From positions 124,001 to 184,885 of the forward strand of contig MU005988.1 of assembly GCA_010093745.1 (NCBI GenBank): a stretch of DNA of 60,885 nucleotides. The letters are read 5' to 3'. Shown here in pieces: positions 1-60,885 of the stretch. Under the pieces are notes generated by a model, which worked only from the letters and a program-made list of their open reading frames with translations, had not been told where the DNA came from and did not search any database. Position 1 is the first letter of the stretch; each line of letters begins with the position of its first letter. A program made the translations under genes and the position numbers. This DNA is from Piedraia hortae CBS 480.64 (Eukaryota).

Positions 1-235
1 GCTGCCGCTTGTCGAACGCCCGATCGGGCCTCGGTCTGAGGTGCGCGCAACCGCTGGTAGGGGGACAGTGTACAGTTACTGCCGCGCCTCCTGGCGGAAT
101 GCGCAGGTTAGTCGCTGAATAAGATGCGCGGAGACAGTGCTAGCAACCGCCGTGTTGCGCACGACGACGAGCGAGAGACGTGCTGGTCACCGGTCGCGAT
201 CGCGTGGCGGTGAGAGGTGATGCTGTTGGAAAATA

Positions 236-760
236 CTGGATGCGTTAGCACAGTCAAGCCAAGTGATTTAGCGACAAAAGCCAGAGGAGCGGAGCGGGCA
301 ATATACCTAAAGCCGAGCGTGCAGTGAGCGAGGCAGCGTGTACTTCCACGTCGAGAGCTGTGTGCAGCGGCGGAAGCCTGTGGCAGAAAAGGATGAGTGC
401 CAAGAAAAAAGCGTGGTTTGCTTCGGATCCCGAACCCGTGGGATTTCCCGGTAGCGCACGGAGCTCCCGCCAAAATTCTGCAAGAATGAGTGCGGCGGGG
501 TTCGATGTGAGTGAGCAGGCCTTGTCCGTCGGCGCAACAGGCGCGGTGGTCACCACTGGGCTGGCGGACGAGAGAGCGGTAGCAAGGAGAATGCAGCGAG
601 TTTGAGAGGGGTCGAGGGAGGGGGTTTGTGGTTGGAGGTTTTGTGTGGAGGTGGAGGAGAGAAAGTGCGGCGTCGGGGAAAGATTTGCGTCACTCGGCTT
701 TCTCCTTGAGGCCGCGCTAAAATTTTTAACGTCCGCACCCACCGCACACCCAACTATATA
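236..760 (-). promoter_or_regulatory. Probable promoter and 5' UTR (with intron 236-306) of a minus-strand gene whose CDS lies left of the window
   Basis: On the minus strand: TATATA at 755-760, then a CT-rich tract (~600-700), then donor GTATAT at 306 with branch/acceptor TGCTAACGCATCCAG ending at 236. No recognisable CDS. Confidence 0.35.
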
Positions 761-810
761 TGATGCTACATTACATTAACTCGTAACCCAACTAGTCTCG
801 TTAATCAAGA

Positions 811-2779
811 CTATTTAGCGTAGTCCCCTGCCGTGGTTGTTGTGTATTTGTCGTCGCGGCCCTCGGACGACACCCGAGTCGATCCCGCTGCCTCACCGCT
901 CCCATTCGGCTCGAAAATGTTCGAGTCAGCAGGTGCGAAGAGGGGGCCAGGGAAAGTTCTGTAGTCCATGGGTGCGTAAAAGGGCCCAATGAAATCTCTG
1001 TAGCGAATTGGGGCATACAGTGGACCGGTGGAAGCCCCGTAGTCAGCCGGTGCATGAACAAGCCTTCCATCCCACCGCCATTGAGCGAGTTTCGCCTGGA
1101 TTCTGGCCATCAACTTGACCGTCTTCGTGAGAGAGCGACCGTACTGAAAGGCAAGTAAGCAGAAGCAGCGCACCAGCACAGCTGCAATGAACTGCTGTGC
1201 CTCTAGGTCCTCGCCCTCTCCTGGTCCTGCTGCAGCGCCAGCTACTAGGCATATCCAGAGCAGCACGCCGGTGAGCTTTCCCCAGCAATCAGTCATATCG
1301 GTCCGTTTCAGTGCGTCTCGAATCTTAACATGTGCAGTAGTGTGTGCGTCTCCCTCGTCCTGCAACCGTATAAGTGCAGCCGCTCTCGAGAAGGGTACTT
1401 TGTTGGCCAGGGCATACGCATAGACGTTTGCTGCCAGACGAACAGCTTCGTAGGTGTAGCGCTCCCTAGGGTCTGAAAAGTCAAGGTCGTCGCATGGGGG
1501 AGCTGTGAAGATGTCATGAGAAATGGAGTCGATCTCTCCTTGCAAAGAAGAGCTCTCTGACGACGGGCTCAACTGCTGACAGAATGAGTTTGTGAGCCTC
1601 CGGCAATGCTCAAGTAGCTGGTAGAGCCGTCCACGCGGTTGCAGAGTCTTTGCAACAAGATCATACCCCGTAATTGGGTAGCAAAGGGGTGACTCGGGCA
1701 GCTGAGGCTCCAGTCTGAGAGTTTGGCAAACGCGTTGGGCATGTTGCATAACCTGACCGTCCGGGAAGTCTTCGAGCAAAGTTGCAATCATGAACACCAT
1801 GCTGGCGCCAGGTTAGTGTACGCGGGCTCAGAAACCGTTCCAGCCCACTTACCAAGTGGCGACCACGGCTATGGATCCATTGGCACCCAGACGCTGCAGT
1901 CCTCCCCTTTGCTGGATCAATTTGAGCAACCCGTTCCGATGCACCAGGATCGCACGTTCATCGCAGCTCATGATTTCCGATGCGAGAAGATGAATCACCG
2001 ATATTACTGTGGCGTCAGCTAATCGCAAACGTTCGTCGTCAAGACACTCCTGGATCATCCTGAGCACTTCACCTCTCACTAGCACCCTCTCGCGTGATTC
2101 GGTCCTAGGCGGCCAGCCAACAGTGCCGAATTCTCGACTCATAATGTCGTTGTGCGAGGTTGAAATGGTCAACGTACTGAGAAACGCGGGACGAGACGTA
2201 AGCAACGTAGGCACCCACATTTGGCCCATTGCTCTGCTGCCAAACTGCTGGCTACCTGGACACTGAGCGTCAGACCATGCTCTAGTCTCGGTTATGTTAC
2301 TCACAGATCCATTTCAATCGATCAACCGGAATAGACTGGTTGTCAAAGTCTGGCCACGAGTCAAATGGATTGATCGACCCCCTTGGCCTCATAAATATGC
2401 GAGGTATGTCACGGAGATTCTTTTCGAGGTAGCCAGAGATACGAGAGCGGCCGCTTACGCCCTCAACCAGTGTGGAGAGCTCTTGCTCTGGGCGTGAGAG
2501 CCTTGGTATAACTCTGCGTTCACGCTGGCCCTCGTCAGAGTCCTCAGCCTGCAATGTAGACCGGTCGGCAGATGTCTGCTCTTGCGAGGATGGCGAGGGT
2601 GCCGGGGCACTGGATGGATCGACTGAAACTGCCGGCAGAGGAGCAGTATATCTGGGCAACCTGCCAGTTGTGCGACTGGGCCGCTGGGATCTCCTGATAT
2701 AATTCCTCATCGCTTGTTGGCGGACTACCGTCCTTGTTCCCGGATCATCGGATTGACTGTCGACGAAAACATATTCCAT
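811..2779 (-). CDS. Fungal-specific transcription-factor-like protein, ~622 aa; exons 2779-2305, 2255-1853, 1801-811
   Basis: Three ORFs join in frame through canonical introns (GTGAGT..CAG; GTAAGT..CTAAC..CAG). The N-terminus (EYVFVD..VRQQAMRNY), GSINPFD and HRNGLLKLIQQRGGL are typical of the fungal-TF middle-homology-like family. No Zn2Cys6 cluster is visible. Confidence 0.7.
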
Positions 2780-3779
2780 TTCACGCTGGCAGGGTCTGGA
2801 ACTGTTTTTAGGAGAGCTGGTGTTTTGGCCTGATTGGGTTCAGCACTCTTGGTACGCTGGAGCGATGGATCCTACCCTTTCCCAGAGTTAGACACTGAAT
2901 AAAAGAAATTTGGGTTGATGTTGGGTCCTGCGGCGTCTTGCTGCGTTCAACAATGGGATTATGAGCCCACGCTTGTTGGCTCAACATGCTTGTTCAATGC
3001 CCTTTCAAGAAAGAAGGAATAGGCTGATTCGAGCAATGTGCATCGGTTATATATGGCTGGCAACGAGATGTAGGGTGCAAGAGGATTGGGAAAAGACGGG
3101 GAAACTTTCAAAGAGCGCTCGAGCTGAGAAAGTGGCACAGTAGCGATAGTTCCAAGAGAGGGATGTGGCAGGGTCGTGGGAGCGTTGGCGGTTAAACGAT
3201 AACGGTGGCCCATTCTACGGCGAAGGCGCTTGATCCCACAAGGCATCAGCAAGGCGCCCCTACCGCTCAGCCGCGGGCGCTTAAACTGGTTACTTCGCTG
3301 TATTGACTGTTCCATCTGTGTTTTGCAGCGCTCACTTGGCCTATTGACTCCGCACAAGGCTGCAGATCTGGGGCTAAAACGCCCAAACGATCCAGCGTGG
3401 CTGGCCGGTAACGCCCGTAACGGTTTCTTATCCTTCGGCCAGCCGGCTACGTAAACTGAGCTTGTCAAGGCAGTGAAATTTGTATGGTGACGAATCTCGG
3501 CATGCAAACGTAGCATTTCGCCCTGCCGAATCCTTACCGGTGATGGTAAGCCAGGGCATCGGTGGTGACCAACCAACAGATTTTTATGTCGATGAGGCTG
3601 GATGGTAGGTACCTGGGCCACGGGTTGCAGACGATCCCGCCCACCTATGAAGCCCACATCGGCTTTTGCACTGCCACTGTTCTGCACCCCAGACAATTAT
3701 TGTGAATGACGTCATGTACATGTCACACGGGGATGATGAGATGAGGTGATCGGCGACGGCCGAGGGCGAGTATGGTCCC

Positions 3780-6700
3780 TCAACCTAATGATCGAGAAGA
3801 CAGACCGCCGGCATTCCCGCTTTTTCTATTGCGCAACCTTGCAGCTACCAAAGCTTCAGAAAGTGTGCGTCCGCTCGGGTCGATGCCCGCGAGGAACCGA
3901 GCGAGTTCGGAGCACAGGTCCCATTGCTGGCTCTCGGAAGCTTGCGAAAACAGGCTTGCGAACTCATGTAGCTGGATTTCCTCCTCGAAAGAGTGTAGCA
4001 CTAGTAGATAGCCCGCGGCGGTCTTTAGCTTGCCCGCCGACATGGAGTCTTCAAACAACTGTCGCACCGGTGGTAGATATGAGAAGAGGGTTCTCCAACT
4101 GCGCAATTCCGTCTTGCGGGTGCAATTGACAATGATGTCCAGGTAGGCGGGGAACGAAGAGAGGAATGAGTTGACCGACGGTAGCAGGGCCGTCTCGGGC
4201 GGTGACGGCGGCCTATCAACCTCACTGTCTAGTACCTCGTGCAGCAAAACTTCGAGGGCGTGAGCAAAGTAGGGTAGATGCTGGTAGGAGCCAGCGAGAT
4301 GCAGGGCTGCCGGTGAGTTGTACTCTGACAGGTGGTGTCGAAGTAGCTGAGGCAAGAAGAGTTCAGTCCTCGCCTCCAGTCGGAAAAGGGAAAGGTTGAC
4401 ATCTTTGCGCCAGACAAGGTCGGCTTCGAGGCCATGTATGACACCTCTGGATATCAACGGCGCGACTGGGTAGAAATCCAAGGGCATCCTTACGGTTGGT
4501 GGGAGATCTCGCCCCAGCTCCACTGGGGCGCTGGCCAGCACATCCTGGACTTCAGGCCAAACGTGATATGCCTCACCGTCGAAGAACCACAGCGAATCGC
4601 GAAGGCTGTGCCCTATTGACTCTGGGAAACAGCTGATCAGGCTTGCCAGTATGGGCGGGCCTTTGAGGGCGGCAACGGCAGCTGGCTGATCGCGCATGAA
4701 AATATAGTGTTCAACATCGTGTGCTATGACCCGCATATTGTACTTGAGCTCGTCGTGTTCGTTTGTGCTTGGCTGCAGCAGAACGAGCTTACCATCGACA
4801 AGAAACAGCACCGATGCTTTTGCTACATCGTGGGATGGATCACCATGCTCCAGCTGGGCTTCGGGCAGGATCCAGCTGATTGCTCGCACACGGGGCGGTG
4901 CACGAACAATGCCATGGAAGCCGATCTGGCCGACTTGGACGAGTCTGACAGACTGGTCGTTCCTAACGATAATATAGTGTAAGAGCAGGTTATCATGGGT
5001 ATATACCAATAACGATTCCGTGCCAGACGTCGTTGTCAAAATGGCCGGAGCAGGGAGACGTTCTGTATGCACGGGGCGTTCGAGAGGTTTGTCGCGCACA
5101 AAGACTCGTAGCTGATATCGACCTCTGCATTCAACGGCCGCAAACAAGAGGTTATGGTGCCAGCACATGCCGCCTCGCACAGCAAAGCTTTGTTCAGCGT
5201 CCGGGTCATCGAACTGCTTCCAACGGCCACTCGCCACACTGTAATGGGCAATGCCGCGCCTGCCAGCTACCGCAATGTAGTTGGCGTTGGCGGAGATGGC
5301 AGCCAACTTGATGGGCCAGCAGGTGACGAGATAGCTGTTGGGAACCTGGATCGTCTGCCATAGAGGTGCATCTGCGGCAACCGAGGTCAGATCCAGCCCA
5401 TCATGCCCCCTATAAACCACGACAGCATCACTAGAATGGAGCAACCCCTGAGAAACGTTTGCAGGGAGAAGGTTGGCAACGCACGCATTGCGGGCCATTT
5501 CAAGCACCCACAAGAAATCGGCGCCAGGTGGCAAGATGAGTAACTCACAGCCGCCCGCCATCCACAGGGCGTTCGAAACACCATTGAGATATCGCTCACT
5601 GTTGGGCTCGGCGATGTTGTGGCCATCCGCTGAGGTCGCTCCCAGCTTCCCATAGACGCTCCAAAGCGCCCAGCCATGTTCAAAACCTGAGAACAAGCAG
5701 TGCCCGTCCGGTGAGTAGCTGAGATGGGTTACGGACCCGAAATGAGATGCCGATGGCGGCAGCGTCAGCGAGCGTGACAGTGGAATATTTCCAGTGTAAT
5801 CCTTTACAGTATACAATTCAATGGTATTGTTTGCACAGGCAATGGCAATGAGCGAGAAACGTGCGTTGATGGCAACTTTGACCGCTCCCGCGCCGCCCAC
5901 GGTAGGGTTTTTGAAACAAAAGCCTTGAATATTGCCGACAGCCATGTCAGAAGGGGAGCGAGGCGATTGTTTTTGTCGCTGAACGGCAAACGCCCGACCA
6001 TCGCCGGTAAGCCAGCAGGACAGGTTCATTGGCTTGTCGTGAGTCATTTCTGTGACGGGTTCAGCAGATTGTAGCCAGGAAAGGTTATCCAACGTCTCCA
6101 TGGGTACTTGAGGAGAGTTGAGTCCAGCTGCCCACGGAATGCATCGTATATTGGTAGGGTTTGCACAAGAGATGATTAACCCATCATCTAGAGCGATGGC
6201 CTTGGTAATCTCGTTGCCGATGCGAACGACGGCACCAAACTGCATAACGAAGTTCCTGATTCCATCCTGCTCACCGGGACCCGACCCTGGGTTTGCCGTT
6301 TCCGGTCTTCTGAAAGAAGAGTAGTTTGAGCTGTCCTTTCTCAAGTGTTTTGCGGTGAACGGTGACAACTGGGGGTGATAGACACGGACCTGACCATCCG
6401 CTTCCAGGGTGTAAGTGATGAGGTAGCCAAGTGCAGTTTGCACCATGATCGTGCGGCCGTCTGGGCGCAGCAACAGGGCTGAACTGGGCCCGTGAACGTT
6501 CAACGATCGCTTGGACCGCACAACAGCCGCAAGGGCTACAGTCGGTTTGGTCTGCCATACAGCGAGGGTAGATCTGGTCGTGGTTGCAAACATGTTTCCA
6601 CCACGCCAGATTTCTACAGCAACGACAACGTTTGAATCGTCATCTCTGGTGGCCTGGCTGGCCTCTGCTTCGACCGGGGAGCTTCTCACGCTTTCCCCGG

Positions 6701-6821
6701 GTGAATCATGGCGGAGTTGGGCTACCTCTGGCTCGGAGCCGAGCTCATCATCGCCAGTCGGAGCGGCTACGACATGCTTCGTCAAGGCGAAGATGTCGGC
6801 TGCTCCTATGGGCCAGTACAT
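3780..6821 (-). CDS. RIC1: RIC1, Ypt6/Rab6 GEF subunit (WD-like N-terminus plus RIC1 domain), 1013 aa
   Basis: Intronless ORF with MYWPIG start, YIAVAGRRGIAHYS, CTRKTELRSWRTLF and WDLCSELARFL motifs. Confidence 0.92.
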   Translation of the reverse strand: MYWPIGAADIFALTKHVVAAPTGDDELGSEPEVAQLRHDSPGESVRSSPVEAEASQATRDDDSNVVVAVEIWRGGNMFATTTRSTLAVWQTKPTVALAAVVRSKRSLNVHGPSSALLLRPDGRTIMVQTALGYLITYTLEADGQVRVYHPQLSPFTAKHLRKDSSNYSSFRRPETANPGSGPGEQDGIRNFVMQFGAVVRIGNEITKAIALDDGLIISCANPTNIRCIPWAAGLNSPQVPMETLDNLSWLQSAEPVTEMTHDKPMNLSCWLTGDGRAFAVQRQKQSPRSPSDMAVGNIQGFCFKNPTVGGAGAVKVAINARFSLIAIACANNTIELYTVKDYTGNIPLSRSLTLPPSASHFGSVTHLSYSPDGHCLFSGFEHGWALWSVYGKLGATSADGHNIAEPNSERYLNGVSNALWMAGGCELLILPPGADFLWVLEMARNACVANLLPANVSQGLLHSSDAVVVYRGHDGLDLTSVAADAPLWQTIQVPNSYLVTCWPIKLAAISANANYIAVAGRRGIAHYSVASGRWKQFDDPDAEQSFAVRGGMCWHHNLLFAAVECRGRYQLRVFVRDKPLERPVHTERLPAPAILTTTSGTESLLVYTHDNLLLHYIIVRNDQSVRLVQVGQIGFHGIVRAPPRVRAISWILPEAQLEHGDPSHDVAKASVLFLVDGKLVLLQPSTNEHDELKYNMRVIAHDVEHYIFMRDQPAAVAALKGPPILASLISCFPESIGHSLRDSLWFFDGEAYHVWPEVQDVLASAPVELGRDLPPTVRMPLDFYPVAPLISRGVIHGLEADLVWRKDVNLSLFRLEARTELFLPQLLRHHLSEYNSPAALHLAGSYQHLPYFAHALEVLLHEVLDSEVDRPPSPPETALLPSVNSFLSSFPAYLDIIVNCTRKTELRSWRTLFSYLPPVRQLFEDSMSAGKLKTAAGYLLVLHSFEEEIQLHEFASLFSQASESQQWDLCSELARFLAGIDPSGRTLSEALVAARLRNRKSGNAGGLSSRSLG

Positions 6822-7073
6822 GGCCGTTTATGGATCAATGGATTACGGCGTCTACACGGCACTCTTACATGGCAGCCGTCTATGTCTTAACGGCGCCCAT
6901 GGGGGCGATTGTCGTTCATCTGGCACTCTATCTGTTGGAGTGATGTCTCTGGTGGGTCGGCCCTTTCCGCCCGGCCCGTCCCGCTAGCTGCTGGGAGCCA
7001 CCGGGGAAGGTGTTCGACGCACGCAACGTCAACAATACCCTGATCCTGGGCCTATAGACGCGTAAAGGGTGAA

Positions 7074-8157
7074 ATGAACGAGTTTGCCAGCGATACCGAT
7101 AGCGACTACACGAGCTACTGGCGAGACTGGGTAGGTGATATTGTAATCGGGTTCTCTTGCGGGGAACGAATATTTGGGAGCTGCAGTGGCACCGGAAAGG
7201 GTGAATGGCGATCGTATGGCCATTGGGAAGTCGCACACAAGCAACTCCATACCCTGAAGCGGTATGCAGACCAAAGTGTATCCCTTGCTGGTAGCCATCT
7301 CCGCCGCCCGTGAAGTGCACGCAGGATTTCATAGACGCTGGCTGACACGTTGCTCAGTTTATATCTTCAAGGGGAAACGAATATTTTTGTGAGGTTGATG
7401 AGGACTATCTAACGGATCGCTTCAACCTTACAGGCCTCAATGCCGACGTTCAGTACTATCAATATGCCCTGGACTTGGTGACAGACGTGTTCGACATGGA
7501 CGTTGAGGACGACATGCGAGAACAGATTGAGAGGAGCGCCCGGCACCTCTATGGACTGGTGCATGCCCGTTACATTGTAACCACGCGGGGCTTGGCCAAG
7601 ATGGTAAGTTTCTGAACCTGTATCACAGCCTTCAACGAGACTTATGTCGCTTCTAGATGGAGAAACACAAGCAAGGGGTGTTTGGGAAATGTCCCCGGGT
7701 GATTTGCGACTCTCAGTACCTGCTCCCCATGGGTCAGCATGATGTTGCAGGCGTATCCAATGTCAAGCTGTACTGCGCAAAGTGCGAGGACATCTACAAC
7801 CCAAAGTCGACACGGCACAACTCCATAGACGGGGCATACTTTGGCTCCAGCTTCCATAACGTTCTCCTGCAGGTCTATCCAGCACTGGTGCCGCCAAAGT
7901 CTGTGCGGAGATACGAGCCGCGAATCTTTGGCTTCCGCGTGCACGCCTACGCAACACTGACACGGTGGCAGGAAGAGCGTCTGAGAGAAGCGAAGACACG
8001 CCTTCAACTAGAGGGCGTGGAGACGGGGTTCGAGCAGGAAGAGGAAGACGACGAGATTGAGAGCATTGAGGAAGACGGCTATGAACAGGCCAATGGCGTC
8101 GACGGCATGGATGCCATCGACGACATGTTTGAAGGCAAAGCACGACCGAAGCGTTAA
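7074..8157 (+). CDS. CKB2: Casein kinase II regulatory subunit beta (beta-2 type); exons 7074-7130, 7358-7603, 7657-8157
   Basis: Spliced product reads SDYTSYWRDW/FISSRGNEYFCEVDEDYLTDRFNLTGL; zinc finger CPRVIC...YCAKC; IDGAYFG motif. Confidence 0.95.
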
Positions 8158-8278
8158 TATCTTTTATGGGAAACCGCACATCAACGTCATACGCGACTTC
8201 TCTACCGGTTCCGTATTGTTTTCCGACTAATAGGCCATGTTGTGAGAGGACTGTTGACGACAGCTGCAGATTCAAAGT

Positions 8279-9339
8279 CTACGACATGGTCCCAGCACGA
8301 CCAGCCTGTATAATTTCCCCAGTGTGAGCGTCATCCGCACGCAAGACTGGCCAGCCGCCTCCGGTCGCTTTGGTCAGTGTGAGTTCCATTTTTGTGCCCA
8401 TAATCGTCGCCGAGCTTTTCTCCGGGTCAATCGGTCGGTAAGTGGTCATAACGGTGCAGTAACTCTTTCGGTCATCGGTGTGCAAGTCGAGAGCCACGTT
8501 TTGCTCATCCCGAAATTCGATTGTCGACCTTTCCTTGTCAATCTTCTTTATGTAGAAGCTCGCAATGACGGTGGTCGCTGTTTGGTAGAAGTCGGTCCTC
8601 ACATCCCGCAGCGACTCTTCGACATCAGCTGACTGTTGTTTCCCAACAAAGAGGTGTGCATTCTTGGTCTTACAGCCAGCAATCTTGAGAAACTCGTCAA
8701 ATTCCAACACACGCCGCTTGCAACATGTCCACCCTTTGCTTCCCTCGTGAAAAATGGCATGGCCTGGATGGTGCACGCACTTTTCACCTACACGGCTTAC
8801 GTTGCCCTCGTATTTTGCCTCGCAGCCTCGGCGCTTGCAAGTTGCCCCTGACGGGACTGGTGCATTGGCATCGTCTTCTTCATCTTCATCGGCTGGAGCG
8901 GGCTTTGGCTCGGCTAACGGTGCGGTCGCAATGGGCTGTCTACCAATGGGAACTTGTTGAAGTTGCTCCTGCGCAACTTCAATCTTGGCATCAACATCCT
9001 CGGTACTTGGCTTAGCTTCTTGCGCAGGACTATCGTCCACCGTACTATGCTTGCCAACTGTACATGGTGCTATGTTCATGAACTCGTCAAACGTTAAGAC
9101 ACGGGGCTTGCAGCATTTCCAGCCTGTGAGAAGAAGCTTTGTTTACAGTCTGAAAAATTTTCACTTGAACGTACCAACCTTTATGTCCCTCATGGAATAC
9201 GGGCGGTCCAGCTGCGCCTGTCAGACTTTGACTTTCGACAATCGTTGTTCTTGGAACATTGCTTACGATGATAGATACATTCTTCTTCCGAGTTGGCAAA
9301 GGTTTTGCCGCAGCCTATGTGTACACATTTTTGTGCCAT
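8279..9339 (-). CDS. CHORD- and CS-domain Hsp90 co-chaperone; exons 9339-9267, 9211-9179, 9123-8279
   Basis: Two CHORD repeats ([28 protein letters not shown] and CKRRGC..CVHHPGHAIFHEGSKGWTCC) followed by a CS domain (RTDFYQT..GTKMELTL). Introns restore the frame. Confidence 0.92.
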
Positions 9340-9684
9340 TCTAGACTTCAGACTTGTAATAGTGTCTAGGCAAGAACGTGGTGAACTTCTTATCCCTATT
9401 TCGTTAGCATCACGTGCCCCCACGTGCTCTGCTCTCGAAATGTGGTTGAAATGTTCTACAAACGCTGGTGCGTGCGCTGTATGCTGCTATAAATAGCTAT
9501 CAAAGTCATCCACCGACTCGACTGGGCACGTTGAACATGTAAAATGCAGACACGCAGCTGGAAAACTACATACGTTGACCACTCGTTCTACCGTCCATGG
9601 AAAGCAAGTTACTCGGAGTGCGACTGAGCGCGGAACAGTTCCGTGCAATGACTGCACACGGTTCATTCACGCCTTTTGCCTCTA

Positions 9685-10044
9685 ATGGTTGTGCAAAATC
9701 CACTGAGACTGACGCTCTTTACACGGGCAAGCTGCTCCCTCTGCGTTACTGCTCATGAAGTCATCTCCCGCGTGGCGAAGAGAAGGACATTTCGATACGA
9801 AGAGCTCAATGTCATGGCGCCTGACCAGAGACGGTGGAGGATCTTGTATCAAAACGAAACTCCCGTGGTATGCGTAAATTTGTTTTTCACGTTTTGGATG
9901 TAAAAATTGACAGGTTACTAGTTGCATATTGATCCACATACTGTGCGGAAGACGACCCCCGCTGCCCGCAAATTAATGCACAGGTTTACCGAGGACGAAC
10001 TCGAAAAGGTCATGGACGAAGTCGAGGCTGCGAACCGAGCCTGA
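9685..10044 (+). CDS. Glutaredoxin-like protein (DUF836 / YDR286C-like); exons 9685-9867, 9922-10044
   Basis: LTLFTRASCSLC (CxxC); after an intron GTATGC..TAG the frame continues ETPV/LHID..KLMHRFTEDEL. Confidence 0.85.
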
Positions 10045-10081
10045 CGCCTCCACACCTTGTATACTTCTCTTTTATTCATCG

Positions 10082-10931
<850 letters not shown>

Positions 10932-11088
10932 GGTGGGAGATTCTATCAATCCGCACTGCAGATTATACTGGACCCCAGAGGTATTAGTGTTGCGCTAGTC
11001 TGACTAGTGCGAACTTAATGTCCACCTCGCCCTCCTTACAACAACGGCAAATGGGTGCGTGAGAGAGGTCAAGCAAGGTTCTGCAGGC

Positions 11089-12243
11089 ATGGCTCCGGTA
11101 GTTCAATCTTGTTCGATCAAAAAGTCTGACTTGGGACGTTTCTTTAAGTCGGTGCGTCCCACTGTGTATTCTGAGTCGTCCCCGCGGTCGTCCACCACGT
11201 CCTCCAACGCTGTCAGTCCATCATGGTCCGCAACTGGTGCGTCTTTGGCCACCTGCTCCGGCATATCAATACGTATCTGGAACCCTGAGAGGGCGGGCGC
11301 TCGGAATAGCAGCACGGAGCTGCGCAATGCTCATCCCCGGGGTGGTGTTGAATACGGCAGCATTGGAATCCCTGGCGAAATGGTCGATGCTGTCAGTTTC
11401 TGTCCCACGCGTGAGAATGTTTTGGCGAGCACGGGGGCCGATAACATGGTCCGGGTGTGGGACGTTCGCTTACCCAGCAGTAGTGCCGCTGTATTGGGCG
11501 GCAAATCCTCGTCTTTGGGAGGTGGTCCATGCGGAGGCACATCACGGCCAGCATCGTTGGCCTGGAGTCCCGATGGTAATCAGCTGCTCGTTTGTGCACG
11601 GAAGGGATCGTCCATTGCCGGGTTGGAACTGCGCTGTGTGCGTCCCGGGGAGACACCACCGGGCCTGGAAGTCCTTCACAGCAAGCTTTCGTTGGAAAAG
11701 AACTCTGGCGGCGAACCATTGGACTACATGAGCATCTCTTTCAGCAACAGTGGCGCTGAGCTCTTTGCGCCAACCGCCGCTGGCCCTGTTGCTCTTTTAG
11801 ACTGGCCCAGCGGTAAAAGCTTCCGCATGCTACGCGGTCTTTCGGGCCCATCGCTTGCCGCAGTGCATTCACCGCTCGGCGGGAGTATTGCCGTTGGCTG
11901 TCAAGATTCCATAATCGCCCTATGGGACACAAGAACCTTTTTCTGTGTGCTCACCATGCAAACACCCCTGGGTGGATCGGCTCCTGCAGGGAACCTGTCC
12001 TATTCCTTTGATGGGCAGTATCTCTGCAGTGGAAGTGCTAGCTGCAACACGGGTATCGTGCCTCCTGCAGCTGCGAAGAAGGATTCAGGCGCCCTCAATA
12101 TTTACTGGGCCGAAAGCGGTGAAATCATCTACACGGTCGAAACGCAATCCATACCCACCCATGTTGCATGGCATCCGAATCAACATCTGGTCGCTTACAC
12201 CAGTGACTCCGGCTTGCGTACATTTGGGCTCGGTGTGCTTTAA
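11089..12243 (+). CDS. WD40 protein, probable divergent THO/TREX subunit THOC3/Tex1
   Basis: WD repeats; IRIWNPER..STELRNAH, LSYSFDGQYL and HVAWHP fit fungal THOC3 architecture. First ATG is at 11089. Confidence 0.7.
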   Translation: MAPVVQSCSIKKSDLGRFFKSVRPTVYSESSPRSSTTSSNAVSPSWSATGASLATCSGISIRIWNPERAGARNSSTELRNAHPRGGVEYGSIGIPGEMVDAVSFCPTRENVLASTGADNMVRVWDVRLPSSSAAVLGGKSSSLGGGPCGGTSRPASLAWSPDGNQLLVCARKGSSIAGLELRCVRPGETPPGLEVLHSKLSLEKNSGGEPLDYMSISFSNSGAELFAPTAAGPVALLDWPSGKSFRMLRGLSGPSLAAVHSPLGGSIAVGCQDSIIALWDTRTFFCVLTMQTPLGGSAPAGNLSYSFDGQYLCSGSASCNTGIVPPAAAKKDSGALNIYWAESGEIIYTVETQSIPTHVAWHPNQHLVAYTSDSGLRTFGLGVL

Positions 12244-12681
12244 ATGATGGTCGGTTGATTCACATATGCAATCAACCACACAATAGGTTAGGACGACACA
12301 AGCTGACTCTGGGTGCCGACAATCGAACGTATTCCCCAAGCATTTACGCATCCTACTGCCCTTGGAAAGGGAACACTGGGCTAACATAAGCAAAAATTAG
12401 AAGCATGACTATATAGTCCGATGCGGGCCCACAAGCTTCCAATTGACAGAGAATTGGAATCACTTAGAGGGACATCTGCTTGGTGCAATCCGTTTTGATT
12501 GTCGGGTTCTGCGTGAGGCACGTCAAACATGTGCATAACGAGATGCATCATTTGAAGTTTCAGAGCTATGGAGGGGGTGCCAGAAAGGTCGAGTGTTGTG
12601 CCTCAGAGCAACTTCGAGCACAGTGCTTTTACATTGAGTTTTGAAAATAGCATCTAAACTCCGATTTTGGCGCAAGAGCAT

Positions 12682-13865
12682 TCACGCAATAACTTCTACA
12701 TTCTTGTCAGTTACAGCGTCAAGTGATGCCAACCAAGAGGGTCCAACTTGATAAGTCCCTCGGGAAGGCTCGTAATAGTCAAAGTTGTGGTCCACGGGCA
12801 TATGCGGTAGTGGATTTAACAAACCAATTCCCATTTGTCCCAGCTTGGGACTCGCCCCTGACAGAGCAGCAAAGTCAGTGAAACCGAGCGCACACTTGGG
12901 CGAACCTTGGGGTTCATGCACCGGTCTCCAGTCGGAGGTGGTTGGTCCGCACGGCCCTAGGCGTCTGTCGGCGGGAATAGAAACGGACCTCGAAAGGGTT
13001 GCACTGACTGGGCTCGACGTTTCCGGAGCATGAGTACACGACGTTGATTTCTGCCTAGTGGCAGGCCCCGAGGTTATCAGTGAATAAGTATGCGCCATTG
13101 GTTGCTGCCTGTGTGTCGTCATGAAATTTTCGAAGGCTTCTTTAGGAAGTAAGGTATCGTCGTCGCCACCTGGCGCATGGGTTAATATGCAGTCAGCGGA
13201 AGGAGACGGCAGGTCCACGTTGCTCCATAAATAAGACATCATGTCTAGGTGCTCAAAATCGAAGCCATCTGTGTTGCTGCCACTGTCCAATTGTTCCCAC
13301 CAAGGCAGGTTCGCATAACTGTTGCTTAGCAGATACTCTCCAGGAGACGCATGTCCGTGGCCAGGTGAGCTATTGGTCGATGATAGACGAGCAGATGGGA
13401 ATTGATCATATGGCAATGGAACATTTGGTGACTGAACCTGTAAAGGTTCTGCGCTTAACCATTGATCATGGTTTGGTTGAGCATGCTGCAGCTGGGAGAA
13501 TTGCCATGAAGAAGATGGTAGCCCGGCTGGTAGCGGTTGTGGATCGTGGCCTGAGCCGTCCTGACCAGAGACTAACGTATGAGGCCTTAGAGGCGGGTTA
13601 TCGACGGGGGCCAGAGCGTTTCGAGTCCGCATTTGTAGCCCTGCAAGGCGTCGATCACGTTCCCTGATGTTTCGTAGCCGAGCATCTTTTGCTCTGGCAT
13701 TTTGAACCAGTTAGTGACCCTGTTCACAGGAATGCACAATTCGGAGGCGATATTCACCCTCGCGCCGTGCGTGGGTCTACTATTCAACTGATAAATACCT
13801 TGCAAATATCTGCGTTGGTCGGGAGTCATTCGCGGACGCGAGCCGTTGCTGTCAACGTGCTCCAT
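12682..13865 (-). pseudogene. Homeobox transcription factor split by a 1-nt deletion at ~13703 (pseudogene or assembly error); ~394 aa if repaired
   Basis: RPRMTPDQRRYLQGIYQLNSRP..IASEL..RVTNWF is a homeodomain. Restoring one C after TTC gives WFQNARAK and fuses in frame with ORF 13632-12682. Confidence 0.8.
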
Positions 13866-14796
13866 TTGGTTAGGTTGGCCAGCCGGTTGCGGGTAGATGA
13901 CGTGTGTCGTGGAGTAAGGTGGAAAGAGTATAACAATTCTGTGGCTGCGGATTCACAAGAGAGAGCGGCAGCAAGCTTCCCGTGCGAAGGGAATGACTAC
14001 CTATCGTGGTCTTCGCGAACTTTTGCGTAACCTCAAAGTTTCCCCTTTTCACGTAAACTGTGAGGCTGTGAGGGCATTGCTAATGGAATGTGGCCTCGGA
14101 TTCATTTCATCGGCGAAGTGAGACTTATTTACCTTACCACTCGGAGCAGAGCTTGGATTTAGGTTACAGTCTGCATGCGAGAACGATTATTTTCGAAACA
14201 GGCAGGGCTGAACGTATGGCGTGCCTCGCAGTTGATAGCTGCAGGTGTGCAGTGCGTACCTGGGTAAGAGCATTCATGTCCGCAAAGGTCTTGCGCCGTG
14301 GAGGAAGTGCTCTTGGTGACGAGTGGATAAGCGTTCGTGAGTCTGTAAATGTGAGGCTAGCTAAGAGGAACGTGCACGAGTGACATGCCAAGATGCCCCA
14401 CAGCGGAGACGTTGGCCGCAACCAACGTCTGCAATCATCTAGCGACAACAGCGGGGAGTGCAGGGCGTTTATCGACCGGCCTTTCGGTAAATCCCCAGTG
14501 CCGCACGAATTACTGACCAAGGCCAAAGGGGCTGATGTGTCAGCCCATCCAAACGCTTTGTTCAGTGCATCCTGCGTGAACGAACGCGGGGACGCCCATG
14601 TGATTCCGAATGGGCGAACGTGGTTTAAGTTTAGCAAAGGCATGCGAGGTCCCTAACGAATCTTCATATGCCGGCCACTCCCACGTGGTGTCGAGAAGGC
14701 TGAGGCTATGATAACTCGAAAGAATTAATGGCTGAGCCGCGTTATGTCCCGTGCAGACGTCCGTTGATCATCATCCTATCTTTCACGATCATACTC

Positions 14797-15584
14797 TTAG
14801 CCTATTCGAACCTGCACTCCGCTTTGATCGACACTCAGAACCTCTAGATTTCTCAAATCCTTCACCACCCAATGCGCCCCCTCACTCCTCACCTTTTCGT
14901 CTGTATGCGTCGTCGTTAATGCAAGCACTTTGCATCCAGCATTGACCCCCGCCTTAACCCCTGCTGGAGAATCCTCAATGACCAAACATTCTGCAGGATC
15001 AACTCCCAGCCTTTTCGCAGCAAGGCAGTAACCCTCAGGATCGGGCTTACCTACACTGACATCCTCTGCTGTGACGCAGACGTGTGGCTTTGCGAGGCTT
15101 AAACAATTCAGCCAACCATTCACCAGCGCTCGCGAGCCCGAGGTTATGATTGCCCAGTTACCACGACCAGTGGCAGTGTTGGCATCATCGTGACGTACTG
15201 CCTCATGCTTCTGCAGCATATCCAAGACTTCTCTTGTCCCCGCGATGGCAATAGCATCGTTACCATACCGCACGGGGATATCCCCTTCTGCACTATGAAC
15301 GAATTCCCATGTGGTCATGTCGGCGGGGAGGTTGAGACGTTTCATGGTATCGATTGTGCGACGGCCATGGGAGGTTTCGAGAATCCTTGACACGGGGATT
15401 CCCGTCTGTTCGCTGATACCTGTCCAGAACTGGGGCGTGAACACGCACCTTTGATGCTTCGTTCTCGGGAACCTCTTACCTTGACGATGGCTGGTGTGCT
15501 GTCAATCAATGTCCCGTCCATGTCGAAGAGGAGGGCGGAGAATACATGGGTTTCGCCCATTTTGTATTTGGATATGCTAGCCAT
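14797..15584 (-). CDS. HAD-superfamily sugar phosphatase (glycerol-3-phosphatase / 2-deoxyglucose-6-phosphatase, GPP/DOG family); exons 15584-15480, 15429-14797
   Basis: LFDMDGTLIDS, SHGRRTID, GKPDPEGY and VIEDSPAGV HAD motifs. Confidence 0.9.
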
Positions 15585-15933
15585 TCTGTTTATTTGTTTC
15601 GCAGAGGCGACAAGACGAAAGGCGGGGACGAACCGTTGGAACGCGCACCTACATTTTCGACGACCCATCTCCTCAATCTGTGATCATCTAGACGTCCATG
15701 CCTAGTGCGTAGAACAAAAAGTCCACGTAAGCATGTTTTGGGTGGAATCAAATCTTTATTTCTAGCCCAAGGAAAAGTCTTGCTACAGGAATAAGGCTAA
15801 CATGGTTCAACTTGCCATGGCAATGCCAGATCCACCTCTTCAGCACGTCATCTGAACGGCCATTGCGTGCTACATACCGCCCGGGGTCCGTATTCCCCAA
15901 ACACGGGAGGGAGACTGGGTAGGATATTTCTAA

Positions 15934-18923
15934 CTAGGCATAATCATCAATACTTGCCCAGCCCTTGAGGGAACCCAGGCTGAGGGCTAGACCCTGGGAG
16001 CGCGATCGGATGCGCATAAAGCCCGTGATGTGCGGCGTCTGCTTGCCGTCCTCTCCCGTCTCGCGCTCAACCGACAGGTTCGCGAGAACGTCCTCTCCTG
16101 TTTTCTATTAGGCGGGGGGGGGGACTCCAATTGATCGGAAGCGGATAAACTCACCGAAAACGCTCCTCGCGTACAGGTTCGCCGAGAGGAACTGGCATTC
16201 CCCTCCCAGGCCGGCCTCGGGCGTTAGGCAGGTCATGTGCGTGAGCTTCATAACGGCTTCCAAGAACGCCCTCGGCGTCCTGATTTCCTTTACGGCAGCG
16301 TTGATGTTGACTTTGTTCTCCCACTCAAACTCGGTCCACATGGAGCGGAACTGCGTCTCTGAGCATTGGGCGGGGGATATGTAGTCCATGACGTCTACGT
16401 GGACGTCGTTGAGGATCACGACGTTGGATTCGGTCGACGTGGCGCCGTCGTAGACGACATTACCAAAGATGACGCCCGTGTCAGTGCTGGAAACCTTGAC
16501 CGTGGCCTGCACGTTGAGGAAGTCCATGCCGGGCAAGTTCTGCGTCGTTGGCCGCTCAACAACTTTGAGGTCGCCGAGAGTCGCGAACTCGACCGTAAGG
16601 TTCTGCAGCGTCTCGTGTGTCTGGTTGACAAGCATGACGTCGAGGATGATGTCGAACTGGTGCACTTGGACGTAGGCCTCGGCGTAGACAGGGTCGGAAA
16701 AGCCCGTCAGCTGCACGACGCGGCTGAGCTTGGAGGTGAGATCCTCGCTGGCGCCGGCATCACCGCCTGTGGCCTTTTCGACGTCCGTCTCCATGAAATC
16801 GCCGCCGTCGAGGCCAAGCGCCTTCCTGGACAGCTGGCGGATAGGGACCACGTGGTCGACTTGGACGGCCGACCGCGCCTTGACCCTCAGCTCCTGCTCA
16901 TGCCGCTTCCTCTCCTCTACGCGAACCATGTCCCGGAAGGCCCGGCGCGTGTCGTCGAGGAAGGCGACCTTGACGTCTTTGGTGCGGGAGAACTCGGCCA
17001 GAGCGCGCACGCACGTCATGATGCGGTCTACAGAGTCCTCGTCAATGGGCTGCTTTGCAAACTGCGACTGGCCGGCGCGGATGATGGAGATCATAATGAG
17101 CATGGCCTCGGCGCCGAGAGCGTTGGTGCGGGCGGCGTCGTTGGAGATGGTTGCGTGGCGCATGACGAGCTTCGCCAGCGTGCTGGAGAGGACGGTGGCG
17201 AGGAAGAAATCGCCATCGAGGATGAGCTGCCGCAGCGGTGGCTTCTGCGCCGCCCGGACCGCGTCCAGTCGCGACTTGGCCGCCGACTGGCTGGTGAGGG
17301 CGGATTCGGTGGCATACGTGCCGTCCGCCAGGATTTTTCTGCTCCCCGTCGGCTCCGCCTTGGCCTTGACCGGTTCCGCCTCCTCCTCTTCCGGCTCTTG
17401 CAGCAACCTGGCCTCCGAGGCCACGATGGGAACCTCGCCGATGCTGGCCCGGATGCGCTTCCACGCGTCTCGGACGTCCTTCTCTTCCAAAGCGTACTCG
17501 CCTACGATCCATAAGATGCCTCGGTACACCTTTCCCGCCCGCACCTCAGCCAGCGTCTCCACCAGCCGGCTGATGATGCCGCTTCGCATGGCGGGGAACT
17601 TTTCGACGATTTCCTTGACAAACGAGATGACGTCGACGGCCGAGGCGTTGTTGAAGTCGGAGATGAAGTCCATCAGCGACCCAACGACGCTCTGGGCCAT
17701 ATCGGAGTGGTTGATGGCGATTTGGTGGATGCTGTGGATCACGAGGCTGCGATATTCGCCCGTCTTCTCGTACTGTTCGTTGACCGTTTTGGCCAGCTCC
17801 TTCTTTAGCAGCATGACGACCTCGTCGACGTTCCGCGAGCTGACCATGTCCATGGCGAGCTCCAGCGCCTTCTTGCGAACATCAAGATCGGGAGAGGTGA
17901 GGACGCGCAGGACGTCCATGGCGAGGTCGTCGAAGACGCCTTCGTTCTCCTGCCGCAAGCTGTTGACCTTTTCCAGCACAATCAGTTTGACGTTGTTGTC
18001 GCTCTCGCGGATGGCGAGCTCGATGAACTTGGCTGCCGCCGCCTTGACGGCCACGGGGTTGCTGGTGAGGGCCGTGAGCGACGAGGCGGCCTCGTATACG
18101 ACGGTGCTTTCCTTGGCATCCAGCAAGTCGAAAATGAGGCGCAGGTAGCGCGCCTTGTTCTGCGTGTTCAGCACCGCATCGCGGCGCACAAACTCGAGCT
18201 CGACCAGCTGCAGTAGCTCGCTGGCGTTCGGGATTCCCTCAAACACGCTCGACAGATACTCGAGCGCGCGTTCGTGGCTGATGTTCATGAGCGCCGCGAA
18301 AGCATTGCGCTTGCATGTATTGTCTGCCTCCGCCTCGAGAAACTGCAGGATGAGCTGGTCGGCGTCGGGCATCAAGTGTTCGCTGTGCTGGTGGATGGCG
18401 GCCACGGCAAGCACCGCATTCTTGCGTACGTACGAGTGGCGATGCAGCAGACAGTCCCTCGCCGGCTGCAGCAGCGGTTCTAGCAAGTCGGGCTCCCGCA
18501 GCTTCGCCAGGAAGCGCAGCGTGTTGCCCCGGACGAACTCGTTGTGGTGCTGGAGGTCGGATCGGATGCCGTTGCTGCACCGTTAGCACTGACTCCGCCG
18601 TTTGGGCCTCTGTCTTACCAGACCAGGATCATCTCTTGCTTCAGCTTCCCCTGCGCGTCCAGCTTCGGGCAAATCTCATAGTACAGGTACAGCAGCTTCT
18701 TCAGCGGCTTGCTCTTGCTCGGCATGACAAAGCGGATTATGTGCATCAGCAGCTGCGGCATAGGGTTGCCGTTGAGCATCGCCGTCAGAATGCGCTTCAT
18801 CGTCTCCACCTTGGACTCGTCGTTGCCCTTTTCCAGCTGCGTACGGAGGTCCGCCACCGACGGCTGGTTGGCCGCATTGTCCTGGTGCACCAGGCTGTAG
18901 GCATTTTCCAGAAACGTTGCCAT
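15934..18923 (-). CDS. SEC26: Coatomer subunit beta (COPB); exons 18923-18619, 18574-16155, 16097-15934
   Basis: MATFLENAYSLVH, LLMHIIRFVMPS, QLTGFSDPVYAEAY, FRSMWTEFEWENK and RIRSRSQGLALSLG. The last few codons are uncertain. Confidence 0.96.
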
Positions 18924-19064
18924 TCTGGTGTGGTCGACGCTCCCCCCCCGCCGTGGTGGTGTCGGCCGACAGCTGTCTGTCGGCGACTTTTGGCGCGGAC
19001 ACGACTTGTGGCTAACAGTCTTGGCACGCACCGCGCTCCAACAGCAAAAGACCGGGCCCGCGAC

Positions 19065-19717
19065 ATGGCGGCCGTCCAAGACCCGTTCTACATCAGATAC
19101 TAGTGCGTCTACAACCGTTCGGGCGAGAGATGCGACTAATAGCCCAGCTCCGGTCACTCTGGACGCTACGGGCATGAATTTCTCGGTATCATCCACCACA
19201 TCACGTTCACAAACACGTCTGATCGTCACCCAGAGTTCGATTTCCGTGCGTCAGAAGACGGCCGGCTGGCCGTAGCCCGGTATGCAAACAATTCCAACTA
19301 CCGCAACGATTCCCTCATCCGCAAAGAGAGTGAGCAGCCCGACAAAGGCCATTGGCAGAGACGCTAAACATGCCAGTGTGTGTGTCCGCAGCAACGATGG
19401 CGGAGCTGAAGCGCATCATCGCCGACAGCGACATCCTGCAGGAAGACGACGCGCGGTGGCCGCAGCGCAACAAGGACGGCAGGCAGGAGCTCGAAATTCG
19501 CCTCGGATCGGAGCACATTTCGTTTGAAGTGAGTCCCCGAAGAAGTGTTTCTTTCGATCCGCCTGACCAATCATAGACGGCCAAGATCGGATCCCTGATC
19601 GACGTCAACGCGTCAGACGACCCAGAGGGCCTGCGCGTCTTCTACTACCTGGTGCAAGATCTAAAGGCCATCGTCTTTTCGCTGATCGCACTGCACTTCA
19701 AGATAAAACCCATCTGA
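19065..19717 (+). CDS. Mago nashi, exon junction complex core; exons 19065-19102, 19148-19185, 19234-19329, 19377-19528, 19577-19717
   Basis: Spliced 154-aa product: [60 protein letters not shown]. Confidence 0.95.
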
Positions 19718-19820
19718 GCGGATGCATGGAATACAAGCGATACCCAAACCTTAGAAGTACAAACGTTAAAAAAAACAAACGCTCATACGCTACCATCGAA
19801 CACAGCCAGCGGATTAAACA

Positions 19821-20627
19821 TCAACAAAACTCCCAGGCCGGGGTGCGCCCCCTGTCGTCCACCCACCGGAGCTCCAGCTTTTGGTCACGCGCGCTCTTTT
19901 TGTGATAATAGCAGCCATCAATCTTCCGCTCTTTCTGATCAAAACAGATGTAATAGAAGCCCTCAAACGACGCGCCGTTAAGCTTCGTGACTTTGTGATC
20001 CGGGACAAGGAAGAACTCTTTCCACCGCATAAACACGTACCTGTCGCTCGCCTTCAGCTTCTCCCTGAGTAAAGATTTATTGAAGCCGGGGAACTCCTGC
20101 CAATGCTTCAAGTCGTTCTTTTCCGAGCTGCCCCAGGCGCGCGCCGTGTCTGTAAAAGTGTAACGGCCGTGGCCGATGATCTCGCCCTGAAAGAAGGTTG
20201 TCAAGGTGGGATGGTCCTCGGTGAGGCCCTGGATGCTGAGATAGCCCTCGACGAACGAGGCCGCCATGTCCACGTGTTTGAGGCTTACGTTGACGTCGTA
20301 ATTTTGCCTCTCGGACCGCTGCATGCCTTTGAACTCGCTGTCCGGCCGAAAGATGGTCGACATCAGCTTGGGCGTCGTGACCAATGGGTCAAGGCAGATG
20401 TATTGGTTACAAGTAACGTCCGGCCGGGACAGTACGGCTTCGGACTCGCTGTCGCTGTCGCTTTCCGCCGCCGGTGTCTCGTCATCTTCGTCTGTCGAGG
20501 ACGAGTAGTGCTCGATGCCCGATGAGTAAGCGTTGCGGCGGTGATGCCGTATGCTATAGCGCTGGTTTGCCAGCAATATCCGCCGAAGGCTGTCGTCTGG
20601 GCAATTTCTGCTGTTGGCTTCAGGCAT
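19821..20627 (-). CDS. GID4: GID complex substrate receptor, Gid4/Vid24 family
   Basis: GYLSIQGLTEDHPTLTTFFQGEII, VFMRWKEFFLVP and GASFEGFYYICF motifs. First in-frame ATG is at 20627. Confidence 0.88.
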   Translation of the reverse strand: MPEANSRNCPDDSLRRILLANQRYSIRHHRRNAYSSGIEHYSSSTDEDDETPAAESDSDSESEAVLSRPDVTCNQYICLDPLVTTPKLMSTIFRPDSEFKGMQRSERQNYDVNVSLKHVDMAASFVEGYLSIQGLTEDHPTLTTFFQGEIIGHGRYTFTDTARAWGSSEKNDLKHWQEFPGFNKSLLREKLKASDRYVFMRWKEFFLVPDHKVTKLNGASFEGFYYICFDQKERKIDGCYYHKKSARDQKLELRWVDDRGRTPAWEFC

Positions 20628-20832
20628 GGTTGGGAGGTAATGGAAGCTCGAATGACGCTGCTGCGAAGTTAACGTTGGGACGAGAGTCACGTGGAGTAGT
20701 CATTCCATAGGAGTTGTCGGTCTCGATGGACATAACTCAGGGTGGATAGCAGTAATTCGTCAGCCAGTAGCCGTGGCATCTGGCGGAGCAATCATCTTAC
20801 GCGGCATATGGTTAGTCGCCCACATTTCTGGT

Positions 20833-21498
20833 CTATATTCGCTCCAGGAAACCCCGTTCTATCAACCCCTCAACGTCGAGCAGCCTCACAAACAGCTGAC
20901 TGTTCTTCACGAGGCTCAGCGATCCATACTCTGTCTGAATCTCTCCCGCGTCCTTGAGAACCCTGACATCGACGTGCACATCTCGCGGCGGCGCGAGATC
21001 CCCTGTCAGGTCGATTTCCGTCCACGCGCCCTTCATCGCCGCCAGCAAATTGCCGTAGTTTTGCATGTATTGTTCCTCTTCGGAGCTCAAATTCGCTGTA
21101 GACGGTGTTCCCTGGGCCCCAGATGGCACCCTTGCCGCTGTTACCCGATGATTTGCTCCGCCGCTCCCTCCCCAGAGCGTGCCCTCGATTTTCTCAACGC
21201 GTCCACGGTGGTAGGCGAGGAGACAACGCTTATTCCGCCTCATGGCGAGGTGATTTACTAGCAGCGCGCACGCCGTGGCTGGATCCTGCGAGGGGACGAA
21301 GCCCGAAGACTGGATCCCTTGCGAGGATCTGGCGTGGCTGCTATTGAAAGGGGAGAGTAGAGACATGTTTTCCCCATCCAGATCTCGCACTTCCTTTACG
21401 CTTGTCCGCACAACCCCCGAGTTGTAGGGGGGCAATTGGGGGAGAGAAGGGAGACGAACGGTTTCGTTCATCAAGGGAAGACATGTATCGCCGTACAT
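20833..21498 (-). CDS. PSF1: GINS complex subunit Psf1
   Basis: MYGD start; HLAMRRNKRCLLAYH; DVRVLKDAGEIQTEYG; VEGLIERGFL. Confidence 0.95.
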   Translation of the reverse strand: MYGDTCLPLMNETVRLPSLPQLPPYNSGVVRTSVKEVRDLDGENMSLLSPFNSSHARSSQGIQSSGFVPSQDPATACALLVNHLAMRRNKRCLLAYHRGRVEKIEGTLWGGSGGANHRVTAARVPSGAQGTPSTANLSSEEEQYMQNYGNLLAAMKGAWTEIDLTGDLAPPRDVHVDVRVLKDAGEIQTEYGSLSLVKNSQLFVRLLDVEGLIERGFLERI

Positions 21499-21684
21499 TT
21501 TCCCCCCACCCTTCTAGTGGAGTGTGATCGAGTTGTTGGTCGACAACGACTTACGATAGGTTGGAGAAGGTGGGGCGAACATATGCCAACTCTTGGCATC
21601 GCACTTCAAACCTTGTTGGGACATCAGGAGGCATTGGGGAATCGTTTCAAGGTTTTCTACTCTGCTCGTAAGCCACTTTGGCTC

Positions 21685-23789
21685 CTATGCACCGTTCTCG
21701 TAAGCTGCGGTCGGCGTGCCGCCAATCTTAGGAGCGGGAATGGGAGAGCTTGACATTGGCTCCAATTCGTTTCCATCGTGGAAGGCGCGCTTTTGGGGAA
21801 TGACACGTTCGGCCGTCTTGTGAGTCGGGCTGGGGTCGAGGGCCGTAATCGGCTGGAGGATTACGCCATCCTTGGGGGCTAGGCCCTGCGCTTGGTCATG
21901 CTTCTTCGGAATTGACGAGCTTCCCGCCGGCCACGGGCCAGCCATACCATCCTCCACCAGGTCGACGCGATCGTTGCCCGTGAGGTGGTTGACCGTCGAG
22001 CTGGCCCTGCGGAAAAGGCCATCCTCGCCAGCCGGCTGCGCGGCCACGGCGGCTTGGTCGAAGCCGCTGGTCGTAGTTCTGGCCGGGGGCAGCCCCAATG
22101 CCGTGGCGGCTGAGGTGTGAGACTGCTCGTGCTGCTCGTAGTGTGCCCTCAAAGCATCGTTGCGGGCGATTCCATTGGCGGCCGCTGCGGGAGACCGTTG
22201 CACGATCCACGAAGCTTCAGCCGGTTCCAAAACGGCATGGCTCGGGCGGTCCAGCTTCACCTCTTTGAATTCTTTGGTCACGCACTTGGAGCAGTGGAAG
22301 GTGGACGGAATGCTACCGGGGGACAGACCCGAACAGGCCGTGTGCTGCCACACGCCGCACTTATCGCAAGCCACCGAGTGAGTGCCATCGTCGATGTTCT
22401 TCCCGCGCTGGCCGCAGGGCGAACAGTCAAACTCCCAAGACCGCGACGATGACTCTTGGGGCAAAGACGGCGGCTCCGTGGCCGGCGGGAAGGAAGAGGT
22501 GGACTCGCCCACCACGAACTCGTCTGGGCTCTCTGCCAGCAACTTCTGCTGTTCACGCTGCTTGGCGCGCGTTCCCCGGGTCATGGGACGGGCATCCGTG
22601 GCTTTGGCCGCGCGCTTTTGCTCTTGGCGAGCCTCTTGGAGCCCCATTTCGGCTTCTCGCATCTCTTTCTCGCGACGCGCTTTTTCTGCCTTGTCGGCCA
22701 GACGTGACGATCTCTTGGCCGTCGCCTTTTGCGCTTCCATATCCTGCTGGCGCAACTTCTTGGCTGCGCGGGCTGAACGCTCCTCCATGGCTTCCACGAT
22801 AAGTGGCCGCACGGTGGTGGCGAGCTGTCGGCGGAGTTCTTTTTCATTGTCGTTCCGCGACTTGGCCCATTTTTCGATAAGTTCGTCATACTCTGCCAGC
22901 GTTATGGCAACGCAGCTGAAAGTCTCTTCCGTGAAGCCGTAGCCGGCCTCTTCCGTTAGCATCGACTCGTCCGCGATTCCCTGTTCTGCGCCCGCATCGG
23001 CATCGGCGTCTTCCTCTGCCTTTGCTCTGCCTTTGCCCTTGCCCTTGCCCTTGCCCTTCCCTCTTCCTTTTGCCTTAGCCTTGGTAGCTCCGGCCCTTGC
23101 CTTGGGCTTCGGCGGTAGGGGCTTGTCTTCCCGTCTGTAAAGACGGTAGTCGTCCAACACGTAATAGGCGGCTTGGTTCGCATCGTAGCCCACTGCTGTC
23201 ATACGCCAATTGTAGCTGTCCCTCTCCTCTTTGGGGTCTTCGGTGCGCAGGGCCTTTGGAGCAGCCAATGCCCAGTTACTCAGTTGGTGAAGGACTTTGA
23301 CCCGCGTGAATATGTCGAGTTCGTTGAAGTCAATCGGGCTTTCCCTATCGCCGAATGGATTCAGGTGAGGTCCACGACGGCGATACTGATTACGTAGCTG
23401 ATCGCTGAAGATGGCCATGCTGTGTCCGTCAGCGCCTCCGGAGCTTTCGAGCCGGATGGGAAAACTTACGTCAAGCCACGGTTAGACGAAAACTTTTTGA
23501 GGAACTCCAGACCAATCTCGGCAAGCTTCGGCGACGGTTCTGCCTTGAGGCACTCTTCCTCGAAAGCCTAGACTGATAAGCACGGGCTCCTGGGAAGGCT
23601 GCTTGTTCTCACCTCGATCGTGAAGTCCTCGTCGATCTTCATGCGGTGGCCAAACAGATAGATCGCCTGGTTAACTGCGGCAAACTGCCACATGTTGCGC
23701 AGTTTGCGCAAGATCCCTACATCTTGCGCCGACAAATCTGGAGCCTGCGGAGCCTCCATCTCCTGCGCTTTGCGCTTGAGACGAGGCAT
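21685..23789 (-). CDS. PHD-finger chromatin protein (WHIM-type, ISWI-accessory-like); exons 23789-23613, 23567-23470, 23419-21685
   Basis: LRNMWQFAAVNQ, WRMTAVGYD..YYVLDDYRLYR, a coiled coil and PHD finger CSPCG..VACDKCGVWQHTAC..FHCSKC; two canonical introns. Confidence 0.8.
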
Positions 23790-24585
23790 GCTGCCGAGGT
23801 GAATCGGCGCCAGACGCGAACGATTGTGTCGAATACTTCAGCAGTGTGAACCGAGATCAGCGGAGACGGTGGGTCGGACTGCAGTGGAGAAGAGTCGGGC
23901 ATGTCAGAACGCCGCCCTACGCGTCAAATGTCGGAAAACGCGTTGCATGTGGGATGCGGGAGGCTCGGGCCGGGACCGCCCTCTACCTACCCCCGGAAAC
24001 CCATAACGACACTTTGCATTACTCTTTGTACCATCTCAAGACGCGTTTCTACCAGCGCCCCTTGTTCATCTCACAGTCTGCTATCACAGCAGTTTGTCTG
24101 TTTGGAAACTTGTTCTGGGATTCTTTCCATTTTATCAAGGCCATATCAAAGGCATCTCGTGTCAACAGCCAATGAAAGTACTAGGTACGTAGCTCTTGTG
24201 GAAGGGTTCTGCGACGATATCCCATCATCTAAAGACGTGAAAATGCTGCTGCATTCATACAGCATTCGTCAGAGGACTGCCCAGGCCCTCGTTAAAAGGG
24301 TCGCCAAGCCCTTCCCCGCGCGAACCTTTGACTTTACGCCATGAAACGCGACGCGACCAGCCGCCCTTTACGGGGCGCCCATCTCACCTCGCGTAAGTGT
24401 TGCCCTCATGGAGCTGCTCCCGTGAGGAGACGGCCCACACGTAGTTTTACCCCAATAGTTTACCCTGGCCATGGCGCAAGTAACAAAGATGGCGTTGCTG
24501 CGGCTACAAATTAAAGTTAGAGCCCCCCTCCCGTGACGCTCAGGAACGGCACGCGACTGTTCGCTCCTTCCCGCGCTCTTGCACC

Positions 24586-25932
24586 ATGGCACCCACGCTC
24601 GTTGGGCCCAACATGGGCCTCTCCTCGCCGCCGTCGTCGCCGTTGTCAAGCATTCCGTCCTCGCCTTTGAGCTCCCTGGCGTGCACGCCGGAGCCGCCCG
24701 CGGACTTCAAGCTGCCGCTCTCTCCGCCTTCGACGCGCTCCCCCAAGAAGCCAAACTACCCGACACCCCCTTCCTCGCAGAGCACGTCCAACAATTGCTC
24801 TCCGACACCAGACGGCTCTCCGTCGAACGCACAGCGACCCGAGAAACGTCGTGAGATGTCGTCGCCGCCCGCCGACGCGCCGCCGAAGAAGCGGCGGACC
24901 GTATCACGTGATCGTCCACCGCGCACGACGGAGTATCTAGACCTCCGCCGCAAGGAGATTGAGCCATGCCAGCAGGAGCAGCTGGACCGTCTGATGGAAG
25001 TCCTCAACAAGCGGCAAAAGATCGTCGTCATCGCCGGGGCCGGCATCTCCGTGTCGGCAGGAAGTGAGTCCATCCCTTCTAAGGGAAGGCCAGAACGCTG
25101 CTAACATGAGTCTACAGTCCCAGACTTTCGGTCCTCAACCGGTCTGTTCCAGCGGCTAAAGGAGGAACACAACCTCAAGGGTTCGGGCAAAGATTTGTTC
25201 GACGCGTCCGTCTACAAGGACAGCGACTCCATCAGAACCTTTCACAGCATGGTCACGTCGCTGTACAAGTCTACCAAGAAAGCAAAAGCCACGCCCTTTC
25301 ACCGCATGCTTGCCAGGATCGCCGACGAGGGCCGGCTGATGCGACTGTACTCCCAGAACGTCGACGGGCTTGACACCGGCCTGAAGCCGCTACGCTCCCG
25401 CATTCCCTTCAGAAAAGGCGACGACGGGAAGTGGCCACTGACGGTGCAGCTTCATGGAAGTCTGGAAAAGATGGTGTGCACGAAATGCCATCAACTGTCC
25501 AATTTCGACCCCCAAACCTTCCAGCAGGCCGGCCCTTTGCCGCCGCCATGTCCTTCATGCCTGGAGTTTGACGAGATTCGCACGGTGCAGGCCGGAAAGC
25601 GTAGCCACGGCATTGGCTGTCTGCGGCCTCGCATGGTGCTGTATAACGAGATGCACCCAGACTCGGAAGCCATCGGCTCCTGCACCAAGCATGACCTGCG
25701 GAAGCGGCCGGACGCGGTGCTGGTGGTCGGCACGTCGGTCAAGGTGCCGGGCGTGCAGCGAATAGTGCGTGAAATGTGCGCGACGGTGCGCGACCGCAAG
25801 GACAAAAGCTTGGCCGTGTGGATCAACCCCACGCCGCCGCCGTCGACAAAGGGGTTCGATAAGTGCTTCGACATGATTGTGCAGAGCAACTGCGACGAAG
25901 TGGCGAGGCGTGCGGCGGCGTCCCGGAAATGA
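24586..25932 (+). CDS. HST4: NAD-dependent deacetylase, sirtuin Hst4-like; exons 24586-25063, 25118-25932
   Basis: IAGAGISVSAGIPDFRS after splicing; LYSQNVDGL, VQLHGSL, two CxxC pairs, LRPRMVLYNE. Confidence 0.88.
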
Positions 25933-25988
25933 AATTTGGTACTGGAAGCATAGCACTAATACGTTTTTATCATCACGTTTGGACGGTC

Positions 25989-26708
25989 TCACCCCGAGCT
26001 TCTCGCGTGTCTGGGCAGTGGCGCTCGCTCCGCTGCCGGGAGATCTCTCCGGCCCGAGTCTTTTAGGCCGACAAGCCGAGCCGGCTGCGCTGCTCTGCAG
26101 TTGGACGTGCGCCGCTGGTGGTTCAGCATGGCCATGTTTTCGGTGGCATCTCCGTCTACGCATTCGTCACCCGCGCATTCGTCGACCAGCTCGCCGTCTA
26201 CCGTCTCAAAGTCAGGCGGGCTGATCCACTCCTTGGGCACGAAGCATGGCAGGACTATGCCGATGCTGGCGGCGCGGTTCAGCCAGCTTGGGGCCGCTCT
26301 GCCCGTCAGCCTCTCCGACAGCACAGAGGTAAAATGGTTACAGTTGTTCGTCAGGAGATTATACCGTGGTCCTAGAAACTCCTCGCTGACCTCGCGCACT
26401 ATCTTGTCAATTGCCTCGTCGCTGCGGTCGGTGAAGCCTTGCGAGAGGCTACAGCGGAAGGTCCCGCCGGGTGGCTCGAAGCGCGGGCATGTGTAGTATA
26501 CGCCCGTCGTGTCCCTCTTGCTGTGCCCTCCAAATGCGTATTCTCTGTCCTTGACGACGACGCCCGAGTGCAGAAGGCTGCTGCCAACGGTCCACAGGAT
26601 CGACGAAAGCCGGCCAGGCGGTAACAGGTCATATATGTTGATGACGACCTCTGTTCTGGGACGTGTTGTAGTCGAACCCGACGATCGCGGGCGCAGCAGA
26701 GACGGCAT
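25989..26708 (-). CDS. PPPDE (DeSI-type) cysteine peptidase
   Basis: INIYDL, LLHSGVVV..EYAFG and YNLLTNNCNHF (His/Cys catalytic dyad). Confidence 0.92.
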   Translation of the reverse strand: MPSLLRPRSSGSTTTRPRTEVVINIYDLLPPGRLSSILWTVGSSLLHSGVVVKDREYAFGGHSKRDTTGVYYTCPRFEPPGGTFRCSLSQGFTDRSDEAIDKIVREVSEEFLGPRYNLLTNNCNHFTSVLSERLTGRAAPSWLNRAASIGIVLPCFVPKEWISPPDFETVDGELVDECAGDECVDGDATENMAMLNHQRRTSNCRAAQPARLVGLKDSGRRDLPAAERAPLPRHARSSG

Positions 26709-26870
26709 TCCCAATCTGTTAGGTCGGTGGGGGGTGTGGTGGGGGGGAACGGGGTGAGGTTTGTTGCCGCTTTTGGCTACACCGGTGGAGCCGAAGCCCG
26801 TTTAGGACTAGCCTGACGGCGAAAAATTTATCCACCAGCACACCAAGCTGACAGAATCGCAACGGGCACG

Positions 26871-28799
26871 ATGGGCGAAACAAAACCGAAGGAAAACCCT
26901 TCGTCTACAGGGACAAAGAAACGCAAGAGCGACGGCGCTGCCATCGGCGCCAAACCTAACAGCAAAAGGCCCAAGGTTGACTGCAGCAAGCTCGACAAGG
27001 CGCAGGGCGAGAAGACCAAGGCCAAGGCAGAGATCTTGGTTGAAGGACATGCCAAGCAACGCGCACTCGCAAAGGAGCGCCGCGCGGCGAAGCCCAACGC
27101 CGATTCGATTGCGCGCAGCAAGCAGATCTGGGAACGGCTGCGGCGGAAATCGCACGTTCCGTTGGACGAGCGCCAGAAACTCGTCGGTGAACTCTTCACG
27201 CTGATCTCGGGCCGCGTCAGCGACTTCGTGTTCAAACACGACAGCGTTCGAGTTGTCCAATGCGCACTGAAGTACGCCAACCCTTCCCAGAGAGAAATGA
27301 TCGTAAACGAGCTCCAAGGCTCCGTCGTCCCGCTCGCCGAGAGCAAATACGGCAAATTCCTCGTGGCCAAGATGGTCGTCGAGGGCAATCGCGGCATCAA
27401 AGACACGATTATCCCGCAATTCTACGGCCACGTCAAGCGCCTCATCAACCACGCCGAAGCCGGCTGGATCCTGGACGATATCTACCGCCAGGTGGCCACC
27501 AAAGACCAGAAAACCCGGCTGCTTCAGGAGTGGTTCGGTGCCGAGTTCGCCATGGCCGATTCTCCCATCGGGGACTTGTCCTCGGTTCTAAACCAGAGCC
27601 CGGAGAAGCGCAAGCCCGTCCTCTCCCACCTCCATAAGACGATCTCGACCCTCGTCGGGAAGCAGATGACGGGCTTCACGATGCTGCACGACGCCATGTG
27701 GCAGTACTACACGACCCTGGACCCCGCTTCAGACTCCCACGCCGAGTTCCTCGAGCTCTTGAGGTCCGACATCGAGACCGCCGCCGAGGGAGACTCTTCC
27801 ACCGGGGGCGATTTGCTGCGCAACCTGGCATTTACCCACAGCGGCAGCCGCCTCGTCTGCCACGCGCTGGCCCACGGCACCGCGAAATCGCGCAAAGCCA
27901 TTCTCAAATGCTACAAAGACGCCGTCTCGATCATGGCCTACGACTCCAACGCGAGCCTCGTCCTGTTAACCGCCCTCGACGTGGTTGACGATACCAAGCT
28001 CTCCGCCAAGACCATCCTCGCCGATGTGCTTGCGGTCGACGGGAAGGAGGCTGACGGCAAGGAGGTCGACTCGAAGAAGGTCGAGGAGCGACTGAACCGT
28101 CGCGAAGCGGCGTTGACCAATCTCAGCGCCCGTTGCGTCGCGCTGTGGCCTCTTCTTGCCGAGTCCAGCAGCGGAGGCAGCGCTTTGCCCGAAACTGCAA
28201 ACTTCCTCCTCCCTCCCACGGAACGGGAATTTATCTCATCTCTCCGCGCCATCCGCTCGACATCGTCAAAGAAAGACCCCCAAACGCGCGCGTCTGAACT
28301 GCGCGCCTACGCCTCCCCTCTCCTCCTCGAGCTGGCGGAAAAGAGGGCGGCGGCTCTGTCCCTGACGTCGTTCGGGTGCAGATGCCTGGCTGAGATCCTG
28401 CTCTGTGCTCAGGGCGAAAAGTGCGGTGCCAAGATCTCGGTCGCAAAACTAGCAGAGGGGGTCGAGAGGGCTGGTTGCCAGAGGAATCGCCATGTCGATC
28501 GCATGTTCAAAACCCTCCTCCTCGGAGGCCATTTCAATCCCGCTACGAAACAAGTCGACCTCGTCCATCCACGTTTGTGCTTCGCCGACGTTTTCTTTCC
28601 CGCCATAAAAGGCCAACTTGTCGAGTGGACTACAAGTCCCAGTTCGTTTGTGGTTGTCGCTCTCCTCGAAAGCCCCGATGTGGGCGACGTGATCAAGGCG
28701 CAGGCTAGGAAGATTTTGTCAAAGAACGCAAAAAAGGTGGAGGCGGTAAAGGAGTCTAACAAGGGCGCAGAGGTTGTTTTGAGCTTGTTGGAAGTATAG
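26871..28799 (+). CDS. PUF6: Pumilio-homology protein Puf6
   Basis: KQIWERLRRK, FVFKHDSVRVVQCALKY, LAESKYGKFLV and LDVVDDTKL motifs. Confidence 0.92.
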   Translation: MGETKPKENPSSTGTKKRKSDGAAIGAKPNSKRPKVDCSKLDKAQGEKTKAKAEILVEGHAKQRALAKERRAAKPNADSIARSKQIWERLRRKSHVPLDERQKLVGELFTLISGRVSDFVFKHDSVRVVQCALKYANPSQREMIVNELQGSVVPLAESKYGKFLVAKMVVEGNRGIKDTIIPQFYGHVKRLINHAEAGWILDDIYRQVATKDQKTRLLQEWFGAEFAMADSPIGDLSSVLNQSPEKRKPVLSHLHKTISTLVGKQMTGFTMLHDAMWQYYTTLDPASDSHAEFLELLRSDIETAAEGDSSTGGDLLRNLAFTHSGSRLVCHALAHGTAKSRKAILKCYKDAVSIMAYDSNASLVLLTALDVVDDTKLSAKTILADVLAVDGKEADGKEVDSKKVEERLNRREAALTNLSARCVALWPLLAESSSGGSALPETANFLLPPTEREFISSLRAIRSTSSKKDPQTRASELRAYASPLLLELAEKRAAALSLTSFGCRCLAEILLCAQGEKCGAKISVAKLAEGVERAGCQRNRHVDRMFKTLLLGGHFNPATKQVDLVHPRLCFADVFFPAIKGQLVEWTTSPSSFVVVALLESPDVGDVIKAQARKILSKNAKKVEAVKESNKGAEVVLSLLEV

Positions 28800-29270
28800 A
28801 TTCCTGCTTCCATGCAGTCCATAGCAAGGCTACTTGCCAGCGGGTATTCGAGCAGTCCTACGTCTTTGACTATCTGTGCATTCCCGCTCGGCTTGTATGA
28901 CAATGTTGGAAGCTATTGCCGTGTAAAGCAGTGATGACTCCGAACCGTTTGGTACTGTGTGCCATGCATCTACTGCAACCACACGAAGCACTGATACGTG
29001 ACCTGTCCGAATCGATCTTCTGCAAGCCTTCGATGAAGCTTCCGGCTGCCTCTGCGATATTTCATGGGTTTTGCCGCCATTCGCCAGGTTGGTGGCCGGG
29101 CCGCCAAATCTTCGTCGGTGCCATGCATGCCTCGACTTGACGCGGCTAACGTCATCAGAGAATTGAGAGCCTCGGTGTGGTGCTCGATCATGTCGGCTTC
29201 AAAAGCATTGATGGGCCGGTGGTTTTGAGGACGCCCAGGTCCACTGACATATTCGGTGCCATAGAGCAGC

Positions 29271-29272
<2 letters not shown>

Positions 29273-29323
<51 letters not shown>
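29273..29323. repeat. (ATC)17 microsatellite
   Basis: Perfect trinucleotide run in intergenic DNA. Confidence 0.95.
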
Positions 29324-29324
<1 letters not shown>

Positions 29325-30046
29325 CCACCCCAATATACTTATTACACAAAATATGGAAAATAACTACGTGAGCGCAACGGTTCGGGGGCGCTAGGCAGCA
29401 GAATAGATGAGCAGTGGAATTCCCATCTTCCTATCGTATCCCTCGGGCAGTCCCTCTATGAACGAGGGTGCCTCGCTGGAAAACACACAAAGGTCCCAGC
29501 AAAGCACCACGAGCAACGCTGCAGACAATCACCAATTTGATGATTTCGTCCTGTGGCGCTCTGTCTAGCCTTAAAATCGGGGGGAAAAGCGTTGGGATGT
29601 GCTTGCTTCTTCAAACCACGCCGACATCTCGAAGAACCATGCTACCAAGTAGGGTACCTGGTATAACCAGTGCGGGATCCAAAGAAGCTTGAAAGTTGTT
29701 GCCGCTTCTACATACATATCATTGGTTTTCGAGGTGCAATAAGATGTGGTCGTGCGACTGTGTATGGATCAAGGCAACACGTGTTCATGGTGCAAAGAGT
29801 ATTGGCCATGGTCGCTGTTAATCGCTTTGCTGCTTTTTACGTCTATATATGTCCCTACTGGGCGCTAGACGGTGAGTCACTGTTAATCATAACTTGATCA
29901 TATGCAGGCTTCTTCGAAGTTTGCTCCGTGATTCACGTGAACGGTCTCTTGGTGACTGAGTCATCAGGAAAAATAAGTGGGGGCGGGAGTGGCCGGTGCT
30001 AAGCAACCTCGTCACAGCCAATTGACAAGCTGCCGCCCAAAACACC

Positions 30047-31170
30047 ATGGCGACCGAATCGAAAAAGCGACTGGCGCTGGCAATAATCGATTTTCTCAAC
30101 AAGTCCCTCAAAGATGGAACGTTGCAGGCTGAGGATGCAGACAGCGTTGAGATCGCGTCCAACTGCATCGCCGAATGCTTCCACGTCGATCCCAGCGACT
30201 CGGCTGCGATGAAGCAGGCTGTTGGGGAAAAGAATCTGGTGGCCATTTACGAAGTTTACGACAAGATTCGTAACAAGTCGTCGGCGTCGACTGTGGGCAG
30301 CGCGGGTGAAGGGCTTGGCAAGGGCGCACAGACGACCGAGGAGAGCGAACGGCTCAAGGGCCAAGGGAACGCGGCCCTGCAGCGAAAGGAATATGCGACC
30401 GCCATAGAACTTTACACCCGTGCGCTGGAGATTGCACCGCTGAACCCAGTCTATCTGTCAAACCGCGCCGCGGCATATTCTGCCAGCGGACAGCACGAAG
30501 AGGCCAAGAATGACGCCGAACTCGCAACCGCCAGCGATCCGTCATACACAAAGGCCTGGTCACGCTTGGGCCTTGCTCGTTTCGCGCTCGGCGACGCGAA
30601 GGGCAGCATGGAAGCGTACAAATCGGGAATCGATGCCGAGGGCAACGGTGGCAGCGAGGCCATGAAGAAGGGTTACGAAACAGCAAAGCGGCGAGCAGAG
30701 GCCGACGGCGCCTTGGACGGACCCGGGGACGAGTCCGCTACGCGCTCTGCCGCTGGAGGAGCCGGTGGTGCTGGTGGGATGCCCGACCTCGGCGGCTTGG
30801 CGAGCATGTTGGGCGGTGGAGGCGGCGCGGGCGGAGGCGGAATGCCCGACCTTGCCAGCCTCATGAATAATCCCATGATGAGACAGATGGCTCAAAACGT
30901 TATGAGCAATCCGGATATGATGAACAACATCATGAATAACCCGCAACTACGCAACATGGCCAACCGCTTCGGTGGAGCTAGCGGCGGCGGAGCCGGCGGA
31001 GGAGGGACCCCCGACCTCAGGGCCATGATGAATGACCCTTCAATTGCTGAACTGTAAGATACTTTCCCTTTGTTGTCGTGCTTGGCTGACGTGACAGGGC
31101 TCGCAGTTTCATGAGCGGTGGCGGTGCTGGCCGCGGCGCTGATGCAGGAAGTGGCGGTGGCGGTTCCTAA
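30047..31170 (+). CDS. SGT2: TPR co-chaperone Sgt2; exons 30047-31053, 31098-31170
   Basis: N-terminal dimerisation domain (KKRLALAIIDFL), three TPRs (YLSNRAAAYS, KAWSRLG) and a Met/Gly-rich STI1-like tail; terminal intron GTAAGA..CAG. Confidence 0.94.
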
Positions 31171-32428
31171 GCTCCGCTGTCGGTATTACTGTCCAATTTA
31201 CAACTGTCTGTATCCAGCCAAAGACGATCACGAGACCATGCTAATGATACTGGAAATAATTGTAAAAGCCCCCGTTTCGGATCCAGCAAAATCAATAGGC
31301 GGTAATCCCCGCAGACCTTGGTGCTTACTTTGAGACATCGTTTGTGGAGCGTAAATCCCTTTTGAGATGCTCGTCAAATCTTACAGCAACGACGATATCT
31401 GCATGCCATTCTTACTCGGTTATCCCGTGCCTTTCATCCATGCGTACAATGAACCATTTCTACCGGCTCCGCTCATTTGTCTTGCGTACGAATTTTGTCA
31501 ATCGACGCCGGGACGGAATGCATGGGTCGCAATCGTTCCCGCAGGTAGAGCCCAATCATCTGAGCAATGGCGAGTTGCGAGTGATGGGCCAAGTCATGGA
31601 GTATGTTCGAGTGCGCGCAAAAGTATGTAGGTATAATGTTGAGAAGGTGTGTGTACGGTTCCGGGCATCTCTTGGCAATCTATTTGAGGCGCATCACTCT
31701 TGCAATAACCGCTCTTGAGGTACTACCTTATCAGTCGGTGAAAACTTTTCGACATTTATGAGGGGCAATGCTTTATTAGATCTGCACAAGATCCTCACTC
31801 TTTCGATGATGCAACAAGGACTCTCTGAAGTATCGACCGACACAGAAAGTTAAAGTAAAACCAATAATGTGGCAATTAACCAAGAGGTAAGGGAGGCAAC
31901 CAAGTGATATTGACATGGCCTTCGCAACAAATTCCCGTAAAATCAATCTGATTTGACAAACTGCGTAAGACTGGAATTCTCACTGACGCATGCCATCTCG
32001 GACGTCCCTAATGCCAACGCCAAAGGCTTTATTTGATACGATGTTGCATTCGCCGGTGCCAAGGGAAAGCGAGCGCAACCAGCAAGGAGGCCATGCCATA
32101 TGTAAGGTCAAGGCGCATGTGTAGATTGGATCACGCGGTATACTCACACTCTCACATCACGTAGCGAGTGACGAGGTCGAAGCATTACCCTCTATCGAGT
32201 TTGCAATCCAACCCTCTTACAACGTAAAACCTATCTTGAATATGTTAAGAAACATGACAATACTGTCAACCAGACCTCCTCACTGCAAAGAAAAGAGAAA
32301 CATTCTAGTTACAGCTCACAGGCTCGCTAACTAATGGCCATTCAGTTAACAGAGAGAGGAACGTCCTTAACACACATAAGGTCAATCCGAAAGTCTCAGC
32401 TTTTACCCATCTCGCGGTAAACTCATTC

Positions 32429-32547
32429 AGTTGGAGGATGTGTCACGTGATGACCATGTACAACGTCCTTTCATGTATGCAGCACAAATAACAATGCTAT
32501 TATTCATGTCTTAGTGTACTCGCACTATCAGTTCGTCCCCTTTAACT
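32429..32547 (+). mobile_element. Family A short element (AGTT...AACT), copy 1
   Basis: 119 bp, homologous to 45816-45934, 46146/51257 and 53711-53798. Flanks CATTC/CATCC (TSD, one mismatch). Confidence 0.8.
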
Positions 32548-32683
32548 CATCCTCTCTGAACGGAAGCGTGGTACTCCACGCCTTCCCAAGGTTCTTAATC
32601 GACCCCAGAAATCTGTCTTAAAGACTTTATCATCCCCTTCGTCAGTCATCATGTCTTTCAATGTCACATCAATATCATCCCTC

Positions 32684-32917
32684 TAGCACGGTGAGTCCTC
32701 TGTCAGACGAGGTAGATCGGTGGTAGTCAGAACGTCCGAGGCTTCGCAGGGTTTTCTGCTTCATAGAGGAGTTTTCCCGTTACGAGGTCACGATATTGCG
32801 TGGTCCCGGCGGATGCGGTCTGGCCAACTCTGGATCTGTGGAGGACGTTGCGTTAGCTCTCAACACGTAGAGACGTACACAGTTACACGCACCTTTTGAC
32901 CCAGACTTCACGTCTTA
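32684..32917 (+). mobile_element. Family F solo-LTR-like element (TAGC...CTTA), copy 1
   Basis: High identity to the reverse complements of 35989-36215 and 55208-55441. Flanks CCCTC/CCCCC. Confidence 0.8.
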
Positions 32918-32970
32918 CCCCCAAGTCTCTTATGTCCATCAACCGCTTCTGCGACCCTTCCAATAAACAC

Positions 32971-34189
32971 CTACACCACATTCATAACACTTCGTCTAAG
33001 TTGTATCACTTGCATAATGGCTTCGAAGTTCTCTCGCCGAAGGTAATCGAGCGCATTCTCAAACTCGCCCTCAAAGGCATCCAGAAGGGATTTGCACGCG
33101 GGAATACCGCCCCCAAACTCACTTGCGGCGGTAAAAAGATGATTGGGGTTGAGGCTGGCGCAGGAGTAGACCCTCAGCAGAAGGACGCTGTAGCGCCCAG
33201 AAAGCTTGGTGCAGTACAACCTCGCCAAATTCATGGAGCTGAGGAGCGAGTGCAAGTCACGCAGGAAGCCCTCAGCAAAGCCCATCGGGTACGAGTGCGT
33301 GCAGTGGAACTCCAGGGGAAAATGGGAGTCGATATCAGACAAGTAGGTTTCCAAAGCCTGGCAAAGCCGTCCGAATTTTGGATGAGGGAGATCTTGCATC
33401 GCTAGAGTGATGCTGACTTTTGGAATGCTTGCAAGGGGATTTATGCCTGATGTGATGGCAATAACGGTATGGCGTTGCACAAGAATATCTTGTTTTGTGT
33501 TAAAGATGAGCATCTTTACATTTCTTGGAGTTCGATGGTGCTGTTGCTTCTTGAGCAATGACAATTGTTCATCGTTTCTAGGAGTTTTCTATTTCGCAAG
33601 TGGGTTGCCATCGAGGGCATTCGAATCATCTTCAATGGAAAGATTGATGGGGCTGTCAAAAACATCTCGCTTGAAGTGAAGGCTACACAAACGATCGTGT
33701 CTGCCGTTCCAAGGGTGAATGAGCTGGACAAACTCGAACTTTCACGTGTTTACCACACTCATCAAACACCGTAGAAAATCTGGCTGATGTCTAGGAGAGA
33801 AACACGTGAGGAGTTGGGGAGAGTTTTGGCTTTATGCGTCCAGCGATGCCATTCACACGAGCCGGTGATTGATTTGAGAAACGAAGTGCGTTGGATTTCT
33901 GTATCCCAATCAATGGTGCTCTGTGTACACATCTTGGCAAATGGCATCAAGTAAGGAAGAGAGATGATGCGAGATAACACTGGCTTCCGCATCAGAGCTG
34001 TCCACAAACGGGACACAAGAACACAAAGTTCATAATGATAAAAGTGCGGCCTCCAGCCTCTGGACTGCTGTCATCACGTTTGCTCTCGTAGAAATTGGAA
34101 TCTCTTGGCTCAATCTGACACAAGTGGGCAATTGCTAGCCGCAGAACAATAGTAGCACAATCAATAGTTTGGAAGCTAGGTTGTGGCAT
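32971..34189 (-). pseudogene. Fragmented orphan ORFs, possible degenerate lineage-specific gene
   Basis: Four consecutive minus-strand ORFs (65, 84, 71 and 197 aa) with globular-like composition lie between solo LTRs. No recognisable family. Confidence 0.3.
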
Positions 34190-34318
34190 GGAACTTTCTC
34201 CACCCGGCGTCGGTCATGTTACCGAACTATGGTCGTCCTTTATGTTCATCATCACGCGGGCAGCGCCATTTCATTACTGAGATGGATCGGCCAGGAACGC
34301 GACTATGAGGGTGTGATA

Positions 34319-34690
34319 TGTAGCGATAGTTCTCTCCTGGATGGGAGTGCGCAGCGGCCCTAACTAAGAGGACGTAGCGATAGACGGAGGTCAACGACAG
34401 GGATAGGAAAGATGCAGGTGGGTACGAGTCCATACCAGTGTCGATGTGACAGTGTGAATGCCTATATATGTCTACGAGGAGACGTCAGAATAAATATTCT
34501 GTACCGGTGGGTCGGTGACATCACGTCATACACTAGCAGGACGCATTCGCCATGTCAAATATGACATGACCCTGAGGAGAAATCTCTTTTAGGGCAGAAA
34601 CCTAGGGTGCCGCTGGTAGTGTAGGAGGTATCTGCTGACTTGCTATGCCAGTGACCCGCATACGCGTAGCGGCGATGCTTGAATCCAACA
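34319..34690. mobile_element. Solo LTR, family C (372 bp, TGTAGCG...TCCAACA)
   Basis: TG..CA ends and perfect TSD TGATA (34314-34318 / 34691-34695). Homologous to 59867-60224 and to the split copy 46244-46499 + 50950-51061. Confidence 0.88.
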
Positions 34691-35988
34691 TGATATGATA
34701 CGTGGCTTGATACTTTCCATTATGGTGGGTTGTGATTTATATCCAACGCTCGAGGGTGTGTATTCATTCATGCTCTTCAAATACGAGTTTTTCCTGCGTG
34801 AGGGGAAGCAGGTGAGCTGCCTAGCAGTCAACACTTCAGTGGACATGTTGATGTCGATAAGTCCTGGCCCAGCAGTGCATCCATTGGGTAGCAGAAGCAA
34901 GACAGCCATGCTCAACATTGCGAAAATGCATATGTGTAACAGCTACGTAAGGTTGACCGTAAAAGAAACAACACAACGTGAGGTCTATGAAAACCATGCT
35001 TGGAGACCTCCAACGATCTCAGTTCAAATGACCCTCAGATGAAGCAGCGTGAACGGTAACCTGGCATCGTTGCAGAGATCTCCTCGGTGCATCATGTGAT
35101 GTGAGTGAGATTTGCAATAGCTTCAGCTATCAGATCTCGCATTAGTTTCTCATGGCAGCAATTTGTCATTCACCACATGAAAGGTTTTGCCCCACGATCG
35201 ACCGAATTCATATGTGATGGTATCGTCGTGAGGAGTGAGACTGGCCCTGAGCGGCGAAGGACTGACCGCTCGCCAGGGCCGTGTTAATGATCTTCTCATA
35301 AAACAAAGTGGACTGGAGTCTTTGAGAGACCCTCTTACAAGTGCCCTCATGAGCACGATGGATACTGTCGTCGGCAGCGGAATGGGATCCGTCTTAATTT
35401 AGTCATGCGGAGTTAAGACCATTTACTCCGATATGGGTACGTGCTAAGGGAAAGCTCCATTGCCTTTGCCAGTATCTGCATATTCACTGCCCTAGAACAC
35501 TTGTCTGGTTGTCTCGCGAGTGCGTACTCATTGCCCGCCAAAGCGCCACGGCCTAGTTGCGATGCATGAGTCATTAGCCGCAGTTCTGAGTGGGCACTTT
35601 AGCCTAATATGGTATGGGCTGTTTCAAGCCGGCCAATGACAACCCATAGAATCGACCAGAACAATCAACATGACTCGCTAGCGCCAATCCCCGGTATATA
35701 TGAATTTTTCCCCAGCTCAAAAGTTCTTTCTTCTTCAGCTCTCTTTGCCTATTGGCTTAGATCAAGTGTAGTATCTGTTCTTTTCAGTTTAATCTCTGAA
35801 ACGCCTCTACGGAGGCTTCTCTGATTATACTCATTTTTGGGACTCGCTTCCGCGACCGCTGAGCATGCTCATGTCCGGGGGCACAGTGTCGCTGGTATCG
35901 CACTACCTCCAGCTGACGCGAACCCCACATTTTCATCAGGTCACCCAGTTTGAGTAACTGAGTGCTGGAGAAGATGATATGTAGCTTT

Positions 35989-36215
35989 TAAGACGTGAAA
36001 TCTGGACGAAAAGGTGTAACTCTGTGCTTCTCTACGTGCTGAGAGCTAACGCAACGTCCACAGATCCAGAGTTGGCCAGACCGCATCCGCCGGGACCACG
36101 CAATATCGTGACCTCGTAACGGGAAAACTCCTCTATGAAGCAGAAAGCCCTGCGAAGCCTCGGACGTTCTGACTACCACCGATCTACCTCGTCTGACACA
36201 GGGCTCACCGTGCTA
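35989..36215 (-). mobile_element. Family F element, copy 2
   Basis: Inverted copy of 32684-32917; perfect TSD GCTTT (35984-35988 / 36216-36220). Confidence 0.88.
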
Positions 36216-36858
36216 GCTTTTATATTGATTAGCCGTAGTGGTGGTTCTTTAAAAGGCCATAGCAAGTGAAGTATAAGCCCCCAAAGCGATTGTTACGTGC
36301 GGGAAAAAATCCTTATCCCATGCTGTGGTTGAAGCAATGTACGGCGGTTCATGATCCATGACTTACGCCTCGTCCGACTGAGGAATAACCAGGAGTCGAA
36401 GTAGCGTTCAGGCAGCTTCCGGAGGACTGAGACCATGCGGCACTTCAACAAGGGCTGAGTGTTATATGTTTGGAATTGGTAGGTGGAACGACCCATGCCG
36501 CTGATGCGTCACGTTGGCGGGAGAAAGTCATCGTAGCTACACATCATTACAGGAAGATATCTCAGTCTCGTTTCCGCCGAGTTGATCTGAGAGTCGCCTT
36601 TATAGTACTGATGCATGGAAGACAATTGCAAAGGTAAACCTCTGGTTACCGCACGGATTGTAGGTACATTCGGCTGCTCGAAGCGGTTCAAGCCTTGCCA
36701 ATGCGTTCTCTTTCTCTCTTATCGGTCGAATGCTGGGGTCGGGGGATGCTGGGCGCCCGTTAACGGCACTGCCGGGCCCACGGTAGTCACCCGAGGTCCT
36801 AACCCTAGCCACGCCGGGCTGGCTGGAAAAAACTATTCGCGTCAATACGTGCATACCG

Positions 36859-37926
36859 ATGGCCCAGAACCCAACCTTCCGTGCATTGGGCCTTCCGAAA
36901 TTTCGACTTTGTCTCCCTTCCAGAAACTGGACGATATTCCTAACCGTTTCTGCTTCCTTCGGCGCAGCGGTGTCGTACGACAAATGGGCGACACGGAGGG
37001 TGCAAGCCAAATGGCGAGATCGCGTTTCGCATATCGCCCTTGAGCCCTTAGATTCGAGCATCCTACCTCGCAAAATTGGCGTATACATCGAGGCTCCCCC
37101 GGGAGATGGACTCCGCGCTGCGAGGGAATTTTTCCTCGATTATGTGAAGCCCGTTCTGACAGCGGGCGCGCTTGAATGGGAAGCGGTCGAGGGCAGGAAG
37201 GAAGGTGACGTCAGGTGGAAGTTGGCCGACCGAATCAGAATACAGCGGAGGAGGGACGAGAAAGGCCCAGACGCCGTGGAGTCCGACGAGAATGCGGTGC
37301 AGTTCGTGCGGGCAAAAAACGGGACGAAGACTTATCCCGGACCCGCCGGTGACTTGGTAATCGGTCGGCACACGTGGAAGGAATACATTCGGGGGCTACA
37401 CGAGGGCTGGCTGGGGCCCCTTGTCGCTCCGCCAAGCGAGACAACCAAGAGCGAAAGCGAAGGTTCAGCCCCGCGGAGCGAAACGCAGCAAGAGGGAAAC
37501 GAGACGACGCAAGAGAGCGAAGACAAACGACTCAAAGCAGGGCGGAAACCGTCTTCTATCAGCCCCGAAGACTACAGCGCCGCATCTCCACCTCAAGACA
37601 TCCCAGACCCGTTCAATCCCGTAGCCATAGTCCCGTATCCGCATTTGCTGGGGATACGAAACACGCCGTTCCGCATCTACCGATTCCTCACGCGGAGGTA
37701 TCTGGCCGATGAGATTGGGGGCATCGTGGCTGCCGCCGTGCTCGCCTCGAGACAGAGGCCGTTCCGGGAGGGGGAAATCGAACAAGTCTTGGAGAAAGAG
37801 GAGTGGGATTGGTGGAAAACAGCCTACCAACCGAGAAAGGAGGGGGAAGAAAAGGTGTGGGTAGAAGACGTGATCGTCGACGAGAGGATAGGCAGGAGGA
37901 TGCGGACTTGGGAAAGTGCAGATTAG
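36859..37926 (+). CDS. TIM54: Mitochondrial TIM22 complex subunit Tim54
   Basis: NPTFRALGLP..LPSRNWTIF, APPGDGL, VIGRHTWKEYIRGLHEGWLGPL motifs. Confidence 0.94.
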   Translation: MAQNPTFRALGLPKFRLCLPSRNWTIFLTVSASFGAAVSYDKWATRRVQAKWRDRVSHIALEPLDSSILPRKIGVYIEAPPGDGLRAAREFFLDYVKPVLTAGALEWEAVEGRKEGDVRWKLADRIRIQRRRDEKGPDAVESDENAVQFVRAKNGTKTYPGPAGDLVIGRHTWKEYIRGLHEGWLGPLVAPPSETTKSESEGSAPRSETQQEGNETTQESEDKRLKAGRKPSSISPEDYSAASPPQDIPDPFNPVAIVPYPHLLGIRNTPFRIYRFLTRRYLADEIGGIVAAAVLASRQRPFREGEIEQVLEKEEWDWWKTAYQPRKEGEEKVWVEDVIVDERIGRRMRTWESAD

Positions 37927-38085
37927 CGTCGTCGTGAGAGCGCGTGCGATAACAGTGTACAGCGTGTACAGTAATCTTTGCTCTCGTATTATTAATTCTT
38001 GTGATTATACAGGGTCGTGCGTCGTGAACAAAAACAAAAACATCAGGGCTGTGCTGTAAAACAAAACGCTTTCGTGTCCAGTCCA

Positions 38086-39855
38086 TTACACCAGGCAGAG
38101 AACGCCGAGGAAGATGAGCAAGAGGTGATAAATTGGAGGAATCGGCCGCGAGATAGCGGATCCGTGTTTGTGACCGTGGCCGTTGGAAGCGGTGGTGGTG
38201 GCCGCTTCGGTTGGAATGGTGGCCGTTGCAGTGGTCGGCATTGCCCTTCCGCCGATCGTGGTCGTGTAAATGCTAGTCATCACGACCGAGTCGCCTTTGA
38301 AGCGGTTCCCGCCAGTGTTGCAGAGCGTCGAGTCCTTGAGCGCATCGGCCGGGTAGAGCACGCGTGGGAGACCTCGTTGAATTCCCACGTTCAACGCCCC
38401 GGAAGAGTCGACGTTGAATTTGGCGCAGCCAACCACGTCCATGAGCGCGGTGCTCTGGCCGTAGCCGTGATCTGTGACGGACACTACCGTATCCGGAGCA
38501 TCGGCGCCGAGGTTATTGAGGACGGTGACGACGGGCGGCTGGCCCGAGCCTCCCTTGCGCAGCACCAAAGTGTGCTGGTCTTTCTGGACGACACTGGACT
38601 TCGTGGTAACGTATCCCGTGTCCTTGGACATTACGTGCCTACGGAACGTATTGAGCGTGGCCAAGAGCTGGTAGATGGGCGCGAACACGTTAAATCCGTC
38701 CCTCGTCTGCCACAGCGCCTCGCGGTTGGTGAAGGGCTCCACGCCGCCCGTAAAGTGCTGTTCCTGGCCCTGATAGACGACCGGGATGCCGTCGTACATG
38801 ATGACGCTGGCAGCGACGTTTTGGGCAAGCGAAAGATCGCGCGTGTGGTTCGCGAACCGCGGAACGTCGTGGTTCTCGCTGAACGTTGCCAACGCCGTCG
38901 TGTCCTTGCAGACCAGCTTTTGCTCGTTCATCATGTCGGCCAAGTTGTTCAGATCGCCGTCCGGCATGAAGGCATCCGTCAGGGTCCAGAACAGCGGATA
39001 GTTGAGGATGCTGCCGACCGTGTCCTGGTATTCACACGCCTCGCTGGCGTTGGACATGTAGACCTCGGCCGTGGAAAAGACGCCGGCGCTCTTGACGAAG
39101 CCGGTGAAGAAATCGGGCTCAACGTTGGCGCCGGCGTCGATGCGTAGGCCGTCGACGCTATAGTTGGCCACCATCCCGTGGATCCACTGCCCGAGCATGT
39201 CCCGCACCCCGTCGTCTTCCGTCTTCAGGTCCGGCAGCGGCACGTACTCGCTGCCCAGCCAACACTTCTCAAGCGCCGTGATGTTGTCGCCAGAATAGTC
39301 CATGGCGCAGTAGGGATGGAAGTACTTCTTATCGTCGAACGGGCTCAACACCGAGTAGTCGATTGAGCTGCGCTGGCCGGCGTACGCCATGTGGTTCGGG
39401 ACGACGTCCATCATCAGGAACATGTTGCGGTCGTGCAGCTCGCTGATCAGCTGGCGAAGATCGTCGGCCGAGCCGAACTTGTCGTTGAGGGCATAAAGAT
39501 CCTGCTGCCAATAGCCGGCATACGACGAACCGTCGCCCGTCAGCTGCTGCAGCTGGCCCACAACGGGAGAGATCCAGATGGCGTCGAAGTTCATGCCCTG
39601 GATGTAGTCCAGGTTCTGGATGATGCCCTGCCACGTCCCTCCGCAGTACGCGCCGGCGACGCTCTGGCACGCGGGTGCTGAACCAGGTACTGCTGAGTTT
39701 GCTGAACCATCGTCGGCCGCGAATCGGTCTGTCATTATCTGGTATATGGACCGCCTCCTCCACTCGTCAACCGAAGCCGCCGACGCCAGGGAACACAGGC
39801 AGAGTAGGAGCAGTGACGACGGTAGGGAGCCGAACTTCATGTTGCGAGGAAACAT
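38086..39855 (-). CDS. Secreted, probably GPI-anchored GH13_1 alpha-amylase / alpha-glucanotransferase (start 39855 or 39840)
   Basis: Signal peptide; WRRRSIYQIMTDRFA; catalytic regions DVVPNH, DGLRID, AEVY and FSENHD; Thr-rich linker and hydrophobic C-terminus. Confidence 0.9.
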   Translation of the reverse strand: MFPRNMKFGSLPSSLLLLCLCSLASAASVDEWRRRSIYQIMTDRFAADDGSANSAVPGSAPACQSVAGAYCGGTWQGIIQNLDYIQGMNFDAIWISPVVGQLQQLTGDGSSYAGYWQQDLYALNDKFGSADDLRQLISELHDRNMFLMMDVVPNHMAYAGQRSSIDYSVLSPFDDKKYFHPYCAMDYSGDNITALEKCWLGSEYVPLPDLKTEDDGVRDMLGQWIHGMVANYSVDGLRIDAGANVEPDFFTGFVKSAGVFSTAEVYMSNASEACEYQDTVGSILNYPLFWTLTDAFMPDGDLNNLADMMNEQKLVCKDTTALATFSENHDVPRFANHTRDLSLAQNVAASVIMYDGIPVVYQGQEQHFTGGVEPFTNREALWQTRDGFNVFAPIYQLLATLNTFRRHVMSKDTGYVTTKSSVVQKDQHTLVLRKGGSGQPPVVTVLNNLGADAPDTVVSVTDHGYGQSTALMDVVGCAKFNVDSSGALNVGIQRGLPRVLYPADALKDSTLCNTGGNRFKGDSVVMTSIYTTTIGGRAMPTTATATIPTEAATTTASNGHGHKHGSAISRPIPPIYHLLLIFLGVLCLV

Positions 39856-39890
39856 GTAGGGAACGCGTACGGTTATGGGGGACGGGGGAG

Positions 39891-40295
39891 NNNNNNNNNN
39901 NNNNNNNNNNNNNNNNNNNNNNNNNNNNNNNNNNNNNNNNNNNNNNNNNNNNNNNNNNNNNNNNNNNNNNNNNNNNNNNNNNNNNNNNNNNNNNNNNNNN
40001 NNNNNNNNNNNNNNNNNNNNNNNNNNNNNNNNNNNNNNNNNNNNNNNNNNNNNNNNNNNNNNNNNNNNNNNNNNNNNNNNNNNNNNNNNNNNNNNNNNNN
40101 NNNNNNNNNNNNNNNNNNNNNNNNNNNNNNNNNNNNNNNNNNNNNNNNNNNNNNNNNNNNNNNNNNNNNNNNNNNNNNNNNNNNNNNNNNNNNNNNNNNN
40201 NNNNNNNNNNNNNNNNNNNNNNNNNNNNNNNNNNNNNNNNNNNNNNNNNNNNNNNNNNNNNNNNNNNNNNNNNNNNNNNNNNNNNNNNNNNNNNN
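39891..40295. other. Assembly gap (405 N)
   Basis: Run of N characters. Confidence 1.
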
Positions 40296-40622
40296 CGTCC
40301 GCTTGCGGGCCGTCCCCGGCCGAACTCGCCGATCGCCAAACTCTGACGCGACTGCGCATCGGGACGAGGTTCCCGCTGCACCGGTAAAAGCTTGACCGAC
40401 TTTCGCTTTTTGTGCAACAGAGCCATCTCCACGTGCGTCGACGCGTTACACGTAGTAGACTGTTTTGCGTTGAATGCCGACATAAGGTGCTCGTTGCTCG
40501 TCCACGAGGGCAACCCCACCTTGATGCAGCCGACGACCGTCGTCGTGCATCGGACACACAGCCGGATGAATTCCAGATGGCCACTGTGTCTCGAAGGTAC
40601 GATGATACATGTATGATACAGT

Positions 40623-41219
40623 CTATCCCAACCGTCGCGGCCGCTTCCCTCTTGGTCCTCCCAGCTTGATTCTAGTCGCATCGATGACGGCGCTGATCGC
40701 TCCACGTATCCTCCGACCCTCGTCGCCCAACAAGACCTTGGTGACGGCCTCCCTGCCCTGTCCGAAGCCTCTGAACACCACCTCCAGCCGATGCATATCG
40801 CGTGCCAATCCTCGTTCGTGAATCTGCTTCATGACGTGTGCCGCCAGCTGATAGGCGGCATCGTAGGACCCGCGCCCAGACTTCTTGAAACCAATGTTGC
40901 CGGCCGACAGCGAAAGGAGGACGTCCTTCTTCCCTGACCCAGACCCGCCCGACAACAGCGTGGGCTGCGGAGGCTGGACAAAGGTTATGTGCGTATTGTG
41001 TTTGCTGGATAGGACGTGCAGACGATGTGGTTGGGTGGAATTTCGAGCCTGTATCCTCTGTACAACGTTGTCGTTGAGAAAAGACGGCGCTGTGGTGCCC
41101 TTGCCATTCATGGAGTCGAGCAGCGGCGTAGCTGAAGTGGTGTGGCCCGGGACGTTTTCATCTGCACAGGAGCGGGCAGATGAGGTTAAAGAGCGTATGA
41201 ATCTCATTGCTTTGGACAT
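40623..41219 (-). CDS. Mitochondrial small-subunit ribosomal protein uS11m (yeast Mrps18-like)
   Basis: HNTHITF, SAGNIGFKKS.RGSYDAAYQ, VFRGFGQGREA, DATRIKLGGPRGKRPRRL. Confidence 0.9.
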   Translation of the reverse strand: MSKAMRFIRSLTSSARSCADENVPGHTTSATPLLDSMNGKGTTAPSFLNDNVVQRIQARNSTQPHRLHVLSSKHNTHITFVQPPQPTLLSGGSGSGKKDVLLSLSAGNIGFKKSGRGSYDAAYQLAAHVMKQIHERGLARDMHRLEVVFRGFGQGREAVTKVLLGDEGRRIRGAISAVIDATRIKLGGPRGKRPRRLG

Positions 41220-41513
41220 TGTCGACGTGGTCGTTGGAGCTTGTCACCACAGGGTAGAGCCTTGACGCTTAACCTAATCTTGGTTAGCGTCCCCGCCCTG
41301 TCAACGCCTGACCGAATACGCCAGGCATCATTGGGCATACGCTGCCCTGCAGGTGCACCATATACGCAGAAGGCTCACGAGGCATTCGAGCGACTGACGC
41401 AAACCGAATCCCATTACGCTTGGGTGTCTTGCCGTTTGTCGTTGAGCGGCGGATCCGGGGAAACCGCCGTCGACCTTTATTTTTTTTTTTTCCCCCTCTG
41501 AAACCCGTACACA

Positions 41514-43064
41514 ATGACCTCCGCCTTCATCGCCACACTCCCCAGAGGCCTGCATGGCCGCACGGCAGCATACAGGCGGTTAGCGTCAGGTGCTCGGCGG
41601 CCGCCGTTCGTCTCGCCGCCGTTCCAGTCGGTGCGCGGCGTGTCCTTCAAAGAACTGCGCGAGGAACGGGCACGGCAAAGAGCATCCGAACCGGCCGGAG
41701 ACAAGCCAGCCCAGCCACAGACGCAAGAACAACCACGGCAACGGCCCCAAGAGACTCAAACGCATCAGGAAGAGCATGGAACGGACGAAGCGGACGAGAT
41801 TTTTGCCCGTATCAAGGCCGAGAGCGAGCAACATTGGCGGGAAGAGCAGACGTCAGAGGAAAGGACACAAGCGGACAATGGTAGAAAAGCAAAAGAGGGG
41901 GAACCGGAGGTATCGCCGTACGGCAACAAGTCGCCGCTGCAGGTCTTCCAGGATGTGCTGCGGGCGGAGTTCGAGAAGAGCAAGGAGTGGGAGGAGAGCA
42001 CGAAGAAGCTCAGCGGCAGCGTGCACACCTTTACCAGCAACCCCAACGTGCAGCGCGCGCGCAGCGCCTACAGCCACGCCATCGAGACGGCCAGCGCTGC
42101 CACGGGCAAGGCGTTTACGGGCACGGCCGACGCCGTCGGACGCGCGGCGGCGCGCACTTGGGAGACTCCCGTAGTTAAGGGCATCCGCCAAGGCGCCAAC
42201 GCCATGGGTGAGGGCATCGAAAAGGCCACGCGGCCCGTACGCGAGACCGAGGCGTACCGCGACGTGCAAAAGACCATCGACGACGGCTCATCACAGCGCT
42301 ATGGCGGATGGGTTGAGCGCGAAGAACGGCGCCGGCTGCGCGAGGCGCGCGACTCGAAGGCGCGTAAGGCCGTCGTAGCCGATCCCGACGCCGGCACCAG
42401 CGTTCAGCCGCACCGGGACGCGGCCTGGAAGGAGTCGTGGAACGAGTTCCGCACAAACTCGCCGCTGATGCAGCGGCTCGACGGTCTCAAATCCGTCTAC
42501 CGCGAGTCGGACAACGCGCTCATCAGCACGGCACGCTCCATCAGCGATCGCGTGTCGGGCTGGTTCGGCGAGAGTGAGACGGCGCGCGTCATCCGCAAGT
42601 TCCGCGAAATGGACGCCGGCTTCCAGCTGGAGCCCTTCCTCAACGACATGCGCTCTTACATACTGCCTGAGGTGCTCGAGGCATACGTAAAGGGCGATCT
42701 GGACACGCTGAAGCTGTGGCTCTCCCCCGCCCAGTTCCAGGTCTACCAGGCGCTTGCTGCCCAGTTCGACGAGGCAGGCCTGCGCTCAGACGGCCGCATC
42801 GTCGACATTCGCGGCGTCGACCTCCTTTCGGCTCGCATCCTTACCCCCGGCGATATCCCCGTCTTCGTCGTTACCTGCCGGACCCAAGAGGTCCACGTCT
42901 ACCGGAAGGGCAAGACCGGTGAGCTCGCCGCTGGCATGGAAGACCGCATCCAGCAGGTCACCTACGCCATCGGCGTCACCCGTGTGCCCGAGGAGGTCAA
43001 CGACGAGGAAACTGGCGGCTGGAAGTTTATCGAATTGCACAAGAGCGGGAGGGATTATATCTAG
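41514..43064 (+). CDS. TIM44: Mitochondrial import motor subunit Tim44
   Basis: Presequence; SQRYGGW; YILPEVLEAYVKGD..LKLWLS; CRTQEVHVYR Tim44 domain. Confidence 0.95.
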   Translation: MTSAFIATLPRGLHGRTAAYRRLASGARRPPFVSPPFQSVRGVSFKELREERARQRASEPAGDKPAQPQTQEQPRQRPQETQTHQEEHGTDEADEIFARIKAESEQHWREEQTSEERTQADNGRKAKEGEPEVSPYGNKSPLQVFQDVLRAEFEKSKEWEESTKKLSGSVHTFTSNPNVQRARSAYSHAIETASAATGKAFTGTADAVGRAAARTWETPVVKGIRQGANAMGEGIEKATRPVRETEAYRDVQKTIDDGSSQRYGGWVEREERRRLREARDSKARKAVVADPDAGTSVQPHRDAAWKESWNEFRTNSPLMQRLDGLKSVYRESDNALISTARSISDRVSGWFGESETARVIRKFREMDAGFQLEPFLNDMRSYILPEVLEAYVKGDLDTLKLWLSPAQFQVYQALAAQFDEAGLRSDGRIVDIRGVDLLSARILTPGDIPVFVVTCRTQEVHVYRKGKTGELAAGMEDRIQQVTYAIGVTRVPEEVNDEETGGWKFIELHKSGRDYI

Positions 43065-45815
43065 CCGTCGTACTCGGCCTTGTAGTTTTGCTGTACATTA
43101 GAATATGCCCATAGGACTCTACTCGCGTTCGGGCAGGCCACCTGAGACGCCTGTCCGCTGAACATGCCCATGCAGGCCCGGAACACCAGCCGCGACCTTC
43201 CGATTTCCGGCGGCAGTGAGGTAGTCTTGGCATTAATGATGCAAAGACCGTCCCAAACATTCTGTCCGAGATGTTGAAGGCTAAATGCAACGTTTGCAAG
43301 TTGCCTCAACGTTGATTTCCTGTATGGTCATTCATCTCATCCTTTTGTTCACGTCTCTAGTCCATTTTATCCCGAGTCCGTCATCAAACGAAGCGATTGC
43401 AACTCCAACTCAGCAATGGATTCCTTCCAGACGTACCCGTATCGCTGCTACCCAACATGATGCGGGACGTCCTTTTAAAATAGCGAGTCGCTTTTGAAAA
43501 CGATGTTTCTTGAAGGGTTTCGTCTCGACAAATATTCCAAGGCCTTGATTTCAGGACAAAGCATGAGTATATTCTAGTCCTGGGACACACTGCACCCTTG
43601 TTGGTCACCTTTTTAGGGACAAAGGGTAAAGGACATTGCCAGCCAATGTTCTCTTGAGTGAGCTGAGAGCCACCATTTATTCTACCCAAAGCTGAGCGAA
43701 GACTGCGGGTACACCCCGGAAATAATAACGGTCTTGATTAGTGTTTCCGGTGCTGCGAAGGGCATCTCAAATTAAAGTGGCCCAGTACCACGGCTCGGTG
43801 ATTACTACAATGGAGACGATTCCTCTGAAGACTTCAAAGCTAAAGTTACCAGCTCGGCAGCAGCTGATCGTGCGATAAAGCCCTGGCTTTATCGGTATGC
43901 CAGAAGGATCAAGCTCGTTTTGAAAGCGACGTCCGGAAAGTTGCCTCTCTGGATCTTGTTCACCTTCGACACCCAGAAGTCCATGGAGCACCCGCAAGGC
44001 AAAGTCAATCATCGTCCAGACCAATGTTGCCCTGATGTCTTGAACTGGTTAAACGGCAGGAGCGGTATGTCGGTCAGGATTCCAGGCCAGGCAGACAGAG
44101 AAAATACATGACGGAAGGTGGGCACCGTATATGTACCACGGTGGAGCTGGCCGAAGAAGTCAGTCCTTGACGGCCATGCGGCATCCAGAATGCCACATTG
44201 ACCCCGAAGAGTCTCGCCTCTTGAAACTTAGACACCTGAAAATGGCGCTACGAGCGCTACCACATCCTTAACACTTGTACTGTGGGCAGCGCTTCACAGT
44301 TGTTTTGGCTGTTGACCTGGTCTGCAGCTTTGGTCGAGGTATAAAAAATGGTCGCCTCAAGAATTCTATAGCTCCATCTATGATGAAGAGCACAACAAGG
44401 TTCGATCATTACGACGTACCAATATTCTCAGATAACCCCCATGCAGTGGGAATGACTCCTACCGGAAGCTGAATCAAACTCTGCAACCATAACAGTGTGA
44501 CACGCAGAAAGAACCGATGTGGGCCGTAACACCACATGACGGAATAATTGACACCCTTCCCGCTTCTCACGCCCACACGAGATCTCAGGGGAAACATATC
44601 GCCAAAATTTGGGCGTGACGGAAGGTACACAATCGCGTCGTGGTGAAGATGGTGTCCCTCCATATGGAAGGAAGCAGCGAGGTCTGAATGGTAAACCAAC
44701 GTATGAACTACCTCGCTCACAATACGGCAAATCTAGTACCGTCGTGTGGGTCGCATAGCCGGACGGAAGGACCCCACAATACAAAGAAAGTTGGGTAGAC
44801 GTGCAGTAAATAACAAATGGTCAATGGTCGAACATGTGTGGCCAAAAGCTCGGGAAACTAAAGTACGTACGACCGCGGAGCAAGGCCAAGGCGCCGTAAC
44901 TTCAAACTCCGAGGGTTCGTGTGATCGCTGAGAAGCAGGCAGTCGAAGCTCGGAGGGTTAAGACCGTTCGGAGAGTTACATATATATATACGGGCAGGAC
45001 ATGCCGGAGGAAAACCAACGTGATACTACGTGACTTTGACCGCTGCGTAGACGCCCTGTACAAGAGTCCACCACATCCGGAAGAAAAGTGCGTGGGAGAT
45101 AGCATTACCCAAACCAGACTGGTTGGACAGCTTATTATCGCCAGAAATAAGAAAATCCGACCGATCGACAGTTCACCTGCTGGGCGGACAAGGAGATCTG
45201 GTCGGCAAGCAGGAGCGACCGAATACATATAACTCAAAAGACCTTCAGGGACTGTGCCCGATGGAAAAATTTGCAGACACCGTGCCTGACCGAGCATGCC
45301 ACCGTGGCGGTAGTATAATGGCCCGTGGTTAAAATGAATCCGAGGGAAGGTCGCCGGTATCAGAATATCAACGTCCTATGGGTCTAGATTGCACCGCAGA
45401 AATAGGGATTCTGATTTGACAGGACATTGTAGCGCAGATCACGAAAACGACGAAATCGATCACGTACCCAACGGATCCGTGGGACGCGCAGCTTCTCATT
45501 AACCTTGTCCACGAAATGATAAAGCGGATCAGAATGGAGGCCGAGAAGCCCAGATGAAGATAGCGAAACGGATTGATTGGAAATTTGATCGTGATATGAC
45601 ATGAGCAGATGGGCAAAGAAGAGCAGAGCGAAACTCGCGAAAACTTGGAGGAGATGCAAAATCGTTCAAAAGCAATAATGCATCAAAACAGGAAAAGAGA
45701 ATCTCGCACGGCAAGACAAGGTTTTGACATGCATAAAAAGCTGGTCCCGCATCATATCTCCGGCATAAACCATAACATGTTGCGAACATAGGATCACACA
45801 ACGAATATGATTTTC

Positions 45816-45934
45816 CATCAAAGGGAACGAACTGATAGTGTGAGTACACTAAGACGTGAATAATTGTATAGTTAGGTATGCTGCATACAGGAGGGGACGT
45901 TGTTTATGGTCATCACGTGACACATCCTTCAACT
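45816..45934 (-). mobile_element. Family A element, copy 2
   Basis: Reverse-complement copy, 119 bp; TSD TTTTC (45811-45815 / 45935-45939); left terminus degenerate. Confidence 0.8.
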
Positions 45935-46499
45935 TTTTCTCGTGCTTCCCAAAATACACGCGGTATGACGACCGCATGATTGTGGGAAAATGAGGGACAA
46001 TGACGTTGACTATGAGAAGAGAGTTAACCAAAGGGTATAAAGTGAATTCACATGTTTTAGCGGTATTACACTGCCATCTCAGCCCCTCTCCGTCCTCGTA
46101 TGGTGAAAGCCCTGCACGCATTCCCTCGCATAGCCGCGTAGGTACAGTTGAAGGATATGTCACATGATGACCATGAAAAACGTTCCCTCATGTATGCAGT
46201 ATATATGACTATACTGTTCTAATAAGCAGCGACACCTCATAGGTCTTGGATTCAAGCATCGCCGCTATCGCGTATGCGGGGCACTTGCATAGCAGGTCAG
46301 CGATACCTCCTACACTACCAGCTGCACCCTAGGTTTTTTACTTGACAGAGTTTTTCCCTCAGTCTCATGTCATATGTAACATTGCGAATGGGCCCTGCTA
46401 GTGTACGACGTGAAGTCACCGGCCCACTGGTGCAGAATTTTTATTCTGAACGTCCCCTCATTTTGAGATATATAGTCATTCACACTGTCATATCAACAC

Positions 46500-49400
46500 T
46501 GTTGTGCAGGTCGCCACGGGGCGACCCGCAGGTGATGACCCACATCCCTGGCCAGGGTTCGAGTACTCAGAGATTTTCTGGTGTAGCTCTAGATACGCGT
46601 GTATACTGACACACCTGTGAGGTGCCGCTGCTTATTAGAACAGGTTATGAGCCCGGTGCTGTAGCACCATAAGTAGCAACGTGTCCGCAAGCCTTGCGAA
46701 GGCCAACGCAGCGATGGAACGCGACGATGAGGCCGTGCTGAAGAGGCGCATTGCGCCTGAGCTCACGGCTGGCAATCACCGCATTTGGTTCCACACAATC
46801 GAAGAGGCAATGGAAGCTAAGGGTATCGAGCAGGTCATAGGCGTTGACAGCCTGGAAACACTTATTGAGAAATTGCAAATTGAGGAAGCAGACGACAAGG
46901 CTGCGGCCGATGTCAAGCAAAAGGTTAAGCAGATGGACGCTAAGGCACGCCAGCTGATGCGTCGGCACCTTTCCGATTACGACTTGGAACTGCTCGACGA
47001 TTACAAGACGTCACGAGGGTGGTGGCAGCTCCTGCGTAAGAAGTACGGGCGGAAGACCATGGCTCAGAATCACGAAGCCATGGTTGCATATGTTAACTTT
47101 AAGATGACTCCGCAGATGAGCGTCGACGAGGGCTGGGCGACGCTTCGCTCGCTAGCCAAAGACGCTGAAGGCGTGGATGGCTTTAAGCATTCTGTTGCCT
47201 CAAGGGCTCGCCGTCTCATAGAAGCACTCCCATCGGAGTGTGATGCCACGAAAGATGTGTTGCGTGCCAGTGACTACGGCGCAGACGTAATTCTGGAGAA
47301 GATCAAGGAAAAGGAGGCAACGCTCAAGACCTCGAACGAGGAAGCCCTTGCTGCTCGGGTGTCGCGTGGCAAAGCCAAGCAGAAGTCCGAACCCCGCCGG
47401 CGTGGACGTGCTAAGCCTACTAAACAGCCCAACAATGCAAAGGTTTCGTGTTTCTTATGTGGCGAGCCCTCATCTTTTCCGCGATTGTGACTACCTCTCA
47501 CTGGCTAAGGATCTCATTGCTGAACACGCTGCGGGTGGAAAAGGTCGCAAGAAGAAAGCATCGCGAGCATACACTGCAGGCTCAGACGACGAGGAGCCAG
47601 AAACGGCCCATATTACGAAGGATGACATTTGTAAGGTCCCCCCCAACCAATGGGTCGCAGATACCGGCGCCTCATCTAACATGTCTGATGCTTACCATTT
47701 GTTCAGAAGTATGCGTCCTGTCAAGCGGCGTTGGATCTTGGTTGGTGGGGGGGAGCTAAGCTCGCGGACTATGTGCGATGTCATTATTTCGGGTGCCAAT
47801 GGTGGAAAGATGCTTTTGAAAGACGTATACCATGTCCCAAACCTCGGTGTGAACCTTATATCAGCCAGTAAACTGTGCAACTCCGGACATCGTGGTGCAT
47901 TTGACTCAGTACGATTGTCCCTTCTCGATGACCATGGACAACTGTTGTTGCAAGCTACTAAACAGGGAGGTGTTTACATCGTTGACTGGATCTCACAGTG
48001 TTCGCCTCGTGCCTTTTGCGCCAATGAAGATGTAGTCATGGGCAATGACAGTTCAACTGCAGACGTTTCGGCGGTAGACAATCCAGCTGCAGATGTTTCA
48101 ACCGCAGATGAATCAACTGCAGACGAGCAAGACTGCGAAGGCTCTGGAACGTCTGCGCAGCATTTGAATGAATCTGGCCAGGCAAAAAGACGTCACTATG
48201 AAAAATGGCACCGTCGTCTCGCTCACCTGGGCTCCAGCATACTTGGTAAACTCCACAAAATTGCCGACATCAAGAAGCCAATCTGTATTCCAAATGGCGA
48301 CGAGTGCGAACCCTGTCAGACCTGCATGTTGACAAAGGCCACAAACAGGACATCGAAAGCCCTTAGTGAGCGTCGGAGTGACGTTCTCGATCTGGTTCCG
48401 ATTGATCTCGGAGGCCTTGAAGAGCCCTCGATCAATGGGAATCGGCACTTCGTTCAAATAGTTGACAACTACTCCCGGAAGATCTGCGTAATTCCATTGC
48501 CAAGCCGCGAAGCTGCTGCCGCTACCTTGACCACATGGCGAAAATCGGTTGAATTAGAGACGTCTAGGCGTCTGAAAGCAGTCCGAAGCGACAATGCAAC
48601 AGAATTGGTTAAGTGGTTCAACGATTGGAAGACTAACAATGGTGTGCGCATGGAGCCGACAGTTCCCTATACATCCAACCAGAATGGGATTGCTGAACGT
48701 GCGATTCAAACGACGTGGGCGAATGTGCGTGCCATGTTAAAAGACAGTGGCCTCCCAAATGCACTGTGGGACTATGCTGCCCAAGTCCAAGCTTACGTTG
48801 GGAACCGGACTACGAATGGTCCAATTTCCAAAACAACAGGTCTAGAGATCAGCCCCGAGGAGGCATACTTAGGCCGGCGTCCCTCTCTTGAGCACCTTCG
48901 CCGCTTTGGTTGTGTTTGTTATTCATATGTTAACCCTAAATCTCTTCCCGGACGAAAAGGTAAACTGATGGATCGTGCTCGTCCTACAATTCTGATTGGA
49001 TTTAACGAAGCCACTGATCATCAGTATCTTGTTTGGGCTCCGGATAGGAAGGCGGCAATTCGAACTTCCGTTGTAAAGTGGAACGAATGGAAAAATTGGA
49101 CGGACGTGAAGCTCCCGCTAAATCTGCCATTGTCAACTAATGAAGTGCCAGTAAGGAATCCCAGGGGACGGTCTCGAATGGTGCCATCAGACAACCTCTT
49201 GGAGAGCAAGATCCCCGATGACGGCCCTGTCGATAGCCAACAGTTTGAGCCTGCAAACGAGCCGAATGAGGCGCCGGTGGTGCAGGAGATATCCGTGGAT
49301 CGCGAGTCTGAAACTTCGCGTGAGGAGCCCATAGTGTACTGTGGTAGCCCACCGACAAATGCATGCGATGCCAAGCACATCACCATTACTGATCCCACAG

Positions 49401-50949
49401 AGGTCGATAAGTTTCGTCGAGTCACACGAAGCATGACTGGGAAGCGACGGTGATCTGTCCACGACGATGATGATCTCGCCTCCAAAAGGTTGCGTTCGGC
49501 ACTTGCACTTGCCGCCTTACATCGCAATGGTGCTCGTCAGAGTTCGTCAGAAGCCCAAGCAGATGACACGCAAGATACTTCGTGCCGCATTCCCACCACA
49601 TAAACAGGCAGTCACCGATCCTGTTCACGGCAAGCGCTGGAAAGCGGCCATCTCTTCTGAGATCCAATCACTGGAAGAAAAGGGAACATGGAATATTATT
49701 AATCGCCCGCCTGGAGTCAACATTGTCACTAGCAAATGGGTCTTCAGTTTGAAAACAGATGTGCAGGGGAAGATTGATTGTTATAAAGCTCGACTCGTGG
49801 CTAGAGGCTTCACGCAGAAGCATGGCCTGGACTACTTCCGCAACTTTGCGCCAACGGTGCGCCCAGACACCTGGAGAACCTATAGGCCATTGGCGCCATG
49901 GAAGACTTGGAAAGCCACCAGATTGACGTCGAGACAGCATTTATCAATTCGAAACTCAAGGAGAGCATCTTCATGCATCCTCCAGACGGCCTGAAGATTG
50001 GCGAGGACCAAGTTTTGGAGCTCAAGCATAGCCTTTATGGCCTAAACAGGCGGCTTATGAGTGGTTCAAGACATGCCGTGCCGTCCTCCTCAAGATAGGT
50101 TTCGTTGCTGGGCACTCCGATCCTTGCCTCTTCGTGCATAAGCCGCGTAAACTGATCATGATGTTGTATGTTGACGATATGACAATCATGTCCTCTTCTC
50201 TGGACGAGGTACAGTGGTTCAAAGTCAAATTTGGTAGCCACTTCAAGGTTAATGATTTGGGGGAGATTGGGAAAATCCTTGGCATTCGTGTCACCAGGAA
50301 TGGAGCAAAACGTACGATCACGCTGGACCAGGGGGAGTATGTCCAAAAGATCACGCAGGATCATAAGATGGAGCAAGGAAGTTGACGAGAAGCACGGCTG
50401 GCTCCTCTGAATGGTTATGGCAAGGTCATGCCAACAACCGACGATGATGAACCCACAGACAGGATGATGTGCATGAGGGGGGTTGGTAGTCTGATGCATG
50501 CAAGCGTACAGACGCGACCTGACATTGCATTTGCCACCGGTAAACTCAATCAGTTCTCGGGCGCTCCAACTCGACGCCACGAGCAAGGACTAGAGGAAGT
50601 TCTTCGCTACCTCAGGCAAACCAGCGATGATGGAATCACCTACGGAAGATCACCAGGAAAGCTGGTTGGTTCTCTGACTCTCACTTTGCCGCGTACAAAG
50701 CCACTCGAAAATCGACTACCGGCACAGTATGAATGCTCGGCGGCGGGGCCGTAGCTTGGAGAGGCAAGAAGCAACACTGCACGGCTACCCCCACTTGCGA
50801 AGCCGGAACTGCTCGCACGGCGAGGGGAAGTATTGTGCAGGTCGCCACGGAGCGATCCGCAAATGATGAACCACGTCCCTGACCAAAGCTCGAGTACTCG
50901 GAATTTTTCTTGTGTAGCTCTAGATACTTGTATATACAGATAAACCTGT
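46500..50949 (+). mobile_element. Ty1/Copia LTR retrotransposon (family B), defective: 5' LTR 46500-46642, PBS 46643-46656, gag-PR-IN-RT ~46681-50810, PPT ~50822-50830, rearranged 3' LTR from 50831
   Basis: Gag zinc knuckle CFLC..H..C (frameshifted), protease WVADTGASSNM, GAG-pre WHRRLAH, integrase VDNYSR / RSDNATE / QNGIAER, RT KARLVARGF and LYVDDM. Several frameshifts and stops; RNase H is truncated after (S)TCEA. Confidence 0.95.
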
Positions 50950-51061
50950 TGAAGCGATTTGCCTCGCGTGGGTGAGAGTGCGTAGCGGCCCGAACAGGAC
51001 GAGGCGATAGACGGAAACAAGGTTAGTCGGATGCAGATGGATTTGAGTCAATATTAGTGTC

Positions 51062-51202
51062 TGTTCTATTAAGCAGCGGCACCTCACAGGCGTGTCAATA
51101 TACACGCATATCTCGAGCTACAAGAAAACTTCTGAGTACTCGAACCCTGGATTGGAATTTAAGTCATCACCTGCGGATCGCTCCTTGGCGACCTGCACAA
51201 CA
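51062..51202 (-). mobile_element. Family B LTR, inverted full copy (141 bp)
   Basis: Reverse complement of 46500-46642; followed by TATAC (51203-51207), which matches TATAC at 46210-46214. Confidence 0.9.
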
Positions 51203-51572
51203 TATACAATTATACAAGTCTTAGTGTACTCACAATATTAGTTAGTTCCCTTCAACAGGTACCAAAGTACTTTCCCTTTCCATCCGTACCTCTGCAGCCG
51301 AGTTTTCCTTGCCTTCCCTTACGCCTTCTCGCCGAGCGAACCCCGTGAGGACAGATGAGCGGACGGCAAATTCGACGATGGGGTTCTCTACCGACGTCTC
51401 CTCCGTGGTGGGAGAGCTCCATCTACAAAACCATCTGGGAGCCAAACAGCATCTGGCCCACGCCAGGCACGCATGCGTGCTTGGAACGCACCCGCGTCGC
51501 AGCTCGACGTCCACCCTCTGACACGCCTACCAGGCTGGTACGCAGCGCGGTTAGCCGCTGAAGCGGACGGTA

Positions 51573-51966
51573 TGTACGAGTGAGAACGATGGATGGAGGG
51601 CAGAAACGTGTGTGCAAGGGAATACAAGTGTATCTACGGGAGAACGTCGGAGAATATATCCTGGGCCGGTAGGCCAGTGCATAGCCTTGTGTGAAGGGTC
51701 ATCAATCGTATGACCGCAAGCGGGTGGTCATTCATACGTGCAGGAAGACCGTCGGCATGCGGTCTTGCCCCAAGACTCACCTCATACATCCCGGCCACAA
51801 ATGCATTGAAGCACCGGAACTACCAGGGATGCGGCAGCTCTTGGCTCTGTCAGTGCAACTTGCCAAGCTGCCCTACGCTTTTTCATTGCCATACCTCTCG
51901 CATGAACTGCCAAACTATGACCAGCTGTGCGCACATATGGACTTAACTGGTCCGCACGCTCGTACA
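51573..51966. mobile_element. Probable solo LTR (394 bp)
   Basis: Perfect 8-bp terminal inverted repeat TGTACGAG/CTCGTACA. Flanks CGGTA/AGGCA match at only 3 of 5 positions; single copy in the window. Confidence 0.55.
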
Positions 51967-52469
51967 AGGCATATACGCGATTGCACACGCTAGTTATATA
52001 TCCTCTTTGATCTTTGGTCAGGTGCAAGGACAATGACGGAGTTGTTCTCTGGAATGAAGTTATGGGAAACCATGACGGTTTCCACTATCTGATGCTGTCG
52101 GTTCCAGTTCGAATCTTTGAAGCAATCCTGCGCAATCGCTTGTTGCCGGTTGTTGCAGAAGGAGTCTTTTGTAGAAAATTGACTACAGTGCCTGCGGGAT
52201 TGAGATCAAAGGCACTGAATGTCGATACGAACGTAGCATCGAATGGAAAATAAAACTTGCCCCAATATTACGCGGAGACGATGGCAGGCAGTGCGAGGGT
52301 TTTCTTAGCGTCATGTCATGTTCGAAGCATCAGAGGATTGCTGGATTTTTAATGTACGCATGTTGACAGTTGACGCCTAACTTTGCTTCGCACTCACGTT
52401 TACTTTGTCATTCAATACACCTTACGCTGTAAGAGATTGAACCAAGAGCAGACATGGCATTGGTAAAGT

Positions 52470-53517
52470 CTTGCAATGATGCATGCACTGATGGTGGTCC
52501 CACTTACTGCACGGATAGCGCCATTAGCTACACTGGTATGTTTTAAGCCTTGTCTGGGGGAGGCATCATCGATTCCTGCTCCATGGTGTTTGACGCTGAA
52601 GCCGTCGGCGCTTAAGAGGGCTGCATCACGCACTCAGCACTATAGTCCAGGAGAATATTTGCGTGTGCGAAGACAATCTAGCGGTAATTTGGTTTTTGCG
52701 TGCAAACGCTTCAGTGTCATCCCTTGGGCGTTCCACAAATTTCACCAGAAAACCAAGCTGTACGGTGTGAGGGTGAAATGGTGCCCAGGACACTGCGGCG
52801 TACCTGGTAACAAGCTTGCTCACGGCCTGGCCTAGGGCGGCTGCGAAGGACCTCGTAACCCGGAGGCCAGTCCAGCGGCAGCGGGAACCAGGGCACAGGC
52901 CAAGAGCCTGCTCCGCGACCAGATAATCCAGCACTGGAGAGAGATTCAGCCTAAGCTGGCTAGAGACTATCGGAAGTAACACATGCCCTTCGTGATACGG
53001 GAACTCGAGTCGCTGAATCTTGAGTGGTCGGTATTGCACCAGTTACTCGCGATCCGTACTGGGCACGGTGACTTCGCAGCATAGCGTCGCCGGTTTGGCC
53101 ATGAGGTGCCGCTCTCAACTGTAGCTGCAGGCGACCGAAATTAACTGATCACCTTGTCCATTGTCGGCGGGTCATTGCTTGCTGGAGAGCGTGGCCACGG
53201 CTTTGGCAAGGCCCAAGGAGACCATCGAATGAGGGAGAGAGAGCGATACCTGGCGCAGCTATTACGGCAACCAGACGACTGCGTCGCCTTCGTGCGTAAT
53301 ACCCGGTTCTACCGGGACACCCGCCCTCGGGCGTGGAATCGTGTACTCCCCAACTGGTGGGGGACTTATGCGAACGACATGTGTGCAACACCGCCCCATG
53401 GCGTTCGATTTGCTGGCTAGTCTGAACATTTTCTGTGAATAGTGCCTCATGCCCTTCGAGAGGCCGCGGGCGGCCGTACGCGGCCACTTCTGCCCTGGCG
53501 TTAAAACAATCATCATT
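52470..53517 (+). mobile_element. 5'-truncated, degenerate non-LTR retrotransposon (Tad1-like LINE): RNase H, Cys/His region and 3' tail
   Basis: Motifs CTDG, VFDAEAVGA, WCPGHCGVPGNKLA, LLAIRTGHGDFAA and CSC..HLVHC with stops; ends GGCGTTAAAACAATCATCAT. Confidence 0.85.
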
Positions 53518-53520
53518 TAG

Positions 53521-53648
53521 AGTTGAGGTGTAACACGTGACACCTGACTGATGACACCTTGATTCACTTCTATAGTATCATTACTATACACATGCGCATA
53601 TACACCTTCACCCCATTCTGTCCTTCTCACCTATTATTCCCTTCAAGT
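53521..53648 (+). mobile_element. Family A-related element (A2; AGTTGAGG...CCTTCAAGT, 128 bp)
   Basis: Termini of the family A type with a diverged interior; perfect TSD TTTAG (53516-53520 / 53649-53653). Confidence 0.7.
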
Positions 53649-53710
53649 TTTAGACTTTGTCGCTCAAGAGCACGTGATCTCTGAGCAGCCGCATGTTAAA
53701 ATTGGTATGC

Positions 53711-53798
53711 AGTTGAAGGATGTGTCACGTGATGAACATGTACAACGTCCTTATGTATGCAGCACATATAATATACTATTAGCTCGTTTCCTTTAACT
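53711..53798 (+). mobile_element. Family A element, copy 4 (internal ~30-bp deletion)
   Basis: AGTTGAAGG...CTTTAACT; perfect TSD TATGC (53706-53710 / 53799-53803). Confidence 0.85.
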
Positions 53799-55207
53799 TA
53801 TGCTAACTTAGAGCGATAACTAAATGTTCGAATTTCCACGAAGGATGTTTATCTACGGTCCAGCCGTCACAAAAGAAAGTTGGGTCACGTGCCTAATGGA
53901 ATGATGACGTCATTCTATTTCGGAGGTTGGTGGAAAAACAAATCTGTAGGATATATACGATTTAGTGGGGCCGCGGGACATACGTGCCCGCCATCTTACG
54001 GCCCTCTGGATCTAGCGCGTGACTCATAAAGTCCGTGTCCTTACATAGACTTAAAAAGTGTCAAGAACAACAACACACTGGTCCACGCGGGATGGGTCGC
54101 AGGGAGTATGTAGCCATAATCAATGTCGTGACCACCTCAAGTCGTCATATTCTTGTCTGCATAGAGACTATATGAATACCTTTTGCACCTTCTGTGACAT
54201 TACGCGATGAATTCTGGTCTCCTCGCTTCAAACAACGCGCTTTCTCTGCTCCACCATAATGCCGGCGACCATCCGTAGCACTCGTGCTCAAGCACGCCAC
54301 AATGCGGAACATTACATCGACAATTTCCAAGAGATTCTTCATGAAGACTCTGCCGAGAATACCACACAAGGTTCTCGCAGTATGTCCTCTGAAATTCTTC
54401 CCAAGGCTCAGCAGACGCTTTCGGCAATTAAAGAACCAGAATCCCGCGCTACAGGAGGATACTCAAGCTCTCGTAGCCAACTCTGCATAATTGTTGTCGG
54501 AGAGGAGAATCTTCGATGACTAAAGCCAAACGTAGATCAAAGCTCAACTCCGACCAAAAGGTGAATGTAGATGTCATTCTCTATGTGAGATGAGGTTCGA
54601 AACCTTCTCCGCACTATCCCGGTCTTACCACATTCGCCAGGACAATGTTAGCGAACCATGCTCTCAAGCGTGAACGAGACAATGAGCCGCCTCAGGGAAA
54701 ACTTCCTCTATAGAGGTAAAAGCCCTGAGAAGTTTCGACTTCTATCTAGGGTTCTGGTCATGGTGGGTGCCACTTCCTTCTGAAAATTGTAGGATCCAAT
54801 CTAGCACTAAGAGACTCGATGCAGTGACAGGTCTAACGCACTCGGGGGTCCGAGTCTGTTGCCGCTACAGCATCCCAAGCGGCCACGCCTTCTGAGCCCG
54901 TAGCCGAAATCTTATTAAATTCCCAATGCCCTTATTTTACAGGTGTTGAAGGACAAATTCTTTCACGCCGGTGGTGCCATGTCATTCGCAATGAGTTGCG
55001 TGGGAACGACTGGTTCTCGACCAAATTTTCACGTGTCCATGATCTGGTCGCCGACACCCTAGAACCATACAAACTGGGCGAACCTGGCGAGCCTACCGAC
55101 GTCGAAGAAGAGTTGCGCTTCCTGGAAGAAAGCTTCAGTAATCCTCAGCTCGCAGTGTCAGAGGTCTGCCGGAGGAGGTAGATAGGGTACCAGACATCCC
55201 AGGGTTT

Positions 55208-55441
55208 AAAGTTGTGAAGTCTGGGTGAAACGATGTGTGTAGCTGTGTACGTCTCTACGTCCTGAGAGCCAACGCAATGTCCTCTACAGACCCAGTTGGT
55301 TAGGCCACATATGCCGAGACCATGCGATAACGTGACCTCGTCACAGGGGAAACCTCCTCTATGAGGCAGAAAACTCTGCGAAGCCTCGGGTGTTCTGACT
55401 ACCACCGACCTACCTCATCTGACACAGGGCTCACCATGCTA
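55208..55441 (-). mobile_element. Family F element, copy 3 (more diverged)
   Basis: Homologous to 35989-36215; perfect TSD GGTTT (55203-55207 / 55442-55446). Confidence 0.85.
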
Positions 55442-55590
55442 GGTTTTACCTCACGGAGGATGTTACCCCTGGAATGAACGTGGTCACGCCACAGGACGTC
55501 GTCACGGTGAACGCGGTTCGGGTCGTGCTGGTGAGTGTGGGGCAGTCTTCGCAGAAATGTCTTCTCCACATCTCTTTTTCATAGTCATGG

Positions 55591-55807
55591 TGTCAGGACT
55601 CAAAGCCTACGTCATGCGGAGTGGCCCCACTCTGCGGCACACACTAGGGCGGCACTGACTTTTCCCTTCTCTCCTTCATGCGTTGTTCTCTTTCTTCATA
55701 AGGTCAACGCAGTCCTCTCGTCATAACCCATGGCTTTGAGCCTCTTTCTCTTGTCTCTCATTGATCCCCCGGCCCCGACCCCTCGTCCTTAGCCTCGCGT
55801 TGTGACA
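55591..55807. mobile_element. Solo LTR (217 bp, TGTCAGGAC...GTTGTGACA)
   Basis: TG..CA ends with an imperfect inverted repeat; perfect TSD CATGG (55586-55590 / 55808-55812). Confidence 0.8.
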
Positions 55808-55899
55808 CATGGGCATCATAGTCACGATATCACACACTGTTATCGGTTCCACCATTTCACGAAGTGCGAAGACATGTGAGTATATTCCTTCCCACTTCC

Positions 55900-58800
55900 A
55901 ATACGCGGACACCTATGTGATGGTGCTCAACAAGCTGCGCTAAAGCTTAGGTAGACTGTATGACTTCATTGCGGAGTTCAACCTGCTCACAGCCAACATG
56001 CCGATGGATGATGCCACGAAGCAACGACAATTCCGCACGAAAGTTACTTCCGTACCGCAACGGACCCTTCAGGGGGGCAAGTTTCCCAACTTTATCAACC
56101 TTCCGGCAACGGTTCGGCTGGCGGATGCCAACATCTGAGACACTTAAGGGGCAACCATGGCCAATAAACGTGCAACACTGACACCAATCAGCCGAGGGTC
56201 AGGCACAACCGTTATGCGTGACCAAGGGACAGACCCATTGAGATTGCGCAATACCCTCCCTCCTTCCGAGGTGCTCCTTCTGCTTTGAGCGAGCAGCGTA
56301 TCGCAAATCGCCTCTGCGTCGAGTGCGGCTTACCTGAACTTTCCGCATCATTTGTCCCGACTTTCAACACCTTCTCGCGGGTGCCAACACAACTAGCTCA
56401 AGAACTAAATCCCTTCGGCGAAATCCCGACCGAAGGGCCGAGTGAGAGTAGTGTGCAGATAGTAGCAGCGACCTCCGTTCAGCTTACCAGACATTACACA
56501 ATACCGGCTATGCTGAGCCTGGGAGACAAAATGCTCTCCGTCAACTGCTCGGTGGACTCGGGTGCGAAGCAAGGCATTTATTTAAATACCGCTCTGGCAC
56601 ACACGGTGACTGAATAAACTGACGTTAATCACACCCGATGAGCGAAACCTGTGGACCTCATGGACTTTAGTGGCACCCGCAGCAGGACTGTTGCCCAAGC
56701 TCTGCGGTCAGCATTGACTATCATGGATCACCACGGTCCAGCGGTTACATGCCAGATTGTTCCACTCCAAAAAGCCTCGCGTTGTCCTCGGCTACGATAA
56801 CTAAGTGACGCATGGCATCCCAATTGACGCGGCAGAGGGAAATATTGTGTTTAAGAAGTTGCATTGCTCCCGGCACTCACCTTCCGATATCATTCCGTCC
56901 ATACCGTCGGAAAAAGAATCAGAGAGACTGGCTGCATTACCTTGAGCAATATCTGCACTGCTCAACTGGGAGGCTCTTAAAGATAAACTACCACCAGCAC
57001 ACTGAAGCCACAATGGAGTGTTTTCCACCGCCCTTTGAAACAAGTTGCTACCACATAGGCCGTGTAATCACCTGATTGAACTGAATTCAGGGGGATCCGC
57101 AAATGTAGGAAACTCTACTCCCCACAAGATGTCAATACCTGAGCAAGTTGCACGTGAAAAACAGATCTATGAATGGCCGGAATGTGGATTTATTGTGTCC
57201 AGTGCAGTAGCAACCTCCCGTTCCGTCCGCTCGGTGGAGAAACGCAATGGCTGGCTGCGTCTGTACGTGTATTAGAGCAAGCTAAACAATCGAATCAAAA
57301 AAGATAGCTGCATGTCGCCCTTGATCAACGAAATCCTGTCATGCTTAATTAAGGCCAAAGTTTTCACCAAGCTGGATATACGCCAAACTTTTCATGGAAT
57401 CCAGATGCATGCCGACGATGAGTGTAGCGTATGGCGCTAGCTGTGCAGTAAGTGACCGATAGCTCACGATAACAGACAGGTAGGCAGTAAACCATATCCT
57501 ACAGTCATGGGCCCGGTCATTTGACGAGAAAATAATTGTATCATCATCAGTAGCAGTCCTGCTGCCTGCCAGACTGCGAGAACATTGTTGCCAAAATTGA
57601 GCAAGTCCGCAATGCGTCAGCCGTGTAAATCTACCTCGACTCGCCTAACAAGTACGACGTCTGGATTGGTCAACTGTGTGGTGAAGTTAATCCGTTAGGT
57701 GTGTGGAATTACATGAACCCCGACCTCTCCCCACCCGGATCATTTGCCATGGAGCGTGCGCTGCCGGAACCAGTTAACCCTAGGTCACGCAAGATAAGGC
57801 TCATCATTTTGGTCGCATCAAGCCAAATGCAGTGCATTATATCAAAAATTCAATTTCTCCAGCTTAGAGGGAGTGGGTCAACGCAGTAGGCGACACCAGC
57901 ACCCTTTATGGTATTCTAAGCTGCATCAATTTCAGGGTCGCTTCTAGCAGCCAACAGCGAATAGTTGACCTCACTAGAGAATCATATTGCCTTCTCATGC
58001 AATCCACCTGGCGTAAACGGTCGAGCACAAGACTGACGTGCATGTGGTGGTTAGACTTGGAATCACTTTATATCAAGATGTCATCTGCATATGCTATAGC
58101 AAACTGGTCCAAATACTTGGAAAGAATCAAGTCAAAAAAGCGCTGCCAGGTTGCCGCTGCGTTGGTTAGTCCTAATGGCATAGCTCTGAGTTTGAACAAA
58201 CCTTATCGCGTCTTGAAGGTTAGGCCTCGCTTCAAGATTCAGGACATAGCAGTCTTGCCACCGAGAGCATGCTTCGTCTTCTGATTTTCTAGTGTATGGT
58301 GTGCATCTGAACCCATTTTCTGACATTAGTTAAGGCGCGTGATCCAAACAAAGCCAGTCCCGTTCCATGCCGAGGTGCAGACTTTTGGTCGTCGACGACA
58401 ACCAGACGGTCGCGGTTTTCATAGAGTTGTACAAGGTCACTGAGGGGCATGGATGGATTACCCTCATAGTTTAGCTCCAGGCTGGGACTGAAAGATTGGT
58501 CGGCAAGGCGTACTGCTTCAACCAAACTTCTTGAAAGATCTTTAGCGAGATAGCGCCCATGCCCTATCATTTTCACCTCAAAAGTAGTCCAATTTTGGCA
58601 CAAATCAAGCTTGTTACGTCAAGTGGGGCCCTGACGGACATTAAGCAATATAAATTCTACGTTGAGAAAACGCGGTTTCTAGGACTTATTGTGGGTAAAG
58701 ACGGCATCAACGCAGGCCCAGTGAAAATCAAAGCTGTTCAGGTATGGAAACCGCCCCAGGATTCAAGGAGGTCAAATCTTTCTTCAGCCTGTGCCTGTAA

Positions 58801-59351
58801 CCACCGATTCATGAAGAAATTCTCCGCAATAGCACTTCCACTTTATTGACTCCCGCACAAACATCGGCCTTTAAATTGGGACCAGAAGAGCACAAAGCTT
58901 TTGAGGCCTTGCGATCCGCCTAGTCCACTTCCCCTTCTTGGCCTATTTTGATCACAATCCGGCAACAAGTTGAAACGAACACCTTCGACTACTCAACTGG
59001 AATATTCGCTCACAAAAATGCGGAGACGGTCATTTTCATCAAGCGCCCTTCTCAACGAAACTAGACCCTGCCAGGTGCAAGTACCCAGTGTTTGACAAAG
59101 AGTCCCTTGCAATGATTCGAGCACTGAAGAAATGGCGACCAGAATTATCAAGCCTCGAACACTGGACTGCGGCGCAAACGATGGGCCGTTGCCACGCGCG
59201 GCTGGCTGAGATTTTGAGCGAGTTTCATTTTATCATTGGGTATCAGCCGGGTACATCAAAAGGAGCTGCGGAGGCATCGTCTCGCCGACCGCAGAACCAG
59301 CCAGATGACACAGATGAGCGGAAGATGATGTTATATCGCGCACTAGTCTAA
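55900..59351 (+). mobile_element. Degenerate Ty3/Gypsy retrotransposon (gag remnant, PR, RT, RNase H), interrupted and partly inverted
   Basis: LCVECG, VDSGA (protease), LPHRPCNHLIEL, FTKLDIRQTFH, RFLGLIV, DKESLAM..WRPEL and YQPG..AEASSR; many stops. Boundaries are approximate. Confidence 0.88.
57423..57800 (+). mobile_element. Truncated Copia element nested in the Gypsy RT: 81-bp LTR 57423-57503, PBS 57504-57516, gag remnant
   Basis: TGTAG...CCTACA followed by GTCATGGGCCCGG (degenerate copia-type PBS), then LDSPNKYDVW..GVWNYMNP. Confidence 0.7.
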
Positions 59352-59866
59352 TCAGAACAACTAGCCCCGGCACCGTTAAGCAAACCCGCGCATAATGCCC
59401 ATACCCTGTAACTTCAGATGTTTCTAGTTATGTTGGTTCAACATGCCCTTCAGCCTGTACGTAAAGCACGCTCTGGGGACTCAGCGTAGTACTTATTGAA
59501 TTTCCAGACATATTCGTAAAGGTGCTGGCTTATCACTGTGATTAGGGGCTCAAGATCAATTTCCATACAATCATAGACTTAACCCAAATAGCCGAAGCTA
59601 GGTAGCCATCCCTTCGCAACTCAAGCTTGTGTCATCGGAATTTGTAGCACTGGAGGTGATGAGCCCAGTGATGCTTCAGGCTCCACTGCGGCACGGCGGC
59701 AGCAGCCGCTCCGTAATGCTGTGCTTTAAACACGCTCAAAAGTCCGACGGCAGCAGAGGGTGCCGCGCTGACACCGATCCGACTACTCTACAGCAAAAGG
59801 AGCCGCGTAGGAGAGTGGGTATGCTATGCAGAGCGAAACGCTGGACAGTTGCAACTAACTTGTAAA

Positions 59867-60224
59867 TATTAAATTCAAGCATCGCCGCTAGCGCGTATGC
59901 AGGGCATCAGCGATACCTCCCACACTACCAGCTGCACCCTAGGTTTCCCCCTAACGGAGGTTTTTCCTCTGGGTCATGTCAAATGTGACATGGCGAATAC
60001 GCCCTTCTAGTGTACGACGTGATGTCACCAACCCACCGGTACAGAATATTTTTTCTGACGTCCCCTCGTAGACGTACATAGTCATTCACACTGTCACATC
60101 GACACTGGTATCGACTCCTATCCACCTGCATCTTTCATATCCCCGTCGTTGATCCCCGTCCATCGCTAAATCCTCCTAGTTCGGGCTGCTGCGCAATCCC
60201 ATCCATGAGAGTACTATCGCTACA
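59867..60224. mobile_element. Solo LTR, family C (opposite orientation to 34319-34690)
   Basis: Collinear homology over ~360 bp. Flanks GTAAA/ATAAG are compatible with an original GTAAG TSD after G>A changes. Confidence 0.8.
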
Positions 60225-60233
60225 ATAAGATCG

Positions 60234-60885
60234 TATTGTAATTTTTATACACTGCTCTACTGGAACGTGTCGAAGTGCGGCACGGGCCGCACCGACGAGA
60301 GGCCTGTTGTGAATATGCGGTATATTACGCGCATTATTAGTAACCGTCGCTCGGCTCTCGACTTCACGCGTCAACTAGTTTTCCGCAGAGATTTGTATGC
60401 AGGTACACATCTGCTCACAATTATAATAGGTTATGAGCCCGGGCTCTACCGCTAACAAGCGCTATTCAAATTGAGTCTCGAAGCGAAAGCGGAGCTTCCA
60501 GAGACCATGAGCTACGAAAGAAAAAGAGCTGTCATTTTCAAGGCTGGAACGCCATTCGAGGCATGGAACGCTGACTTGCAGGGCGCTCTGAGCCTGGCAA
60601 CAGACAAGACCTTGGTCGGACATGTCTTTCACGACATCCCAGCGGTTCGGGCTCGCCCTCAGCCACAGAAAAGAGCCGAAGAAGACCAGAAAAAATATCT
60701 TGATAGGTTAGAAGAATGGAAAATCAGTGACATGGCAGCTGTCAGCGTTATCATAAATAGGCTTGATGAGTCCATTCGTCCGATCATGGACAACAGCATC
60801 ACGGCTCGTGAATTGTATCAGCAGATTTCCGAGACTCATAAGCCGTCGATGACAACACCGGCTATAGAGGCGCTGGCAAACCTGA
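60234..60885 (+). mobile_element. 5' end of another Copia element (family E): LTR 60234-60428, PBS 60429-60442, gag ORF from ATG 60507 running off the window
   Basis: Inverted termini TATTGTAATT / AATTATAATA; PBS GGTTATGAGCCCGG; open gag-like frame FEAWNADLQGAL..EEWKISDMAAVSVIINRL..TARELY. Confidence 0.85.

Follow-up and report, generated by a model that had tools for sequence, protein, structure and literature searches.

Positions 46141 to 51262 of the window, the 60,885-nucleotide stretch of Piedraia hortae CBS 480.64 contig MU005988.1 that was analysed as a whole, hold LTR insertions nested at four levels. A solo LTR A contains a minus-strand solo LTR B, which contains a solo LTR C, which in turn contains a decayed family-B Copia element. 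All four are integrase-type insertions with 5-bp target-site duplications (TSDs), each made within the preceding one in the order A, B (minus), C and Copia, and the right inner end of the nest was inverted after the last of them. What very probably caused this flip is a homology-directed exchange involving the 3' LTR of the Copia and the older, oppositely oriented B LTR. The four-level architecture had been proposed in a sequence-only reading and is borne out with all its coordinates, as follows.

46141-46145: left TSD of A (GGTAC), identical to the 5-mer at 51258-51262
46146-46209, plus strand: left portion of solo LTR A (family of 119-bp LTRs, ends AG...CT)
46210-46214: left TSD of old B (TATAC); the A junction here fits 31/35 family copies
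46215-46238, minus strand: final 24 nt of old LTR B
46239-46243: left TSD of C (ATAGG), partner at 50945-50949 in reverse complement
46244-46494, plus strand: solo LTR C, nt 1-251, 85% identical to the copy at 34319-34684
46495-46499: left TSD of Copia (AACAC), partner at 51057-51061 in reverse complement
46500-46642, plus strand: Copia 5' LTR, family B, 143 bp, TG...CA, at most 97% identical to other genomic copies
46643-50830, plus strand: Copia internal region with Pfam matches, broken by stops and frameshifts
50831-50949, plus strand: positions 1-119 of a B LTR, forming the left inverted-repeat arm and presumably chimeric between the Copia 3' LTR and old B; the right TSD of C occupies its final 5 nt
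50950-51056, minus strand: last 107 nt of C, inverted
51057-51061, minus strand: right TSD of Copia, inverted
51062-51202, minus strand: full B LTR of 141 bp, right arm, the presumed reciprocal chimera
51203-51207: right TSD of old B (TATAC)
51208-51257, plus strand: right part of solo LTR A, ending in CAACA where the family has AACT
51258-51262: right TSD of A (GGTAC), the same 5-mer as on the left

The TSDs of A and of old B match in 5/5 positions. Those of C (ATAGG against ACAGG) and of the Copia (AACAC against GACAC) match in reverse complement only and in 4/5 positions, with one transition each, so that the earlier description of every pair as intact applies to the outer two. Imperfect TSDs are frequent in this genome, family B copies having 5/5 in 38/57 cases and 4/5 in 11/57. 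A random pair of 5-mers matches in at least 4/5 positions with a probability of 0.017, and both inner pairs do so jointly with 0.0003. From established knowledge we infer that the solo LTRs A, old B and C are remnants of LTR-LTR recombination.

When its right side is reverse-complemented, the C junction matches 28/34 family copies at 75% or more, against 0/34 as assembled; the B junction, flipped likewise, fits 55/57 copies. C and old B become contiguous solely after this operation. The exchanged TSDs and the junction test together support the insertion order and an inversion between two opposite B LTRs, both proposed earlier. Reverse-complementing 50831-51202 does rejoin the C and B junctions, but the claim that it restores the nested units exactly was overstated. 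LTR C at present measures 363 bp, with TC at its start and TTCA at its end, and the plus-strand LTR at 50831 begins with TA.

Both ends of the inversion lie within homologous, opposite-facing B sequence (50831-50949 and 51062-51202; fold z -10.4). The flipped DNA extends at least over 50950-51085 and at most over 50831-51202; the positions 50831 and 51202, previously taken as the precise breakpoints, are thus its outer limits. Within them the exchange point is unmappable. The arms have no rare allele in common with the 5' LTR that would mark them as chimeras, and the best change-point, at 51-55, has a permutation p of 0.40. Subfamily markers disagree, 70G and 102A putting the exchange before position 70 and a 2-bp deletion at 81-82 putting it after 82. 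The exchange point lies within LTR positions 1-119, probably before position 70.

By the last insertion the Copia 3' LTR would have come to lie in opposite orientation to positions 1-119 of old B, at a distance of 112 bp. A homology-directed exchange between these arms, either a crossover or a template switch over a long tract at a stalled fork, would then have flipped the spacer and swapped the TSDs. The rearrangement is of the known exchanged-TSD type of inversion, exchanged TSDs being a stated hallmark of ectopic recombination in the available part of the work on the transposon Galileo and inversion 2z3 of Drosophila buzzatii (PMC2775673). There, as in the nest, opposite homologous copies stand at the breakpoints with exchanged TSDs, and the empty-site versions carry a single copy of each target. 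The nest differs in having 143-bp LTRs instead of a DNA transposon, a 112-bp spacer instead of megabases, and arms whose chimerism is presumed. Inverted repeats also yield conversions and inversions in budding yeast, where the intervening DNA is inverted with or without conversion (PMC8748988, consulted in part), and inversions between inverted repeats are described for CEN4 and CEN5 of Candida albicans in the accessible portion of PMC12047244. Those cases, as far as these excerpts go, involve long repeats followed in assays or as polymorphisms, while the nest has short arms in one fixed assembly.

A flip without recombination proteins acting on B-B homology, by break and rejoining, hairpin fold-back or aberrant integration with or without microhomology, has a small probability. 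It is favoured by the low identity of the arms, 76%, whereas none of the 1540 other B-B pairs falls below 81.5% over this span, and by exact matches of no more than 15 bp with no conversion tract, both of which count against the homology-directed exchange; the clustering of changes at right-arm positions 41-52 favours it as well. Against it, the arms are in register with nothing lost or gained at the junctions, an outcome that is rare from a random break, and the other flips in this genome have long shared tracts. Even less probable is an assembly artefact in which the block was flipped by the assembler between the two inverted repeats that bound it. Contigs of run X1, a type of record that drops rare variants and possibly comes from the same sample as the window, carry the assembled order without differences, making an artefact unlikely. 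X1 record 7 covers 49727-51202 with 0 differences and crosses 50830/31, 50949/50 and 51061/62, record 2 covers 45905-46325 with 0 differences, and there is no strand change at the block edges among the joints listed. Points in favour of an artefact are that record 7 departs from the window at 51202, continuing with 1542 other letters, and that the scaffold has a gap at 39891-40295; no X1 piece, among those listed, spans 51202/51203 or 46499/46500. The exit is explained by a B copy at C22:33861-33890 with an exact terminal 30-mer in common (31-nt shared prefix), and after 51202 the window itself continues as expected with TATAC and the remainder of A. The 15-bp longest match between the arms is also too short to mislead a short-read graph.

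X1 was considered as a second genotype and rejected: among the differences listed, 40/40 (27 more exist) are alleles of the paralogous Copia copy on C3, which makes the contigs mosaic. In X1 record 8 (depth 610) a look-alike of the left flank is joined directly to the right A TSD site at 51258-51262. The fifth, outer repeat layer that this record suggested is rejected for now, both flanks being single in the assembly.

Substitutions are ~2.6 times as frequent at the right end of the nest as at the left (stratified odds ratio 2.6-2.7, p 1e-4 to 3e-4). Rare substitutions number 15/119 in the left arm, 14/143 in the right arm and 5/143 in the 5' LTR, for a family mean of 4.6, and the right part of C has 18/107 against 16/252 in its left part (p 0.03). 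This excess on both arms and C right could mean that the inverted repeat, which encloses a 112-bp loop, was itself mutagenic and that the changes in the two arms locked the flipped state, a proposal that we regard as unlikely. The right part of A, outside the block (7/50 against 5/69 on the left), and a family-E piece at 51557-51788 (28/228, the highest load of 25 copies, though itself the query) are also high, so the excess may be regional. Furthermore, the arms of the two reciprocally swapped pairs described below are not over-diverged, and the nest displays neither an RIP-type dinucleotide shift nor a marked GC skew. RIP was discarded as a cause, TpA/ApT being 0.42-0.90 and (CpA+TpG)/(ApC+GpT) 1.0-1.45 over 43-57 kb without index shift; no strand-skew island is evident at the nest.

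The nest flip, for which recombination between the B LTRs is the preferred reading, is not unique. Two further reciprocal swaps and one flipped Copia block are found elsewhere between inverted C LTRs. The pair on C10 has a reciprocal TSD swap (5/5 and 4/5) and arms of 95.8% identity, rank 3 of 861 pairs; the pair on C109 has the same swap scores and a 218-bp identical run, the longest of the 861. Such long shared tracts are as in inverted-repeat recombination (PMC8748988 and PMC12047244, in the parts available) and are absent from the nest arms. On C19 an integrase-RT-RNase H block lies between two inverted C copies and its reading frame continues only in reverse; the evidence is one-sided, one TSD fitting 4/5 and the other not. 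Three close inverted pairs have no swap: L178 and L175 (B) and L177 (C), the last with 96.7% identity (rank 1 of 861) and flanks that do not match at one of its copies. Among 6 A and 6 B copies whose flanks are unmatched, the 15 pairs of each family contained no cross-locus swap. The wider survey covered C22:1-202,000 and the search loci and gives no genome-wide rate. No report of the nest locus was found in the literature searched on nests and inversions (most subscription journals and Repbase were outside coverage).

The plus-strand Copia, earlier called full, is indeed a full family-B insertion, but its coding sequence is broken by stops and frameshifts. Its internal region reads, in order, GGTTATGAG, gag, a protease-type beta-barrel, pre-integrase, integrase, SH3, reverse transcriptase (RT) and a purine tract, with Pfam matches PF14223, PF22936, PF13976, PF00665, PF25597 and PF07727. 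This is the Ty1/Copia order gag-protease-integrase-RT, with RT of RVT_2 type; as to the RNase H expected after the RT, neither of two single-frame pieces taken from the broken 3' part had any Pfam match. Direct LTRs, a presumed primer site, a purine tract and a 5-bp TSD are all present, the 3' LTR being rearranged by the flip. Family B LTRs are of TG...CA type (TGTT in 53/57 and AACA in 52/57 copies). GGTTATGAG, a putative primer-binding site (PBS), follows the 5' LTR both here and in the C3 copy. That copy, the one other genomic copy of the internal region, is 96% identical over 1-3140, and divergence from it has no gradient along 46500-49782, where it ends (Spearman p 0.87). The LTRs of the nest Copia diverge by 12% against 3.6% between the two internal copies; with the one-sided substitution excess, LTR-LTR divergence would badly over-date this element. 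It shares with Ty1/Copia elements of filamentous ascomycetes, as presented in part of PMC5445492, the gag-PR-INT-RT order, short LTRs, 5-bp TSD and the TG...CA ends seen in B and C, and GGTTATGAG differs from both the FunCo1 PBS and the GalEa hairpin given there.

A depth-4 chain is expected ~0.01-0.06 times per genome under even rates and ~1.6 times at the local A-in-C rate (rough estimates for a chain of any LTR families). Given this expectation and the LTR-mediated flips at other loci, the implied rarity is weaker than first suggested. Whether integrases are drawn to existing LTRs or their chromatin, so that the nest would result from targeting instead of chance insertion into a crowded patch, is doubtful. 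Four of the 39 A copies are inserted within C LTRs, for which coverage is ~0.9% (p 0.0003, or 0.004 with a same-site pair counted once), and three of these four share with the nest Copia C positions ~220-256. Yet with all families taken together and the nest excluded, 5/141 copies are nested, for an LTR coverage of 2.1% (p 0.18), and besides the nest's own two none of the 58 B copies tested lies inside another LTR. Selection against insertions in a gene-dense genome predicts the same pattern, and the samples were similarity-ranked, not random. Nested plant LTR retrotransposons likewise lie within older elements, ordered by their TSDs, and the available part of that survey (PMC6911290) describes LTRs themselves as not commonly targeted; in the nest, by comparison, three successive insertions all hit LTR sequence, in a 17-Mb fungal genome.

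Family A, with ~100 candidates genome-wide, departs from canonical TG...CA in having AG (37/39 copies) and CT (36/39) ends, with TSDs directly outside them (5/5 in 21/39, 4/5 in 8/39). Insect gypsy-group elements have AG...CT-like ends. At L171 and L183 the A LTR is joined to a primer site and Copia coding sequence: it is followed by GGTTAT.AG and a shared leader (85%), then at L171 by a block with RVT_2 (E 1.7e-36) and SH3, and at L183 by an 86% identical RT stretch. No 3' A LTR was found at either locus within the sequence examined there. The departure from TG...CA ends speaks for family A as a putative non-canonical Copia, not against its being Copia. GGTTATG after an A copy on C10 was rejected as a primer site, being more likely a TSD (4/5). 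AG...CT ends of Copia were not found in the literature searched (plant end-type supplementary tables, Repbase and most subscription journals were outside coverage), and PMC2582038 is irrelevant as a precedent, its letters being primer and TSD. Plant non-TGCA Copia (10.1101/137141 and PMC9804982, each in part) share with family A a short LTR, 5-bp TSD, Copia internal region and non-TG...CA ends. The types listed there are TGCT, TGGA, TACA, TGTA, TGGT, TACT, TATA, TGTT and TCCA, with an invariable first T, unlike family A, which begins with A; family D here ends in TA...TA, one of the listed types.

The nest has no sign of function, and its structure documents past events in a patch rich in transposons. 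Although inert, it shows cleanly that repeats of 119-143 bp with a 112-bp spacer can bring about an inversion in a natural fungal genome; such flips recur in the three C-LTR cases. There is an even chance that family A is a Copia integrated with 5'-AG...CT-3' ends, as yet undescribed for Copia, its integrase working without the CA that is usual at LTR termini, and that its host is a compact fungal genome in which short LTRs in inverted orientation repeatedly undergo mutual conversion and invert the intervening DNA (four cases across ~0.9 Mb of loci). Annotation tools that expect TG...CA would miss such LTRs, and the family bears on how Copia integrases read LTR ends. Exchanged TSDs are a simple genome-wide counter of flips, which could show whether they move genes.

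The nest belongs to a repeat-rich patch (about 45.8-55.9 kb of the window, which is C32:124001-184885) in a 16.9-Mb assembly of 132 contigs; the genes of the window have a fungal look. Reading of the sequence and alignment of its pieces to intact family copies gave a solo LTR of family A that houses a minus-strand solo LTR of family B (old B), itself split by a solo LTR of family C into which a decayed family-B Copia has inserted.

Layout of the nest from left to right (window coordinates)
GGTAC, left TSD of A, left end of the nest
46146-46209, LTR A, left part, after the left GGTAC
TATAC, left TSD of old B, after the left part of A
24 nt of the old B LTR, minus strand, between the left TATAC and ATAGG
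ATAGG, left TSD of C, before 46244
46244-46494, LTR C, left part
AACAC, left TSD of the Copia, before 46500
46500-46642, Copia 5' LTR
46643-50830, Copia internal region
50831-50949, plus strand, B LTR positions 1-119 (left arm)
last 107 nt of LTR C, minus strand, right of the left arm
GTGTC, right TSD of the Copia, inverted, before 51062
51062-51202, minus strand, full B LTR (right arm)
TATAC, right TSD of old B, after 51202
remaining part of LTR A, between the right TATAC and the right GGTAC
GGTAC, right TSD of A, right end of the nest

Families A, B and C make 5-bp duplications. The sequence-only reading had described a nest with all TSDs intact; the nest and its coordinates hold, and the outer pairs (GGTAC, TATAC) match at 5/5 letters, but the inner pairs of C and the Copia match at only 4/5 and pair only as reverse complements. 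Its proposal that reverse-complementing 50831-51202 restores the nested units is supported for the C and B junctions by the family copies. The flipped C junction (45 nt, at least 75% identity) is found in 28/34 copies versus 0/34 as assembled, and the flipped B junction in 55/57, where the as-assembled control is uninformative because the right arm itself contains that stretch. The A junction is matched in 31/35 copies. First-look candidates across the genome number at least 111 for B, 107 for A and 389 for C, which are lower bounds and not copy numbers. The internal region has the Copia domain order with a broken coding sequence; one second internal copy is present on contig C3 (96% identity over 1-3140).

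The flipped DNA includes the right TSD of the Copia, which dates the flip after the last insertion. Both ends of the flip fall in opposite-facing B sequence, in register, so that it spans at most 50831-51202, previously given as the bounds, and at least 50950-51085. Ectopic exchange between the opposite B LTR arms would invert the spacer and exchange the TSDs. Exchanged TSDs between opposite copies are a published mark of ectopic recombination (PMC2775673), and inverted repeats are described to give inversions when strands anneal or when long tracts are synthesised at a stalled fork (PMC8748988). It is very probable that the inversion arose after the nested insertions by exchange between the suggested partners, the Copia 3' LTR and the older inverted B LTR. 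For chimeric arms, a third mark of ectopic recombination, the markers conflict. The left arm carries 70G and 102A (102A is linked in 9/10 copies having 70G), a combination missing from the 5' LTR, and the right arm a deletion at 81-82 that is present in 18-19/55 copies and also missing from the 5' LTR. No rare allele is common to the 5' LTR and either arm in a comparison with 55 other B copies, and the best exchange split lies at positions 51-55 (p 0.40).

That the assembler itself flipped the block is unlikely. The contigs of sequencing run X1, the one run found to contain the stretch and a separate assembly possibly of the same sample, have the same order: records 2 (45905-46325) and 7 (49727-51202) cross six junctions (46145/46, 46214/15, 46243/44, 50830/31, 50949/50 and 51061/62) with 0 differences, and the longest identical run common to both arms is 15 bases. 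None of the X1 pieces listed (8/297), however, bridges junction 51202/51203. Record 7 departs from the window beyond 51202, and the exact terminal 30-mer of its window part recurs in a B copy on contig C22, which accounts for a graph branch at this point. X1 record 8 (window 51257-51784, depth 610) joins a 75-letter look-alike of the A left flank straight to the right GGTAC, forming an empty site; compared by eye with 46110-46139, 27/30 displayed letters agree, and its source was not found in the assembly.

Divergence is uneven along the nest. Rare substitutions, carried by <20% of other copies, amount in B to 5/143 in the 5' LTR, 15/119 in the left arm and 14/143 in the right arm (family mean 4.6), in C to 16/252 left and 18/107 right, and in A to 5/69 left and 7/50 right. 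The comparison sets favour well-kept copies and inflate family-level contrasts, while the right-left contrast within one element (stratified odds ratio 2.6-2.7, p 1e-4 to 3e-4, whatever the exchange point) is unaffected. Identity between the arms is 76%, under every one of 1540 other B pairs. Since the excess extends beyond the block, to the right part of A and a family-E piece (28/228), a hairpin effect is no more likely than a regional cause. The RIP indices show no shift. The arms hold tandem GG>AA changes (plus strand; CC>TT on the opposite strand) at 50862-50863, 50886-50887 and 51161-51162, three cases being too few to interpret.

Outside the nest, 5/141 copies lie inside another LTR, compared with 2.1% LTR cover (C22:1-202,000; p 0.18), and 4/39 A copies lie inside a C LTR (p 0.0003-0.004). 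If 2.1%, 3.5% or 10% of insertions are nested, roughly 0.014, 0.064 or 1.6 depth-4 chains of any families are expected. A depth-4 nest is uncommon, yet local crowding of the patch could account for it, and the counts do not establish targeting. In plants LTRs are reportedly seldom targeted (PMC6911290). Two C LTRs at loci with different flanks (L085 1501-1619, L090 1497-1613) hold an A copy at an identical 5-bp target (CATAT), which lies ~5 bp away from where the Copia of the nest went in; either this is a hot spot or a composite LTR was copied. The family-E repeat in 51557-52040 ends short at 51788, where another repeat starts; the patch has probably taken one more insertion here.

Family A LTRs (window 46146-51257, split by the inner insertions, 45816-45934 and 32429-32547; L171 6442-6560; L183 1510-1626) start with AG in 37/39 and end with CT in 36/39 copies, and the 5-bp TSD abuts these ends. 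Two copies (L171 on C19, L183 on C26) are followed by the primer-site-like motif also seen in family B, then by a leader common to both and by coding sequence of Copia type; no element with LTRs at both ends turned up. Insect gypsy-group elements have AG...CT-like ends. Family A differs from plant non-TGCA Copia, whose listed ends all start with T, a letter termed invariable (10.1101/137141; PMC9804982), and from the fungal elements described with TG...CA ends (PMC5445492; PMC4139406). The literature searched yielded no report of AG...CT Copia ends. The chances are evenly balanced that family A is a Copia with such ends and, at the same time, undescribed. Family D repeats of about 234 bp (window 32684-32917, 35989-36215 and 55214-55441; L175 4691-4927) have TAGC...CTTA ends and 5-bp TSDs, with TA at the start in 6/6 and at the end in 5/6 copies; no internal region was found for them. 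A 405-N assembly gap (39891-40295) interrupts a reading frame named alpha-amylase-like from its translation.

Flanks are unmatched (<=2/5) in 16/42 full C copies and 6/58 B copies, which suggests frequent recombination of family C across loci. Two reciprocal TSD swaps, each between inverted copies that share a contig, were found among the 120 pairs of the 16 C copies, at a chance of ~3.5e-5 per pair. The C10 pair (L173 5789-6888; 392 bp apart, swap 5/5 and 4/5, 95.8% identical) is a second micro-inversion. In the C109 pair (L114 1501-1962, L137 1501-1912; ~1.8 kb apart, swap 5/5 and 4/5) the flip parts two halves of a B LTR (TSD AAGCC), like in the nest. The arms share identical runs of 100 bp (C10) and 218 bp (C109), the family median being 32. 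On C19 (L171 7149-10000) a family-A Copia has its integrase-RT-RNase H block between inverted C copies, and the frame of this block continues only in reverse; one TSD fits at 4/5 and the other does not. An inverted C pair on C12 (L177 4260-6382; 1.4 kb apart) is 96.7% identical, top of 861 pairs, without a swap, which suggests conversion alone. The six close inverted pairs seen outside the nest comprise two swaps, one partial case (C19) and three without a swap, counts that give no genome-wide rate because the loci were ranked by similarity. The nest and its flip are a further case of an already known type of rearrangement.
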